The translations under genes and the position numbers were made by a program. A DNA stretch of 63,745 bases, filler included. It is 13 parts of 13 records of this genome, joined end to end, with 100 filler letters (N's around TTAATTAATTAA, not from the genome) between each part and the next. Parts side by side here need not be neighbours in the genome. Positions count along the whole stretch, not along the records: positions 1 to 7,636 come from SRR7504441_6010; 12 more parts are not named here. The stretch is one strand, 5' to 3'. The notes below the pieces were generated by a model. That model searched no databases and was not told the DNA's origin. It worked only from the letters and a program-made list of their open reading frames with translations. Below are positions 1-63,745 of the stretch, piece after piece (the first letter of the stretch is position 1; every line of letters starts with the position of its first letter).

Positions 1-3000
1 GTGGAGCAGCTGGAGCACGCCGAGTCCCAGCTCAGTACAGCAGCCTCAGCCCAGTCATCCGGAGTTGGCACTCTCACTGTTGCTCTCGTACCTGACTCTC
101 CTGCACTTGAGATGCTGACAGCATTTCAGTTGCTCGAAGCAATACAGGACTTGACCAGTGAGCCTGTGCACTTGGCCGAGGTTGGCGCGGATAGCATCAC
201 AGTATATTCGCTTGGGGAGCTTGACCCGGCTCTAGAGCAAGAATTGGTTGGGCATGCGCTCCCAGTGCCAACCAAAGCTGACCAAGCGCGTACTGTCATA
301 GTCGATACAGCTAGTATGAGCCCGCTGCCGCCCAGCAGGCTGGTCAGCATGCTTGAGGAGCACAGCCAGAAGGTGGCTGCTGAGCTCTGCAGCATGCATG
401 ACAAGCTAGCCAATCTCGCGCAAAGTTTGCTCTCGTGTCAAGAGCAACTGGAAGTCGAAAGAGAAAACCGATGCCAAACTGAGAGCGAGCTCTGCAGTAA
501 AGCTGAGAAAGTGCTGATGCTCGAAACGGCTGCAGCCACCCATGCCGAGCAGCAGGAGTCGTATGAGGAGCTCACACAGCTGTGTGCGAGCCTAGAGGCC
601 AGTCACATGGCCATCAATGAAGAGCTCACCCAAGAGCGAAGGAAACAAGAGCAGGCTGCTTCCCAGTGGGCACAGGAACGAAGCGAACTTCTGGCATCGA
701 GTGACCTCCTAGCGACCCTTGAGGGCCATGCAGAGGAGCTGCAGGGCGAGCTGGATCGAGTGCAGGTCTTGCTGAGAGGTGAGACAGAGGAGAATGGCCA
801 GCTCGCTGCGCAGCTGGAGGCGGTGCAGGCCGAGATGGGGATGCTGCAGAAGCAATCAGCAGAGTTGCAAAGGGAGGCTTGTGCACTGCGGATGGAGACT
901 GAAGAGGCCGACCAGCTGCATGCGGCCACCTGTTCAGGCGCACAGCAAATGAAGCAAAGATTAGTACAAACCAGCAACGAACTCAGAGTGGTGCGGGCAG
1001 AGGCAGGAGAGGCGGCCCAGGCTGTGGTTCAGCTGGAGAAAACGGTTGAAGCTGCTGATTCAGCCGCTGAGAAGCAGCAGAAGCATAGTGAGCAGATGGA
1101 GCAGCATGCAGCCGAGCTGGAAATGCGCTTGCAGGAGGCAGCAGAGGAGGTAATGGCGGCCACGACAGAGGCAGATCAGCTTCGGGAGCTGATAGGAGCC
1201 GCGGGAGGAGTGGATGGGCTTATGGCTGTGGCTCAAAGGTTCCAAACTTGTGTTGAAGAAGGCGAGATTACTGCAGGCGAGCTGCAGCGGTGCCAGGAGG
1301 ACAAGCAGGGACTGCAGGATACGGTCTCACAGCTGCAGGGCGAGCTGGAACAGATGAAAACATTGCTGACAGCTGAAACAGACGCAAATGGCCAGCTTAC
1401 AGAGGAGCTGGAGGCAGTGCCAGGCAAGATGAGAGGGCTACAGAAAGAATCAGCAGAGCTACAAAGAGAGACTGACGCACTGAGGATGGAAAGTGTCCAG
1501 GCAAAAAGCCAAGTCAAAGGGCTAAAGGTGCGACTTTTAGAGGCATCTGATGAGAGCAAGTTGTCTCGTAAGGAGATTGACGAGCTGCAAGCGCAGCTGC
1601 GCGACGCAAATGCAGCCACGGACGAGGTTGCCAGGATGCTGGCAGAGCTGCAGGCCCCAGCCAGTCACAGAGAGCTGAGTGCTCTACAAGAGTCTCTCGA
1701 TCAGGCAATCGCGCAGAAGAGCGAGCTGGAGGATAAGCTCAAAATCGCACAGGAGGAGGTCGAGAGCCTGCGAGAGATAGTCGAGGAGCAGAGTCAGCTC
1801 AGGCTGGACGCGGAGGGACGGCTTGACGCTGCAGTGACGATGTGCGAGAGCCTGGAGGCTGAGCTGCAGGTCAAGGCGCAGAATGAATTAGATTTGAGTA
1901 GGCGGCTGGAAGCGTCAGAGTTGAGCGCCTCACAGGCGTTGCACAAGCAGCAGGAACTGCATGAAGTGGCTCTGCACGCGTCAGGCGAGGCCGGTCAGCT
2001 AGAGAGGCAGCTATCCGAGTTTTCTTCAGCCGGATGGGTCAGCGAGATAGCGCAGCTGCTGCTCGAGCCGGTCCACAGCTGGCTCACCCAGCTTGACTCT
2101 CTCACTGCCGCTGGCTGCGATCTGCTTGAGGCGCTTGAAAGCAATGAAGTGAGCTCCACCGAAAGTTTAGTCAAGAGTCGGGTGCCAGTGCAACGGATGC
2201 TCGCGCTTCTGGATGGCCAGGATCTGGACCTCTCGGACCCTGAGACACGCACAACACTCAGGTTGCTGTGGCGCGATGCCTCGGCAACAATGGATGCTGA
2301 CATCAAGGCTCTCACGTGTAGGAGTGAAGCTACCACAGACCTAGCTAAGCGCTGGGTTGAGGACACAGGAGGGCTTGCTGCTGTACAAGATGAGATGCGT
2401 CAGCTGAAGATTGAGTGGCATCGGAAGAACACCGAGTTCGAGCGTCTTCAGAGCACCAGCCAGGCGCAGGAGTTGCGGATGAGCAGCGCGGAGATGGCAT
2501 TGAGTAGGACCGAGCACGAGCTTGGGGCTCTGTGTGAGCAGTTTGGAGAACCTGGCACGCATGGAGCCAGTGTGCAGTTGCTTGCTCGACTCAAGGCACT
2601 GCTGAGCAGTCGCTCAGAGGAAGTTCAACACGGCAACTCCGGTGTCAGTGCGGGACCAAGGAGCAGTGCGATGCTGGAGCTGCACCGTGTGGAGCAGCAG
2701 CTGCTGCTGCTGACAGAGGCTCTGGCAGTGGAGGCGCCGCCAGAAGGGGTGGCTTCGTGGATTGGGCCGCTGGTGACTGAGCTGCAAGGCGCCCACCAGC
2801 GGCTGGTGAGTGTCTGCAACCAGTCAGCTGCGCCGCAGATGCGCCGAGCTCTAGCTAAGATGCTCGGTGTGCGCCAACACACGATAGCTGTCACGTGCAT
2901 TGCGCGCTGGCATGCGCGAAGCGCAACAAGGGCAGCACTGGCTGAATCCTTCTCGCAATCGGCCTCAGGGCTGATGGCTGCCGTGCGTTCGGAGCGAACG

Positions 3001-4021
3001 GCATGTGCAGCCCGTCGATTGATTGCTGTTAGCACGCAGCATGCCTCGAACTCACTGCTCTCTGCAGTATTGGTGTGGGCTAATCAGTCCAAAGGTACGC
3101 TCTTGAGTCAGTTTGGCGCCTCGGTGCTGTATCACGAACAAGTGACCAACAGCGACCCTCCGGAGACCAGTGTTAAACCTGCACACTGCATTGCGCGCTG
3201 GAAATGGGGGAAGGACATTGCCACCTCTTCGAGCCTGTGCCGCTCTTTGATGGCGCAAGCTGCCACGACGTACACACCCGAGCAGATCAGAGCAGCGATG
3301 CCTCCAGGCTCTCTCAAGTCTTCTTTTGACTTGCTAAGCTCCCTCTACGATACGAAGCAGTCAGAGCAGCATAATTTGCCTGACGAATCGGAGGCCACTT
3401 TTACACTATCAGCAACTATCGGCAGCGTTCAAAACTCGCCCCTTCTGCCAATCCAGCTCAGCACCTCCTTTTCCTCTGTCGCCACTCCCGGCCGTAAGCA
3501 GGAAGCCAATGCATCGGCTGGAGCAGCGAGGAGTGCCATTACGCCGCTGCACTTGCCAGCAGCCTCGGCATCATCGTCTGACCAGTCGGTCCATTCGACT
3601 GGCCCGTACAACTCAATCGTGGCAGTGCAGCACGGCATCAGTGAGGTGCCCTGCTGCGATGTTAGGTCACTGATGTGCGTGCCACAGGTCCAAAAGGCGC
3701 TGCGGAAATCGCTCGACATGTCCAATAATACCAGTGCCTGCCGAGCCAGCTGCAGGCCATCACCGGGTGGCAGGTCCTGCATCGGATCCCTCGCAGAGTC
3801 GGCTGGATTCAAAGTACTGGCAGGCTACGTCCACCAAACTGGAGGCCGAGAGTAGAATGGACTCCAAATACTTGCAAGGAGCTGAGGGGCTTGTTGAATC
3901 GTCTACGTCCGACTGGCACAATTCAGAGGAATGGCTCAACCAAAAACTAATGGTGCAAGTCATGCGAGATTATGAGGAGGTCATTTCAAAGCTCAGAGAG
4001 CAACTACATGTATTTGCTTGA
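1..4021 (+). CDS. Large coiled-coil protein (5'-partial)
   Basis: Long E/Q/L/A heptad-rich ORF 1..3855. Two short GT-AG introns near 3646-3770 join it to the frame of ORF 3734..4021. It has an internal ~55-aa duplication (~736-900 vs ~1330-1490). Confidence 0.7.
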
Positions 4022-4242
4022 TCGCGTGATCGCGAAAGTATTGCATCTAGTGATGGCATTGTATCGGCTACAATAGAAGCCAATTGCAAGACTTAGTGAG
4101 TACTTAGTGAGTGGATCTACGGTGAGTACAATGTACATGTACGATCATGATTGGGATAATTATCATGACATTGTACGTACAAGTCAATGACAATCATGTA
4201 GAGCGCAAAATTAATGTTAAAAATGCTTAGATATTTTGAAAA

Positions 4243-4315
4243 CACTAACAATTTTCCACGGGTTGGCATCAACCATTGGTTGTTTGTGCCAATCCACTTC
4301 ATCCATCGTTAAGTG
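4243..4315 (-). promoter_or_regulatory. Type II SECIS element in the 3' UTR of the deiodinase-like gene
   Basis: Minus strand reads CACTTAACGAT-GG-ATGAA-GTGGATTGGCA-CAAA-CAACC-AAT-GGTTG-A-TGCCAACCCGT-GGAA-A-ATTGTTAGTG. This gives helix I, an AUGA/GA core, an 11-position helix II, an unpaired AAA and an apical mini-helix. Confidence 0.88.
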
Positions 4316-4371
4316 CTCTTCAGTACTAAATCCACCAAGCTCGTATTCTTATCAATCGGATGGAACCAGCT

Positions 4372-5399
4372 CTACACATCTGGCAATTTCATTTGGAGCC
4401 ATCGGTCAATCTCCATCATATCATAGGCTCCATTCGTCGGCATTGCAATGTGTTCGATCCGCCCGTTATCAATCAAGTGGAAGCGTAGAGGCCACGAGGC
4501 ATAGGTCTGATCGTACTCATTCTCCTCACAATCAAGCACGGTAGGCAGCTTGATCCCCAGCGCTGCCACACAGTCCGCTGCAGCCACCACCCGATCCGCA
4601 GTGGTCTTGTGCTGGTTCACTGCCACTACCGGCGCCCCAATCGGCCACTCGTCCTCGGCGTGAGCTTCAGCGATGTATACCAGAAGGAACTGCACTCCTG
4701 CGGGAGTGTAGCGAGCACGCAGGGCCTCCAAGTGGCCGTGGTGCTCGCGGAACGGGGGTCAGGTGTGCGAACCGCCCAGCAGCACCACCGGGCAGTCCTG
4801 CTTGACCAGATCGCACAGCCGCAGCTCTTCGGCCCCGTCCGCGCTCAGCACTTTACAGTCCGCCACCGCGTCGCCTGAAGCCACCAGTCAGCCCCCGGCG
4901 CGATTGGCAGGCGCACCCGGATTCAGATGGCCCTTCTTGCACCGGTTGTGCCGCACGTAGTGCGGGATCGCGTGCAGCGCGTCGTCGTCCGGGAAGAGCG
5001 ACACGGCGCTTCTGATTAGCTCGACCCCCAGTTTGGGCTCCACCTGCCGCCGCTCGCCGCCGCCCAGCCCGGGAGAGGCACCCCGAACTCCCGGCTGGCC
5101 CGCTGCTGCAGCAGGGTGACGTAGTCGTTGAACGCCGTGTGGTCCTCTCCGATCGCGGCGAAGCAGCGCTGGCCGAGGGCCGACAGCCGGAGCTCGTCCT
5201 CGCGCCGGAGCATGTCGGCGAGGATCGCCCGGATCTCCGGCTTGGAGAGCTGCTGCATCGCGGCCATGTCCAGGTGCGGCGGCCGGGCCGGGTCGACGCA
5301 CGGCGTATCGAAGGTCAGCTTCGTCGGCACCGCCAGGCTCGCCAACCACTGCTCATCGGACGCCCCGGGCTGGGCGACGCCCTCCTCCAGGACCACCAT
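4372..5399 (-). CDS. Iodothyronine deiodinase-like selenoprotein, 315 aa, Sec at codon 187
   Basis: Exons 5399-5082, 5043-4917 and 4874-4372, with GT-AG introns of 38 and 42 nt. In-frame TGA at 4759-4761 in PVVLLGGSHT-U-PPF, followed by FLLVYIAEAHAEDEW, HKTTADR and YASWPLRF. SECIS lies downstream. Confidence 0.9.
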
Positions 5400-5477
5400 G
5401 CCGCCCTGATCAGGCCTGATGATGATTGTCGTTGGCCGGTTCCAGTTGTTGTGCTCGGCCGGTAACCCATCTCAGCC

Positions 5478-6926
5478 ATGTCTGGAGCCGAGGACGCGAG
5501 CCTGCTGTACCTCCTGTTCGGGTTTGTGTTCCTGATCGACCTGCTCAACTTGCTCGCCTGGTGCGGGCTCGAGACCCCACGCAACGTGCTCCGCAAGATC
5601 AGCTGCTACAAGCGCGGGTGCCGCCCTCCGCCCGGCTTGGCCCGATCGGCGGCGGCAGCTGGCAGCACCTGTTCTTCTCCAACTCGCAGAAGTTCAAGCC
5701 GAAGGTCGTGGGCACCGACCCGGGAAAACGCAACTGGTACGCCCGCGCCCCCCTCTGGCCCGCCAGCGGCCGGGGCTCAGGCCCGAGCCGCCCAAGGCCT
5801 CCGGCAAGGAGGAGATGAAGGAGATCTGGGTCAACCGGCGCCGGCTGATCCTGATCCGGCACGGCGAGTCCGAGTGGAACAAGGTATTCAACCGCGGGAT
5901 CGACAAGGGCAAGACGCTCATCCGGATCTTCCTCTACCCGATCTTGGAGCTGCTCAAGTTTCCGCTGCCCGACTCTTACTTCTATGACTCGCCTCTGAGC
6001 GACCTCGGGATCGAGCAGTGCCAGGAGTTGGCCCGGTTCGTGGAAAAGACCGAGGACGTGGACCAGGGCCAGGGCTCAGATTGGACGGTGATGATCCGCT
6101 CGCCCCGGTCTGACCCGCCCCGGCAGCGCGATGCGCGCGATCTGCGTGGCATGTCCGGCACCCGCTCGATCGTGGTCTGCTCCCAGCTGCGCCGGGCCGT
6201 CAGCACCGCCGTGTTCAGCCTGTGGCCCCGGCTGCAGCGGACTGGGTGCGCCCAGCCCCGGCCAGCAGCCGAGCCGCCGGCAGCGAAAACGTGCTCCTGC
6301 TGTCTTCGCTGATGGAGCAAAGCCGCAACTTCGACTGCGTGCCGCTCTCGTCCCCGCAGGAGGTGTTCGGGCGGCTGGGCGGCGGTGACTTGGCACAGGT
6401 TCCGCCTCTGCCAGACTTGGACGCCGCTCTCACCAAGAGTGGGTACACCCGCGACATGTTTGATGCAGCCGGTGCGGGCCGAGCTAGAAGCCGCCCACCG
6501 TCCGGGCAGGCAACATGGGCGACAAGCCAGTCAAGTGCCCAACCAAGGAGCGTGGCTACCGGCGGATGCTCGACTTCGTAGAGTTCTGCTTCCAACCCAA
6601 CCTGGAGAGGACCACCGTGATCGCCGTGGGCCACTCGCTCTACTTCCGCAACTTCTTCCGTTGCTTCCTGGACCACAGCCTGATGGAGAAGTCGCCGGCC
6701 TGCATCTACAAGCTCAAGAACGCCGCGTGTGTGCGTCGGGCGGCTGGTGGCTGGGGTTATCTGCGGGTCAGGTCGGGATCACGCTGCAGCGGCAGGTGGA
6801 CCCACAGACCCGGAGCTACATCTACCGGTAGGCGGGCGGCGGGGGGGTGGGGCTGACTCGGCTGGCAGGATCATGCCGGACGAGATCGATGAGCTGCACC
6901 CCGTTGGGAATGTTTTCAAGAGGTAG
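5478..6926 (+). CDS. Histidine phosphatase / phosphoglycerate mutase-like protein, multi-intron, with N-terminal hydrophobic segment
   Basis: LILIRHGESEWN, DSPLSDLG, SQLRRAVST and AVGHS motifs, spread over exons separated by ~40-nt GT-AG introns. Confidence 0.8.
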
Positions 6927-7178
6927 GAGGGCTCCCGGAGGATGCGCTGCACCCCGTTGCTGACTCAGGCAGAATGATGCGAGTCGGACCACGGCGGTCA
7001 GTTCCCGCATACGAGTATACAAGACGAGCATGTCGAGATTGAGCGAAATGCCTCGAAATGCCAAATGATTGACTTCTCGCGCCAAGATTCATCAAAATAA
7101 ATGGATTTTGTATTCAAAATAAATGGATTCTATATGAATTTTACATGCACTCAGCCCAGCTTTCACCGGTGGGGCCGA

Positions 7179-7636
7179 TCACTCAAACTTGCGGTATGCA
7201 GCCATCTCGTCCAACACCTCCTGCAATTGCTCGTCCTGCACCCGAGCCGTCAGGGCAACCGGCCGGGCCGCCGGGCCTGCATCTTGGTCTGGAGCGACTT
7301 GATTAGCGTGCGGGCCTCCTCGGCGTCGCATGGGCACAGATTGCACAGCTGGGTGACTTCGAAGTTGGTCAGGCCGTACTCTTCCTTCTTGCTCTGCATC
7401 AACCTACCGCCCGCCCTCCAGCCCGCTCGAGCAGCCCGGCTCACTCGCGCACACGGCCCAGGCTTTCGGCCTCGAAGTGGGCAAACCGGTCCAGGTAGTC
7501 CTTGAACTTGATTTGCATGCTGCCGGCTCCGCTCAGCCCTGGCCGTTCGCCGGCCGCACTCCCGCGCCGGGTCGTCCTCGTCCTTTGTCTCCTCGGAGCC
7601 TGGCGGCAGCTCGGGGCGATGGCCGGTGCCGCGGGG
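7179..7636 (-). CDS. RPB4: RNA polymerase II subunit RPB4 (5'-partial)
   Basis: Spliced product ...FKDYLDRFAHF...LTNFEVTQLCNLCPCDAEEARTLIKSL...DEQLQEVLDEMAAYRKFE*. The last intron (7236-7276) is GC-AG. Confidence 0.8.
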
Positions 7637-7736
7637 NNNNNNNNNNNNNNNNNNNNNNNNNNNNNNNNNNNNNNNNNNNNTTAATTAATTAANNNNNNNN
7701 NNNNNNNNNNNNNNNNNNNNNNNNNNNNNNNNNNNN
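7637..7736. other. Artificial contig spacer (44 N + TTAATTAATTAA + 44 N). Identical spacers start at 13342, 19148, 23949, 28493, 33670, 38439, 43036, 47633, 51052, 54555 and 60083
   Basis: The same 100-bp structure occurs 12 times, and the 12-mer places stops in all six frames. Confidence 0.98.
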
Positions 7737-7821
7737 ACTCTTTTATTTCACTCAAATAAGCCGGTAGAGCTCAAACAATGATCGCTCATTTGAAGCAAGT
7801 CGCTAGTGCATCAATCCGCAC

Positions 7822-9505
7822 TCATTGCGGCGCCACATCCACCTTGATCCCTTTGCGAATCTCTCCCCACCCAATCAGACGCCAATGCTTCTCAACACGG
7901 CGACTAAGCGCGATCTTCTCGCGTTCGGAGGTGCAGACTGGGGTGGTCAGCCCGATCTTGGCCAAGTCTTGCTTGACGGCAATCACCCGGCCTCCAGTCG
8001 AGGTGGAGCCAATGTTGACCATCAGCACCTCGCCCTTGGACAGCTTGGACACCTTGGTCCCCGACTTGCCGTCGCCCTCTGTCTTGACCCCGAGCAGACG
8101 ACGGAGCAAAAAGAAATTGATCTCCAGCTCGTTGAAGATGTCGGGGAGCGAGCCTGGGTCTCCGAGCACCTGCCCGACCAGCCGGTCTGTCCGGGTAAGC
8201 GTCGGGTCGATCTTGGTCCCAACGCCAATCAGACCGCCCGGGACTGCGTACTGCAGCTCGTTCTGCTCAGCAAAGAGCGAAACGATCTGGGCCAGGATCG
8301 GCTGGCAGCGAGGCTTGCCTGCGACAGAGTGAGCACACGACTGAGCCCTGGGCGACTGACCGGACTCTGGGTCCTTTGAGATGATCCCGGGCCTCACCTC
8401 GATCTGCTGGCCCTTCCGGAGAACACCGTGCAGGATTGATCCACCTGCGCCGCGGGCTCTAGAACCAAGCACGGTGCGGCTGACCTGCAACGCCGCCCTG
8501 CAGGTCCTTGACCTCTGCGCCCGGCTTGTTGACGTCGAATGACCGAATCACAATCATCCGGGGGGCGGAGGTGAAGTCGCGCGGAGGGATCGGGATCTGC
8601 AGCCCGCTCGAGGCTGGAGCTAGAGCAGGAGGGCACCTTGTTGGTGATGTACTCGGCCACCACATCCAGGTTGTATTTGAGCTGCGCCGAGATCGGAATG
8701 ATGGGTGCGTTCTCAGCCACAGTGCCCGCCACAAACCGCTCGATGTCCTGGTGCTGGGCTATCGCCTGCTCCTCCTTCACCAAGTCGATCTTGTTCTGCA
8801 GGATCAGTATCTGTCGCAGCTGCATGATCTCCACTGCCGCCAGGTGCTCGGAGGTCTGCGGCTGCGGGCAAGGCTCGTTCCCAGCGATCAGCAGCAGTGC
8901 AGCGTCCATCACAGCGGCCCCGTTCAGCATGGTCGCCATCAAAATATCGTGCCCAGGGCAGTCGACGAACGACACATGCCTGCAGCCAGTGTGACGGTAC
9001 AGCCGCGTGCGCCCCCTAAGGCTGACCTGAGGAGTTCCATGCTGCCCTCACAGTGCGGGCAAGGCGGGTTGTCTTCCATGGCGCTGCCGTAGCTCGCGAA
9101 CGACTGACCGGCCCAGCTCACGCGCTGGCCAGCCGCTGGGCCAGTCACCCCCGGACGGTAGCACTCTGGGTTGAGGCATCGGTATATTTTGGCGTTGGCG
9201 TACCCTAGTTTGATGGTAATGTTACGCTCCAGCTCGCTCTTAAATCGGACAGTCTACCGGCCGGGCTGAGCCGACGCGCCCAGCCGAGGGCGACCTGTAC
9301 GCTGGAGATGCCCTTAACCACTGTCGACTTGCCGTGCGCCACGTGCCCGATCGTACCTGCGCGGCCGCGGTTGGCGCCCGAAGTGCTGCGGCGGGGCACC
9401 GATGTTGATGGTGGCCTGGCGGCTGATCACTTCGGGGGTGATCGGGGTGAGCTTTGAGACGTCCAGGTTGTCGAGCGATTGAACGCTCAGCTTGGCTTTC
9501 ACCAT
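7822..9505 (-). CDS. EIF2S3: Translation initiation factor eIF2 gamma, 8 exons
   Basis: [59 protein letters not shown] and HWRLIGWG. Introns of 43, 41, 45, 47, 40, 40 and 42 nt, all GT-AG. Confidence 0.97.
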
Positions 9506-9657
9506 CGCTGCAGCTGCTCCCTGGTACTGCTGTAGCCTCGAGGTGCGAGCGGGGTGTTTCACTGTAGCTGTCCGTTGTAATCCAGCCCGAGCTTTTTTGG
9601 TACAGTGAGAGGTGCCCCTGCGGCAGACCGCGCTGCGCTGGGGCGGTAGCAGCCGGG

Positions 9658-11073
9658 ATGACACGGCCGGGTGGCGCGAGCCCGAAGCAGACATGCCTGG
9701 CCCGGCCGCAGGTGGTGCACTTTGGCGGCTACCAGCTCCACAGGCGACTGACCAGCTCCGCAGGCCGGCCGTGAGCGCGGGCTGCAGGCCGCACCGGCAG
9801 GTTTGCCGGATCATGAACGGCTCGCTCAAGACCCAGCGGTTCACCATCCACGAGCCGAGCACCAAGTACTTCAAGTCCCGGGTCAAAAAGCTGGTCCGCC
9901 CGCCGTCGGGCCCGGGGCCGACTGGGCGGCAGGGCGGGGTGGCCCCAGGGATGTGGGAGGAGGTGGTGCTAGAGTTCACCCCGGACGAGCACAGGTATTA
10001 CTACGACAGCATACGGGTGGCGGTCGACGGCTGCGAGCCGGTGGTGGTCCCGATACACGCCTATCCGGTGGTCAACACCGCGATGTTCCCGACGGCGATC
10101 GACTTTGGCGAGTGCAGCATCACTCAGACGATGCAGAAGGTGGTCCCGCTATCGTCCAGCGTCCCGATAGAGTTCGAGTTCGAGCTCCGGGTGCTCAAGT
10201 CCAGCGCCTTCTTCGAAGTCTCCCCCATGCAAGGTGGGCTGCCTCCCGCTCGGCCGTGCTCACTGCGTGCGCAGGCATCATCCCAGCCGAAGGGAGCGTG
10301 GACATCACCATAAACTTCCACCCGCTCCAGTTCCAGAGCGCCCAGATGAGCATAGAGCTGCACGTATCGCAGTACGACTTCGAGCCGTTCGTCTGCACGC
10401 TCACTGGAGTCGGGCTGCCGGAGTCGTGCAGCTCAGAGCCGCTCCCGATGCAGCTCGCGCCGCTCGACACCACCCAGCTGAGCCGCACCGTCAAGTGCGA
10501 TACTGCGTCCAAGAGATGCGGCGGCAGCTCGTCACGGTCGCAGGAGCCACAATGTTGCAGGACAGGATGGCCACTCGGCTAGCTGCGCTGCGGGAACACC
10601 TGGCCTCGTTTCACTCGAATGCAGAGATTGCAGATGCAATTGAGCGCAAAGAGTCAGCAGAAGAGGCCGAAGCTGACAAGCCGGCAGAAGACTTTACTGG
10701 CAAGCCCGGGCAGCCCGTGCTGCCTCAGTTCCGAGAACAGGAACTGGGCGCGCCCGATCCTGTAAAGAGCAAGGACCTGTGCTGCTTCGACGACAGCTCC
10801 ACCCTACCGCTCGAAGTGCCCAAGTACTTTAGGCTGATGGGCTATAGTCCACTCCAACCGCCAGGCATAGCCGATGCAGAGGATAACCAGGAAGAAGACC
10901 CTGCATTCACGGCTGCAACCAAGGACATTGTGCATCCATACGAGGAAGATATGAAGTCGCTTGCTCTGAAAATTGTAGGAATTCGTGAGGGTTGGTCGGG
11001 TAGATTGGAGAAAGGATTGTACGAAGTTAACGACGCCATAGTCAATCCGAGATTGAAGCTAAATTTTGGATAG
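9658..11073 (+). CDS. CFAP221: Cilia/flagella central-pair protein CFAP221/PCDP1-like
   Basis: VVHFGGY, EFTPDEHRYYYDSIRV and VPIHAYPV motifs. GC-AG intron at 9744-9787 plus further short introns. Confidence 0.8.
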
Positions 11074-11275
11074 AATCAAGGCATGCAATAAAATCGCTCT
11101 TTTGAAGTTGGCGTAGTCGTGTAACACGGTTGCGGCGCGCGTCGATGTCGGAGGTTTGGGCCTCTAGCTCGATAGAGGTAAGATAGTGGTTAGATTGCAT
11201 AACACTAGTCAGTAGGTCAGTCTTAAGTAAATCTACAGTAAGTCGCCCTTCGGCGAGTCCTCGAGCCCAACCAGC

Positions 11276-12970
11276 TCATGTTGGTGGCGAGGACCAATCG
11301 GCCGGACACAAGTTGGAAAGTGATGCATCTTTCACCTGAGTGTACTCAGACGTGCGACTCAGCCGAGTATAAGTTGCGATACCCCACATCTTCCAGTGAC
11401 ATGACAACTCGTGATGCCGGGCCTCTGCAGCATTGGCAGTTGCAGTGGTGTTTACTCCTAGTGGCGGGTCCGACCAGAGCCGCTCTGCCAGCGCTGAGGC
11501 CCCAACCCACACATCAGCATCAAAATTGAAGGCGTCAACCGCCTCGCTCCACTGTGACGCCGATCCGCCGAGCAGCAGTTGACGCCGGCCAGGGTGGCTG
11601 TCGCAATCCAATGCATCACACGGTCGAACTGAGTAAACAGCTTCGAAATCCGGGTGGTAATCCAGGTACCAATCTGAGGAGGCCACCGACAGGACCACGG
11701 GCGAGCCTGCGTCTAGTATAGGCCCAGCCGTAGCGATGCTCTGATATACGTTAGCGACACTCCCTTTTGGCAGAAACTGCATGTGTGGTGCCGGCCACAC
11801 ATGCTGCGAACCGCCGGCACCATTTGGCCGGTCGGCAATCCACACCCCCACCGTCCTGTTTCCGTTGGTTTGGATCTGTGGGATCACCTTGGCGCTCACC
11901 TGCGACCAGAAGTGATCGAGCAGTTGAGTGGCGTTCATCTGATTCTCTCGCATCCACTTGGCCACCGACGGATCCTTGTCGAAGCAGTGGTATCCGCAAA
12001 CCCTCGAACCTGGCCACTTGCAGTTGGGATCGAACCCCACCTCGTCGCCACCGAGGTAGATCAGGCTATCGCTGAACACACTGGTCATTTCGCCGAGGAA
12101 TTCAGTCAGGAATTGATAGGTAGAGTCTCGCGTCGGGTCCAGCACATCGGCGCAAGATGACAGTGAGAGCTCCGGCATCCCCTTGGAGAACGAGCCGTGA
12201 CCAGGCATCTCGATCTCGACCACAATCCGCACCCCGCGAGCTTTGGCGAAACCAACCAGCTGGCGGAGCTCGTCCAGAGAGTAGGTTGCGCTGGGGGAAT
12301 AAGCGCCTTTGGCCGAGAGCTGCGGGAATCTGAGAGATTTGAGCGGGAACGAGGAGGAGTCGAGGATGTGCCAGTGGAGCACGTTCATTTTGAGCGCGGC
12401 CATTCCGTTGATCGCACGCTTGATGGTGTCAAGGCTGAGAAAGTGCCTGCCTGTGTCGATCATCAGCCCCCGATAGGCGAAGGCCGGCCGGTCCCAAATC
12501 GTGATCGGCGCTTGGATGGTTGCTTGAGGGGTGGCCACCAGCTGGGCTAGCGTCTCCAAGCCGTGCCGCAGCCCGAACGCGGTAGCCGCAGTCACCGTTA
12601 CTGCGGTGGTGGTGACATTGACGGCATAGGACTCGTCAGTGTCGGGTCCCAAGGCCGTGACCGCTGGGCCGCTGCCTGTGATCTTGGCGGAGACGAGCGC
12701 CAGAGCCGGGGCAGCTGCCAGGCGGCTCGGAGGCCCGGCCTCGCCGCTCCAGCTGGCCTTGTTCCGCAGCAGCTGCCGGTAGCGCGCGAGGATGCCGACG
12801 ACCAGAGGGTCAGCTGCTGCCGACGAGGAGCGGTCGAGGGTGATTGTGATGTTTTTGGCGAGTACCAGGGTCTCCTGCGCCGCACCTGCCGAGTCTCTCG
12901 GCAGCGGGAACAACGCCCGCCCTGGGGTGGCAACCACGGTAAGCAATGCCACCACGGTAGGCAATTGCAT
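11276..12970 (-). CDS. Secreted beta-N-acetylhexosaminidase (GH20), intronless
   Basis: Signal peptide, YRGLMIDTGRHF, KMNVLHWH, EIEMPGH, catalytic LGGDE and AERLWS. Confidence 0.93.
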   Translation of the reverse strand: MQLPTVVALLTVVATPGRALFPLPRDSAGAAQETLVLAKNITITLDRSSSAAADPLVVGILARYRQLLRNKASWSGEAGPPSRLAAAPALALVSAKITGSGPAVTALGPDTDESYAVNVTTTAVTVTAATAFGLRHGLETLAQLVATPQATIQAPITIWDRPAFAYRGLMIDTGRHFLSLDTIKRAINGMAALKMNVLHWHILDSSSFPLKSLRFPQLSAKGAYSPSATYSLDELRQLVGFAKARGVRIVVEIEMPGHGSFSKGMPELSLSSCADVLDPTRDSTYQFLTEFLGEMTSVFSDSLIYLGGDEVGFDPNCKWPGSRVCGYHCFDKDPSVAKWMRENQMNATQLLDHFWSQVSAKVIPQIQTNGNRTVGVWIADRPNGAGGSQHVWPAPHMQFLPKGSVANVYQSIATAGPILDAGSPVVLSVASSDWYLDYHPDFEAVYSVRPCDALDCDSHPGRRQLLLGGSASQWSEAVDAFNFDADVWVGASALAERLWSDPPLGVNTTATANAAEARHHELSCHWKMWGIATYTRLSRTSEYTQVKDASLSNLCPADWSSPPT

Positions 12971-13441
12971 CTTCGGTGCCGCCGAGATCTCTAACGGTCT
13001 CGTTAGCGAACAAGGCTAGATCTAAATCTAAATCGCAAATGCATGCTCACCGACGACCGATACTAGACCGATACAATACATGTAATCCATTTATAATCCA
13101 TTCCGACTAGATCAGCTCGCTATGTATTGCTTGGTGAGCCTGTTTGTTTGTGTAGTGATACGTACGTGGTCCTTTAATAGTTTAAATCACTATCGTTTGC
13201 ATGTCCGGCATGATGTTACGTAGATGTTACGAGTATGCCCGGTACTGCCCTCTAGAGACACCGGTCATTGTATTCAATGTCCAACTAATCCGTTCTTTTC
13301 GCCTGGCTCAATGCCTGCACTGTCTCGGTGTGACCCCCGGCNNNNNNNNNNNNNNNNNNNNNNNNNNNNNNNNNNNNNNNNNNNNTTAATTAATTAANNN
13401 NNNNNNNNNNNNNNNNNNNNNNNNNNNNNNNNNNNNNNNNN

Positions 13442-14596
13442 ACTTGCCCTTGAACAGCTCGGACATGTCGGCCACCTGTGACACATCCCACACCCCAATC
13501 GAAGCAGCCTGCTCCCTCTTTGTGATCCTGTGCATCTTGCTGTTTTGGCCTAGACCGATCTTGATGCAATCTCCTTCTTGCACATTCTTGACCAGATAAT
13601 CCTGTTGGAGCGGCCTCGTGCATCCAGACCGGTACGCCTCCAGCTGGTCATCCCCTTGGAGGTCAAACACCTCTCCAGAGCTGCTGGTGAGCCGCACAGA
13701 TCCGGCCTTGAACGTGCTCTCGGCCTTGGTTCGGTTCTCGCACCACATGTCCACGGCCCGTTGCAGCTGGACCTTGGTGACGAACTGGGTGAATGTGCAT
13801 ACGCCGTCCTTGATCGCTCCTGTGCCGAGATTGACTGGGAAAGAGGTGCCGGTAGACTCCAGATCCATCTCCGACTTAAAGCCGGTAGACTCCAACTGGT
13901 TGAGCCAGGTCTGGTTCCAGCAGAGCGGCTGATCAAACTCTTCGAATTCGTGGAACATGTGGTATATGTCGGTGACTTGGTCCATCTTCCAGGCCCCGAT
14001 TGGGGGATTGCAGACACCCAAATCAGAGAATAGATTGGACATGTCTGTTACCGCGGACACATTCCACGATTCAATCGGTCCGTACTTGATGCCCGTCTTG
14101 ATATCCGTATCTTCGAATTTCTCGTGGGTGCCGTTGCGAGCCGCGGCACACCAGTCCTTGATTGCGGTCCTCAAGTCCCTTTTCGCGCTTTGGCCGCCGA
14201 AGCATAGAGATGTACTGCAGTCGTCCGCCAAAGTGGGATCTTCGTCCGACTCGGAGGTGGACGACTCGGAGGTGGTAGAGTTCTCTGACCGACGAGCCGA
14301 CTCCAGTTCTTGAACCTGCAACCACGCATCCGCTCAATCGATCCGCCCAGGCCGGGGCTCTCTCGGATGGACTAGCTAGTGCGCTCGGTCGGTATCCCCC
14401 CCCTCCTCCCCGTCCCACGCCCCCGGTTGGGCGGGTCAAGGTCGGAGGGGGGGCAAGCCAAGGCGGAGGGCAAGCGTACAGTTTCGCTCTTGTGCTTCAA
14501 GATCGGCTTGTTCGGGGAGGTGGGCGAGTCGGTGCTTAGGCTTGCCTCCGCCGCCGCAAACGCGAGCGCGAACAACAGTAGCGTGCAGATCCTCAT
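13442..14596 (-). CDS. Secreted/surface protein with DUF285 (BspA/PARCEL-like) repeats (3'-partial)
   Basis: Signal peptide MRICTLLLFALAFAAAEA and repeats YGPIESWNVSAVTDMSNLF, FDQPLCW and WDVSQVADMSELF. Exon junctions were not fully resolved. Confidence 0.7.
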
Positions 14597-14684
14597 CGAC
14601 CCAGGCTCTTCTTGCCAATTGGCCGGCGCTTCAACGCCGGGCCTCTTCTGCTGAGATCAGCTGCCGGCCGTTGCTCTAACTGCA

Positions 14685-14781
14685 CCAGACGTGCACGCAG
14701 TATTTTAAAGGTCCGTTGATCCACGGTGCTACTCGAGCAGCCGGCACGGTGCTACTCGAGCAACCGGCCGTGCACGTCTGG
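14685..14781. promoter_or_regulatory. Structured divergent promoter: 13-bp inverted repeat enclosing a TATA-like tract, GTCCGTTG and a 23-bp tandem repeat
   Basis: CCAGACGTGCACG (14685-14697) pairs with CGTGCACGTCTGG (14769-14781). CACGGTGCTACTCGAGCA(G/A)CCGG occurs twice (14722-14767). Confidence 0.6.
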
Positions 14782-14796
14782 ACTCGGTCGGGTACA

Positions 14797-15678
14797 ATGG
14801 CCCAGGCGGAATCTGCACCGCAGGAAGGAGGGGCGGTCGTCCACGGGGCTGGAACCGCGTGGGAGCACACCCACGGCCCAACGGGTGCAAAGATCTGCGG
14901 GCTTGGGGCAGTCAACATCGGCGGAGCCACCTTCATTATCGACCGCGAGGGGCAGGTCGAGGCAGGCCTGAGTACCGAGTTTGGCGTGGAGCACATCGGA
15001 GGGAGCCCCGACGTGAAGCCGACCGCCTGCTGGCTCGCCAACCCGGACGGTAAGAAGGTGTGTAACCCGGTGGAGGGCGTCGACCACGAGCCGATGCCGG
15101 GCGAGGGGCTGCACTGGCACTTCAACCTGCAGCCGATGTATCCGGTCAAGAAGTCCAAGCTGGTGATCCAGGTCGGCCAGGAGGAAGCCCTCGTTGACCT
15201 CCAGCTTGGGGCCTCCCCCTGCGCCCACGGAATCCTGAGTGTCTTCAAGGCTGAACACGACCCGAGCTGGCGGGGCTTCCTCGAGCTGACCTTGCACGGC
15301 GATGCGGGGGACCTGGAGCTCCGCTTCTACAGCAGCGCGGGGGAACGGACGGCCTGGCAATCGCACACTGGCAAGCCAAAGCCGTTCGACATCCCGGCCG
15401 ACACCAAGGTCACGATCAGCTTCCCAGGCAAGTTTGGCGGGAGAACTGTCGCGCTCGCTCCACGGAACATGGACCAGAACGAGGACGAGGAAGGGGTGGC
15501 CAACATGCGAGAGGGAAACATGACAAACTACTTCATCTTCCCTGGCGAGAGCGGCCAGGACCCGAAATGGCTCGTGGGCCTGGACTGGCGCGGGCTGGCT
15601 GTGGTCAATTTTGAGCTCTCTGACGGCAAGAAGTATGCTTGTGACCCCTTCGTGCTCGTGCCGCACGAGGCGCTCTAA
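14797..15678 (+). CDS. Uncharacterised intronless protein with His-containing motifs, bacterial-like
   Basis: Clean ORF with GC3-rich codons; motifs EHTHG, HWH, LELTLHGDAGDLEL, NEDEEG and TNYFIFP. Confidence 0.75.
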   Translation: MAQAESAPQEGGAVVHGAGTAWEHTHGPTGAKICGLGAVNIGGATFIIDREGQVEAGLSTEFGVEHIGGSPDVKPTACWLANPDGKKVCNPVEGVDHEPMPGEGLHWHFNLQPMYPVKKSKLVIQVGQEEALVDLQLGASPCAHGILSVFKAEHDPSWRGFLELTLHGDAGDLELRFYSSAGERTAWQSHTGKPKPFDIPADTKVTISFPGKFGGRTVALAPRNMDQNEDEEGVANMREGNMTNYFIFPGESGQDPKWLVGLDWRGLAVVNFELSDGKKYACDPFVLVPHEAL

Positions 15679-15821
15679 TCGACTAAATCAACCATTTTTA
15701 CGAACCGTAGAGCACGTTGTGATAATGTTACTCGTGTACTCACTACATTATAAACTAGTTATAGATACGCGCGCAGCATAATTATCTAAACGAGTGTTGT
15801 ACGATTGTAGTAATCAAGCTC

Positions 15822-18800
15822 TCACTTGGTTTTTCCTTCAGCTTTTTGGGTGGCTAGCTTGGCCTCGGCTACTTGCCTTTCAACTGTGCTGGCTGCTTTC
15901 TTCTTTGCACGAATGGCCACCGCCTTCTTTGCTTTGATCAGCTCAAGTTCGCTGTTCTTGTCGTTGATAGCTGCCTCGAGTTTCTTCTGATCCGCCTTTG
16001 CAGCATCGAACTCACGCTTCGCCTTCTCCCGTTGCACAGACTTGAGAGTCACCTTCATCGATGCGATCTTTTCCTTGAGTTTGACGATCTCTGAGGTGAC
16101 CCGGTCGAGCTGCCCAGATTTCTCCTTCTTCGCGTCACTGGCCAGCCTCACTTGCTGGTGCAGTGCCTTGTTCTGCTCTCTAGCACTGTCTACCTTCTTC
16201 TCTAGATCAACCACCTGCTTGCCGGCTGGCGCGAGCTTTGATGTCTCATTTGCAAGCAGGGCGGTCTCGTGCTTCAACTGCAGCTGCACTTCACTCCTCT
16301 TTGACACAAAGGCTTGCTCTCTGCTCTTGGTGTTGCTAAGGATATCTTGATGCTTCTTCAACTCAGTTTCAGCCTGTGCTTCATCCTGCAACGCTTTGGA
16401 CTTGGCGCCCTCCACCTCAGTTTTGGCCTTGGCCAGAGAAGCCAAGGCAGCGGCTGCTTTGTTCTCAGCGTCTCGCTGCTGCGCGACAGCCTTGCCGAGC
16501 TCCGAATTTTTGTCTTTCTGTGCAGCAACAAATGCATTCCTCTCCTCATCCGCAGTGCGCTCAGTTATCTCGGCCTCGGCCTGCTCTGCTGTCTGCAACG
16601 CTGCTGCTTCATCTTCGTTTGTGGTCTCTACTGCTTTCTTCTTGGCTTGGGCTGCTGCTTCCTTCTGTCTGATCTCCATCTCCCTTGCATCAGCCACCTC
16701 TTTGGCCCAGTGCTGTTCTGCCTCGTGTTCCTTCTCAGCGATCTCGAGTTTAGCGGTCCGCAGCTTCTCCTTCGCCGTTGCCTTGGCGTGTCTCATTGCA
16801 GCTCTGGCATTTGATTTTGCAGCCTCGAGCAGCTGCTCAGCCTTCTCCTGCACTCCAGCTGCCTTGGCATGCGCAGCCTTGACTTTTGCGGCCTCGGCTC
16901 TTGACACGGCTTGCAGCCGCTTCTGAGCAGTGGAGATCGCAGCATTGCTCTCCAGGGCGTCCTGCGTAGCCAACCGAGCCATTGCTTTCGACTGGGCTAC
17001 TTCGGCCTGCTGCACGTCTTTTCGTGCTCCACGGATACGCGATTGGAGTTCATTTGTTGCCTGAGTCTCGCTGGCCCGTTGGTCGTCAAGCTCCTCCTTG
17101 AGCCTGACTGTCTGCGCGTTGAGGTCACGCTTGACATTCTGGGTCTGGCTGTCTTGATCCTTGCGCAGCTCCAACTCCTCGTCTTCTATTTGGCTCTTGA
17201 GCTTGGGCTCTTTCGCTTGCAGTTGATCCAAAGCCATCTTAATCTCGTGAGCATTGTCAAGGGCGGCCTTCTTCTTCAGCTCGTGCTTGGCTTTCATGTC
17301 GCCCTTGCTCTCTCGCTCGTCCGATTCTTTCTTCTGTACATCGAGCTTCCCTTTCTGCAGACCGTTAATCTTGGTCTCCAGTTGCTGCTTCTGAGCGAGT
17401 TTTGCCTTCATGTCAGAGAGTTCCTGCTCCAGCTGATCAACCTTCTTCTTCTCGTTTGCTGCCATGGCCGCAGCCTCCTTCTGCTTGAAGAGGCCAGCTC
17501 GTAGCTTTGCTTCCTCCTCCTCCTTCTTGTTTTGCTCAGAATCTGCCTGCTGCTTTTTCTCTGCTTCAAGTGCGATCGCCTCCTGTTCGGCAGTCTCTGC
17601 CTGAGCATTGGCCTCAGCCAGCGTCTTAGCCCGAGCCTCGAGCTGTTCAGTCTTGGCAGCGTTGGCCTGCTTCTTCTTCTTCAGTTGCTTCAGTTTACCT
17701 TCGAGTTCCGCCTCCACCCGGTCGGCCATCTCAGCCTGCTTTGCTTCCACGGCCTTGCCTGCTGCAATCTCCATGGAAGCCTTGCTCCTCTCGGTCTTCT
17801 TCTCGGTCTCTTCGGCTCGAAGCTCGGCCTCCTTTCTGTCTGCTTGCTCCTGCTCTAGCTCCATCTTGCGCTGCATTTCCTCCTCGGCCCGCTCTGTCTG
17901 CAACTTCTCAGCCTGCTCCGACTGCGACCGGGCCTCTGCAATACTTGCCAGCTTCTGGTCAAACTCGAGTTTGATACTGGCCTCTTCGCCCGCCATGGCA
18001 GTCTCTTGCTTGGACTTCTCCAGCTGCTCCGCTTGGCTCAAACGCGCCAGTTTGGCTTCGAGCTGGGCCCGAGACCGGAGCAGGACTGCCTTCTTTTTGG
18101 CTGCAGTGAGCGCATCCATCTGGACGTGCTCCGTGTCGGCTGAGTCGGCCTGGACGGCCTTCTCGACCGCGGCGTCCCTCTGGAGCTCCTGTTTGAGCGC
18201 ATCGAGCTCCGAACTGTCCTGGGATGCAGCCTGTTGTGGCACGTTGGAAGACTTGAGATCCTGCCAGGCACAGTCAGGGCCAGCCGCGCTGGCCAGACGC
18301 ACGTCGATTTGCTTTTGCATCAGCTGCATTCGGGCCTCGAGTGCCTTGTTCCGTGCCTGGAGCGCAGCGTTCTCGGTGCCGCCTTGATGGAGCATCTTCA
18401 CAGCCAGCAGTGCCTTCTCCATTGCATCCACCCGTCTCAACAGCGCATGCTGCGCCTGACACCCGGCCAATAAGCCCAGTCCAAGCCAGATGCTTCACAC
18501 ACCGTCGCACCCATCACTTGGGCAGTCACAGCCGGCGCTGCAGGCGGTGGTGCTCTGTGCTCTGTGGCTGCGATTGCGTCCCTTGTGACCCTCTCCTGCT
18601 CGATCAGCTGGCGCTCCTTGGCCAGCAGCTGCGCCGCTTCGGCCGCGTTGCCCTGGCTGGCCTTTTCTTGCTCGCGGACCACCTGCACTTGGCCTTGCAT
18701 GTTGGAGAACTGATTCTTTAGCTGAGCCAGCTGCGCCGCATCGGCGGCAGACAGACCACCGGGCGCGCCCTTTTCGAGTCTAGCCTTGTTCAGCTCCAGG

Positions 18801-19147
18801 TCGAGTTTGGCTTTGTACTCTGTCATCTTGGCCATCATTTTATTCATGTCTGCTTCGGCAGTCGCTTTAGCCTGTACACTCTCTCAGCCCAATCCAGCGC
18901 GCCAGTGCCAATACCGCCTCAGATGCCGCCTGAGCGGCCTGCTTGGCGATCGCGGACGTGTCGACCGGCGGGCTGCTCCCATCGGGGGCGAAGCTCTTGT
19001 CTGCCAGCATCGAGTCCTCGGTGCCCTGGGTAAGCTCCGCCACCTGCACTCGTTCAGCCGGGCACAAACCACTCAGCCGGCACCTGTGCCACATCGGCCA
19101 GCCGGGCCTGCGAGGTGGCCGACACTTGGTTGAGCTGGCTGTCGACT
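15822..19147 (-). CDS. Large K/E/A-rich coiled-coil protein (5'-partial, multi-exon)
   Basis: 882-aa heptad-rich ORF plus upstream exons (ORFs 18437..18847 and 18867..19094) separated by short introns. Confidence 0.7.
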
Positions 19148-19247
19148 NNNNNNNNNNNNNNNNNNNNNNNNNNNNNNNNNNNNNNNNNNNNTTAATTAAT
19201 TAANNNNNNNNNNNNNNNNNNNNNNNNNNNNNNNNNNNNNNNNNNNN

Positions 19248-19519
19248 TCCTCCTCATCCTCCTCCTCATCCTCCTCGTCCTCTTCGTCCTCCAGCCGGTA
19301 GAGCCGCTCCATGTCCTGCTGCTCCTGCCGGGTCTTGCCCCGGCCATACTTGTCCAGCCCGGCCGACCCGCGGAACTTGGGGTCGAAGATCTTCTCGAAC
19401 CGCTTGTCCACCGTGGTCTTCTGCAGCTTGCGGGCCGGCTTCTGGAATCGCGGATCCTTACCCGCTCGGGCGAACCGCGGGTCGGCGATCTGCTTTCTTG
19501 CGCCGCCATCACCCGCCAT
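19248..19519 (-). CDS. ESF1: Pre-rRNA processing factor ESF1, N-terminus (3'-partial)
   Basis: DPRF...DPRF...VDKRF...LDKYGR followed by an acidic tract. Confidence 0.85.
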
Positions 19520-19572
19520 GGCTGCTGTGCTGGCACGCGCGGTGCGTGCTGCCGCGGCCGTGAGCCCGGAAC

Positions 19573-21174
19573 ATGCAGTGGGCGCCGTCGTGCATGGCGC
19601 TGTGCTGTCTGCTGGCTGTGGACTCTGCATCGGCGGCAGTGGTCCGCATCACTGTGGACTCTGCGAGCAGCCCGGAGCAGACCGCCCTGCCCAAATTCTG
19701 GCAGGCGAGCGTGGGGTCGGGCCACGCGCGGCTGGGGCTCCGGCAGGACTGGCGGCGGCAGCTCTCCGCGGTGCACCGGGACACCGGCATCCATGGGGTG
19801 CGGTTTCATGGCTCGCTGGACGATGAGATGGGGCCGGTGGTCACTCTGGGCGAGAGCGGGCCTGTTTACAACTTCACACTGCTCGACCAAGTGTATGACG
19901 GGATCATGGCGGCCGGGGTGCGACCTATCGTGGAGCTGTCGTTCATGCCGAGTGCGATCGCCAACTGCACGCCGGGGACTACTGGCGAGGATCACTGCCG
20001 CACCCGGATGCACTATCACGCACTCGAGGCGAGCCCCAAGTCCCCTGAGCTGTGGCGCGATCTAGTCCACGCTTTCGTGCGGCACTTGGTGAGCCGGTAC
20101 GGCCTCGATGAAGTGTCCAAGTGGCGATTCGAGGTCTGGAACGAGCTGTGGGGCATCTCGATGGGGGATGGCAGCCCAGGCAACTCACCTTACATGTCAC
20201 TCTACAATGCTTCGTACCACGCTGTCAAAGCCGTATCACCCGGCCTCAGCATTGGGGGCCCAGCCACTGCTAAGCTCAAGGATTTGGTAGAGTTTGTGCA
20301 GGCATGCCGGGCATGGCGGATCCCTCTCGCTGCTCCAGATTTTGTCTCTACCCACTACTATCCATCCGACAGCTGTATCCAAACCAACAGCAGCAGCCTC
20401 GATTGCTTCAGCAGCAACATCATCAGTGCGCGTCGCCAGGTCCAAAACCAGACCTTCCTGCTCACTGAGGTCAACTGCGGCCTCGGCCAGCCAGGCGCCG
20501 GGGTTGCGTACGCAGCGGCCTTCCTGCTGCGCACTGTTAACGCGCTTAGAATGCACAATGTAGCGGCGCTCAGTTGGTGGACATTCTCGGCCATATTCGA
20601 GGAACGGCATTTACCGCGGCAGGAAGTCGGGCCATTTGGGGCAAACAGCGCGATGCAAACGGTCCATGGGATCCCAATGCCAGTCTACCGCGGGTTCCAG
20701 CTGCTGCGAGACGCGGGGGACGCTGTGCTGCCTGTTAGATCGAGTGGGGGGATGTTCGATCAGGCTGGCCCGCTCACAGTGATGGCCACCAGGAATACCA
20801 CCGCAGGCCACCAAGCGGTGGTTATCTTCCTGGGGAACCTGCCACGCGCAGACGGGGGCGCAGCGGCCGGGCCTGCTGGCAACCAGACCCTTGCAAACGA
20901 GACTCAGACAGTTGAGCTCACAGTGCTCCAACATGGGAGAGTCGGTCGGAGCCTAGCGCTTGTTCGGAGCATCAACTCTACATGTGCTAATCCTAAGGGT
21001 GTGTGGATCACGGACATGCAGTCAGTGCAGTGGCCCAGTACCGCACAGCTGGCCGCCCTGCGTGCCTCATCACAGATGTGCGAGGACAAAGTGTCGCTAC
21101 GTTGGGAGACTGGGGAAGCGAAGCTTAATTTAAGTGTGGAGGCATACGGCGTGACCCAAGTCTTAATTATATGA
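19573..21174 (+). CDS. Secreted GH39 glycosidase (beta-xylosidase/iduronidase-like), intronless
   Basis: Signal peptide, VGSGHA, VRFHG, PIVELSFMP, FEVWNE (acid/base), LTE (nucleophile) and SWWTFS.IFEE. Confidence 0.92.
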   Translation: MQWAPSCMALCCLLAVDSASAAVVRITVDSASSPEQTALPKFWQASVGSGHARLGLRQDWRRQLSAVHRDTGIHGVRFHGSLDDEMGPVVTLGESGPVYNFTLLDQVYDGIMAAGVRPIVELSFMPSAIANCTPGTTGEDHCRTRMHYHALEASPKSPELWRDLVHAFVRHLVSRYGLDEVSKWRFEVWNELWGISMGDGSPGNSPYMSLYNASYHAVKAVSPGLSIGGPATAKLKDLVEFVQACRAWRIPLAAPDFVSTHYYPSDSCIQTNSSSLDCFSSNIISARRQVQNQTFLLTEVNCGLGQPGAGVAYAAAFLLRTVNALRMHNVAALSWWTFSAIFEERHLPRQEVGPFGANSAMQTVHGIPMPVYRGFQLLRDAGDAVLPVRSSGGMFDQAGPLTVMATRNTTAGHQAVVIFLGNLPRADGGAAAGPAGNQTLANETQTVELTVLQHGRVGRSLALVRSINSTCANPKGVWITDMQSVQWPSTAQLAALRASSQMCEDKVSLRWETGEAKLNLSVEAYGVTQVLII

Positions 21175-21201
21175 TTCAGGGGGTTAGAACTAATTAATGA
21201 A

Positions 21202-23493
21202 TCAGCACTCCATGAGACCGATTCTACTCTTCTGCAGCTGACCCGAGCCCGCACCCATCCGCGAACAAAGCGTCCTGAAACTCGGAGTGCAACCGCACTG
21301 CGGCGTGCGATTCTTGCACAGTCATCGCCGAGCTCGCAGTGCTATCGTGCTCCGCATCCTCTACAATAATTTCGCCTGCCCCGCAGCTGAAGGCAGCCAA
21401 GCAGCCAGGCTAGACCATTGGAATAGTTGTTGATCGCCGGTCCCACAAGACTCTGCGGGTTGTCATCTATCAGGAACGGTGGGTTGCCCAACGGATCCTT
21501 AAAGTAAAACCTCAGCTGCCCAGCTGCCGTCAAGCCCTGCCGGCCTGCCAATTGCCTCGTCTATCTTCTGCAGCCCGAATTGCTTCTTGCACATGGTGCG
21601 CATCTGGCTCACCAGCATCGTCTGCGAGAGTCGCTTCTCAACCGGCTTTTTGGGCACCTTGGCCCCTGGCACGTTGCACGTGAACCGCACCTGCCCAGCC
21701 GCTCGCCGGGCGGTTGCGGGTAGCGGTTGCCTTGTTAGTGCTCGCCTTGAGGCTGGCGTCCGCCCTCAGGTTGGCGCTCTGTTGGAGCGAGTCCGCATGC
21801 TCGGCCCACAGCTGCGTGAACCTCGGATGGTCCAGCAGGAACTGCCTGGGCGGGTGATCAGGGTCCTCCCCTCCCGCCCGCAGCTCGGTGATGATGTCCA
21901 CCACGTACAGCCTCTGCCGCCCGGGCTCGTGGCTGGGCGCGGGCCGGGCACCTCGGAGTTGCGCTGCTCGCCGGAAGCTAGCTTGGAGTGGTTGACGGAG
22001 CTCAGACCAGGCAGCCGCGCAATCACGTGGTGCCGGCGCCACTTGTTGACCAGCACCCCGATCTGTGAGTCCACCTCGAGCTCTGTGCCCTCCGGCGGGA
22101 GCGTGATCGGGTTGTCTTTAATTGAGAGTTCCTCCAGCCCAGGCATCCTGTCCTGTCTCTCAGCCAGCCAAGCCGGAGCCCTCACCCAGCCAGCCCGTCG
22201 ACACCAGTCCAGTTCGCCACCTTGTTTGCGTCGAGCGAGAGCACGCGCAGCTTGCCGAAGCTGCCCTCCGCCGGCCCGACCTGCTCTATGCAGTTGTGGT
22301 CCAGCACCAGGGTCTCGAGCGAGCACAGCGCGCCCAGCCCGTCGGCCACACTCGGCCAGCCCAGGCAGTTATGGTCCAGTCGGAGCACACGGAGCCGCCC
22401 GAACTGGCCTGCCCCAACCGGTCCCCCCCCGCCTGGCCGGGTTGCCACTTGGTTGCGCCCCAGTCATCTCTGTCAGCTGGTTTTGTCCGAGTGACAGTTC
22501 CTCCAGAGCAGGCATCTCAGGCTCAATGCAGGCCATCTGGGCCACACGTCGGCCGCAGCCCAGCCCGGGCCGGTCACCGCCGCCCAGCTGGTGCCAGTGC
22601 TACTCAGTACAAGCTGCTTTAGCCCGCCAAACGCCCCCGGGAAGCCCCTGGGAAGCCCCTGGGCCTCCCCAGGGCTTCCCAGCTCGGCAGACAGCTCGAG
22701 CCGGCACCGACGCAGGCTGCCAACCGGCTCAGCAGCCGGCGCGCACTCGTGTGCGCCTGAGCTTGGTCAGTTTGGGCAGCTCAGCGGCCAGGGCGGCCAG
22801 CTCAGTCCACTGACTGACCAGCGTGTTGTCGAGATAAAGCTCCTCGGCACCTGCAACCACTCAGCCGGCGCTCCCAGCCCGCGCGCACAAGGCGTCGCTG
22901 ACCCGACCGAGCCTGCGGGACCGGCCAGACCAAATGCGGAGTCCTCGATGTCGATGGTCCGAAGCACCGCCGGCTGGATCGCTCGGCCCTCGGCCTGCCC
23001 CCGGTCCCGCCCGCCGGCCGGGCCAAGGCACCTGGGCCATATCGCCCAGCATGAAGTCCTCAGTGACCGCCGCCCCGGGCCGGCTCGTGTTGCCCTCGGC
23101 TGCCGACAGGTTGGCCCGCGACCCCCGCGGCTGGCAACCGTACTGGCGGCGGACTGCCTCGCTGTACTCGACCGGGCCCGAGAGCTTGCTCGCCATCGCG
23201 GCCTGGATGAACGCGCCCTGCCCGGGCACTGCACCAGCTCGGGCGGCGGGCGGGCTGGGCTGGGGCACCGGCACAGCTGAAGTAGGAGACCCCATCCAGC
23301 TGGCCGCTGTGCTTGCCCGGCTTGGTCTCCCATTCCACCCCGAGCCAGGTGCCTGCCCCAGCTCCAGCCCGCCCCCCGGCCGGCGGCCACCAGGGCGGGC
23401 GTCCGTGAGCGGCCCGATGTACCGGATCCAGCCGGCGTCGGCTTTGAATCGGAACCGAGCGCCCACGCGCACCCAGTCCGGCTCGGGTTGCAT
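21202..23493 (-). CDS. TBCE: Tubulin-folding cofactor E-like (CAP-Gly, LRR, ubiquitin-like), many introns
   Basis: IRYIGPL...EWE..PGKHSG.LDGVSYFSC (CAP-Gly), LRRs (LRVLRLDHN, LETLVLDHN, LEELSIKDNPI), IARLPGL...E..NSE and a C-terminal Ubl-like segment. The 3' end is approximate. Confidence 0.8.
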
Positions 23494-23633
23494 TTCCACT
23501 TCAAGCCGGGTTGTTCAGTTGTTGTTGTCGCTTAGCTCTGTATACGGTACGTAGCTATAGACTGAGTGTCTGAGTCTAGTGCAAGCAGCAGAGACATGAT
23601 TGTAAGCACTTGCCATTATCGCCATTTCTTGAG

Positions 23634-23876
23634 ATGAATCCGAGAAAGCCAGCCTCTTTTTGCCCGGCCTGCAAACGCCAGCGCCAACAGCATCGCCATC
23701 CACAGCACCCATCCCACCTCCATCCCCCTGGGAATATGACTGCTGAGTGTATGATAGAGGTCGCGCTGCGGAAAAAGGAGCAAGAGGAGCGCGAGCGGAA
23801 GAAGCTAGCCGAGAATGTGCCCGTGACTCCGGTGGGCATTCAGATGGGGGACGACGTTGGTGTGGTTGGGGTGTAG
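23634..23876 (+). CDS. Small hypothetical protein (CPAC motif, His-rich)
   Basis: 80-codon ORF divergent from TBCE and followed by an AT-rich 3' region; no family recognised. Confidence 0.3.
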   Translation: MNPRKPASFCPACKRQRQQHRHPQHPSHLHPPGNMTAECMIEVALRKKEQEERERKKLAENVPVTPVGIQMGDDVGVVGV

Positions 23877-24424
23877 CGCTTGCTAGCACGCGATCTACTG
23901 CTGTACATAAATATAATAACTAAAACGCTCTCATTACGAGGACAGATTNNNNNNNNNNNNNNNNNNNNNNNNNNNNNNNNNNNNNNNNNNNNTTAATTAA
24001 TTAANNNNNNNNNNNNNNNNNNNNNNNNNNNNNNNNNNNNNNNNNNNNGAGCAGTCCGTCTGCGGCTCGAGCCCGAACTCCAGGCCGCCAAGCCGGGCCT
24101 GCGGAAGCTTGGTAGCGGGCTTGATGATTATGTGCACAGGTCCAGACCGTGTCGGTCGCTGCGGCGACGAGGCATGCGACGAGGACCTCGGCGACCGCCT
24201 CGCATCGGAGGAGGCACTGCGGATCAGTGTCCCCAAGGTATACAGCGTTGCACGGCTACGTGCGGCGCCGGCTACACTATGCAGGACTTGACGTCCTGAG
24301 CTTAGTAGGCGCTAATCTACAATAGACCTGCCGTCGCGTCCATCAAGGAGAGTCGCACTTGAAACTCGCCTCCACGGGCACCAGGGTCGCCCTTTTAGCT
24401 CCCTGAGGAGCCGACAACCGGGCC

Positions 24425-27241
24425 ATGGAGGAGGATGAGGTTGTGATCCTTGAGCCCGAGCTGCTCGGCGACCTGGACCGGGGCTCGGCTCCCGCGGCCG
24501 ACGGCTGGGCTCTCCGGCTGAGCGTGCACGACGGGGAGGTGTTGGGCCGGGCTCAGATCAACCCGGGCTCGCGGCACCTCTCCCGGAAGCACATTGTGGC
24601 CAGACGGGTCCACCGGCAGGCGCAGATCAAGGGGATCGGGCGGGCAGGCACCTGGCTCAACGGGGAGAGGATCCCGGAGGATAGCTGGCGGCCGCTCAGC
24701 CCGGGCGATCGCGTTTCCCTGTGCAGCCCGGGGAGCGCTGAGTTTCCGGCGTACGTCTGGTGTTTGCCTCCGCAGCGCCCGGGCGTCAAGCGGCCGAGGA
24801 GCGCCGCCACCGGAGCCGGCGTGGAGGACGCGATTGTGATCGAGGACGGCACGGTCGGAGCTCCTGCGGTGGTGGTGCTAGACAGCTCGCAGGAGGAGCC
24901 GGTGTGGTCCTCTGACCCCGACGAGGATGCCGATCGGGAGCTGGCGCTGCAGTTGCAATCCGAGCTGAATAGGGGCGACGAGAAGAAGACTGATGACCCG
25001 GCTGCGATGTCTGACTCAGAGTACGCGAAGAAGCTTCAGGAGGAGTTTGATCGAATGGATAGGGCAAGTTATGCCGAGATCCAGGAGAGGAACAAGAATG
25101 ACCCCGGGAGAGACGTGCTCTACGAGCACCGGGCCAGCATCGACCGCATCCTCAAAAACCAGTTGAATTGCCCGCAAGTCCAAATCAAAAAGGTGACACC
25201 AAACGTGCACTCGCTGCCTGGTACGACCCTGTACGAGCGTTTCCTCGAGTCGTGGTGCGATGTTCCGGATAAGACTGTACGAGTGGTGTTCCACGGTACT
25301 GCGGAGGCAAACATTGATGCGATCTGCCGCGATTCGCTGGATCCAGGCAAGAGGACTGGCCAGGCCATGGGCAAGGGTGAGTATTTCGGTCTCGACTTTC
25401 TGACTTCCCTAGGCTATTGCAAGGTGAATAAATCCCTAATTCTGACCGATCTCACCACTGATTGCTTGCGGCTGCTGACAGGGTGGGAAAAAGATGCTCG
25501 TGTTTGCTGTTCTTGCGGATAAGAGCGGGCTTACATGCTTGCAAGAGAACTCCGCTGCCGGGCGGCCATGGCAGGCGGGAAGGCGTGGCATGTCTGGCTA
25601 CACTCTGGGTCAAGGCGTGTCTGAGCCTGGCAAGAGTGACGTGCTGGAGACTGGTAGGAAGACCAGCGGCGTGATTGTGATCAACAAGAAGGAGCACCAG
25701 CTACCTCTATTCATCGTGGAGTTTGAAATGCGTGGAAGCCCCTACGGCCACCTACATGGAGCGGGCGCATCAATGTATGGGGCCGGGGCAGCAATGTACG
25801 GGGCCGGGTCAGCAATGTATGGAGCCGGCGCAGCAGCGGCGGCGGCGGCTATGCGCCTGGCGGGTGGGATGCCTGGGTTTGGCATGGGCCCTGGATACAC
25901 GCTTGGTGCGGCTCAGCCACCGTTGCGGCCACCTGTAAACTTCTATCCACAGCCGAAGAGGAGGAAGCGTTCTGCCCTTGTGAGAGTTAAACAGCCGGTG
26001 GTGGAGCAACCTGAATCTTTTCCGGGCGGGTTGAGCGTCGGGTGTAAAGTTCGAATCCACGGGCTCAATGACCGACCGAGCCTGAATCAGCAAATGGTGC
26101 TGGCCACTGTGTGGCCACAGCCTGACCTGTGCTTGCAGGGGACTGTCCTCGGCTACAATGCATCCCGCTTGAGGTTTAATATCAAGTGCGATCGCATACC
26201 GCAGATCTCAATCAAGCTGGCCAATCTTACCCTGCTCTCCGACGCGGAAGTGGCTAAAGCGGAGGATGCTGCGGCCGAGAAGTTCTTTCTTCTGTTGACT
26301 TTAGCACACGAAATGTATCGCTCGCAGGCGTTTGATCACGCCACGCTCACCTCGATTCTGCAACAGCTATTTTCAGAAAGTCACTCTGGCTCGCATTCGC
26401 CTACGGCTGCTGTGCCTGCACCAGTGGCCTCAAAGCACTGCACAGTCTGTTTCACCGAATGGGGAACAGACGCTGTTGCAGCAGCTTTGCCTGTTAATTG
26501 CGGAGGATCTAAGATGATCTGCCAATCTTGTCTGCTGCAATGGGTGACAAGTCAGATTGACGCAGGCGATGTGATTCCGTGGATTGCAACACCTGCACCG
26601 CAGAACTCGTCGCCACTCCCGCTGGAGACTCTGCTCGATGCAGGGGTGGACGATAGAACACTGTGCAAGTTTGCTGTCGAGCACTTGCGGCGCGTCTTGC
26701 CACGTTACTCGGCGTTTGTCCAGTGCTCTAATACAAAGTGTCAGTTTGGATTTCTGGTCACTGGGGACAAGGACCAGCGCCGCCAGTGCGAAGCATGCAA
26801 AACCATGCAGACTGTCTCTCGCAACCCACTCTCCCGAGATCCGGCTTTGCAGAAGATGCTCAAGGATGGGACGGTGCGGCTGTGTCCAAGGTGTATGCCC
26901 TTCCTGCTCGTGTAATTGACCAGCCCATCGCAGGTGCAGCGACCCGACGATGAAAGACATGGGCATTTGCAATGTCTTACAATGCGGTCGGTGCTCTGTT
27001 TGGTGGAATTGGAAGACGCGTGAGACTGGTGCCTACCAGGCGATCGCCACGCTTAGCTGTGACTGATACAGGTAATTCATCCACTGAGCTGAAGCAGAAG
27101 GCCCGAAGCCGAGGCACCCTCTGGGAGCCTGGTGAACTCGAGTATCAGCAACGGCTCCAGACCAGCGACCCGGCCGCGTTCAAGGCGCTGTTGGAGAAGA
27201 ACGGCATGGAATTCGATCCGAACTACATGCGTGGAACTTAA
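24425..27241 (+). CDS. Multidomain FHA / SIM / MIU / PARP-like ART / RBR E3 ligase protein
   Basis: FHA (LGR...LSRKH...GTWLNG...LSPGDRVSL), ART (VFHGT...GKGEYF...SLGY), RING1, IBR and RING2 (CPRC...KDMGICNVLQCGRC). Introns at ~25424-25481, ~26891-26933 and ~27029-27071. Confidence 0.8.
25772..25834 (+). repeat. Coding 21-nt tandem repeat (MYGAGAA x3)
   Basis: ATGTAYGG(G/A)GCCGG..CAGCA repeated three times. Confidence 0.8.
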
Positions 27242-27491
27242 TAATTTTGTCATGGCGACGCTTGGGCGACGCAAGCTCCGACTCGAACCCTAACTCAAAC
27301 CCACAGACAGCTTATACGTTACATGATCGTACAGAACAACGACAAATCAGCCTTAAATCAGCATGTTCAAATAAAATAGAATTGCGTAATCTATATACAA
27401 ACACTATAAACAGTGTGTTTACTGTAATTGATTACTATTAGTACATCTACGAGGCATTCACCAGGTATTCTCTGTGTGCTTTAATCCTATT

Positions 27492-28490
27492 TTAATCCAA
27501 CCTCGCGCGTGAGTCGCTTGAGCCCATCGCTCGCTGGCTTACCACGCTTGCCGTACTCCTCGGTGGCCCTGAATCGCAGTATTGGTCAAAGATCTGCTCC
27601 AGCTCGAACCTGGACATGAGCGCTGGACAGACTCCGATTGCTTCTGCAGCTTGGGCAAGCTTATGGAATGTTTCGCCGCCTTGCAGCCCGAGAAGCCCCT
27701 TCAACTGTGCTTTGTACTTCGATACCAGCTCTGTATGCGTTCTAGCATCGCGTAGACCCAGGGCACGGCTCGAGCAAGGCGACCCGTCTAGAGATGCGAA
27801 GCTCGTCTCGAATCCAATGGCAACTTGGTCGAAGTCAAAATCGATGTTGAAGCTACTCTTCAACTCCTCAACATAATCAGGAACAGGCCCATCGCTTGAA
27901 TCCTCGGATACCGAATCCTCTAGCTCATCTTGCTGTTCGGCACTGTGTGTCAAAAGCGCCTGCTTATTCAGAAGATCACCCCGAGTAGGTCTTGTGCTGT
28001 TGTCTGATAAAACGTAAGCTTGTGAGTTGCTGAGCTCCTGGATATCCATGCTCGAAAGACTGCTCAAGGGGACCGCTCTCGGCCGAAGTTCGTTGCACAG
28101 TCCCCAGAACAGCTTGAATTTCTGCTGTCGCCAGTGGACTAGTGCCTTGCTATAGCGGCTTGCCATGAGCTTAGCTTCGAGCATTGGCTGACGCAAAGCA
28201 GCCCAGAGTCTTCTATGATTGTGAGCTCCTGCCTTTATCAACCTGCCCAGGTCTTTTATTCGTTCAGTGTACCATCCTATCCACATTTGGAAATTTTGTC
28301 GGAAATCATACTCAACAGCCATTTTGCCAAAGCGCTTATGTGTAGCAAGCCGAGCAAGTCCATCTTTCCAGGCGTTCCAGGAAACTTGTGTCTCGTAGTG
28401 CTGAATGAGGGCCGTTCTGTCTCTGGAGCCCTCGGCTTCAAATGTGAAATCAGAATACCAGCTTCTCCACATGGTCCAAACTAAACGCAA
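27492..28490 (-). CDS. Hypothetical protein with Trp-periodic (Sfi1-like) helical segment (5'-partial)
   Basis: Open frame from the contig edge with spaced W..W motifs. Confidence 0.45.
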   Translation of the reverse strand: MRLVWTMWRSWYSDFTFEAEGSRDRTALIQHYETQVSWNAWKDGLARLATHKRFGKMAVEYDFRQNFQMWIGWYTERIKDLGRLIKAGAHNHRRLWAALRQPMLEAKLMASRYSKALVHWRQQKFKLFWGLCNELRPRAVPLSSLSSMDIQELSNSQAYVLSDNSTRPTRGDLLNKQALLTHSAEQQDELEDSVSEDSSDGPVPDYVEELKSSFNIDFDFDQVAIGFETSFASLDGSPCSSRALGLRDARTHTELVSKYKAQLKGLLGLQGGETFHKLAQAAEAIGVCPALMSRFELEQIFDQYCDSGPPRSTASVVSQRAMGSSDSRARLD

Positions 28491-28798
28491 TCNNNNNNNN
28501 NNNNNNNNNNNNNNNNNNNNNNNNNNNNNNNNNNNNTTAATTAATTAANNNNNNNNNNNNNNNNNNNNNNNNNNNNNNNNNNNNNNNNNNNNGGCAATTT
28601 GACTTCGGACACCCCCCCTCCCTCTGTAACACAAGTAATCCAACCGGGTCCCCTTTACCCTGGAGCGTTTGAGTCCTTGCACGGTACGGTCTGACGGTAC
28701 AGCTGGCCCACTGACTTGCTCTGCCGCAGCACCAGGACTCGATTTCTCGGGAGCACGTAACGTGTGCCTGCTGGCTCTTTGCGCAGTGAGCAGTGGAG

Positions 28799-29290
28799 AT
28801 GGTCCGCCGCCTGAACGTCTTGGTGAAGCACCTGTCGCCGCATGCAGGTGCATGCCGCGGCAGGAGCAGCGTGTTGATTCTGTGCTTGTGCTGCAGCCGC
28901 CGCGCTGCCGGAAATTTCGATGGAGGAGATCAAGAAGCACTCCACCAAAAAAGACACCTGGATCATCATCGACGGCAAGGTGTACGATTTGAACAAGGAC
29001 TCCCCGCTCAAGGGCTCGCATAGCAACGGCGAGGAAAAGTTTCTCACCGACCACCCCGGTGGCAAGAAGATCCTCATCATGCAGGGTGCGCCCGCGTGCT
29101 GCACAAATAATCCCCGCCTGTGCGTGCCGACCCGTGTTTCCCCATCCCGGAGCCGTAGTATGTGCTGGTGGACTCAGACTGCTGGTGTCCAGGCGGTAAG
29201 GATGCCACGGAGGTGTTCAAGGAGTTTCACTCCAAGTCGATCCTAGACAAATACGGCGAGGCACTGTGCATCGGGATCGTGAAGAACTAG
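28799..29290 (+). CDS. Soluble cytochrome b5-like heme protein with N-terminal PTS2
   Basis: Exons 28799-28847, 28897-29085 and 29193-29290. Sequence [26 protein letters not shown] and [10 protein letters not shown], with no C-terminal TM. Confidence 0.85.
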
Positions 29291-29655
29291 GCACACGAGT
29301 GCCTCCCGTTTCGATTGTCAGCTGCCAGTGTCCCGGGGGAAGGCAGCAAATTTGCTGCAGCCCTACGCTGCAGCTTAAAGTGATGTAGAGCTCACTTGAA
29401 TACAACACGGGATTAGACAACGCTCGAGTAACCGGCCCATCATCAATAAAGATATATCTATAGGATTGATTAATTGCGAACATATAGGTACCATTTATGA
29501 CTGAATAGCTCATGGTAAGTAGACGGTGGCTATAGTCGCGCCCTATCCGGAATTTCGCGCCCTAAAACTGCCGAATAATTATTATTATTTGATTCAGTAT
29601 TTCAGTACTGTATACGTATCAGTACGGTATTAATTGGCCAAGAGCAAACACTGAT

Positions 29656-32600
29656 TTATTTTGACTCCGCTTTTGCTACTGGGCTATGCATCCCAAGCCT
29701 TGTGTTGAAATCTAGCATCAACCATTTCTGATTGGCAAGGAATGACTTTGCGTCATGTCTCTTAGCAAAGGCATCGACTATGATTATGAATAGGGGCCAT
29801 CCGAAGCCGATCAACACGACTTCCCATGAGAGCGACTTGGCACTGTCATCAGAATTTGGAAGAGAAAGCACAATCACAGCGGTGATTAGGGCTTGTGTAG
29901 AAAGTCCAATACCAATTGCTGCCCACCACAGAGAATGAGGCCGGAATCTGCGATGCAGTTTTGGTTCATCATCACTCCTAAATCGGCACAGCATAGGATT
30001 AAATCTGTGTATGAACCCTGCGGAAATGACACAGAGGTAGAGTGCAAATGCCCAGAGAGCAATGCCACGTGCCCACTGCAACCGCTCAAGAGCGTCACCA
30101 TATAGCTCGTCCTCCATCTCACCAAACAGATCATCTTGCATCAATCCAGACCAATCCTTGTGGAAGGAATCTTTGAGGCACCAGGCATAAATAAGCGCGG
30201 AAATTATCACAGATGGCACGAACCGCACAGCGAAATATGTAAACAAATTCCGCGTGGTAATCGAATCGTCAGCCCACGACAGGCTATCATTGTCTGCTGT
30301 CAGCCTTTTGGGGGACACCATCTTCATCACGTCTTCATCTTGCGGGGTTGCCAAGAGCGAGAATGTTATCACAGGGATCAGGAGCCAACTGAACCACACT
30401 ACATGCACAACAGTGACGAGGGAGGGTAGCTGACAAATAGTGACGACCAGAGCCAACAAAGCCAAGGATAAATTAGCACCACACACAAAGAATGCTGCCT
30501 GCAGCATATTAGTGTGCAGCCGTCTTGCCTGGCTGATGACTGAGACCCAAATGCAGAGGTTGACTTCTTGATCCTCAGATGAGCCACGCTGGGTGCTTAC
30601 ACCGAACCCACAATGCAATGAATTCAATTTCCCAGATAGAGCAACCTTGTGAGCGTGGCAACGTGATACAAAAGTCGGAGGCTTTGGGCACAACCCACTA
30701 TGTGCACTTGTGTTCCGTCGGACGGCTTCGCAGCGACGGTCCATCGAAATGGCTGGATGCGACGGTTCTACATAGACTGCAAAATCTGATTGAACAAAGA
30801 TCTTCCTATTAGCAGCACAGTACGACGACCCCATTGCCAGGACAGATTCACCATTTTCCTGCATAATTCGAATCATTTCTTCTGTCTCCTGTGTGCCTGC
30901 TTGAGCGAACAGATTGACCAACAGTGGTACGTTATCCACCTCCTCCAAATGGTTACGGACAGCGGAGATCCCCACTGGAAGCTTGGCAGGGTTCGGGTTT
31001 GCAGCCATCAGTGGCGCTGGTGTGTTCCACACCACATGTTCGACCTGGAGCTTACCGAGGTTCTTATCTACATCAAGCTGGTGCACTAGCTGGTCTATTC
31101 CATGCTGAGCTATGTTGTGTATTGTGACTTTACAGGTAACAAGCTGATCAGACTCGCTTGACAAGTAACAGACTTCTTTTGATTCCACGGTGCTACCAAG
31201 CAGCTCTTCCACAGTGATGTCCTCTAAGCTGGCACCGGAATGTGTACTTACATGTGAAGCAACCAAATCTGTCATGCTGAGTGCTGAGGGCTCGCCAATC
31301 AAAGCATCACTTTCTTCAGCAGCCACTGGAACTAGATCTGCATCGTCGAAACCTCGTATTTCTATGGTAAACTCCAGGTTCCTATCCTCTGGCCTGGGAT
31401 CACGAAGAGAGACGCAGCAGTTCCAGTCTGCATCAAGACCGAGCTTGTCGGCAAAAGCAATAGCGCGACGCATTGGATCGGGACAGAAGTGAATGAAGCG
31501 GATTCCTGCTTTCCTGAGGTCATCAATCATGTCAATCGCACCCTTCTTCGCCTGGAGCCTCATTGCAGACATGCCTAAAAAGATGCATCCTCGTAACTTA
31601 TTCTCGAGCTCTTCATCTGGGTCTTTAGCTTGGCCATGCTCCAGTACAGGAAGCATCTCACCTTTTGCCACCCTGTCATTTGTGATGACGCGTTGGCTCT
31701 TGTGCGCTGACTCTGGTTGGTCTAGAAATGTCTTTATGTCGCTATCGGATAGAATTGGCCGATAAGCAAATGCTCGGCACTCATGGCCCTGCACTTCGCT
31801 CCAATCTTTGTAGCGTGCAATGATTCGATTCCGATCCCCTGATGTCATTGGCCTGATCAGAGAGTTCAGCTCTTTACCCCCATCCGGATTGAAATAATGC
31901 GTGCAATATTCCAGAGCAATTAAAGCATGTCCTGATATCAGCAATTGCAACGCACCAGAACCCTCGTCTTGTGCCTCAGTGACTGCTGCATCAAGGACAC
32001 CATATTTGCTCCCAGTATCTGTAGATACTGGTCTGTTCAACCTGAATTCGGTCCGCTTAGACCATGCACTCACCACATCTTCAACAAACCCGATCTCCTT
32101 ACTCAGATAATTCAGACAGTCATCATCGCAGAACGCTGCTTCTGGGATCTCGTGCAGACCATAGCTGTGCAATGAGCAATCATTCACCAGCAAAGAGATC
32201 AATCCAATTGGCCGAAGTGATGCAAGATGTTCCTGCCGCCAGCGCGAGTCCTCAAAGCGCACTGTTCGGGAGGTGGATGTGTTGTTCTGTTCGACATCAA
32301 GAATCACTTTGTCACGAACTCCAGACTCGCGATCAATGTGATCTTTGGGAAGCAAGAGCTTTTCAAGGTAAGGAATCGGTGTTGCTATGACTCCCTGCTT
32401 GTCTACACAGCACATCACTGTGATCGAACCAAGCGTATGCACGTAGTCACAGGAATTGCCCAGTGAAGATCCATCGCCATGCATAAGGCACTTGAGTTGT
32501 CTCCACCATTCATTGGCGACGACCTCTGGAGGTGTCTTGTCATCAAACTTGATCCCGGGAGCCTGCTGGTCCTCCTCGAGCAGAGCCTCGAAGAGCGCCA

Positions 32601-33651
32601 GCATGTATGCAGTGCAGCCCATATTTCCCAGCACCCAGACACACTGTGGTGCCAGTGGCAGCGCCACGGCAGCTATGTAAACCTGCCGGGCTAGCATGAA
32701 GAGAGGCCAAGAGCTGCTCTCGTTTCGAGCCAGCATGATCCACAGGTTAGCAAGCCCAGACACCAGCACCAAGACTAGCGCAGCCCACCGCATCCCAGAC
32801 ATGAGCAGTTGCCACTCGTGCTGCTGATGGCTCTCGGGCCTCTGACTGATAGGCTGATCCTGTAGCAAGGGCTCCAGCATTGACACGCTTGGTGTCTGAA
32901 GCACTCGGAACAGTCTGCTCTCCTCATCCTGGGCCCGGGATGGGCACCAGACATCACCGGCCTCTAGTTTGACCCAGGGAGACTCCGACTCGACGGACTC
33001 GACAGCTGCTGGCGCCTCGTCTCCACTGGTGAGTTTGATCAGGTCGCCCTCAACCAGCAGCACAGGCAGCGTAACCTTCCATGATTGCTTGCCAGCCTCT
33101 TTGCGCAGCACGTGCACTGTGGTGACTGCCGCCGATGAGATCAATAGACCATCGATCACTTCTTGCACGCTCTGTTGGTGGGACCTCAGCTCGATGAAGC
33201 TATGCAGGTGCGAATGAAGCCGTGCCAGCAGGTCGCACCGAGTGAGCACCGCGCGGTACTGATGCATCATCAGATGCGCCAGCGCCACAACCACTAGCAG
33301 CCCCGCCTCCACACCGCATAGTGCCACACCATGGCCCTGCAGCCCGAGCACCAGCGCGACGATAGCCATGAACAGCGCCGCTACCCCCATCGCGGCCGAG
33401 TTGGGCCAGGCGACAATTCTGGGCCATTGCCGGCGTCGCGCCTCCAGCTTCTGATCACACTCGCGGTACAGATCGTCGAGCGCGTCCACGATCCGGCTCT
33501 CGGCCTCCTGGTCAGTCAGGCATTCGAAATCAGTCTGCTGGGCCGGTGGGGACACTGGCGAGGCGACCCGCTGCTTGAGCTCAACCCCATCCTGCGGCAG
33601 AGAGCCCGTACTGCGGCTCGCCGGGGCCCGGACTCGGGCCACCTCATCCAA
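29656..33651 (-). CDS. TMEM94: TMEM94/KIAA0195 P-type ATPase-like membrane protein (probably 5'-partial), intronless
   Basis: LLVEGDLI, GSITVMCCVDKQGVI, GIRFIHF, GLDADWNCCVSL, KLPVGI..VR.HLEEVDNVPLLVNLF and LDFNTRLGMHSP. Confidence 0.92.
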   Translation of the reverse strand: MDEVARVRAPASRSTGSLPQDGVELKQRVASPVSPPAQQTDFECLTDQEAESRIVDALDDLYRECDQKLEARRRQWPRIVAWPNSAAMGVAALFMAIVALVLGLQGHGVALCGVEAGLLVVVALAHLMMHQYRAVLTRCDLLARLHSHLHSFIELRSHQQSVQEVIDGLLISSAAVTTVHVLRKEAGKQSWKVTLPVLLVEGDLIKLTSGDEAPAAVESVESESPWVKLEAGDVWCPSRAQDEESRLFRVLQTPSVSMLEPLLQDQPISQRPESHQQHEWQLLMSGMRWAALVLVLVSGLANLWIMLARNESSSWPLFMLARQVYIAAVALPLAPQCVWVLGNMGCTAYMLALFEALLEEDQQAPGIKFDDKTPPEVVANEWWRQLKCLMHGDGSSLGNSCDYVHTLGSITVMCCVDKQGVIATPIPYLEKLLLPKDHIDRESGVRDKVILDVEQNNTSTSRTVRFEDSRWRQEHLASLRPIGLISLLVNDCSLHSYGLHEIPEAAFCDDDCLNYLSKEIGFVEDVVSAWSKRTEFRLNRPVSTDTGSKYGVLDAAVTEAQDEGSGALQLLISGHALIALEYCTHYFNPDGGKELNSLIRPMTSGDRNRIIARYKDWSEVQGHECRAFAYRPILSDSDIKTFLDQPESAHKSQRVITNDRVAKGEMLPVLEHGQAKDPDEELENKLRGCIFLGMSAMRLQAKKGAIDMIDDLRKAGIRFIHFCPDPMRRAIAFADKLGLDADWNCCVSLRDPRPEDRNLEFTIEIRGFDDADLVPVAAEESDALIGEPSALSMTDLVASHVSTHSGASLEDITVEELLGSTVESKEVCYLSSESDQLVTCKVTIHNIAQHGIDQLVHQLDVDKNLGKLQVEHVVWNTPAPLMAANPNPAKLPVGISAVRNHLEEVDNVPLLVNLFAQAGTQETEEMIRIMQENGESVLAMGSSYCAANRKIFVQSDFAVYVEPSHPAISMDRRCEAVRRNTSAHSGLCPKPPTFVSRCHAHKVALSGKLNSLHCGFGVSTQRGSSEDQEVNLCIWVSVISQARRLHTNMLQAAFFVCGANLSLALLALVVTICQLPSLVTVVHVVWFSWLLIPVITFSLLATPQDEDVMKMVSPKRLTADNDSLSWADDSITTRNLFTYFAVRFVPSVIISALIYAWCLKDSFHKDWSGLMQDDLFGEMEDELYGDALERLQWARGIALWAFALYLCVISAGFIHRFNPMLCRFRSDDEPKLHRRFRPHSLWWAAIGIGLSTQALITAVIVLSLPNSDDSAKSLSWEVVLIGFGWPLFIIIVDAFAKRHDAKSFLANQKWLMLDFNTRLGMHSPVAKAESK

Positions 33652-33882
33652 CTGGCCTGCTGAGCTGCTNNNNNNNNNNNNNNNNNNNNNNNNNNNNNNN
33701 NNNNNNNNNNNNNTTAATTAATTAANNNNNNNNNNNNNNNNNNNNNNNNNNNNNNNNNNNNNNNNNNNNCGTGGCTGAGGAGGACAAGAGAGTGCGAGAT
33801 AAGTGCGAGACAGGGATTGGTAAGATGTTTAGATAATTAAATATTTACGTACAGCTGCAGTAACCGCGATAAGTAAAAGCTA

Positions 33883-36107
33883 CTAAGCTATCACGCACTT
33901 CTCCTCCTTATTGCGCAATGCTCGCGCGTCGGATGCAAAGCCCCGGCTGGTCTCGGCGAGCCTGGTCGAGTTTTGCTCGATTCCACTCAACCGCTGCGTC
34001 CGTTGGTGAGCCATCGCTAGGTTGTCCCCCATTAACTCCCGGTTCTTGGCTTGCACTCCCTGAACTTTGTTGGCCGCCTTAGTCGAGGTCTCCACTCGCT
34101 TCCCTCGGACTGTGCTCTTTCGACCCGCGTTAAAACTCGCCGCTTGCTTCCGCTGTGGCTCATGTCGCTGCTGCGTCGGCTGCCGCTGCTGCGCCGGTTG
34201 CCGCTGCTGCGCTGGCTGCTGCTGCTGCGCTGGTCGCCGCTGCTGCGCTGGCTGCTGTTGCTGTGTTGGCTGCTGCTGCTGTGTCGGCTGGCGGGTCGTG
34301 GGGCTGCCAGCTGGTGGGGAGCTTGGGCTGCGGCTCGCTGGAGCTGACAGCTGCGACGCGGGGCTGGTCTGCTGCTCACCTAAGCACATACTAGGTCGAG
34401 GCACCAGCTGGGGGCACCTGAAGCTGGGCTGACTGCCGGCCTGACAGGGAAACTGCACACAAAGTTGAAGCAGCCGTCGCACACTTGGGTCATCAGCCCG
34501 CTCTGAGAGCATTTGACTCGCTTGCTCGAGCACTCCTGGCACACCGGCAACCCGCAACGCCGGCACACAGCCCCGGACAGCTCGATCGGACTGGTGCACA
34601 CCCCGCACTGCCCGGTTGGCTCGGGGCCACACGGCGGCTCCACCGGGAAGGCGTACTGGCCAGAACTGAGCTGAGCCCAGCGCTGGCACGCACCGAGCTA
34701 GCGCAGCTCTTGTGGGCAAACATGCCAGCCGCCTCGTCGGCCTGGGCTCGGAGCGGCTCCAGGCTGCTCCCCAGCGGGCTTTGGCCGTGCTGGTCTAGTC
34801 GAGTTGAGCTAGTCGACCCGCCGTGCGCGCACAGCACAGTGACCAGCCTGTCGCGCCGCTCAGCCGGGCCAGCCAGGAGACGCACATTGCTCGCTGGGTC
34901 CAGGCCTTGGGCTGTGCTGGCCGGATCAGATGGATCGGGGCCGAGCCGGACTTGTCCCTCGAGTTAGGCTGGGCGCCTGCCGGCTGGTCAGGTGCTGGGT
35001 GAGCGCAGCCGACCGTAGCGGAGCAGCCTCTCTGCAAGGTCCGGGTGGCCTCCTATCACAGCCCAGTGGAGCGGGGAGCCGCCACACGCCTGGTCCGGGC
35101 TGCGGATCCCGGTCAGGTCGGCCGACTTGTGCACCCTCAGCCCGGCGAGCAGCGTGTCCACAACCGCCTGGTGGCCCAGGAAGGCCGCCGCATGCAGCGG
35201 ACAAAACCCCTTCTGAGGCTCACGCCGCATCGGGTCCGCTCGGGCCTGGAGCAGCTGGGCGGCCGGGCCGGGCTGGTTGCGCTCAGCCGCTAGGTAGAGC
35301 GGGCTGAATCCGTTTTTCTCACAAAGATCTATCGAGGCTGGGTCGGCAAGCAGCTTGACCAGGCCGCTGTGGCCAGTCAGCACCGCCAAGTGGAGCGGGG
35401 TGAACCCAAACCTGTCCCCGGCTCGCAGCTGGCCAGACCGGCTGGCACTTGGAGTCCTGCACCGCGAGCAGCCTCGACTTGTCCAGCCCGGGCACAGCAA
35501 GCAGCCGCGACGCCAGCTCACTTCCCCCCCGGTCAGCAAGCCGCCTGCAGGGGGGGCACCAGGCTGTGGCCTGCTCGGACACGGCGCACAGGTGCAGCGC
35601 GGTGGCCCCGTTCTGGTCCAGTGCGAGCACAGTCTCCGGGGCCTGGGCCGGGCCGGCCTCCTCGAGCAGCTCGCCGGCCTCGTCAGGGTCCCCGAGCAAG
35701 CAAGCCGTGTGCAGCGAGGCGCTCGCGATGCTGCTGTGCGGCGCCTCGAAATGTGCCACCACCGCCCCCGGATCAGCCGCCGGCAGCGGCTCCGGCTGCT
35801 CAGATGGCTCCTCCTCCTCGGGCGCCGCGGCCTCCTCGATTGCCATCGCCAGCAGGGTGGAGCTCGGAGTCATCTCGGCGTGGCAGGCGGTGTGGATCTT
35901 CTCGGCGTCGGCCGGGGGCACCCCCGCCCGGTGCAGCTGGGCCGGGGAGGCCTCGGATAGCGCCTCTGGGCTGTCGATCCCGTCGGCCACCAGCCCCGCG
36001 GCGTACTTCTGGCCGAGGTCGGGCTGCACCTTGGCCAGCGCCGCGGCCACCGAAAGCTCCTCCGGGGTCTGCTGCTCATCCTTCCGCCCGCACGGCATAT
36101 TGCCCAT
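33883..36107 (-). CDS. SAM-ankyrin-FYVE-like-R-SNARE protein with N-terminal acylation and C-terminal CaaX motifs
   Basis: MGNMPC start, SAM-like KYAAGLVADGID...LHRAGV, ankyrin repeats (TPLHLA, SPLYLAA, PLHAAA, SPLHWA), Cys-rich FYVE-like finger, QRTQRLSGIEQNSTRLAETSRGF and CVIA*. Confidence 0.72.
34165..34290 (-). repeat. Coding 18-nt Gln-rich tandem repeat (QQ(Q/R)QP(A/T))
   Basis: About 6 imperfect CAG-rich units. Confidence 0.8.
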
Positions 36108-36264
36108 TTCGCACGGCTTGGGGAGTCCGGCTGGCCAAGAAGAGCAAGAAGAAGAAGCAGCAGCCGGCCAGCGCCCCGGTACTTGCCTTCCGGAGTGGCG
36201 TTCCGTTGATTCCAGCCGACTCTCTGGCCGCCAACCGCCGCAAAGGACTGGCAGCCGCTACTGT

Positions 36265-37931
36265 ATGGCGTCGCGGTATGGCGTCGATCACAGCTACGCG
36301 CTGTCCGAGCACCGCCCCGCGCTGCTCCCCTGGTCGCTGCGCGCCCGCCGCTCCTACGAGCAGGGCGGCACCCGTCAGTATTCTCTCCCAGACCGGCAGT
36401 CGAGCGACGTGGCCACAGCCTACCGCGAGATTATGATCGTTGCCCACCGCGGGGCGTGCGGCCGGCTGCCGGAGCACACGATGGGCGCATACCACGAGGC
36501 GGTGAGAGCCGGGGCGGACGTGATCGAGATGGACATCTGCGCCACCCAGGACGGGCACCTGATCGTCCGGCACGACGTGCTGCTGGACGGCGACTCGGAT
36601 GTGGAGGCGGTGTTCGGGCCAGAGAGGAAGACGTTCGAGCAGGTGACCGGGAGCATGGACGGCGACTTTACTGAGGCCGAGGTAAATCGCTCTCTCACTA
36701 GTTAACTAACTACTTGTTAGGGCTACTTCGCGCACAACTTCACACTGAGCGAGGTCAAGCAGCTCCGATGTCTGCAGCGGATGGAGGCTGGTGTGCTCTG
36801 CCGGCCGGGCGATCGGGCGGACAGGGTCGGGACAAGGATTCGGACGGGAAGGACGAGATCCTGACGATGGTGGAGGCCTGCCGGTACATGGAGGAGCTCC
36901 GGCAGCATGTGTAATCGAGCTCAATCGAGCACGTGATGGCGGGCAGGATCCAAAAGTATAACCATCAGCGCGACTTTGGGATCTACGTTGAGACCAAGCG
37001 GTCGGCCTGGCACAAGTCGCTCGGGCTGCCGTTGGAGGAGGCCTACGTCCAGGCACTGATTGAGTCCGGGTTCAGCGGCCGGGTGTATGTGCAGAGGTGC
37101 CCAGCGCGCACCGATCGGAGCTAAGCCGGGGGCAGCTTCGAGCCGGAGAGCCTGAAGGAGATCAAACGGCTCCAGCAGCTGCACTGCCCGGACGCCGAAT
37201 GGGTGCGGGCTGGCAGTCCGTCCTCCAGCTGCTGCACAGGTGTACATTCGGCTGCTCACCTCAGATGAAAACGGCAAGAAGCGCGGATACCCGCAAGACG
37301 TTGTGCGCGCCGCCCGGGGCTCTGCGGCTGAGCTTGATGCAGATCGACCAGCTGCTGCCAATGCCCTGGAAATACGAGAACATCTGCGATCCCGACACCG
37401 GCCAAGAGACGGCTGTATGGACCAACGAGCATTCCCCCGAGGGGTGGGCAGGCCGCCCGCTCAGACGCTGATTGCGCTGGCAGGGCGGCCAAACTGGACG
37501 CCTTCTTTGCTGAGGTGGCCACCTATGCGACCGGGATTGGCCCCTGGAAGATGGATGTGCTGCCGGACCCAGCCAATGAGATCAGCAGCTCTATTGTGAT
37601 CGAGATGGCGCACAAGCACGGGCTGGCAGTGCACCCGTACACGTTCAGGTCGGACATGCTCAAGCTGCCCGACTGCTACATGGGCAATGCGACCGAAGAG
37701 TACGCCCGGTTCTTCAAGCTCGGAGTCGACGGAGTCTTCTCCGACTGGTCGTCGCACGCGCGGCACGCCCGGCACATCATGATGGAGCGGGGTGCGCGCG
37801 GATCGGCCTGCCCTCCTGACCCACACGCAGGTGATCGGTTCCGCTTCACGGCGTTTGATTATCTTGACGAGATCCATCCGCAACTCCTACACGCAGCGCG
37901 GGTAGGCGCTCAGTGTCAACAGCAGCGTTGA
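36265..37931 (+). CDS. Glycerophosphodiester phosphodiesterase (GDPD), multi-intron
   Basis: IVAHRGACG.LPEHT, ADVIEMD..ATQDGHLIVRHD, IYVETK, VHPYTFR and GVDGVFSD. Confidence 0.92.
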
Positions 37932-38734
37932 TCGGTTGATGTATTCTAACTAAGTCACTTTGTTTATACGAAACAAAGCCCGTAAGCTAATTGCTCCTGT
38001 CTCGGGCTAGTAGATGTTAGCCCCATGTATAGTGATCAATCCATGCAAGTGTGATGAATTCTTTGTACTCGTACCGTACGTACTTGTATCCGGAGATTAC
38101 AGATTATAAACTAAGGATGGGACGCTCTCCGGCTCCAGCTGGTCAACTCGAGGAGTTTGGCCTACCCGCCGGCTGAGCGCCGTGTGCTCATAGAGTCACC
38201 TGGTGTTGCCTCCAGCGGCGCTCGACCAGCAGCTGCAGGTGGGTCTTGTTCTCCCGGTTCCAAGAACCCGGCACCGGCTTCAGCATCTTCTCCATCCGGG
38301 ACTCGAACTTTCGCCGCTTGAATGATGACAGCTGCCCGTCCGGCTGGCATCCGGGGTTGATCCCTGGGCTCCAGTCAGGGGATCCTGGCAGTGTGAGCTG
38401 CCCGTCGGTGGCGGCAAACAGTGGGTCGGCAGGCCTGCNNNNNNNNNNNNNNNNNNNNNNNNNNNNNNNNNNNNNNNNNNNNTTAATTAATTAANNNNNN
38501 NNNNNNNNNNNNNNNNNNNNNNNNNNNNNNNNNNNNNNGACAGATCCGGGTCGGCGTCCTGCAGCAGCTCCAGATCAGCACCAGCGAGCCGACCAGAGGC
38601 CCGGCGATCACCGCAATCGAGCCGGTCGGCGCGGGGGCTTTGCCCACCTCTCGTCCCCGGGCCTTCATCGCGATGCCGCTGGTGCCGTTTCAGGGTTTGC
38701 AAAAAAAATTGGTGGCAGTTTATTCGTTTGCAAA

Positions 38735-39754
38735 TGGTGGACGGCTCGAGTGGCGGCCGGCTGAGCAGAGGGGGCAGGGTGACCCCAGCCAGATGGCGCC
38801 GGAGGATCGCTTCCACTACGGCCTGCGGGTGCGCGCGTCCTGCCCGGCTGGCCGCTGAGCTTTCCGCTCGCCAGTTGGTGGAAGAGGGGTATCGCATGAA
38901 GATGGAGGAACAATCGCACATGTGGTGCGCCGGCCCGGCTCGGGCGCTCGGCTCAGGCCGGCTCGGGCCCTCAGGATGAACCGGTGCAACGAGCAAAAGA
39001 TGGAACTGGAAGAGCTGAAGCGGAAGCTCGAGATCAAGGAGAGGCAGATCGTCGACCTGCAACAGGCGGGCCGCCTGGGCCGGACCGAGCTCACCAGCGG
39101 CGGGTACAGGAGAGCTCGCAGCTGGTTGAGCAGCGGGACGCGCTTGCCAGCAAATACACCAAGCTGAAGGGTCACGTGATGCAGATCCAGGTCGCCGCCG
39201 CCCGAACTGAAGGCTAACCGGCCTCCAGAGTCTTAACAATAACTTTGCGGCCGAGGAGGGATTTGTGGGCAACAAGCTCAACCCGAACTTCGCGGACATG
39301 GATAGCGCGCCGCCTTCCCGGCTCGGCGCCTCGTCTTACCCGTCCAGCTACTCCAAGCCGTCTGCCAGCCCCCCCAGAGCGTAACGAGCTCGGGCCCGCC
39401 ATCTGGCTGATCCGGCCGCAGCTCGTCCCCGCCCAAGAACGACATCCCGCAGGACAACCAGCCGGACGCAGTGGACGCCATCTCGTTCTACAAGCAAGTG
39501 AAGCAGGTGAATGCCGGCTCGGGTTGTTGCGAGCAGAGAGCAGGTTCTGGAGCCAAATGATTTCCAGGAGTTTGCGGCCAACATCAAGGCGCTGAACGCG
39601 GGGCAGCAGAGTGTGGAGGAGACTGTGCGCAAGGTGCCCCCAGCTCGGGCCACCGGCCGACCGAGTTGTGCAGGTGCTCGCCATTATTGGCGAGAAGAGG
39701 CCGTTCTTGAGAGCCAAATTCCAACGGCTCGTGTACCAGAATATCGAGAACTGA
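38735..39754 (+). CDS. Coiled-coil protein with At4g15545-like C-terminal domain; start uncertain
   Basis: C-terminal VDAISFYKQVK...FQEFAANIKALNAGQQSVEETVRK resembles the DGKEFF...FLANIKELN motif (recalled). Confidence 0.6.
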
Positions 39755-39967
39755 GCGAGGTCGGACCAGCGGATCAACCACAATCTAAACTCTGACACTG
39801 GTCTACACAAACAGACCCCACAATTGCCTACAAGCGTACTGTACAATCGTACACAACTATTTTGTACGATTTTAATTAACAATGAAACTGTATAGCTCCA
39901 TGCGTTGCATCGGCACTAAACCCAGCCCGTGGCACCACACGAGTAGTTTTCGTACTTATATGGCCGG

Positions 39968-40666
39968 CTAGAGCTCGGATGCGTGCGAGGGGTTAGACTG
40001 AGCTTCAATACGAGCATCTGCAGAGAAGCCGGTCTGGCGGCCGCACACGCCGAGCAGCTCCTCGCAAAGCCAGCCGTTAAAGACGCGGCTCGGCCTTGAG
40101 AACATCTCAGCAGTGATCGCCTCCTGCCCCGGGCTCGCTCCCGGGCGGGCACCCGGGCGCCTCGTGCTCCTCCAGGGTCCGCTCACACCAGTTCCTCATG
40201 CTCTCCCTGCCGCCCGGCTCAGGCCGCCCCCCGGCAGCTGATTCGGCCTGATCGTGTGCTTCTGCGCCTCGAGCGCCGCGCTCGGGGCTCCGTTGACCTG
40301 CAGCTTTAAGTTGTACCGCTGGAACCACGGGCACTGCTGCTCGAGCACCTGCCGACCTTGGAGCCTGCCGCCCGGCGACTGGGCACCGCGAGGGCCATCG
40401 CCTCGCTGCCGTCGTACTTGATCAGCTTGCCCCCCCGCCTGACGTCCTGGCCCGGTTTGGCCCTCTCCTCGGCCAGCGAGCTGCCTGGGTTCAGCCAGTT
40501 GGCGCGCGGGGCGGCACCGGCTTATTCCCTGCGCCAGGACCGAGCAGGTCTTGCACGCCAGCTCTGGACTGATCGAGCCAGGCGGAGTGCGCACTCCACG
40601 CACCCCGTCCGAGATGATTTCCAGCAGCAGCCACACCCCAAACCACAGGTTCGGACCCCCCAGCAT
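39968..40666 (-). CDS. Canopy (CNPY)/saposin-like ER protein
   Basis: Signal peptide, CKTC, NWCERTLEEHE, LCEELLGVC and a KDEL-like C-terminus (HASEL); several short introns. Confidence 0.65.
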
Positions 40667-40707
40667 CGCGGCAATAATTTCCAGCGGGGAAATTTCGTGT
40701 TGCAAAC

Positions 40708-42570
40708 ATGGAAGTTTGCGAGCAGCGGGTCCGAGTCGGCCGGTGGCTGGCGGTGGCGATCGTCCACCAGCGCCGGGCCCTGCTGGCCGGCTGCCTGGCT
40801 CGCCTTCGCGCCCTCCCGCTCGCCTGCCGCGCCGCCCGTCTCCGCCGGGTTCTGGGCCGGGTCGGGCTCTGGAAGGACCGGCGGCGGCTGTCTGGAGCCA
40901 CCGGCCGATGGAGGGCCCAGGCGGCCCGCTGGCGGCGGACGGAGCTCAGCACTGGGATGGCCTGGCTCGGGTGGCTGGTCCGACTCCGGCGAGTGCAGCT
41001 GGCCCGGCTGGGGCCGCGGCTGATCCAGTGGGGGCACGTGGCGCGATGGGCGGCGGCCAACACAAAGGTGTTCCAACGGCGATCCGCCGCCCGGCGAGCG
41101 CTCCGGAGCTGCCGACGGGAGGCGCGTGGTGGCAAGGGGCGCGCGGCGAGGGCGGCGAGTGCGCTGGCGGCGGGGCGAGGCTGGCGGCGAGCCGGAGCAC
41201 GGCGGGCGCTGGCGGGGATGGCGCGGCGGGCGGTGGAGGCCGGAGCCATGGCGGCGGGAGTGATGCACTGGCTCAGCCGCGGGCTCGAGGGTGCGGTTGT
41301 GCGGTGGCGGGCTGGTCTGCCTGTCCGCTCCCGGCTGCTCCGAGGTGATCTGTCTGAGGCCTGAGCTGACTGGCTGGCAGGCCTGGCGCTCGCCCAGTGG
41401 TTCCATCAGTCATGCCTCGGGCCCGCCCGTGCGGCCACCGCGCTCCGGCGGTGCTCTCTGGGTGGCGCTCTCCGGCTGAGTGCGGCGGCAGGTTGCTGCG
41501 AGAGTCGGTGCGCAGGCAGGAGCAGCAGGCGTGCTGGGTGCACCAGAGGGCCTTGCTGGAGATCCGGCGCTGGCGCCGGCTTGGGCGGCGGGCGGCTGCA
41601 ACAGCTGGGAAGCTCGCGCTAGCCGGTGCGGCCGCCAGGCTGCTGACGGTGCGCGCTAGAGCAGGCGGATTTGTTAGTGTAAGGCAGGTCCGCTGGGGAT
41701 GGGTGGCTGTGACTCAGAACCGGGTCGGGCGGGTGCTAGCCCGATACCGGCGGCGGCGGGCCGCCCGGCGGTGGCTGGCGAGCTGCCACGGCCGCGCGGC
41801 GGCGGCCACGACGCATGCACTGCAGTTGGCGGCTGGTCACGCTCAGCAAGGTGCGAGAGCGGCCGCGCCGCACTCACTGGTCACAGCGCGGCTCGAGGCT
41901 GGCTGGGGCTCCTGGCGGGCGTTCTGGGCGCACGGGAATGACAAGGCCGCCGCGCGCGCCCACGCGGGCCGCAGGCGCCGCCGGCCGGCTAGGTTGGTGA
42001 TGAGAGATGCGGGTGCAGGGCAAAGCAACATGCGTTCCTCTCGTTCAAGCTGCGCTGCTTCTCGCTTCCACGAGTGGCCGGCTCGATGGCCGACTTATGT
42101 GCGTCTTGCTGCTGGCTGGGCTCATTGATCGGCTGCAGGTGCCCGCCGGAGCACGCTGCGCCGAGGGTTTGGGGCAATGACTGCGGGGCGGACCGCAGCA
42201 GCCTGCCGCATGGCGAGGGTGGTCCGAGTCAAGGCGGTGCGCGTGCTGCGCGGCTGGCGTCGCTGGGCCCCGAGGGTGTGCTGCTAGGCGAGTGGACTGA
42301 GCGGGTCGGCAGGCGGTGCTGTTGAGCGCGATGCGGAGGGAGGCGGATCTGTTTCGAAGGGAGCATCGGCTCAGGCTCGGGCTGGGCTGTTGGAAGCGCA
42401 AGCCGGACAGCAAGAGGCCAAGCTCTGCCAAACGCAGGCGGCGGCCGGCGGCACTCAAGCAGATCAGCCCGAATGTCAACAAGGCGGTCCGTGCCAAGCG
42501 AGCATTGCTGCCTCCTAGACTGCCTCGGCGCCTCCGGAATGATGAATCGGATTCAATTCGACATTTGTAA
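40708..42570 (+). CDS. Arg/Trp/Ala-rich protein with Sfi1-like repeats
   Basis: Periodic W..W/RRWR motifs across ORFs 40708..41364, 41397..42128 and 42316..42570, with short introns. Confidence 0.45.
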
Positions 42571-42605
42571 CCTACATGTACTTGTATATCAGATAATACG
42601 TATAC

Positions 42606-43035
42606 CTACATGTAGCTGGTATAATTAGATGCAACGGCGCTGGTACGCCTGGGTATAAGTAAAGCGCGACTTGTCCAACGGCCAAGCACAACGCGGAACG
42701 ATCGCCGGTTGAACTTGAGCTGCTTGGACAGCGAGATCAGCATGACCCCCCTCAGCCAATCCATGCGGCACGGTCTGCGGTTCTCTTTCGCGACTGTCGA
42801 CGGTTTCAGCAGTCTGGCCGTCACCGCCGCCAGCGCCTTTCGGCTCACTTGGACTTGCTCTTGCGTCGGGTCGCTGCTCAGTCCACCAAGAAGGTCGTCC
42901 ATGGAGTCCGCTGGGGTAGTCTCGCCTCCGAGCAGCCTCACTGGCTTGGCTTGCTGGTTGGATCCGGCACTCAGCTCGGTCTTGATCGCCTTCATTTGGT
43001 CCCTCAGCTGGGCGCACTTCTCAAAGTCCTGGGCC
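42606..43035 (-). CDS. C-terminal fragment with UVR-like motif
   Basis: AQDFEKCAQLRDQMKAI at the contig edge. Confidence 0.35.
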
Positions 43036-43472
43036 NNNNNNNNNNNNNNNNNNNNNNNNNNNNNNNNNNNNNNNNNNNNTTAATTAATTAANNNNNNNNN
43101 NNNNNNNNNNNNNNNNNNNNNNNNNNNNNNNNNNNCCGCTGACCCTGCGGTTCACGCAGGTCCGGTCCAAGACCGGTCCGCGCTGCTGGAGACTGGACCA
43201 CCAACGGACTTGCAGATTGTCCGAGTCAGAACGAGTGAGAAGCGCTTACTGACCGGGTTGCGGCAGCCTTCGATCGCCTACTTAAGTTGCGATCAGGGAG
43301 CTTTTCGCCGGCCGTCTGCCCCGCCCCGGGCATCCGCGGCGGCAGGCCAGCCGATCCGCGATCCTCATGGTCATTGACCAGGGCCATCGATATCGGCGCC
43401 CAAGAGTCAGAGTGAAAACTCATCCACCTTGATGGCCGGTGTAATACCGTTATCCGCCGACCGATATCTGGT

Positions 43473-44396
43473 ATGGGTTGCGACTCGGGGTGCGAAGAGA
43501 AGGTGGATGCCAAGCCTGGGTGCGCGCTGGAGGACGGGACGTGCACGTTGGCTCCTTATTTCAAGCTCAAGGACGCGGCCAAGTTCAAGATGATCTGGGA
43601 GACCGACTTCGCTGGGTTCGCTCACAAGGAGGACTGCGTGCACTACGCCTTCACCTTCAGCGAGGATGACAGCCGGGCCCACTGCCGGGAGGCCTACCCG
43701 GACGCCGACAAGCTGCTCCAGCACATCAAAGACGTCGGGGCCGTATTCCACGCCAAGGAGGGCGGCTGCCTGCACCCGGATGTGGCCGAACTGGAACGGC
43801 TCGAGATTCACGGACCGGCCGACCAGCTGGCCAAGCTCAAGGGTCCGCTCAAGGATCTGAACGTGACGTACTACACCTGCGAGTGGGGCTTCCGGCCGGC
43901 CAAGGAGGCGATGGACAAGGACAGCGTGATCCACCTCTACCCGTTCTTCGAGCTCAAAAATAGCAAAGAGTTTAAGGAAATCTGGCGCGCCGCGTATCCT
44001 TCGACCAGGCTTGCTGCCAAAGAAGAGAAGTCGCACCAGTACGCATTCTCGTTTGATGACGACAACAAGATGGCCAGCTGCCGCGAGGCGTACGGCGACG
44101 CCGAGGGGCTGCTCAAGCATCTGGAGAACGTGGGCGATGTGCTCAAGGCGGTGCTGGACGGGCCGGCAACCCTCAAGCACCTCGAAGTGCACGGCCCAGC
44201 CGAAGAGCTCGCCAAGCTCAAGGAGCCGCTCAAGGATCTCCCAGCAGAATTCTTTGTTATCAAATGGGGCTTCAGGAATGCTGTGGCCGAACCGGTGGAG
44301 CCGGCGGCACCTGAGGAGCTGGCGGCGGCTGAGGAGCCGGCGGCGGCTGAGGAGCCAGCGGCAGCCGAACCGGCAGACAAGGTGGCAACTGCCTGA
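43473..44396 (+). CDS. Protein with two tandem ABM-like (dimeric alpha/beta barrel) domains
   Basis: Duplicated unit P(Y/F)F.LK...YAF(T/S)F...CREAY.DA..LL.H...VG...LE(I/V)HGPA..LAKLK.PLKDL...WGFR, plus a C-terminal AAAEEP repeat. Confidence 0.8.
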   Translation: MGCDSGCEEKVDAKPGCALEDGTCTLAPYFKLKDAAKFKMIWETDFAGFAHKEDCVHYAFTFSEDDSRAHCREAYPDADKLLQHIKDVGAVFHAKEGGCLHPDVAELERLEIHGPADQLAKLKGPLKDLNVTYYTCEWGFRPAKEAMDKDSVIHLYPFFELKNSKEFKEIWRAAYPSTRLAAKEEKSHQYAFSFDDDNKMASCREAYGDAEGLLKHLENVGDVLKAVLDGPATLKHLEVHGPAEELAKLKEPLKDLPAEFFVIKWGFRNAVAEPVEPAAPEELAAAEEPAAAEEPAAAEPADKVATA

Positions 44397-44479
44397 GATA
44401 GATTCTTTGCCAAGCTATCAATACTACCAAGACGTCAGATTTACAGTAGTTGGTTTAGTGTTGAGTCGCGCAATCACGG

Positions 44480-45392
44480 TTAATTAAATAGCACCTCACC
44501 TGTTGCGTCGGGCGGTTTGTTGCGATTCCACAAGCTCATGCATCAACACCTGTGTCAAGTGAGATTGGACAGTTGTCAATAAATTCACTGTGCACCTCCA
44601 CTTGTCGCTCTAATCGTCGCTGCTTGGCAATGCTCTTCTCGAGCTTGACCTAGACTGAAATATGCAGCTAGTTTGCAAAAGCTGCCACCTTTAGCTGTCC
44701 ATTTTCGTGCTCAGCCTTAGCAACATCTTCTTTAAGCTGCCCCAAATCAATACTGAGGTACTTCCATCTTAGGCAATGCGCCTGCGTCAGCAGTGTGGAG
44801 AGTTGTAACTCAATCGAGTCTGCCGATTCTCTTTCCATCCCTTTACGCTGATCTTCGATATCAGTCTGCAGACCTGGATGGGGTGAATGCACAAATGCAC
44901 CAGAGCTCGGCACCTTCAACCACCTGCTGAAGCCGTTGCTCCCCCTGCTTTCGCTCGCGTTGCTCCCGTTTTAATCTCGTGGAGAGCTTTTCATGCTCCA
45001 TCTGCAGTTGAATCAGCTCAGGTCAATTCGGGAGAAGGGCCTGTGCGCTCTGTTGCAGGTCTAACACCATCTCTTGCAACGAATGTTCGCGCTGTGCCTT
45101 TGCCTACACCACCACCAGTCTCAAGTGTTGAATTAGATCAGCATTTGATGGACAATCACATCGAGCAGTTGATTTCGGCTCCAGCTTCTCAAAGCACACC
45201 TGCCAACTTAGTCAATCCCAGCCGATGACGCCCAGGACACCCGGCAGCAACCCAGCCGCAGTACCAGTGTTGAGCTCCCAATCTATTCAGCGCCATGAGA
45301 CGTGCCATCCGGAATTCTGCTTGTTCGCGACCCTGGCATCGCAGGTGAGCTACAAGCCGCTGGTAGGCGCTCAGCCCCCCAAACAAGCTCAT
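44480..45392 (-). CDS. Putative multi-exon coiled-coil protein; boundaries uncertain
   Basis: Minus-strand ORF pieces 45189..45440 and 44668..44919 with plausible GT-AG junctions. Confidence 0.3.
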
Positions 45393-45632
45393 GCTGCAGC
45401 TCGGTTGCGGCAGCAGAGCCTGCTGCTGCTGGGGGCCCACCGGCCCAGTCCAGATCCAACGGCATTTAACGGTACTGAAGTCTTGAGGAATGAATGCGGG
45501 TGCCGGTGCGCCGGTGTGTTATGCTAACTCAGGAGCGAGCCAGTACTCAGCTAATAGCAGCCTGCTACTACTTGACTGTTTTTTATTTAGTCTGGACACG
45601 GCTACCGTCGAAGTAATATATTAGTTCGTTGG

Positions 45633-46914
45633 TCAACGCGTGAGTGTCACGTCTGCTGTTACAGTCACTGCGCACACCGTCAGCATGTATAGGACCAACA
45701 GCCCAAAACTGAGCTGTGGGCCGGCCGCCAGCGTGTCTAGGCTCAAGTTGACTGCTCCGGTCATCAAGTTGGCCACAAGAAACATCAAAAGCCCAGAGTT
45801 GTTGGCTGCCCGGCTGATCGAGCCAACCGGCTGCTCAGCGCGCAGTCCAGGTGCGACCAGGCCGGCGGCGGCGAAGGCAGCCATGAAACTGAGGCTCAAA
45901 GCGCAGCACCAGAGCACATATTGCATGTTGACCATCCGGCGCGAGGGCGGCTCGCCCGCCTGCCCTCACTCAAGCCAGCGCCCAGTCAGCTCATACCTGG
46001 ACAGCCAGCACAAACAGACTCCAGAGCCCGACCGCCCAGCCAGCCAGCGCTTTCTCGGGCCGGTCTCGTCTGAGCAGCTGATGCCCCATCCCACGCGCGA
46101 TGTTGAAGAGCGCCAGGTAGCCAGGCATGCTGGCCAGCCCCTCCTTGTTCATCTCGATCAGCCCAGACCGGCCTGGTCCGAGCACCCACTCGCGCATCCC
46201 GCCGGCCAGCAGCGCCTGCTGCCCCGCCAGTAGCCCGACACCCATTGGGAGCGCGAGCTCGGGCGCCGTGAGCGGCCCTACAGCTGAGACCAGCCCGATC
46301 GTGAAGAAAAAGTTCCAGTGGACTCCGTACTCGGTCACGTGCTCCTGGTAGTCCACCCCCTTCACCGTGGCCAGCCGGGCCAGCCCGAGCAGCCCCATGG
46401 CCACCAGCGAGCGCGCCCGCCGCCCGGTAGAACTCCGCTGGGCGGCGAAGCCGGCGCTGAACACGAAAGCCCCGACCCCGATGTCCATCAGCCCGGTGCC
46501 GAAGCTCTCGGTCTTGGCGAACCGGCGCGGGAAGCAGTGGAAGTCCACCGCCAGGATTGCCAAGCAGGTAGACAGCATCGTCCAGCTCCGAAACTCGCCA
46601 AACCAGCGCGGCCGGCCGGCCAGGCTGGGCCGCAGCCCCGGCTGGGTGCCGGCGCGACCGGCTAGTAGCACCGTGCAGAGCGCGAGCACTGGTATGGCCG
46701 GCGATTCGGGCGCGGTGAAGGCGATCACCATCGGGAGAACGCACAGCGCGAACTCGGCGGCGCATCTGGGGATCAGCCGGCGGGGGAGGGCGGGGGCCAG
46801 GATCGCGTGGAGCAGGGCACTGACCGGGATCACCAGCAGCACCCAGTTCAGCTCGGTCGGCGTGGTCCCCACCAGCCCAGACACAAAGCTCTCCTTCTGC
46901 GCCTTACCCGACAT
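45633..46914 (-). CDS. PIGW: GPI inositol acyltransferase PIG-W/GWT1
   Basis: KESFVSGL.G, ILAVDF..FPRRFAKTE.FG..LMDIGVG.F, YQEHVTEYGVHWNFFFT, SRRMVN and FLVANLMTGAVN; one short intron. Confidence 0.95.
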
Positions 46915-46977
46915 GCAGTAAAAGTCCGTTGCTGGTCTTGACGAGACGCCTCATCAGGGCCAATCGCCGAATCAGGC

Positions 46978-47490
46978 ATGCTGCTGGCACTGGCGCTGGC
47001 GCTGGTCGGAGCGGGCGCGGAGCGGTTGGTGACACCTGAGAGTAAGTCGGCCGGCGGGTGCGGCGCGAGTGGCGGACAGATGTGCTGATAGAAGATCCGG
47101 CCGACAATCCGGTGCTGCTGGCCAAGTATGCGCGCGAGCAAGCCAAGCGGATGGCCCGCGAGGCGCATCGGCAGGACATGGCGCAGGTGGCCGACCGGCC
47201 GGGCCGGCGCAAGCATTTACAGGCGACCCGACCTTCGGGATCGGCCCGGCGGCTACTCCAGAACGTGACGGCTCGCCGACAGGCCACAACAACAGGCTCG
47301 GTGGCTTGGCAGCTGGGGGCGGGGAGCCTGACGAGCGGCAGGTGCACCGAGTCATCGCGGAGCTCGGGACCTTCGAAACTGGGGACATGCCCTGCCAGGA
47401 TCTTCTCACTCGGTGTGCGGCTTACGAAAGCATGGGGTGCCAGCCTCAGCGGGATATGGGACTGACTCAGGGCTGGACAGCTACTGCACC
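46978..47490 (+). CDS. Small secreted hypothetical protein; 3' end approximate
   Basis: Signal peptide MLLALALALVGAGA and a 38-nt GTAAGT..CAG intron leading into the VLIEDPADNPVLL frame. Confidence 0.4.
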
Positions 47491-48054
47491 AATGATACTA
47501 ATCATAAGTTCTACTGGTACATGTGGGCCAACTGCCCCCAGGTGACACACTCTGGTGCTGAGGCGATTGTGACGCTGAACTAGTTTGGCAAGTGCTCTGT
47601 AGCATTGCTGATCATTTGGGTTGGGCAGACATNNNNNNNNNNNNNNNNNNNNNNNNNNNNNNNNNNNNNNNNNNNNTTAATTAATTAANNNNNNNNNNNN
47701 NNNNNNNNNNNNNNNNNNNNNNNNNNNNNNNNAACTCTCGACGGGCCGCCCCGGCGCACCTGCGTTGGTCGGAACCGTCCGACTCAACCAGTCGGGCCCC
47801 GGAGACGGCGAGCGCCACGAGCACCAGCGCGATCATTCCCACCCGCTGGCCTCCGGACATGTACAAGTTTCCAAGTTTCTGTGAGCTCCGAAACCCGAAA
47901 CCCGGACTTATTATTGTGAGGATCGATCGGACAAAGCGAGAGCCAGGAGAAGAAGGGCGGGAAGAAGCGCGGCCGTCAAACCTAGAGTGCTAGTGGCCCC
48001 GCTTCTGCTCAAATTTTCCGAAATCTTAATATGAAATGCATCTTCATAATATAA

Positions 48055-49167
48055 TCAATTAAAACATTTGCGATGGACTACTCCCGGACCGTCGTCATTA
48101 TAATCTTGCCTACTCACCCACATAGCGTCGAAAGTCGCAAGGCTCGTTAAGATAGAGCCACCTTGCCACGCCGACCACTGCCGGTCGGCAGGAGCGACCA
48201 GCTTTAAATTGTCGGCCGGCCAGATATTGGCACTAGCAGCCTTCATCTCTGCGAGCAGCCGCTGCTCCATCCCACGGAACATGCTACTGCCTCCCGCCAG
48301 CACGAAATTCCTGCTAAAATCGAGCCGGACGTCGAGATCGGTTCCATTCAGCGTGTCCAGCGCCAGCCGCTGGATCGACTTCTCCGTGAAGGACGCTTCC
48401 GAGAACATGAGTTCTGCACACTCAAACTGCGCTGATCCCACCAACAGCTCGCCATCCGGCATCTCGAACAGTCGCCACCCGCCCGCCTGCAGCACGCGCT
48501 GGGCAATCTTGTCCGCTAAGTGCCCAGGGAGCCGGCTCACAGTGCTACCGGCCGGGACATGCTGGCTCATCACAAACGCAAGCGCCATCCGCCGGCGGCT
48601 CTCAAACATCTGCCTCTCCGCGCACGGATCGGCTGCCACGTAGCAAAGCTGTTGCTTGACCTCTTTGAGCATCGCCGGCGCCGCGTCGGGCAGCAGCTCG
48701 CCCAAATGCTCGGTCAGCCGGCTGCCGGCAGTGGCGCCCCGAATGATCAGGTGCGGCAGGGTGTAGCCCTCATAGATTGCTACCGCCCAGGCTGCGTCAT
48801 GCCCGCAGTCCAGGATGATCCCCGTGGTGCGGCCGGCCGAGTACATCTGCAGCACCTGAGCACTGTTCAGGTAGAACCCTCCCGCCCCCAGATCCTCGAA
48901 CCAGAGCTGGCACGCGCGCTCGCGCTCCTCACGCGGGCTCAGCGCCGGCTCAGCCAGCAGCACATGCGGCCCCGGGTGCTGCTCAGCCTCCGGTCTGAAC
49001 TCGCCCAGCACCTCTCGCCACAGCTGTTCCATCCGCTCGTGCGGCTGGGCGCCGAGCTGCGAGGGCGTGCACAGCTGGGGCGCCTCCTTGCCTGCGAGCC
49101 CGGCTTTGGTGGTGTCGCTGCCGGTGTCCACCACCAACGGTGCGGAGGAGTCATCGTCGCTGTCCAT
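48055..49167 (-). CDS. Divergent actin-related protein, intronless
   Basis: LVVDTGS..TKAG, VLLAEP, YSAGRTTGIILDCG, IYEGY, VLAGGSSMF, SAWQGGSIL and GPGVVHRKCF. Confidence 0.92.
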   Translation of the reverse strand: MDSDDDSSAPLVVDTGSDTTKAGLAGKEAPQLCTPSQLGAQPHERMEQLWREVLGEFRPEAEQHPGPHVLLAEPALSPREERERACQLWFEDLGAGGFYLNSAQVLQMYSAGRTTGIILDCGHDAAWAVAIYEGYTLPHLIIRGATAGSRLTEHLGELLPDAAPAMLKEVKQQLCYVAADPCAERQMFESRRRMALAFVMSQHVPAGSTVSRLPGHLADKIAQRVLQAGGWRLFEMPDGELLVGSAQFECAELMFSEASFTEKSIQRLALDTLNGTDLDVRLDFSRNFVLAGGSSMFRGMEQRLLAEMKAASANIWPADNLKLVAPADRQWSAWQGGSILTSLATFDAMWVSRQDYNDDGPGVVHRKCFN

Positions 49168-49270
49168 CCGATGGCCGGTTCAACGGTATTTTAGCACATT
49201 TGTGTGGCAAGTCATCGTCGTCCATCCGCTGGTTCTAACAGTATTTTAGCGAGACATTTGTGCCAAGTCA
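49150..49270. repeat. Imperfect ~60-bp tandem duplication spanning the actin-like start codon and promoter
   Basis: GTCATCGTCG(CTG)TCCATCCG...GTATTTTAGC...ACATTTGTG...CAAGTC occurs twice. Confidence 0.75.
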
Positions 49271-49385
49271 AGGAAGGGGGACCTAGCTACAATAGACCTA
49301 CAAGTACAATCGTGTAGCGCTGGCAGCTACAGTACAATCGTGTAGCGCAGGCGCATAACCGGATCCGCTTTTAACCAAGACGAGT

Positions 49386-50960
49386 TTAGAGCAGCTCGGC
49401 GTGCTCAGTTTCATCAGTTTCTTGGACAGGCTCGTGCTCAAACTGCACGTCCGGATCGCCGGAATTATCCTTTGGTCTCTCGAGGAAGACTCCGACTGCT
49501 TCTTGAGCACTGGGCGCCGGCTCGATCTCCGGCTGGATACCTGCGCCAAACAAGGCCTCCATGCTCTCCAGAGGTACCCCTTTGGTTTCAGGCAGCCCCA
49601 GGACAAAGAGGATCGCCAGGACGCACATCAGACTAAACAAAAAGTAGGTGCTGAATCCAAACTGGCGCATAGCTGCCGGGAAGAAAAGGCCGAGCAGCGC
49701 GTTGGAACCCCAATTAGCGTAAGCTGCCAGCACCATTCCTCGAGTGCGGTGCCGGAGCGGAAATATCTCCGACGGAATCAGCCAGCCAACTGGGCCCCAG
49801 GTGGCAGCAAATCCAGCAAGGTACACTACAAAGCACATGATGCACAGCCCGCCCCAGCCCCGGCTGTCCAGCTCCCAGTCGCCGTGGTCATCTCGGTGCC
49901 CATTATTCAGTCCAACCAGTCCTATCGTGAGCATCGTCAGCAGCATCAGCCCACTCCCAATCAACAGCAGCCGCCTTCTCCCCACAGTGTCCACAAACAC
50001 CACAGACAAAAACGTAAATCCAAAATTACACGTCTGCACCAGCCCTGTGAACAGGTTGCCGTCGTAGCCAAACCCCGCAACTACCATCGGCCCAAAGTAC
50101 ATGATGCAGTTGATCCCCTGCACCTGCTGGAATAGCTGAACCAAAAACCCTGCCGCTGCAATCCGCCGCATCGGCACAGTCCCAAATAGCGCAGCGCAGT
50201 CCGCCTCCGGCTCGGCTTTCTCTGATCTCAATTCGCTCTTGATCCACTCCAGCTCAGCCGCCACCTGCTCGTGCCGCGCCGACCCACGCAGCGTGAGCAG
50301 CGCGGCCCTGGCCTCCGGCTCCCGCCCGCTGCCGATCAGCCAGCGTGGCGAACGTGGGCACCACTGCAGCCCGATACAGAGCACCAGCGAGGGGAGCGCC
50401 GAGAGGTAGAAGCAGAGCCGCCAGTTTGTGAGCAGCCCGGTGGTCCGCAGCGGCTTGAGCGCCCAGGCCAGCCAATACACCAGCATGATGCTTCCACCGA
50501 TCGCCGTCTGCTGCAATGACACCAGCCCTCCCCGCCGATCGGCCGGGGCCAGCTCGCTAACGTACACGGGCACCACCGTCGCACAGGCCGCAATGCACCC
50601 GCCCGAAAGCACCCGTCCTGTGAACATGCCCGCGAAGCCGTCGCTCGCGCCCTGCCAGATCGCCAGCAGGCTGAACAGCCCAGCCGCCACCCCAATCGTG
50701 TCCCGGCGGCCCCAGCGCTCGGCGGCGGGACCGGCCAGCCCGCAGAACAGCAGGGCCCCGATATTCATTCCTGCGGCGATCAGCCCGAACTCCCACACGG
50801 ACCGGCGGACAAATCTCTCCTCGAAGTCGCCCATCTGGATCACCGAGCCCACCAGCCCGATGTCCAGGCCGAACAGCCCCCCGCCCAGCACTGCCAGGCA
50901 CACCACCGCCCCCAGCCGCCCCGGAACCTCGGCCGGCATGCCCTCCTCGTCCTGGGGCAC
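49386..50960 (-). CDS. MFS sugar porter (start uncertain)
   Basis: GGLFGLDIG, ERWGRR, YVSELAP...RG, PRSPRWL, QLFQQVQGIN, DTVGRR, WGPVGW...SEIFP and PETKG. Confidence 0.93.
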   Translation of the reverse strand: MPQDEEGMPAEVPGRLGAVVCLAVLGGGLFGLDIGLVGSVIQMGDFEERFVRRSVWEFGLIAAGMNIGALLFCGLAGPAAERWGRRDTIGVAAGLFSLLAIWQGASDGFAGMFTGRVLSGGCIAACATVVPVYVSELAPADRRGGLVSLQQTAIGGSIMLVYWLAWALKPLRTTGLLTNWRLCFYLSALPSLVLCIGLQWCPRSPRWLIGSGREPEARAALLTLRGSARHEQVAAELEWIKSELRSEKAEPEADCAALFGTVPMRRIAAAGFLVQLFQQVQGINCIMYFGPMVVAGFGYDGNLFTGLVQTCNFGFTFLSVVFVDTVGRRRLLLIGSGLMLLTMLTIGLVGLNNGHRDDHGDWELDSRGWGGLCIMCFVVYLAGFAATWGPVGWLIPSEIFPLRHRTRGMVLAAYANWGSNALLGLFFPAAMRQFGFSTYFLFSLMCVLAILFVLGLPETKGVPLESMEALFGAGIQPEIEPAPSAQEAVGVFLERPKDNSGDPDVQFEHEPVQETDETEHAELL

Positions 50961-51151
50961 ACTGCCGTAGCGCCCACGCTTGCCCGCCAGCCTTCTGGCA
51001 ATCTGGCTCCCCGCGGCCGGATGCGATGATGATGCCGTTCACGGTTGGGCGNNNNNNNNNNNNNNNNNNNNNNNNNNNNNNNNNNNNNNNNNNNNTTAAT
51101 TAATTAANNNNNNNNNNNNNNNNNNNNNNNNNNNNNNNNNNNNNNNNNNNN

Positions 51152-52255
51152 AACGCGTGCGCAGCTGCCGGGAGTTGCTTCAGTCATTTTGTCACTGTCG
51201 GTAACTCGCAAATGCTGATGAAGCTCGCGCCTCAAGTCAACTGGTTCGGGAGCTTTGCGGTGGCACTGCTCACAGCGGCAGCGGCAGTGATCGGGCCATC
51301 GCCAATCAAGTACCTGCCTCGGTGCATCACGGGTCTCGTGCCTTTTGCGCTCGGTGTTGTGCTGGCTGAGCGGTACCTGGGCCGAGAGGCCTACAGTAGC
51401 ACGCCGCTTCTCGAGTTTCTGAATATGTGGGCGATCGCGCTGATGATGGCCGTGTGGGGGTTCCTGCAGGGGCTCGGGGTGGGGCTTTGCCTGGCCTTCT
51501 TCATCGTGGTCTACAGCCTCAGCCGCGCCACCTGCGGGTATATTGTGCCGAACGCTCTTCGGTTCCAGAGCTCAACGGCACAGCGAGACCACAGCCCAGC
51601 GGCGTTGAGCCTGCTACGAAGCTTGCAGGACCATGTGGCCTTGATCCGGCCGCACGGAATCATATTCTTTGGGTCGGTGACCACGTACCAGGAGTCGTTC
51701 GACTCTCTGGTGGCTCGCAAGGAGGTGGATGTAGTCATCCTGGATCTGAGGCACGTCACTTACATCGACTCGTCCGGAGTGAATCTGCTGCAAGCCATGC
51801 GCTCACGGGCGTTGCACCACCATGTGCTTTTCTTAATGTGCGACGGCGACGGCGACCCTGAGACTGAGGACACGGAGCTGCCAGAGCAGTTGGACGACCC
51901 CGAGGGCCTGATTGGCAGCCCGGCCAAGCATCCCAACAGGCTGGGCGGGGCTGGCCGACCGCAGGGGCTGCTCCCCGGAGTCCGGGAGGCGGCCCAGGCG
52001 CTCTCGGAGTCGGAGGTTGAGGGACTGAAGGAGCGCTGGAGTTTGCTGGGCGAACCAGAGGATGTGCAAACGGCCAGGATCAAACACCTGACCCGTAACC
52101 CAGCCCAACAGACGCTGCCTGGATGTAGAGATAAGGACCTGGATCTGCCGCTGTACCTGTGCACGCTGGACGCAGCGCTAGCCACAGCCGAGACATTTCT
52201 GGTCGATTTGCACGAGGCAGGCGCTTTCATCGATGGCAGTTTCGTCAGTAATTGA
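51152..52255 (+). CDS. SulP/SLC26-type anion transporter C-terminus with STAS domain (5'-partial)
   Basis: TM segments (GLGVGLCLA) followed by STAS: GIIFFGS...VVILDLRHVTYIDSSG. Confidence 0.8.
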   Translation, partial: NACAAAGSCFSHFVTVGNSQMLMKLAPQVNWFGSFAVALLTAAAAVIGPSPIKYLPRCITGLVPFALGVVLAERYLGREAYSSTPLLEFLNMWAIALMMAVWGFLQGLGVGLCLAFFIVVYSLSRATCGYIVPNALRFQSSTAQRDHSPAALSLLRSLQDHVALIRPHGIIFFGSVTTYQESFDSLVARKEVDVVILDLRHVTYIDSSGVNLLQAMRSRALHHHVLFLMCDGDGDPETEDTELPEQLDDPEGLIGSPAKHPNRLGGAGRPQGLLPGVREAAQALSESEVEGLKERWSLLGEPEDVQTARIKHLTRNPAQQTLPGCRDKDLDLPLYLCTLDAALATAETFLVDLHEAGAFIDGSFVSN

Positions 52256-52383
52256 TATCGCTTTACGTACTATGGGTTTCTAAGTTGTACACGATTGTAC
52301 AGTATGCTCACTTATTGGGCATTTTAATGATTTTGATAAACACACTTATTAGAGATTGACATATAATTATTTTAAAATAAATC

Positions 52384-53400
52384 TCACTGCAACGGGAGCC
52401 CCAGCTGCGTGGCCACGAACGGCAGCGCGATCTCGTCCATCAGCTGCCCGTAGCCCTGCGTGCCCGCCTTGCACCCGCAGGCGCCCTTCCCGTCGTAGCA
52501 CCAGGCGCCGTGGGCGCAACCCTCGAGCACGTGCAGCTCGTACGGCACCCCAGTCTTGTTGTACTCCGCCTGGACATTGTACGCGTGCTGGATCGGGATG
52601 GTGGGGTCCTTGTCGCCGTGGAACTCGATGATGGGCGCGTTCAGTGTCGAGTAGCGCGTGCGCTTGCGCGGGTCATGGTCCTGGACGAGCAGGTTTTCGC
52701 CGTCCGAGCTCCAGTGCGCCACCACGCAGGCCACGGCCGAGTCCTGGTCCAGGTGCGTGGACGGCAGCGTGCGGTCCCGGGTGGCGTTCATTTCCCGCCC
52801 GTAGTCGCCTTCAAAGGTGACGCCCGCGGCGACGCTGTTGGTCGCGCCCGCGCTGCCGCCGGAGACCACGACCTTGGACGGGTCGATGCCGTACCGTTCT
52901 GCGTTGGCCTTGACGAACCGGATCGCCGCCTTCAGGTCGCGGACGGCCGGGTAGCCGGACTGCCAGTTCGGGTTCCATAGCGGCGACGACAGTTGCCGGT
53001 AGGGCGGGATTACCCCGTGCTGCCCGGCGAGCCGGTAGTCGATGTTGAAGCTGACGAAGCCGCGGGCCGCGTAGAAGAGGGCGGCGCCCTGGACGCAGAA
53101 CTGCTCCTTGGTCCCGCCCACGTTGCCACCCCCGTGGCTGAGGATGTAGGCCGGCTTGCCCGCGGGCGGCACGGGTGTGGACCCGTTCCGGACCGGCGAA
53201 TAGACGTCGAGGAGCAGCGGCACGGGCGTGCAGGCGGCCGGATCGGCGTTGGGCGCGGGGCAGGCGAGGCCCTGGGCGTAGGTGACGTTGGCGGTCTTGG
53301 CGACGCCGAATGTGGGGTCGCGGTACAGCGGCGAAGGGGCCGCCGCCGCCGTCGGCAGCAGCAGCAGCAGAAGCAGTGCGGGTAGCCGCCCCAGCCGCAT
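52384..53400 (-). CDS. Secreted alpha/beta hydrolase (esterase), intronless
   Basis: Signal peptide, LLLDVY.P, HGGG, IDYRL, GGSAG nucleophile elbow, FHGDKD and GCAHG. Confidence 0.88.
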   Translation of the reverse strand: MRLGRLPALLLLLLLPTAAAAPSPLYRDPTFGVAKTANVTYAQGLACPAPNADPAACTPVPLLLDVYSPVRNGSTPVPPAGKPAYILSHGGGNVGGTKEQFCVQGAALFYAARGFVSFNIDYRLAGQHGVIPPYRQLSSPLWNPNWQSGYPAVRDLKAAIRFVKANAERYGIDPSKVVVSGGSAGATNSVAAGVTFEGDYGREMNATRDRTLPSTHLDQDSAVACVVAHWSSDGENLLVQDHDPRKRTRYSTLNAPIIEFHGDKDPTIPIQHAYNVQAEYNKTGVPYELHVLEGCAHGAWCYDGKGACGCKAGTQGYGQLMDEIALPFVATQLGLPLQ

Positions 53401-53730
53401 CCAGCCAGTTTTATCCGAGCTCGAGCCGTTAGAGTGGGCTTCGGTCTACTTACAGTCAGCATTCTTGCAATCGAAGAAGAACCCAAAGAATCGAAGATCG
53501 ATTTGAACAATTTTAAGTATCGCGCACCTACATGATATAGCAATATAATAAACGCGGCTGTGCATTGCATGCGCGAAAGCCTCCACGATGACCGTCTACC
53601 ATGCACACCCCAAAATCACGGCGAGAATGGAAGGTGGCGATGACCGGGCGGCGGGCAATTGCACGGCTATTCACGCAAGTCGCGGTTGGCAGCTGCGTCC
53701 CACCGGCTGAGCTGGGTGAGCCTGGGTGCC

Positions 53731-54465
53731 CTATTTGGCGGCAAGCTGCGCCTGTCTCCAATCGACAAAATCGTCCATCAGGCAGGGCCAGGCGGCGGCC
53801 GGGTCGTATTTTGTGAGCTCGGGGTCCATCTGGTGCAGGAAGTCGAGCAGCACGCTCCACTGATCCTGTGTGATGAACTTGATCCCGCCTTTCGTCTCAG
53901 CCTGCGCCACAAACTCCAGGAACTTCTGGAGCAGCGGGAACTCGGCCACCGAGATCACCACCGGGAGCGTCTGCAGCGCCATCTCGGTGGTTACGTGCTT
54001 CTTGATCCCGTCCCGCAAGTGCCGGAATACAAACGCGTAAAACTCCTTAAACTGTGTCGGGTCGTGCTTGAAGACCCCGCCGAAGAGCGTGAGGTGGGCA
54101 CGGAGCTTGGCCACGCTGTCCACCTCCACCCGGGCCAGCGCCAGCTCGAACTCGGCCCGGGCGAGCCCGGCGTCGTCCTCCCACCCGAGCAGAAAGGCCA
54201 GGTGGAGCCCGCCCACGTCCTGCTCCTCGATGCCCAGCTCCTCCATCAGGCCCATCAACCCCATCACGTCCACCCGCAGCTTGTCGTCCTCGCTGATGTA
54301 TCTATCGCACAGGGCGGTCAGCCGCTCCCGGTTGTACGGCCTCTTGTCGACCCCGGTTGTCTGGTGGTTCAAATCCACCGCCCCCGCCGGCGACACCGCC
54401 TGCCGCTTGGAGCCGCCGGCCCTCTTCTTCTTGTCAGTGGTCGCCCGCTTGCGTTTGGTCGTCAT
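53731..54465 (-). CDS. DCN1-like cullin neddylation E3 (PONY domain)
   Basis: FKEFYAFVF, ITQDQW..LLDF and YDPAAAWPCLMDDFV; N-terminal basic NLS. Confidence 0.88.
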   Translation of the reverse strand: MTTKRKRATTDKKKRAGGSKRQAVSPAGAVDLNHQTTGVDKRPYNRERLTALCDRYISEDDKLRVDVMGLMGLMEELGIEEQDVGGLHLAFLLGWEDDAGLARAEFELALARVEVDSVAKLRAHLTLFGGVFKHDPTQFKEFYAFVFRHLRDGIKKHVTTEMALQTLPVVISVAEFPLLQKFLEFVAQAETKGGIKFITQDQWSVLLDFLHQMDPELTKYDPAAAWPCLMDDFVDWRQAQLAAK

Positions 54466-54662
54466 CGCCCCGCAGTTGCCCGGCCCCGCGTCTCCGCTTT
54501 GGACGGCCGAGTAGCTCGCTTTGCTCTGTGATGTGCTGCCGAAGCCCGAGCCCCNNNNNNNNNNNNNNNNNNNNNNNNNNNNNNNNNNNNNNNNNNNNTT
54601 AATTAATTAANNNNNNNNNNNNNNNNNNNNNNNNNNNNNNNNNNNNNNNNNNNNAGGCAGCG

Positions 54663-57600
54663 ATGAAGGCAGCCGAGGACGAGGAAGTTGAGGGCGCCGC
54701 CCCGGAAGACGAGGGCGCCGCTCTTACATCCCCGTCCGAGAGCCTCACAGAAGTGACCAACCCCGTGGCCCCCATGCTCTCCGAAGTGGTCAATCCAGTT
54801 CTGGCGAAACCTACTCTTGGCCTCTCCCGATCGGTCACCGAGCAGGCGGACGACCGATCCATCACCGAGGCTCTGGCGGAGGGCTCGACTGAAAGCTCGA
54901 GACTTGAAGGCCAGCGCGCAGCTGAGTTGTGGACGATCGTCGGCTTCCTGGTGGTAATCACGGGTGCGCCCCTCCGCCACGGGCCCGGCCCCACAGTGCG
55001 CGCCCAGGATTCTCTATCGCCTTCTGGTACTTCCTGTTCTCCGGCAGCAGCATCACGATAGAGGCGGTGATCGGCCGTTACATCGGCTCGGCCTCGCAAC
55101 ATGTTTTCAGCGCGGTACCAGCTAGCGCCCAGGATTGGGCGGCCGGTGATTGCGGGGCAGGTGATTGCGGTGGTAAACGAGACGGGTACTAACCTGCAGG
55201 TGATGGAAGTGCTCCAGACGCAGAGCCAAGTCGACTTCCTTCAAGTGGCCGACGCAGTAAAGCTGACCAAGGCACACCAGCAGATGGTGGCGCTGCTCCA
55301 GACTTACACCAACGTCTCGGCGGTGTACGGGACCACCACCACCGGAGACGTGATGACCAGTGTGCGCAACTTTGGCGCTCAAAGCACCCAGCAGTATGTC
55401 GCGTACAAGTACGACGGAGGCTGCCTGCACAGCTGTAACTGGCCGGGTGGGCCAACCCATCACTGCTTGCGTGCTGCAGATGCCGTGACTGTGGGGGCAA
55501 CTGCCCTGGCGACTACGATTGCCACCGCGGCTACTTCCACTGACTGCGGCTACTCGGTGACGTCGCAGGAATGGTTCCAAGTCGGGCAAGGCGCCTCGGC
55601 AGCTACCTGGACCGGGGTAGCCAAAGCTGTATCGGGCTCGTGACGCCGTGGTGCAGGTCTATCTCGAGCCTCTGTCAGGCTCGTGGCAGACAGCCGTGGT
55701 GCAAACGACTGGAACCGGTGGCCGCACGCTAAGCGGCGCACTGACAGGTGGCAGGCATGCTGGTCTCTGAGGTCGCTCGGGACAAGCTGCAGATCGGGCT
55801 CTGGGCGCAGTGCAATCCGAATATTCGGCTCAAGGCTACTGCACTCATAGAGCGGTGGCCCGCCAGCTGCCCGAGCCTTGGTCTGAGTCGGACCATGTAG
55901 ATCGGGGACATTGATCTCGTCTTGGCCGATCATGTGCGCTCCGAGCTCGACGGAGAAGGTGGCGTTGGGAGATGTCACAGACTGTCCAGACCTCAAGTAT
56001 TCAGCTGAGCAGGCGCTGGACACGTTTGGCTCTTACAGCGCAATCCAAAGTGTGCAGGTAGTGACATTTCTGGTCGCCCGCACAAGCTGAGTTCAGTTGA
56101 CAGGATGTTGAAAGCGGCTTCCCGTCCTTGTTGAGCCAGCATTATGCCTGGGAGACTGTGACGATGGTGGGCTCTGGATCGTCCGGGGGAATTACCTCCA
56201 GCATTACACCCGACTGGATCCTTGTGACTGTGATGGGTACGCGGCCTAAGGGCGTTGCTGATTAGTTGGGGCAGACGATATCTATAAAGACGTTCAGCCG
56301 ATCACTGAGCAGGTGCTCATCTGTGCCATGGTTATATTCGGCATTGCTATTCTGTCAGTGTTTATCCGGCTGGTTGTCAAGTTCGAGCTGCTCAGCATGT
56401 GTGGCTGTGTGAAGAGCGAGGCAAGTGATGCCACGCATGCAAACGACCCCGACCTGGCTTCAGACACATCAGTCGAATTGCACAGTCCAAAGATCGTCAA
56501 AGACTCGGTTCCAAATGTGCAAGCAGATGAGCATGAGACATATGAGTCGATTTGGATCCAAGCGTTGCTCATGGTTGGGCCCGCTGCATTTATTCTATGG
56601 GGAGTTTGGGCGTACAGGGTAGAAAACATTGCAGAAGACTGGGCACGCGAAGTGATGGACGACCAAGGCCTTCGCATCACGCTTGAGATCAATGTGGCAA
56701 TTCGGATGATGCAGTCCACGGTCAGAGTGGTACAAAGTGTGTGGGCGCTAGGAAGCAGTAGCGCACCCGCTACAACCCAGACATTTAACCTACAATCAGC
56801 AAATGCGTGGAATGAGAATGCGTTTAACTCGTTTTTCAGCGGCCTTCAACAAGCGATCCCCTTTATGAGCAAGATTCATTTCGGCTGGTCTTCTGGTGAG
56901 CAACTGGGGTCACTTTACTACACCCCCAACGTCCTTGCAATCACAACATCTAGCTCACCATCTAGCTCACCAACAACTAACTGGAATCTGATCACATATG
57001 GCACCAATGCCGACGGTACACGAAACACTGCCGACGTTCTGGCTAACAGCGGCTACTCGGAGGCAACACAGCAGCAATGGTACACCTCTGCTGCAGCTCT
57101 CTGCAAAATGACCGCCTGCTACAACACTGGCGGTTTTGCCGAGGTATACCAATGGTCTGGAACAACGGAGCTGGCCTTACCTTATTCCATGAGCCTCTGG
57201 ACAACTGATGCTGCTGGGGAGCTCACGTCAACAATGGTTGGTGTGGTCAGCGTGGATCTCAAGCTGGCGTTCCTTGATTCGTTCTTGGCAGCCTTGATGA
57301 GCTCCTCAGACGGCGGATTTGCTTACATTACCGAGACAGATGGTTCGATGCTGGGTGCTTCTCCCGATGATGTCACTTACAATATCGATCAAAGGTCTGC
57401 CATGTTGTGCACCAATTCAGATATTAAGACAAATGCGAACACCTTGATGCAAACATATGATGACTTTGATGCAACCCAAGGCCTCCAAGTGGTCGACAGT
57501 TCCGACTCAAATCCAGAGGCTAGCAGAAGTTGTGAGTGCAACCATTATGGCCTGGACTGGACCCAGATAGTCGTCTGGCCTCGGAGCTACTACTTCAAAG

Positions 57601-60082
57601 ACTACGATGAATATATTGATTTTGCGTTCGTGATTATCCTCTGGATGACCATTTTCTTCGTATCTTCAATGGCGGTGTTTGGCCATCAGCTACAAGGCGT
57701 GGTCTTCTACGATGCAGCTCGTGGTGTGGGGGAGAACAGCATACGAGACAAACTCAAGAAGCACAGGTCGCGGATCAGGTCTGAAGTGATTACCGCGATG
57801 TGTGATAGAGATACTTCAATGTCAGTGGAGCACGTGGAGCGAGAATTGAGCCTATGGGCATCACTGCCCGCGGAGGATAAGCAAACGCGTCTCAGCTCAC
57901 AGAGCTGGGGGGATCAGCATTCTTTCCGCAGGTTCTCCTGGCACAGTGGAGACTTCGTAGGCACCCCAGCCGACTCGGATTCAGCTGTCGGCTCGGGTTC
58001 AGCCGCTGGTTCAGATGACGACGCAATTCTGAGAATGTCGGTGAATCAATTGCCGTCGGAGCGCGACCTGAACGATCAATTGCCGGCGGACCCCACCCTG
58101 AATCTAGTCTGCCGCTATAACCGAATGCTAGCTGCAAAGGTCAGCGTGTACCTTCGACTCTCCCGCGCAGGGATGAGTGTCGTGAACTACATGAAGATGC
58201 GGAGGGACAAGAGTTCTTGGTTTACCCGTGCGCTGTTTTTTACATGCCAGACCTCACTATTCCACATACTCATGTTTTGGTTGCTGGCTGGTTACCTCGG
58301 GTTGGGTTTCGTGGTGGATCAGAGCTTGAGCTCGACAGGCGGGCAGGTTGCATTCTCTCTGGAATGCGTTATCACACTTCTGGCTGTTGTCCAAGCTATT
58401 GTGATGACATCCATCGAGCGCGCAGAGTTCAAATGGGGAACACTTCGTGAGCACTTCTGTCAGTGCCAGTGCTTTTCTCGGTTCAACTTGACATTCTTCG
58501 GTGCCTGTCGCCTATTTTCTGTTTTGGTGGCAATTTCTGTGTTAATCATCAAGTCCGCTGGAGTAGATGCAGACTATGTGATCATTCCTAGGGCAATTTT
58601 TGTGATCTTTTACAACGCCCAGGTGATGACCAGCTTGGTGCTTCTAGGCTCGTCCATCTTTGAAAGCCGAGACGTATTCATATTGTTTGGGTTTCTCCTG
58701 GTATTTTTTGCTGTCGAAAATATGTTTCTCTTCTCTGAGATATTGACCGCTTATTGCACCAACTTTCACGACAGCGCCGTCTTTTCATTTGTTTACTTGG
58801 CCACCGGAGAAAACTATGCAGATGCAACAGACACCGTGTTTGCTGTCGAGAATGGGCAAGTATACTTTGTATGGCTGGGATCGGGCTCAATTGTGGGCTT
58901 GTTTGGACTGATGTCGCTCGTTATCGCCACGTTCGAAACAGTGTATTCCAACCAGGCCAGATGGATCGGCTGGATCAAGGACGACACGAAGCTTGCATCA
59001 CTGATCCCAGTATTCTACATCTGGGATCTTTGCCATATTGGTAGGGAGCCCTTCGATCTGTTCTCGGATGAAGACCGAATCGACGCCCGCCCGGATGCCG
59101 AGGCCAGGCTTGCAGAGGATGGCGAGTTCGCAGTGCTAGTGGACACCATCAAATTTGATCGTACACAGTTCCGTACACTTGTCCTATCTGTTCTCAATAA
59201 TAAGAACTCCAGCTTTTTGCGAATCCAGGGCTCCCGGGACGCGGACACCCTTCTCGACTGCTGCTTTGAATTACTGGATAATCTTGACGAACGCGATGGC
59301 ATGATCTCAATGGTCGAATTCTACGAGGCAGTCGAGGTTTTGGAGATGCTAAGCTTGATTAAAAACCGTCTCACCAGGACCTTGGAGAACCAGCTTTTGT
59401 TCGCTTGGTTCTCGGAAATAGTATCAATGCAGACAGAAGAACGTCAGATGCGCACCCGAAGATGGCAGCCTGAGGATCCTACAAACATATACACGAAGGT
59501 TCGGGATGCACTCACCAAGGAAATAGCACAGGAGGAGAAGGTATTAGATGCATTCAGGGAGACGCCGTTTGGAACAGAAGCCTGGCTAAACGTGTGTGCT
59601 AGTATGGTAGTCGGGGCACATTTGTGCATCCTGTGCCTCTATGGATCGATCGTTAGCGACAACTTCGTCGACTATTCGTCTGTGGCTTTTACCTTTTTCT
59701 ATGTCGTTGAGCAAGGTTACCGCCTGAGCATATTGAAGGAATATGCCTACAACCCAGTGGGGCTCAGCCACGCGGGCGCAATGAACTACTCAACCTCGAG
59801 CTCTCCTAGAAGCAGTGGACCGATATCACCGACACACAAAGAGGAAAGATTTGTCGGCAGGGAATGTGATCTATGTTCGCGGAGAACACACCTACTCGAT
59901 CACGGTGTGTCATAGTTCCTTGGATTACGGCCTGACTCTGGGTCTGTCACAGCTTACAACCAGCGTATCACTGCTAACAGGAAGGCCGACTTTAGGTTGG
60001 CTATCTTCTCGGCTCTTTGTGCACTTGTGTTTTTGATTTACAAGTTGGCCGAAAATCGAACAAACTGGGGAACCGAATGTCT
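54663..60082 (+). CDS. Membrane protein with two Cache-like sensor modules fused to a two-pore-channel-like cation channel (3'-partial)
   Basis: TM-Cache (YSVTSQEWF)-TM, then TM-Cache (YSEATQQQWY; VGVVSVDLKL; AYITETDG)-TM. A 6-TM unit with pore FVYLATGENY follows, then an EF-hand-like DERDGMISMVEF and the start of a second TM unit. The 5' exon joining is inferred. Confidence 0.62.
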
Positions 60083-60288
60083 NNNNNNNNNNNNNNNNNN
60101 NNNNNNNNNNNNNNNNNNNNNNNNNNTTAATTAATTAANNNNNNNNNNNNNNNNNNNNNNNNNNNNNNNNNNNNNNNNNNNNAAGAAGGAATTATATATT
60201 GGACCTTAGTCGCTACTATACAATTCATTTACAATCAGCGCTCGCGCGAGACTAAAGCATTATAAAACTGTTCGTACATTGTCGAGCT

Positions 60289-62100
60289 TTACGACATATC
60301 ATGCTCGGTCTCCTTTCGCCACAGCAGCTCCTCGTTATACATCACGACAACTCCACGCTCGCCATGCGCAACAACATCCACGCTCGGCCCATCGGGCAAC
60401 GGGATGTACCCACATCCCCACGGAAACGCCACTGTGCGCTTGGCATCCGACACTCCGGCCAGCTCAATTTCCGGTTGCAGAACAAACTGGAGCAGGCTGC
60501 ACCTCCCAGGCAGCGCCGCCAAACTGGCCAGTGAGCTCCACGGCGAGAGCATTGGCTGGAGCTTTGTCGCCAACTCAGTGCACGCAACATCTGCTACGAC
60601 CTGGCTCCGGTTCGAAAACAGCAGCACCGTATCGTTGACCGGACCTAGACTGATCCTGAGCTGCGGCCCATCGTCCCTCAGGCGGAGCTCGGTCCCCGTC
60701 TGGCGCAGCACATAGGACCCCGCCAGGCCTGCTGCGGGCAGCGGCAACTTATCCACTCCGCTCGGCAAGCATCGCCGGTTGCCCACGGCCGCGCCGCAGG
60801 CCGAACATGTGCTCAGCCCGGGCCACTGCTCCTGCCAGAACTGGGTTGTCTCGAGTGTGCGCTCGGCCACAGCATCGGCCTGTTCGAACGAGGCCCCGGC
60901 CAGCACGGCGAGAGCACCAAACTTGAGTGCTGTGAGAGGCCCGCCCATCGACCCGCCCAAGTTGCTCATCATCAACACACCGGCTCGCATACGCGGGAGC
61001 AGCCCCAACCGGGCCTTGTGCATGTTAGTGTCCCCGTTCTTCTCGGCGTATCGGAACGTCTTGCCCGGGATGAGCTCGATTTCGCCTGCAAGGTCGAATC
61101 CAAGCCCTGCACCGAGTGCAGACCCGGCAGTCGAGCCACTGGCCTCCCACCCAGGCACGCCGCACCCGCTGTTCCAGCTAGGGGGCGTGACGACCTGTCC
61201 CGTGAGCATTTGGTTCAGCACAGAGTACGGCAGCCCTTCAGCAGCAAGATGCCCCAGTAGCACCCGTAGCACCGTACGCATCTCGTTCACCGAAGAGATC
61301 ACCGAGCCCGAGGCGTCGGCTGCACCCCACGCAAAATCGGCCGGCGCTCCTGTGGCCACAAAGTCGTAGGTTGCCAGTGTGGAGTTGCCCCCGCGGCAAG
61401 GGTCCATTTTGTGCACTGCAGCCAGGTGCGATGCAGCCACCTCGGCTGGGATGTGGTTCCGCGTGCAGTAGGTCCGAGTCAGGTTGAGCGGCTCCATCAC
61501 TGTCGCTGTTACCGCCGCGCACCAGTCCGACCGGTTGGTCGCGGCCCTGAGCACTTCACCCGCCACGATCCAGCCAGTGTTACTGTACTCCATCCGATCA
61601 CGGAGCGTGTGTACCGGCTTCACCGCCCGCAGGCTGCGCACGAACCGGTCCGCCGGGATGAACGCGGTCGGGAACTCGGCCTGGTCCTCCCCGAGCCCGC
61701 TCCGGTGGGCCAGCAGGTCTTTGACGGTGAGTGCGCTCGAGACGTACTCATGTGGGCCCAGTTGGAAGCCGGGCAGCCACTTGCGCACCGGATCGTCCCA
61801 GCTCAGCCGCCCGGCCGCCACCAGCCGGGCCAGGCCGAGGCAGGTGACCGTTTTGCTCAGACTGCCGATTTCCATCAGGCTGTGCTCGTCCACCGGATCG
61901 CGGAGGGTGGCCGAGCGCACGCCCGAGGCGAAGGTGTGGCTGGCCCCGGAAGGGAGCACAACCAGCCCTGTGACTCCCGGGGCCAGACTGTAGGGCAAGT
62001 GCGCCCGGCGCGAGGCCACCCAGGCCTCCACCGAGGCCCCCGTTTCTGCAGATACACCGGCCGCAAGGATCAGAAGACCGACCAGCTGCAGCATCTGCAT
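60289..62100 (-). CDS. Secreted serine hydrolase of the beta-lactamase/PBP family, intronless
   Basis: Signal peptide, IGSLSK (SxxK), LLAHRSGL, YSN and KNG (equivalent of HxG/KTG). Confidence 0.88.
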   Translation of the reverse strand: MQMLQLVGLLILAAGVSAETGASVEAWVASRRAHLPYSLAPGVTGLVVLPSGASHTFASGVRSATLRDPVDEHSLMEIGSLSKTVTCLGLARLVAAGRLSWDDPVRKWLPGFQLGPHEYVSSALTVKDLLAHRSGLGEDQAEFPTAFIPADRFVRSLRAVKPVHTLRDRMEYSNTGWIVAGEVLRAATNRSDWCAAVTATVMEPLNLTRTYCTRNHIPAEVAASHLAAVHKMDPCRGGNSTLATYDFVATGAPADFAWGAADASGSVISSVNEMRTVLRVLLGHLAAEGLPYSVLNQMLTGQVVTPPSWNSGCGVPGWEASGSTAGSALGAGLGFDLAGEIELIPGKTFRYAEKNGDTNMHKARLGLLPRMRAGVLMMSNLGGSMGGPLTALKFGALAVLAGASFEQADAVAERTLETTQFWQEQWPGLSTCSACGAAVGNRRCLPSGVDKLPLPAAGLAGSYVLRQTGTELRLRDDGPQLRISLGPVNDTVLLFSNRSQVVADVACTELATKLQPMLSPWSSLASLAALPGRCSLLQFVLQPEIELAGVSDAKRTVAFPWGCGYIPLPDGPSVDVVAHGERGVVVMYNEELLWRKETEHDMS

Positions 62101-62154
62101 CTCTGCCTTGGAAATAACGGACATCTCTCTCCGGGCCATCATCATTCGGCACAC

Positions 62155-63087
62155 ATGCCTCCGAGAAGCGAGACCTCCGCGAGCAGCCGGAAGCGGAAGG
62201 CATCAAAGCGCGATAGCGGCAATGCGGCGCCCGAGGCGCCGCCGAGTCAGTTGGACAAGTGGATGAACGTCTGGATGGACAACGACTGCGATATCTCCGC
62301 CGTACCACCGGAACACCGGCTGGGTGTCCTGGAGGCCGACAGGGCGATACGGGAGCAGATGGAGAAGATGATGCCGCAGATGGGTGGGCTGGACCAACTG
62401 CTTGATGACCCGGACATGCACCCGGAGGAGCGGGCCGAGATCGAGGCCATGCAGCGGGAGCTGGCCGAGCTCCAGGGGGCGGCCCATCAACAGCCCGACC
62501 AACCGACAGAGAAGAGCGCGAGCGCGAAGGCATATGAAGTGGTGCTTGACGGGTTGAACGGGCAAATGTTCATGTTTGAGCAGCCATACGACGAGGCGAT
62601 CCCGACCGCCGAGTCGGTTCTAAAGAAAGAGCACATCCTGCTCCCCAAAGTGAGCGGCATGATAGCCGATCGACTGTACAAGGAGATGCTCGAGGTGACG
62701 GACAACCACATGGGCGGCGGCACGTCGCTCGGGAACAAAATCTGGTGGAATTTCTTGATTCCTTCGATGCGAAACATCTCGGAGATGGTTCGGAAGACGG
62801 AGTACCAGCTGGCGCTCGGGGAGTTGTTCGGGTTGCTGATGTTTAGTGTGTACGGCGACGATGGCTGGCTGATGGATAACGAAGTGTGGATGGATGACGA
62901 GTTTGGAGAGTTTTTCAAAAGTCTCGGCCAGTCGTGGAAAGCGGTGCTGGCTAAGTCGGACACAGAGCTTGGGCTTGCAGACAAGAAATACCGCAAAAAG
63001 ATCAAATCCATGCTGAAGGAGTTCACGGCTACGGCCAACGACGCGCTGTCTAACTACGACGATGTTGAATTCAAATTCAAAGTGTGA
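62155..63087 (+). CDS. Hypothetical protein (basic N-terminus, helical C-domain)
   Basis: Coding-like composition from ATG 62155. The upstream part of ORF 61411..63087 is antisense to the hydrolase. Confidence 0.65.
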   Translation: MPPRSETSASSRKRKASKRDSGNAAPEAPPSQLDKWMNVWMDNDCDISAVPPEHRLGVLEADRAIREQMEKMMPQMGGLDQLLDDPDMHPEERAEIEAMQRELAELQGAAHQQPDQPTEKSASAKAYEVVLDGLNGQMFMFEQPYDEAIPTAESVLKKEHILLPKVSGMIADRLYKEMLEVTDNHMGGGTSLGNKIWWNFLIPSMRNISEMVRKTEYQLALGELFGLLMFSVYGDDGWLMDNEVWMDDEFGEFFKSLGQSWKAVLAKSDTELGLADKKYRKKIKSMLKEFTATANDALSNYDDVEFKFKV

Positions 63088-63372
63088 GCGACTTACTTTT
63101 GTTCCCGTATCTTGGCGGTGACCCAGCCTGTTAGCTTTCAATTTCGTCCGAAAGCCAGAACGGGCTCGTGCGGCTCGTGCAAGCCTGCATTTGTGTGCAC
63201 CCGGGAGAGTGTGGAGCTCGGCGTAACAGCTTGTGCCTTTAGTTTCCTTAGCTCATTAGACACGCTGGTTCTTGAATACGTACGTATATCATGGCAGGCA
63301 AGCAATGCTCCGAATATATAGGTTAGAACGGTTATGTTACAATAGATCCTATTAATACATCCATATGCAGCT

Positions 63373-63745
63373 TCACTGAAAGCTATTGGTAGTGTTCGAG
63401 TCTTTAGCGAGTGAGCCGGAAGTCACTGCATCCACCATGCGCTTGATCGCCACCATTTGGGCCCCAAGCTTGCACGCGAAATCGGGACCGGTATAGCCCC
63501 ACCAGTCAAAACACCCGTTAGGATTGAGCACCGTTGCGCGGGCCTGCGGGTACAGCACCACTATATTATTGGGTTCCGCCCAGCCGTTGAAAGTGTGCTC
63601 TACAAACTTCCGGCCGACGGCACGGCTGTTCTGCTTGCACCCATGCAGCGCCACGTGCAGTCGACACTCCGCCCCAGCCGCGCATTTCGCGGGGACATAC
63701 GCATAGCCGGTCTCGGCCAGTCCGGCTGTGATTAAGGTGTAACCG
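63373..63745 (-). CDS. PHB depolymerase-like esterase C-terminus (5'-partial)
   Basis: LHGCKQ...NGWAE.NNIVVLYPQ...NPNGCFDWWGY. Confidence 0.85.
   Translation of the reverse strand, partial: GYTLITAGLAETGYAYVPAKCAAGAECRLHVALHGCKQNSRAVGRKFVEHTFNGWAEPNNIVVLYPQARATVLNPNGCFDWWGYTGPDFACKLGAQMVAIKRMVDAVTSGSLAKDSNTTNSFQ

What the first reader, a model, noticed from the sequence alone, without database searches (positions are those of the whole stretch)
4243..5399. Hidden selenoprotein: soluble deiodinase-like enzyme with in-frame UGA and a type II SECIS
Seen: after removing two tiny introns (5044-5081, 4875-4916), one 315-codon frame is interrupted only by TGA at 4759-4761, in PVVLLGGSHT*PPF. About 57 nt past the stop lies a hairpin with an AUGA/GA core, an 11-position helix II, AAA and an apical mini-helix. 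Established: iodothyronine deiodinases carry GS(C/A)TUPPF, YIxEAH and the downstream H..R motif, all matched here, and eukaryotic Sec insertion needs a 3'-UTR SECIS. Inference: this protist encodes a Sec-dependent dehalogenase/redox enzyme. Animal DIOs have an N-terminal membrane anchor; this one has a ~150-aa soluble domain instead (REDELRLS...HYVRHNR), which points to a different substrate such as organoiodine or halophenols. The ORF track splits this gene into fragments.
Basis: partly seen in the sequence, partly recalled or inferred. Interest (0 to 1): 0.88.

Follow-up and report, generated by a model that had tools for sequence, protein, structure and literature searches.

The report
Soluble deiodinase-like selenoprotein gene
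A three-exon gene of a marine microbial eukaryote encodes a selenium-containing relative of the thyroid-hormone deiodinases, which gene finders cut in two at its selenocysteine codon; the enzyme family is already known, but its conserved extra N-terminal domain matched no family or fold that I could search.

Summary
On the minus strand, exons 5399-5082, 5043-4917 and 4874-4372 give a 315-codon frame whose only interruption is TGA at 4761-4759. The C-terminal half is a clear T4_deiodinase domain (PF00837, 90.5 bits against a cut-off of 27). The TGA aligns with the catalytic Sec of mouse Dio3 and Dio2. Of 70 metagenomic relatives that span this column, 69 have TGA and 1 has TGC. Both sides of the TGA are under purifying selection. 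TGA also ends 15 of 26 long ORFs in the window, so it is a normal stop here. A type II SECIS-shaped hairpin lies at 4322-4237, with ATGA 69 nt after the stop. My own scanner finds such sites about once per 10 kb, and they are enriched in relatives' 3' regions (16 of 44 against 1 of 44 reversed). Rfam's models never matched. There is no membrane anchor. Instead there is a conserved all-alpha domain of about 110 aa with no Pfam family and no fold match. Deiodinase-like selenoproteins are already known in algae, Dictyostelium and bacteria. The substrate is unknown, and the Sec machinery could not be checked because no genome is held.

The parts
5082..5399 (-). Exon 1 (codons 1-106); start ATG at 5399-5397
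   Evidence: the frame is closed upstream by TGA at 5474-5472, with no earlier in-frame ATG
5044..5081 (-). Intron 1, 38 nt, GT..AG
   Evidence: removing it gives a gap-free alignment to L001 and L002
4917..5043 (-). Exon 2 (127 nt; codons 107-148 and the first base of codon 149)
4875..4916 (-). Intron 2, 42 nt, GT..AG, holds CTGAC; would give an in-frame stop if retained
   Evidence: removing it gives a gap-free alignment to L001 and L002
4372..4874 (-). Exon 3 coding part, up to and including stop TAG at 4374-4372
4917..5270 (-). N-terminal all-alpha domain (about residues 44-149; intron 1 lies inside this span). No Pfam family, no fold match
4393..4874 (-). Deiodinase (thioredoxin-fold) domain, PF00837
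   Evidence: 90.5 bits, E 1.4e-25; 4tr3 E 5.4e-17, 9h48 E 8.2e-12; on orthologue L002
4759..4761 (-). In-frame TGA, residue 187, read as selenocysteine
   Evidence: (69 of 70 relatives TGA, 1 TGC)
4711..4748 (-). Stable hairpin starting 13 nt after the UGA (-25.3 kcal/mol, z -3.0); possible local recoding helper, clade-specific
   Evidence: kept in L001 and L002, absent in L003-L005
4237..4322 (-). SECIS-like element, type II: helix I 4322-4306 / 4254-4237; ATGA 4302-4299; helix II 4298-4287 / 4268-4257; CAAA 4286-4283; mini-stem 4282-4270; GA 4256-4255
   Evidence: no Rfam match
4226..4371 (-). 3' UTR, minimum extent: one contig of a polyA-selected metatranscriptome run covers 4226-4691 with 1 mismatch
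   Evidence: run X1, record 1

Best explanation
This is one intact nuclear gene of a marine microbial eukaryote with a compact genome (59.5% GC, introns of 38-42 nt). It encodes a 315-residue soluble selenoprotein. Residues from about 147 to the end form an iodothyronine-deiodinase-family thioredoxin fold, and the active-site residue 187 is selenocysteine, encoded by UGA. The UGA is recoded through a type II SECIS element in the 3' UTR, 69 nt after the TAG stop. A hairpin just after the UGA may assist. Those statements are shown or strongly supported. The next one is inferred. Every residue of the vertebrate Dio proton relay is kept (Ser, Thr, Sec, Tyr, Glu, His, Trp, His), and so are the Dio-specific loop insertion and the Dio3 Arg275 equivalent. 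The enzyme therefore most likely works as deiodinases do: the selenolate takes a halogen (I+ or Br+) from an aromatic ring while the relay protonates the carbon, and an external thiol reductant regenerates the selenol. No resolving Cys is conserved in the family. Residues of about 44-149 form a conserved all-alpha domain that stands in place of the animal enzymes' N-terminal membrane anchor. This domain occurs, as far as I could see, only in front of this type of Sec site. The substrate is unknown.
For: - **Gene model.**. The alignment to L001 and L002 is gap-free across both exon junctions.
- **Family.** PF00837 scores 90.5 bits against a cut-off of 27, and 11 of 11 full-length relatives also match PF00837. 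An AF2 model of orthologue L002 (pLDDT 86.3) has mouse Dio3 (4tr3) and Dio2 (9h48) as its top Foldseek hits (TM 0.81 on the target, rmsd 2.2-2.4).
- **Catalytic residues.** S, T, U, Y, E, H, W, H and R all align to Dio3 and Dio2. I read their roles in passages of PMC11592359.
- **Sec reading.** The relatives were retrieved with peptide patterns that lie downstream of this column. Of 70 that span the column, 69 have TGA and 1 has TGC. dN/dS against L001-L005 is 0.05-0.39 where it could be computed, and the part after the TGA is the more conserved (77-79% against 61-63% amino-acid identity). TGA ends 15 of 26 ORFs of 300 aa or more in the window, so it is not a general sense codon.
- **SECIS.** There is one candidate in the 322 nt after the stop. 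The window holds 13 such sites in 127,490 nt on both strands. Only 2 have ATGA and an equal or better score, and the other one lies inside a coding ORF. In relatives, 16 of 44 distinct 3' regions hold a candidate, against 1 of 44 reverse complements, 10 of 220 shuffles and 1 of 44 coding ends.
- **Transcript extent.** A contig of a polyA-selected metatranscriptome spans the end of the CDS and the hairpin, down to 4226.
- **No anchor.** The N-terminus is not hydrophobic. The highest 19-residue Kyte-Doolittle value is 1.79 at residue 244, inside the Trx core, and the maximum in 11 relatives is 1.44.
- **N-domain.** A profile search finds 1121 representative proteins at E <= 1e-3. Of the best 150, 140 end exactly at ..GSxT/S, which means they were cut at the TGA.
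Against: - Rfam's SECIS models gave no match at E <= 10 in the gene region, in the 115-nt hairpin alone, or in 20 relatives' contigs. The SECIS call therefore rests on my own crude scanner and on hand reading.
- No read or contig from this organism covers the TGA or the introns, so splicing and the TGA base call rest on relatives.
- No genome is held and the window holds no tRNA gene, so tRNA-Sec, EFSec, SBP2, SPS2, PSTK and SecS could not be sought.
- The contig in the RNA library may be carried-over DNA.
- No activity is known for any non-animal member that I could read about, so dehalogenation is inferred from conserved residues only. The fold is also peroxiredoxin-like (AhpC-TSA E 0.0015).
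Confidence: 0.88

Rival explanations
1. The gene is the same and it does contain Sec, but the enzyme is a peroxiredoxin-like peroxidase or a selenol/thiol oxidoreductase rather than a dehalogenase. On this reading the deiodinase-type residues serve peroxide or disulfide chemistry.
For: There are weak AhpC-TSA and Redoxin matches (E 0.0015 and 0.044; 5 of 11 relatives match AhpC-TSA). After Dio3 and Dio2, the Foldseek hits are ResA, DsbE and 1-Cys peroxiredoxins. Passages of PMC11592359 describe a peroxiredoxin motif in Dio enzymes. No thyronine-type hormone system is known in protists (recalled).
Against: The Dio-specific loop insertion and all proton-relay residues are kept, together with the Arg that clamps the substrate in Dio3. 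The PF00837 score is far above the Prx scores (90.5 against 18.9 bits).
Confidence: 0.3
2. The TGA is a genuine stop. On this reading the locus is either a pseudogene or two separate genes, an N-terminal 186-aa protein and an unrelated downstream ORF.
For: Public gene calls treat it this way: all 8 homologues of the C-terminal piece start after the TGA, and all 12 homologues of the full-length orthologue cover only part of it, 10 of them N-terminal halves without a Pfam domain. TGA is the commonest terminator in the window.
Against: The TGA is kept in 69 of 70 relatives, with conserved coding sequence in frame on both sides. The downstream part has no start codon of its own near the conserved GSxT-U-PPF site. 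A SECIS-like element is present.
Confidence: 0.02
3. The TGA is an assembly error for TGC or TGT (Cys), or it is read as Trp or Cys under a deviant nuclear code.
For: No independent read from this organism covers the codon. Two database relatives are written with W at this place (P0095 and P0142), probably by callers using a TGA=W table. One relative has TGC (L039).
Against: 69 independent contigs hold TGA here. TGA ends 15 of 26 long ORFs in this window. A SECIS-like hairpin lies in the 3' UTR.
Confidence: 0.03

Closest known systems
Vertebrate iodothyronine deiodinases Dio1-3 (PF00837; structures 4TR3 and 9H48)
   Same: The Trx fold with the Dio-specific loop insertion is shared. So are Sec in GSxT-U-PPF, the Y-I-x-E-A-H motif, the Trp, the second His and the Arg, and a UGA plus 3'-UTR SECIS.
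   Different: There is no N-terminal transmembrane anchor, whereas vertebrate enzymes are integral membrane homodimers (passage of PMC8143656). A conserved all-alpha domain of about 110 aa stands in its place. The Cys next to Sec (GSCTU) is His, Tyr, Phe or Trp here, and no resolving Cys is conserved across the family. Identity to the Dio3 model is about 27%.
DIO selenoproteins listed for algae (Jiang et al. 2020, PMC7539508) and the deiodinase-like selenoprotein of Dictyostelium (Lobanov et al. 2007, PMC2375036)
   Same: These are eukaryotic, non-animal, Sec-containing PF00837 proteins. The Dictyostelium SECIS is type II with an unpaired AAA (passages read).
   Different: In the passages and the section I read, neither paper describes an N-terminal domain or fusions of DIO. 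Their supplementary files could not be opened, so I cannot say whether their sequences hold this domain.
Bacterial deiodinase-like selenoproteins (GOS and Sargasso metagenomes; PMC2398784, PMC9312934)
   Same: They share the catalytic domain and Sec position. They were retrieved here as L017, L018, L021, L024, L041 and others.
   Different: The one I read in full (L024) is about 215 aa and lacks the N-domain. The four I folded carry a short GC-rich hairpin 13 nt after the UGA, as a bacterial SECIS would, rather than a 3'-UTR element.
Peroxiredoxin / AhpC-TSA and ResA-type thiol-disulfide oxidoreductases
   Same: They share the thioredoxin-like fold, with the redox-active residue at the N-terminus of helix 1.
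   Different: They score far lower than PF00837, lack the Dio loop insertion and use Cys.

Membership tests
Iodothyronine deiodinase family (Pfam PF00837 T4_deiodinase) | Profile score above the curated cut-off | tested here: met
   90.5 bits against 27, E 1.4e-25, profile positions 74-234 of 237; 11 of 11 full-length relatives also match
Iodothyronine deiodinase family (Pfam PF00837 T4_deiodinase) | Sec (or Cys) in the GSxT-U-PPF active-site motif at the start of helix 1 | tested here: met
   The TGA aligns with the Sec-to-Cys column of 4tr3 and 9h48; the context is GGSHT-U-PPF
Iodothyronine deiodinase family (Pfam PF00837 T4_deiodinase) | Dio-specific loop insertion with proton-relay residues (Ser, Thr, Tyr, Glu, His, Trp, His) and the Dio3 Arg275 equivalent | tested here: met
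   All are aligned and identical (full-length residues S184, T186, Y215, E218, H220, W225, H237, R279). Their roles come from passages of PMC11592359
Iodothyronine deiodinase family (Pfam PF00837 T4_deiodinase) | Thioredoxin fold superposable on solved Dio catalytic cores | tested here: met
   Tested on orthologue L002 (71% identical), not on the window protein itself: 4tr3 E 1.1e-13 and 9h48 E 1.9e-11, TM 0.81 on the target
Iodothyronine deiodinase family (Pfam PF00837 T4_deiodinase) | N-terminal transmembrane anchor (animal enzymes) | tested here: not met
   There is no hydrophobic N-terminal segment. The only KD19 value above 1.6 lies in the Trx core at residue 244
Iodothyronine deiodinase family (Pfam PF00837 T4_deiodinase) | Reductive deiodination of iodothyronines | not testable with these tools
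   This needs an enzyme assay
Eukaryotic selenoprotein gene | In-frame UGA conserved in orthologues, with coding conservation on both sides | tested here: met
   69 of 70 relatives have TGA and 1 has TGC; dN/dS is 0.05-0.39
Eukaryotic selenoprotein gene | SECIS element in the 3' UTR, upstream of the polyA site | tested here: inconclusive
   My own scanner and the free fold give a canonical shape, rare in the window and enriched in relatives. An RNA-library contig reaches past it. No Rfam SECIS model matched, and SECISearch3 is not available here
Eukaryotic selenoprotein gene | Sec machinery in the same genome (tRNA-Sec, EFSec, SBP2, SPS2, PSTK, SecS) | not testable with these tools
   No genome is held for the window; the window holds no tRNA gene
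Eukaryotic selenoprotein gene | Selenium in the protein | not testable with these tools
   This needs 75Se labelling or mass spectrometry
Type II SECIS | AUGA...GA quartet, helix II of about 9-13 positions, unpaired AAR, and an extra apical mini-stem | tested here: met
   ATGA is at 4302-4299 and GA at 4256-4255. Helix II has 11 positions with one A.C mismatch. The AAA starts 13 nt after the quartet's A. The mini-stem has 5 bp with a 3-nt loop

The most novel reading that the evidence does not exclude
The 'N-domain + deiodinase(Sec)' module may define a very large family of soluble eukaryotic selenoproteins that has so far gone undescribed. An N-domain profile finds 1121 clusters at 50% identity, nearly all cut at the TGA in public protein sets. 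Domain fusions hint that the family's real partners are proteins rather than thyronine-like small molecules. Among the 150 best N-domain hits, the module sits behind BTB and/or BACK (11), F-box (5), ubiquitin-like (4) and ZZ (4) domains, which is the place where cullin-RING ligase adaptors carry their substrate-binding domain. The module could therefore be a selenium-based sensor, or a repair enzyme such as a dehalogenase of halotyrosine residues, coupled to ubiquitination. The window's gene would be its free-standing form.
Probability: 0.2. Interest if true: 0.75.

Novelty: new member of a known kind. Interest (0 to 1): 0.45.

Why it matters
For annotation, the result shows that this gene, and the N-terminal halves of more than a thousand representative relatives, are stored in public protein sets as truncated hypothetical proteins because the Sec codon is read as a stop. 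Selenoproteomes of marine protists are therefore undercounted.

For biology, deiodinase-type chemistry in organisms without thyroid hormones is still unexplained. A soluble form that should be easy to express, with all catalytic residues kept, would be a convenient enzyme on which to test halogenated phenolics, halotyrosines or peroxides as the ancestral substrate. The conserved N-domain and its recurrent fusion to ubiquitin-ligase adaptor domains in relatives is the one aspect for which I found no description. My literature searches were made, and supplementary files were not readable.

Tried and rejected
- **Rfam.** Three cmscan runs at E <= 10 gave no SECIS family match: the gene region, 20 relatives' contigs, and the 115-nt hairpin alone.
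- **Own covariance model for SECIS.** MAFFT could not align the divergent SECIS candidates of relatives (A2, A4, A7), and RNAalifold on A4 gave only a weak partial structure. No model was built. I used a pattern-and-energy scanner with controls instead. It is strict and misses elements I could see by eye, for example in L012 and L026.
- **Second SECIS-like site.** The site at 54465-54369 (minus strand, score -48.3) lies inside a coding ORF beside an N gap, so I rejected it as a false positive.
- **Reads.** Four runs were laid. Nothing from them covers the introns or the TGA, and no joints were seen. One 41-nt piece of a relative (90-95% alike) lies at 4748-4788. This gives neither support nor refutation of splicing.
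- **Whole genome.** None is held.
- **Earlier findings.** Look-ups by place and by sequence gave nothing.
- **N-domain.** There is no Pfam family in 11 relatives. Foldseek gives no match at E <= 0.001. The best VIA-align Z is 5.8, below the noise level stated for helical domains. The Atlas gave only a low-recognition MCM_N lead. One of the 150 N-domain hits (P0064) matches Pfam P_C10 at 31.6 bits, but only 1 of 13 alignment members reaches even E 0.15, so this remains a lead only.
- **Hairpin after the UGA.** RNAalifold found no consensus structure across six relatives.
- **Supplements.** The supplementary files of PMC7539508 could not be opened.
Full report
**1. Observation**

The gene lies on the minus strand. 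The start ATG is at 5399-5397. It is preceded in frame by TGA at 5474-5472, with no earlier ATG.

Two GT..AG introns interrupt the frame: 5081-5044 (38 nt) and 4916-4875 (42 nt). Removing them gives a 948-nt CDS of 315 codons that ends in TAG at 4374-4372. Its only interruption is TGA at 4761-4759, which is residue 187. If intron 2 were retained it would give an in-frame stop.

The window is 59.5% G+C and holds 1056 N, so it is a scaffold.

**2. Splicing**

No read or contig from this organism crosses the introns. Support comes from relatives instead.

The search for related loci on metagenome contigs matched 147 stretches and confirmed 77 loci. It used two peptide patterns that lie downstream of the Sec site.

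The spliced protein aligns in a single gap-free tblastn segment to uninterrupted frames:
- L001: residues 20-313, 294 columns, 70% identity.
- L002: residues 14-313, 300 columns, 71% identity.
- L003-L005: 53-57% identity.

All of these cross both exon junctions. Contigs L001-L005 are 1.08-1.25 kb and hold the whole frame. A more distant relative, L012, ends in a run of A.

**3. Family**

- The exon-3 product matches Pfam T4_deiodinase at 90.5 bits (cut-off 27, E 1.4e-25). AhpC-TSA and Redoxin match only weakly. Exons 1 and 2 match nothing.
- Against solved structures it matches mouse Dio3 (4tr3, E 5.4e-17) and Dio2 (9h48, E 8.2e-12). The TGA falls on the Sec-to-Cys column.
- In that alignment the following are identical to the animal enzymes: the Ser and Thr before Sec, the Tyr, Glu and His of Y-I-x-E-A-H, the Trp five residues later, the second His, and the Arg equivalent to Dio3 Arg275. 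Passages of PMC11592359 assign these residues to the proton relay and the substrate clamp.
- An AlphaFold2 model of orthologue L002, built from 11 relatives, has pLDDT 86.3 and pTM 0.78. Its best Foldseek matches are 4tr3 and 9h48, followed by ResA-type and peroxiredoxin-type proteins.
- All 11 full-length relatives match PF00837.

**4. Is the TGA selenocysteine?**

Of the 77 loci, 70 have a segment spanning the column. Of these, 69 carry TGA and one (L039) carries TGC. The other 7 loci had no spanning segment. Retrieval did not depend on this column.

dN/dS of the window against L001-L005 is 0.18-0.39 upstream of the TGA. Downstream it is 0.05-0.17 where dS could be computed; dS was saturated in 3 of 5 downstream comparisons. 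The downstream part is the more conserved in amino acids, at 77-79% against 61-63% identity to L001 and L002.

TGA is not a general sense codon here, because it ends 15 of the 26 stop-to-stop ORFs of 300 aa or more in the window.

Public protein sets cut the family at this codon:
- The 8 homologues of the C-terminal piece all start after it.
- The 12 homologues of full-length L002 are all partial. Ten are N-terminal halves of 173-212 aa without a Pfam domain, named 'hypothetical protein' or left unnamed. Two hold PF00837.

**5. SECIS**

The free MFE fold of the 143 nt after the stop gives a long hairpin (z = -2.49; 4 of 200 shuffles fold as well). It has a long helix I, an internal loop that carries AUGA on the 5' side and GA on the 3' side, helix II, an internal loop CAAA/A and a 5-bp mini-stem.

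My scanner looks for [AG]TGA...GA, a constrained helix II of at least 8 pairs, an unpaired AA 9-14 nt from the quartet, and a helix I duplex energy. It finds exactly one site in the 322 nt after the stop. That site has ATGA at 4302-4299 and GA at 4256-4255, is type II, and scores -12.1 kcal/mol for the inner part and -13.5 kcal/mol for helix I.

Over the whole window, both strands (127,490 nt), the scanner finds 13 sites. Only two have ATGA and a score of -25.6 or better. The other one (54465-54369) sits inside a coding ORF next to an N gap and is a false positive. The chance expectation for the 322-nt region is therefore about 0.03 for any site and about 0.003 for one this good.

In relatives, 16 of 44 distinct 3' regions of at least 120 nt hold a site. 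The controls were 1 of 44 reverse complements, 10 of 220 dinucleotide shuffles and 1 of 44 coding ends. The elements share shape but not sequence.

Against this, Rfam's SECIS models gave no match at E <= 10 in three searches. I could not build a covariance model because MAFFT failed on these divergent hairpins.

One contig of a polyA-selected metatranscriptome covers 4226-4691 with one mismatch. If it is RNA, the transcript runs past the hairpin.

**6. The N-terminal part**

There is no hydrophobic N-terminus. The only 19-residue Kyte-Doolittle value above 1.6 lies in the Trx core at residue 244, and the maximum in 11 relatives is 1.44. Vertebrate deiodinases, by contrast, are integral membrane proteins anchored by their N-terminus (passage of PMC8143656).

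Residues of about 44-149 are conserved across relatives, with the motifs E-x-E-L-R-L-S, L-F-P-D-D-x-E and Y-V-R-H-N-R. They model as an all-alpha domain (pLDDT 84.1).

This domain matches nothing known:
- No Pfam family.
- No Foldseek match at E <= 0.001.
- Best VIA-align Z of 5.8, which is below the level the tool states for chance in helical domains.

A profile of the domain finds 1121 of 1.84 billion representative proteins at E <= 1e-3, and 533 at E <= 1e-10. Of the best 150, 140 end exactly at a ..GSxT/S motif, as judged by a regular expression, which means they were cut at the TGA. Two more are written with W at that place. The other 8 are fragments or doubtful hits.

I therefore saw no case of this domain without a Dio-type Sec site. 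One bacterial relative that I read in full (L024) is about 215 aa and lacks the domain. Four bacterial-type relatives carry a short GC-rich hairpin 13 nt after the UGA, as a bacterial SECIS would.

**7. Fusions in relatives**

Pfam was run on all 150 best N-domain hits:

| Domain in front of the module | Hits of 150 |
|---|---|
| BTB and/or BACK | 11 |
| F-box | 5 |
| Ubiquitin-like | 4 |
| ZZ | 4 |
| SAM | 1 |

In addition, L006 lies on a 341-kb contig and reads as ubiquitin-like, then ZZ-like (both judged by eye, not by Pfam), then N-domain, then Dio(Sec) in one frame. L010 is a frame of about 1000 aa with a hydrophobic N-terminal region and a single TGA.

The window's gene is the minimal, free-standing form. 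These fusions suggest, but do not show, that the module can work on or with proteins of the ubiquitin system.

**8. Mechanism**

Shown: one gene, a deiodinase-family fold, a conserved UGA at the catalytic position, a SECIS-shaped 3'-UTR element, and a soluble two-domain architecture.

Inferred: Sec insertion through the SECIS, and deiodinase-like reductive dehalogenation. In that scheme the selenolate abstracts the halogen, the conserved relay protonates the ring, and an external thiol regenerates the selenol, because no resolving Cys is conserved. A peroxiredoxin-like redox role is the main rival.

**9. What is known**

- DIO is listed among 42 algal selenoprotein families, about 80% of its members having Sec (PMC7539508; passages and section 11 read).
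- A deiodinase homologue with a type II SECIS is described in Dictyostelium (PMC2375036, passages).
- Deiodinase-like selenoproteins are tabulated for marine and other bacteria (PMC2398784 and PMC9312934, passages).
- Earlier follow-ups of this scan reached the same view for bacterial members.

Six full-text searches returned no paper whose listing or read passages describe this N-domain or BTB, F-box, UBL or ZZ fusions of DIO. The supplementary files of PMC7539508 could not be opened, so I do not claim the domain is unreported.

**10. Verdict**

The gene is a well-supported new member of the known eukaryotic DIO selenoprotein kind, and it is missed by ORF-based annotation. Its substrate is unknown. 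The conserved N-domain and its fusion partners in relatives are the most interesting lead.

Noticed in passing
window 4711-4748 (minus strand): A stable hairpin starts 13 nt after the UGA (-25.3 kcal/mol, z -3.0, 1 of 200 shuffles as good). It is kept in L001 and L002, with one C-G to U-A double change in L002, but it is absent in L003-L005 and has no consensus over six sequences. It may be a local recoding helper (SRE-like), or just a by-product of conserved codons.
   Followed up: partly
proteins P0010-P0159; loci L006, L010: In relatives, the N-domain + Dio(Sec) module is fused behind BTB/BACK (11 of 150), F-box (5), ubiquitin-like (4), ZZ (4) and SAM (1) domains. L006 reads as UBL, then ZZ-like, then the module in one frame on a 341-kb contig.
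   Followed up: partly
L045 about 1640-1660 and L023 about 1720-1740 (linker before the N-domain): Two different contigs with tandem ubiquitin-like domains have a second in-frame TGA in the acidic linker. There is no Met between it and the conserved start of the N-domain. This could be a second Sec, a read-through, or an unspliced intron. It is unexplained.
   Followed up: no
window 54369-54465 (minus strand) and the N run at about 54555-54606: This is the best-scoring SECIS-like site of my scanner (-48.3). It lies inside a coding ORF that runs into a scaffold gap, so it is a false positive. It shows the limits of the scanner.
   Followed up: yes
window 5400-5480 and 5478-6312 (plus strand): A divergent neighbour gene appears to start about 80 nt from this gene's ATG. 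Further on, its frame holds an RHGESEWN motif typical of histidine phosphatases (recalled). The intergenic spacers are very short, which fits a compact picoeukaryote-like genome.
   Followed up: no
protein P0064 (residues 21-101): One N-domain relative matches Pfam P_C10 (Protein C10) at 31.6 bits over the N-domain itself. Among 13 other members, only one reaches E 0.15. This is a possible distant link to a small animal protein of unknown function.
   Followed up: partly
window 4112 and 4171: A DNA metagenome contig (run X2) differs from the window by a 6-nt deletion and a 6-nt insertion (TGTACA) in the AT-rich spacer between the two convergent genes. This looks like strain-level length variation in a short repeat.
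   Followed up: no
loci L017, L021, L024, L041: Bacterial-type relatives carry a 7-bp GC-rich hairpin with a 3-nt loop 13 nt after the UGA. The stem sequence differs between loci while pairing is kept, as expected of bacterial SECIS elements.
   Followed up: partly
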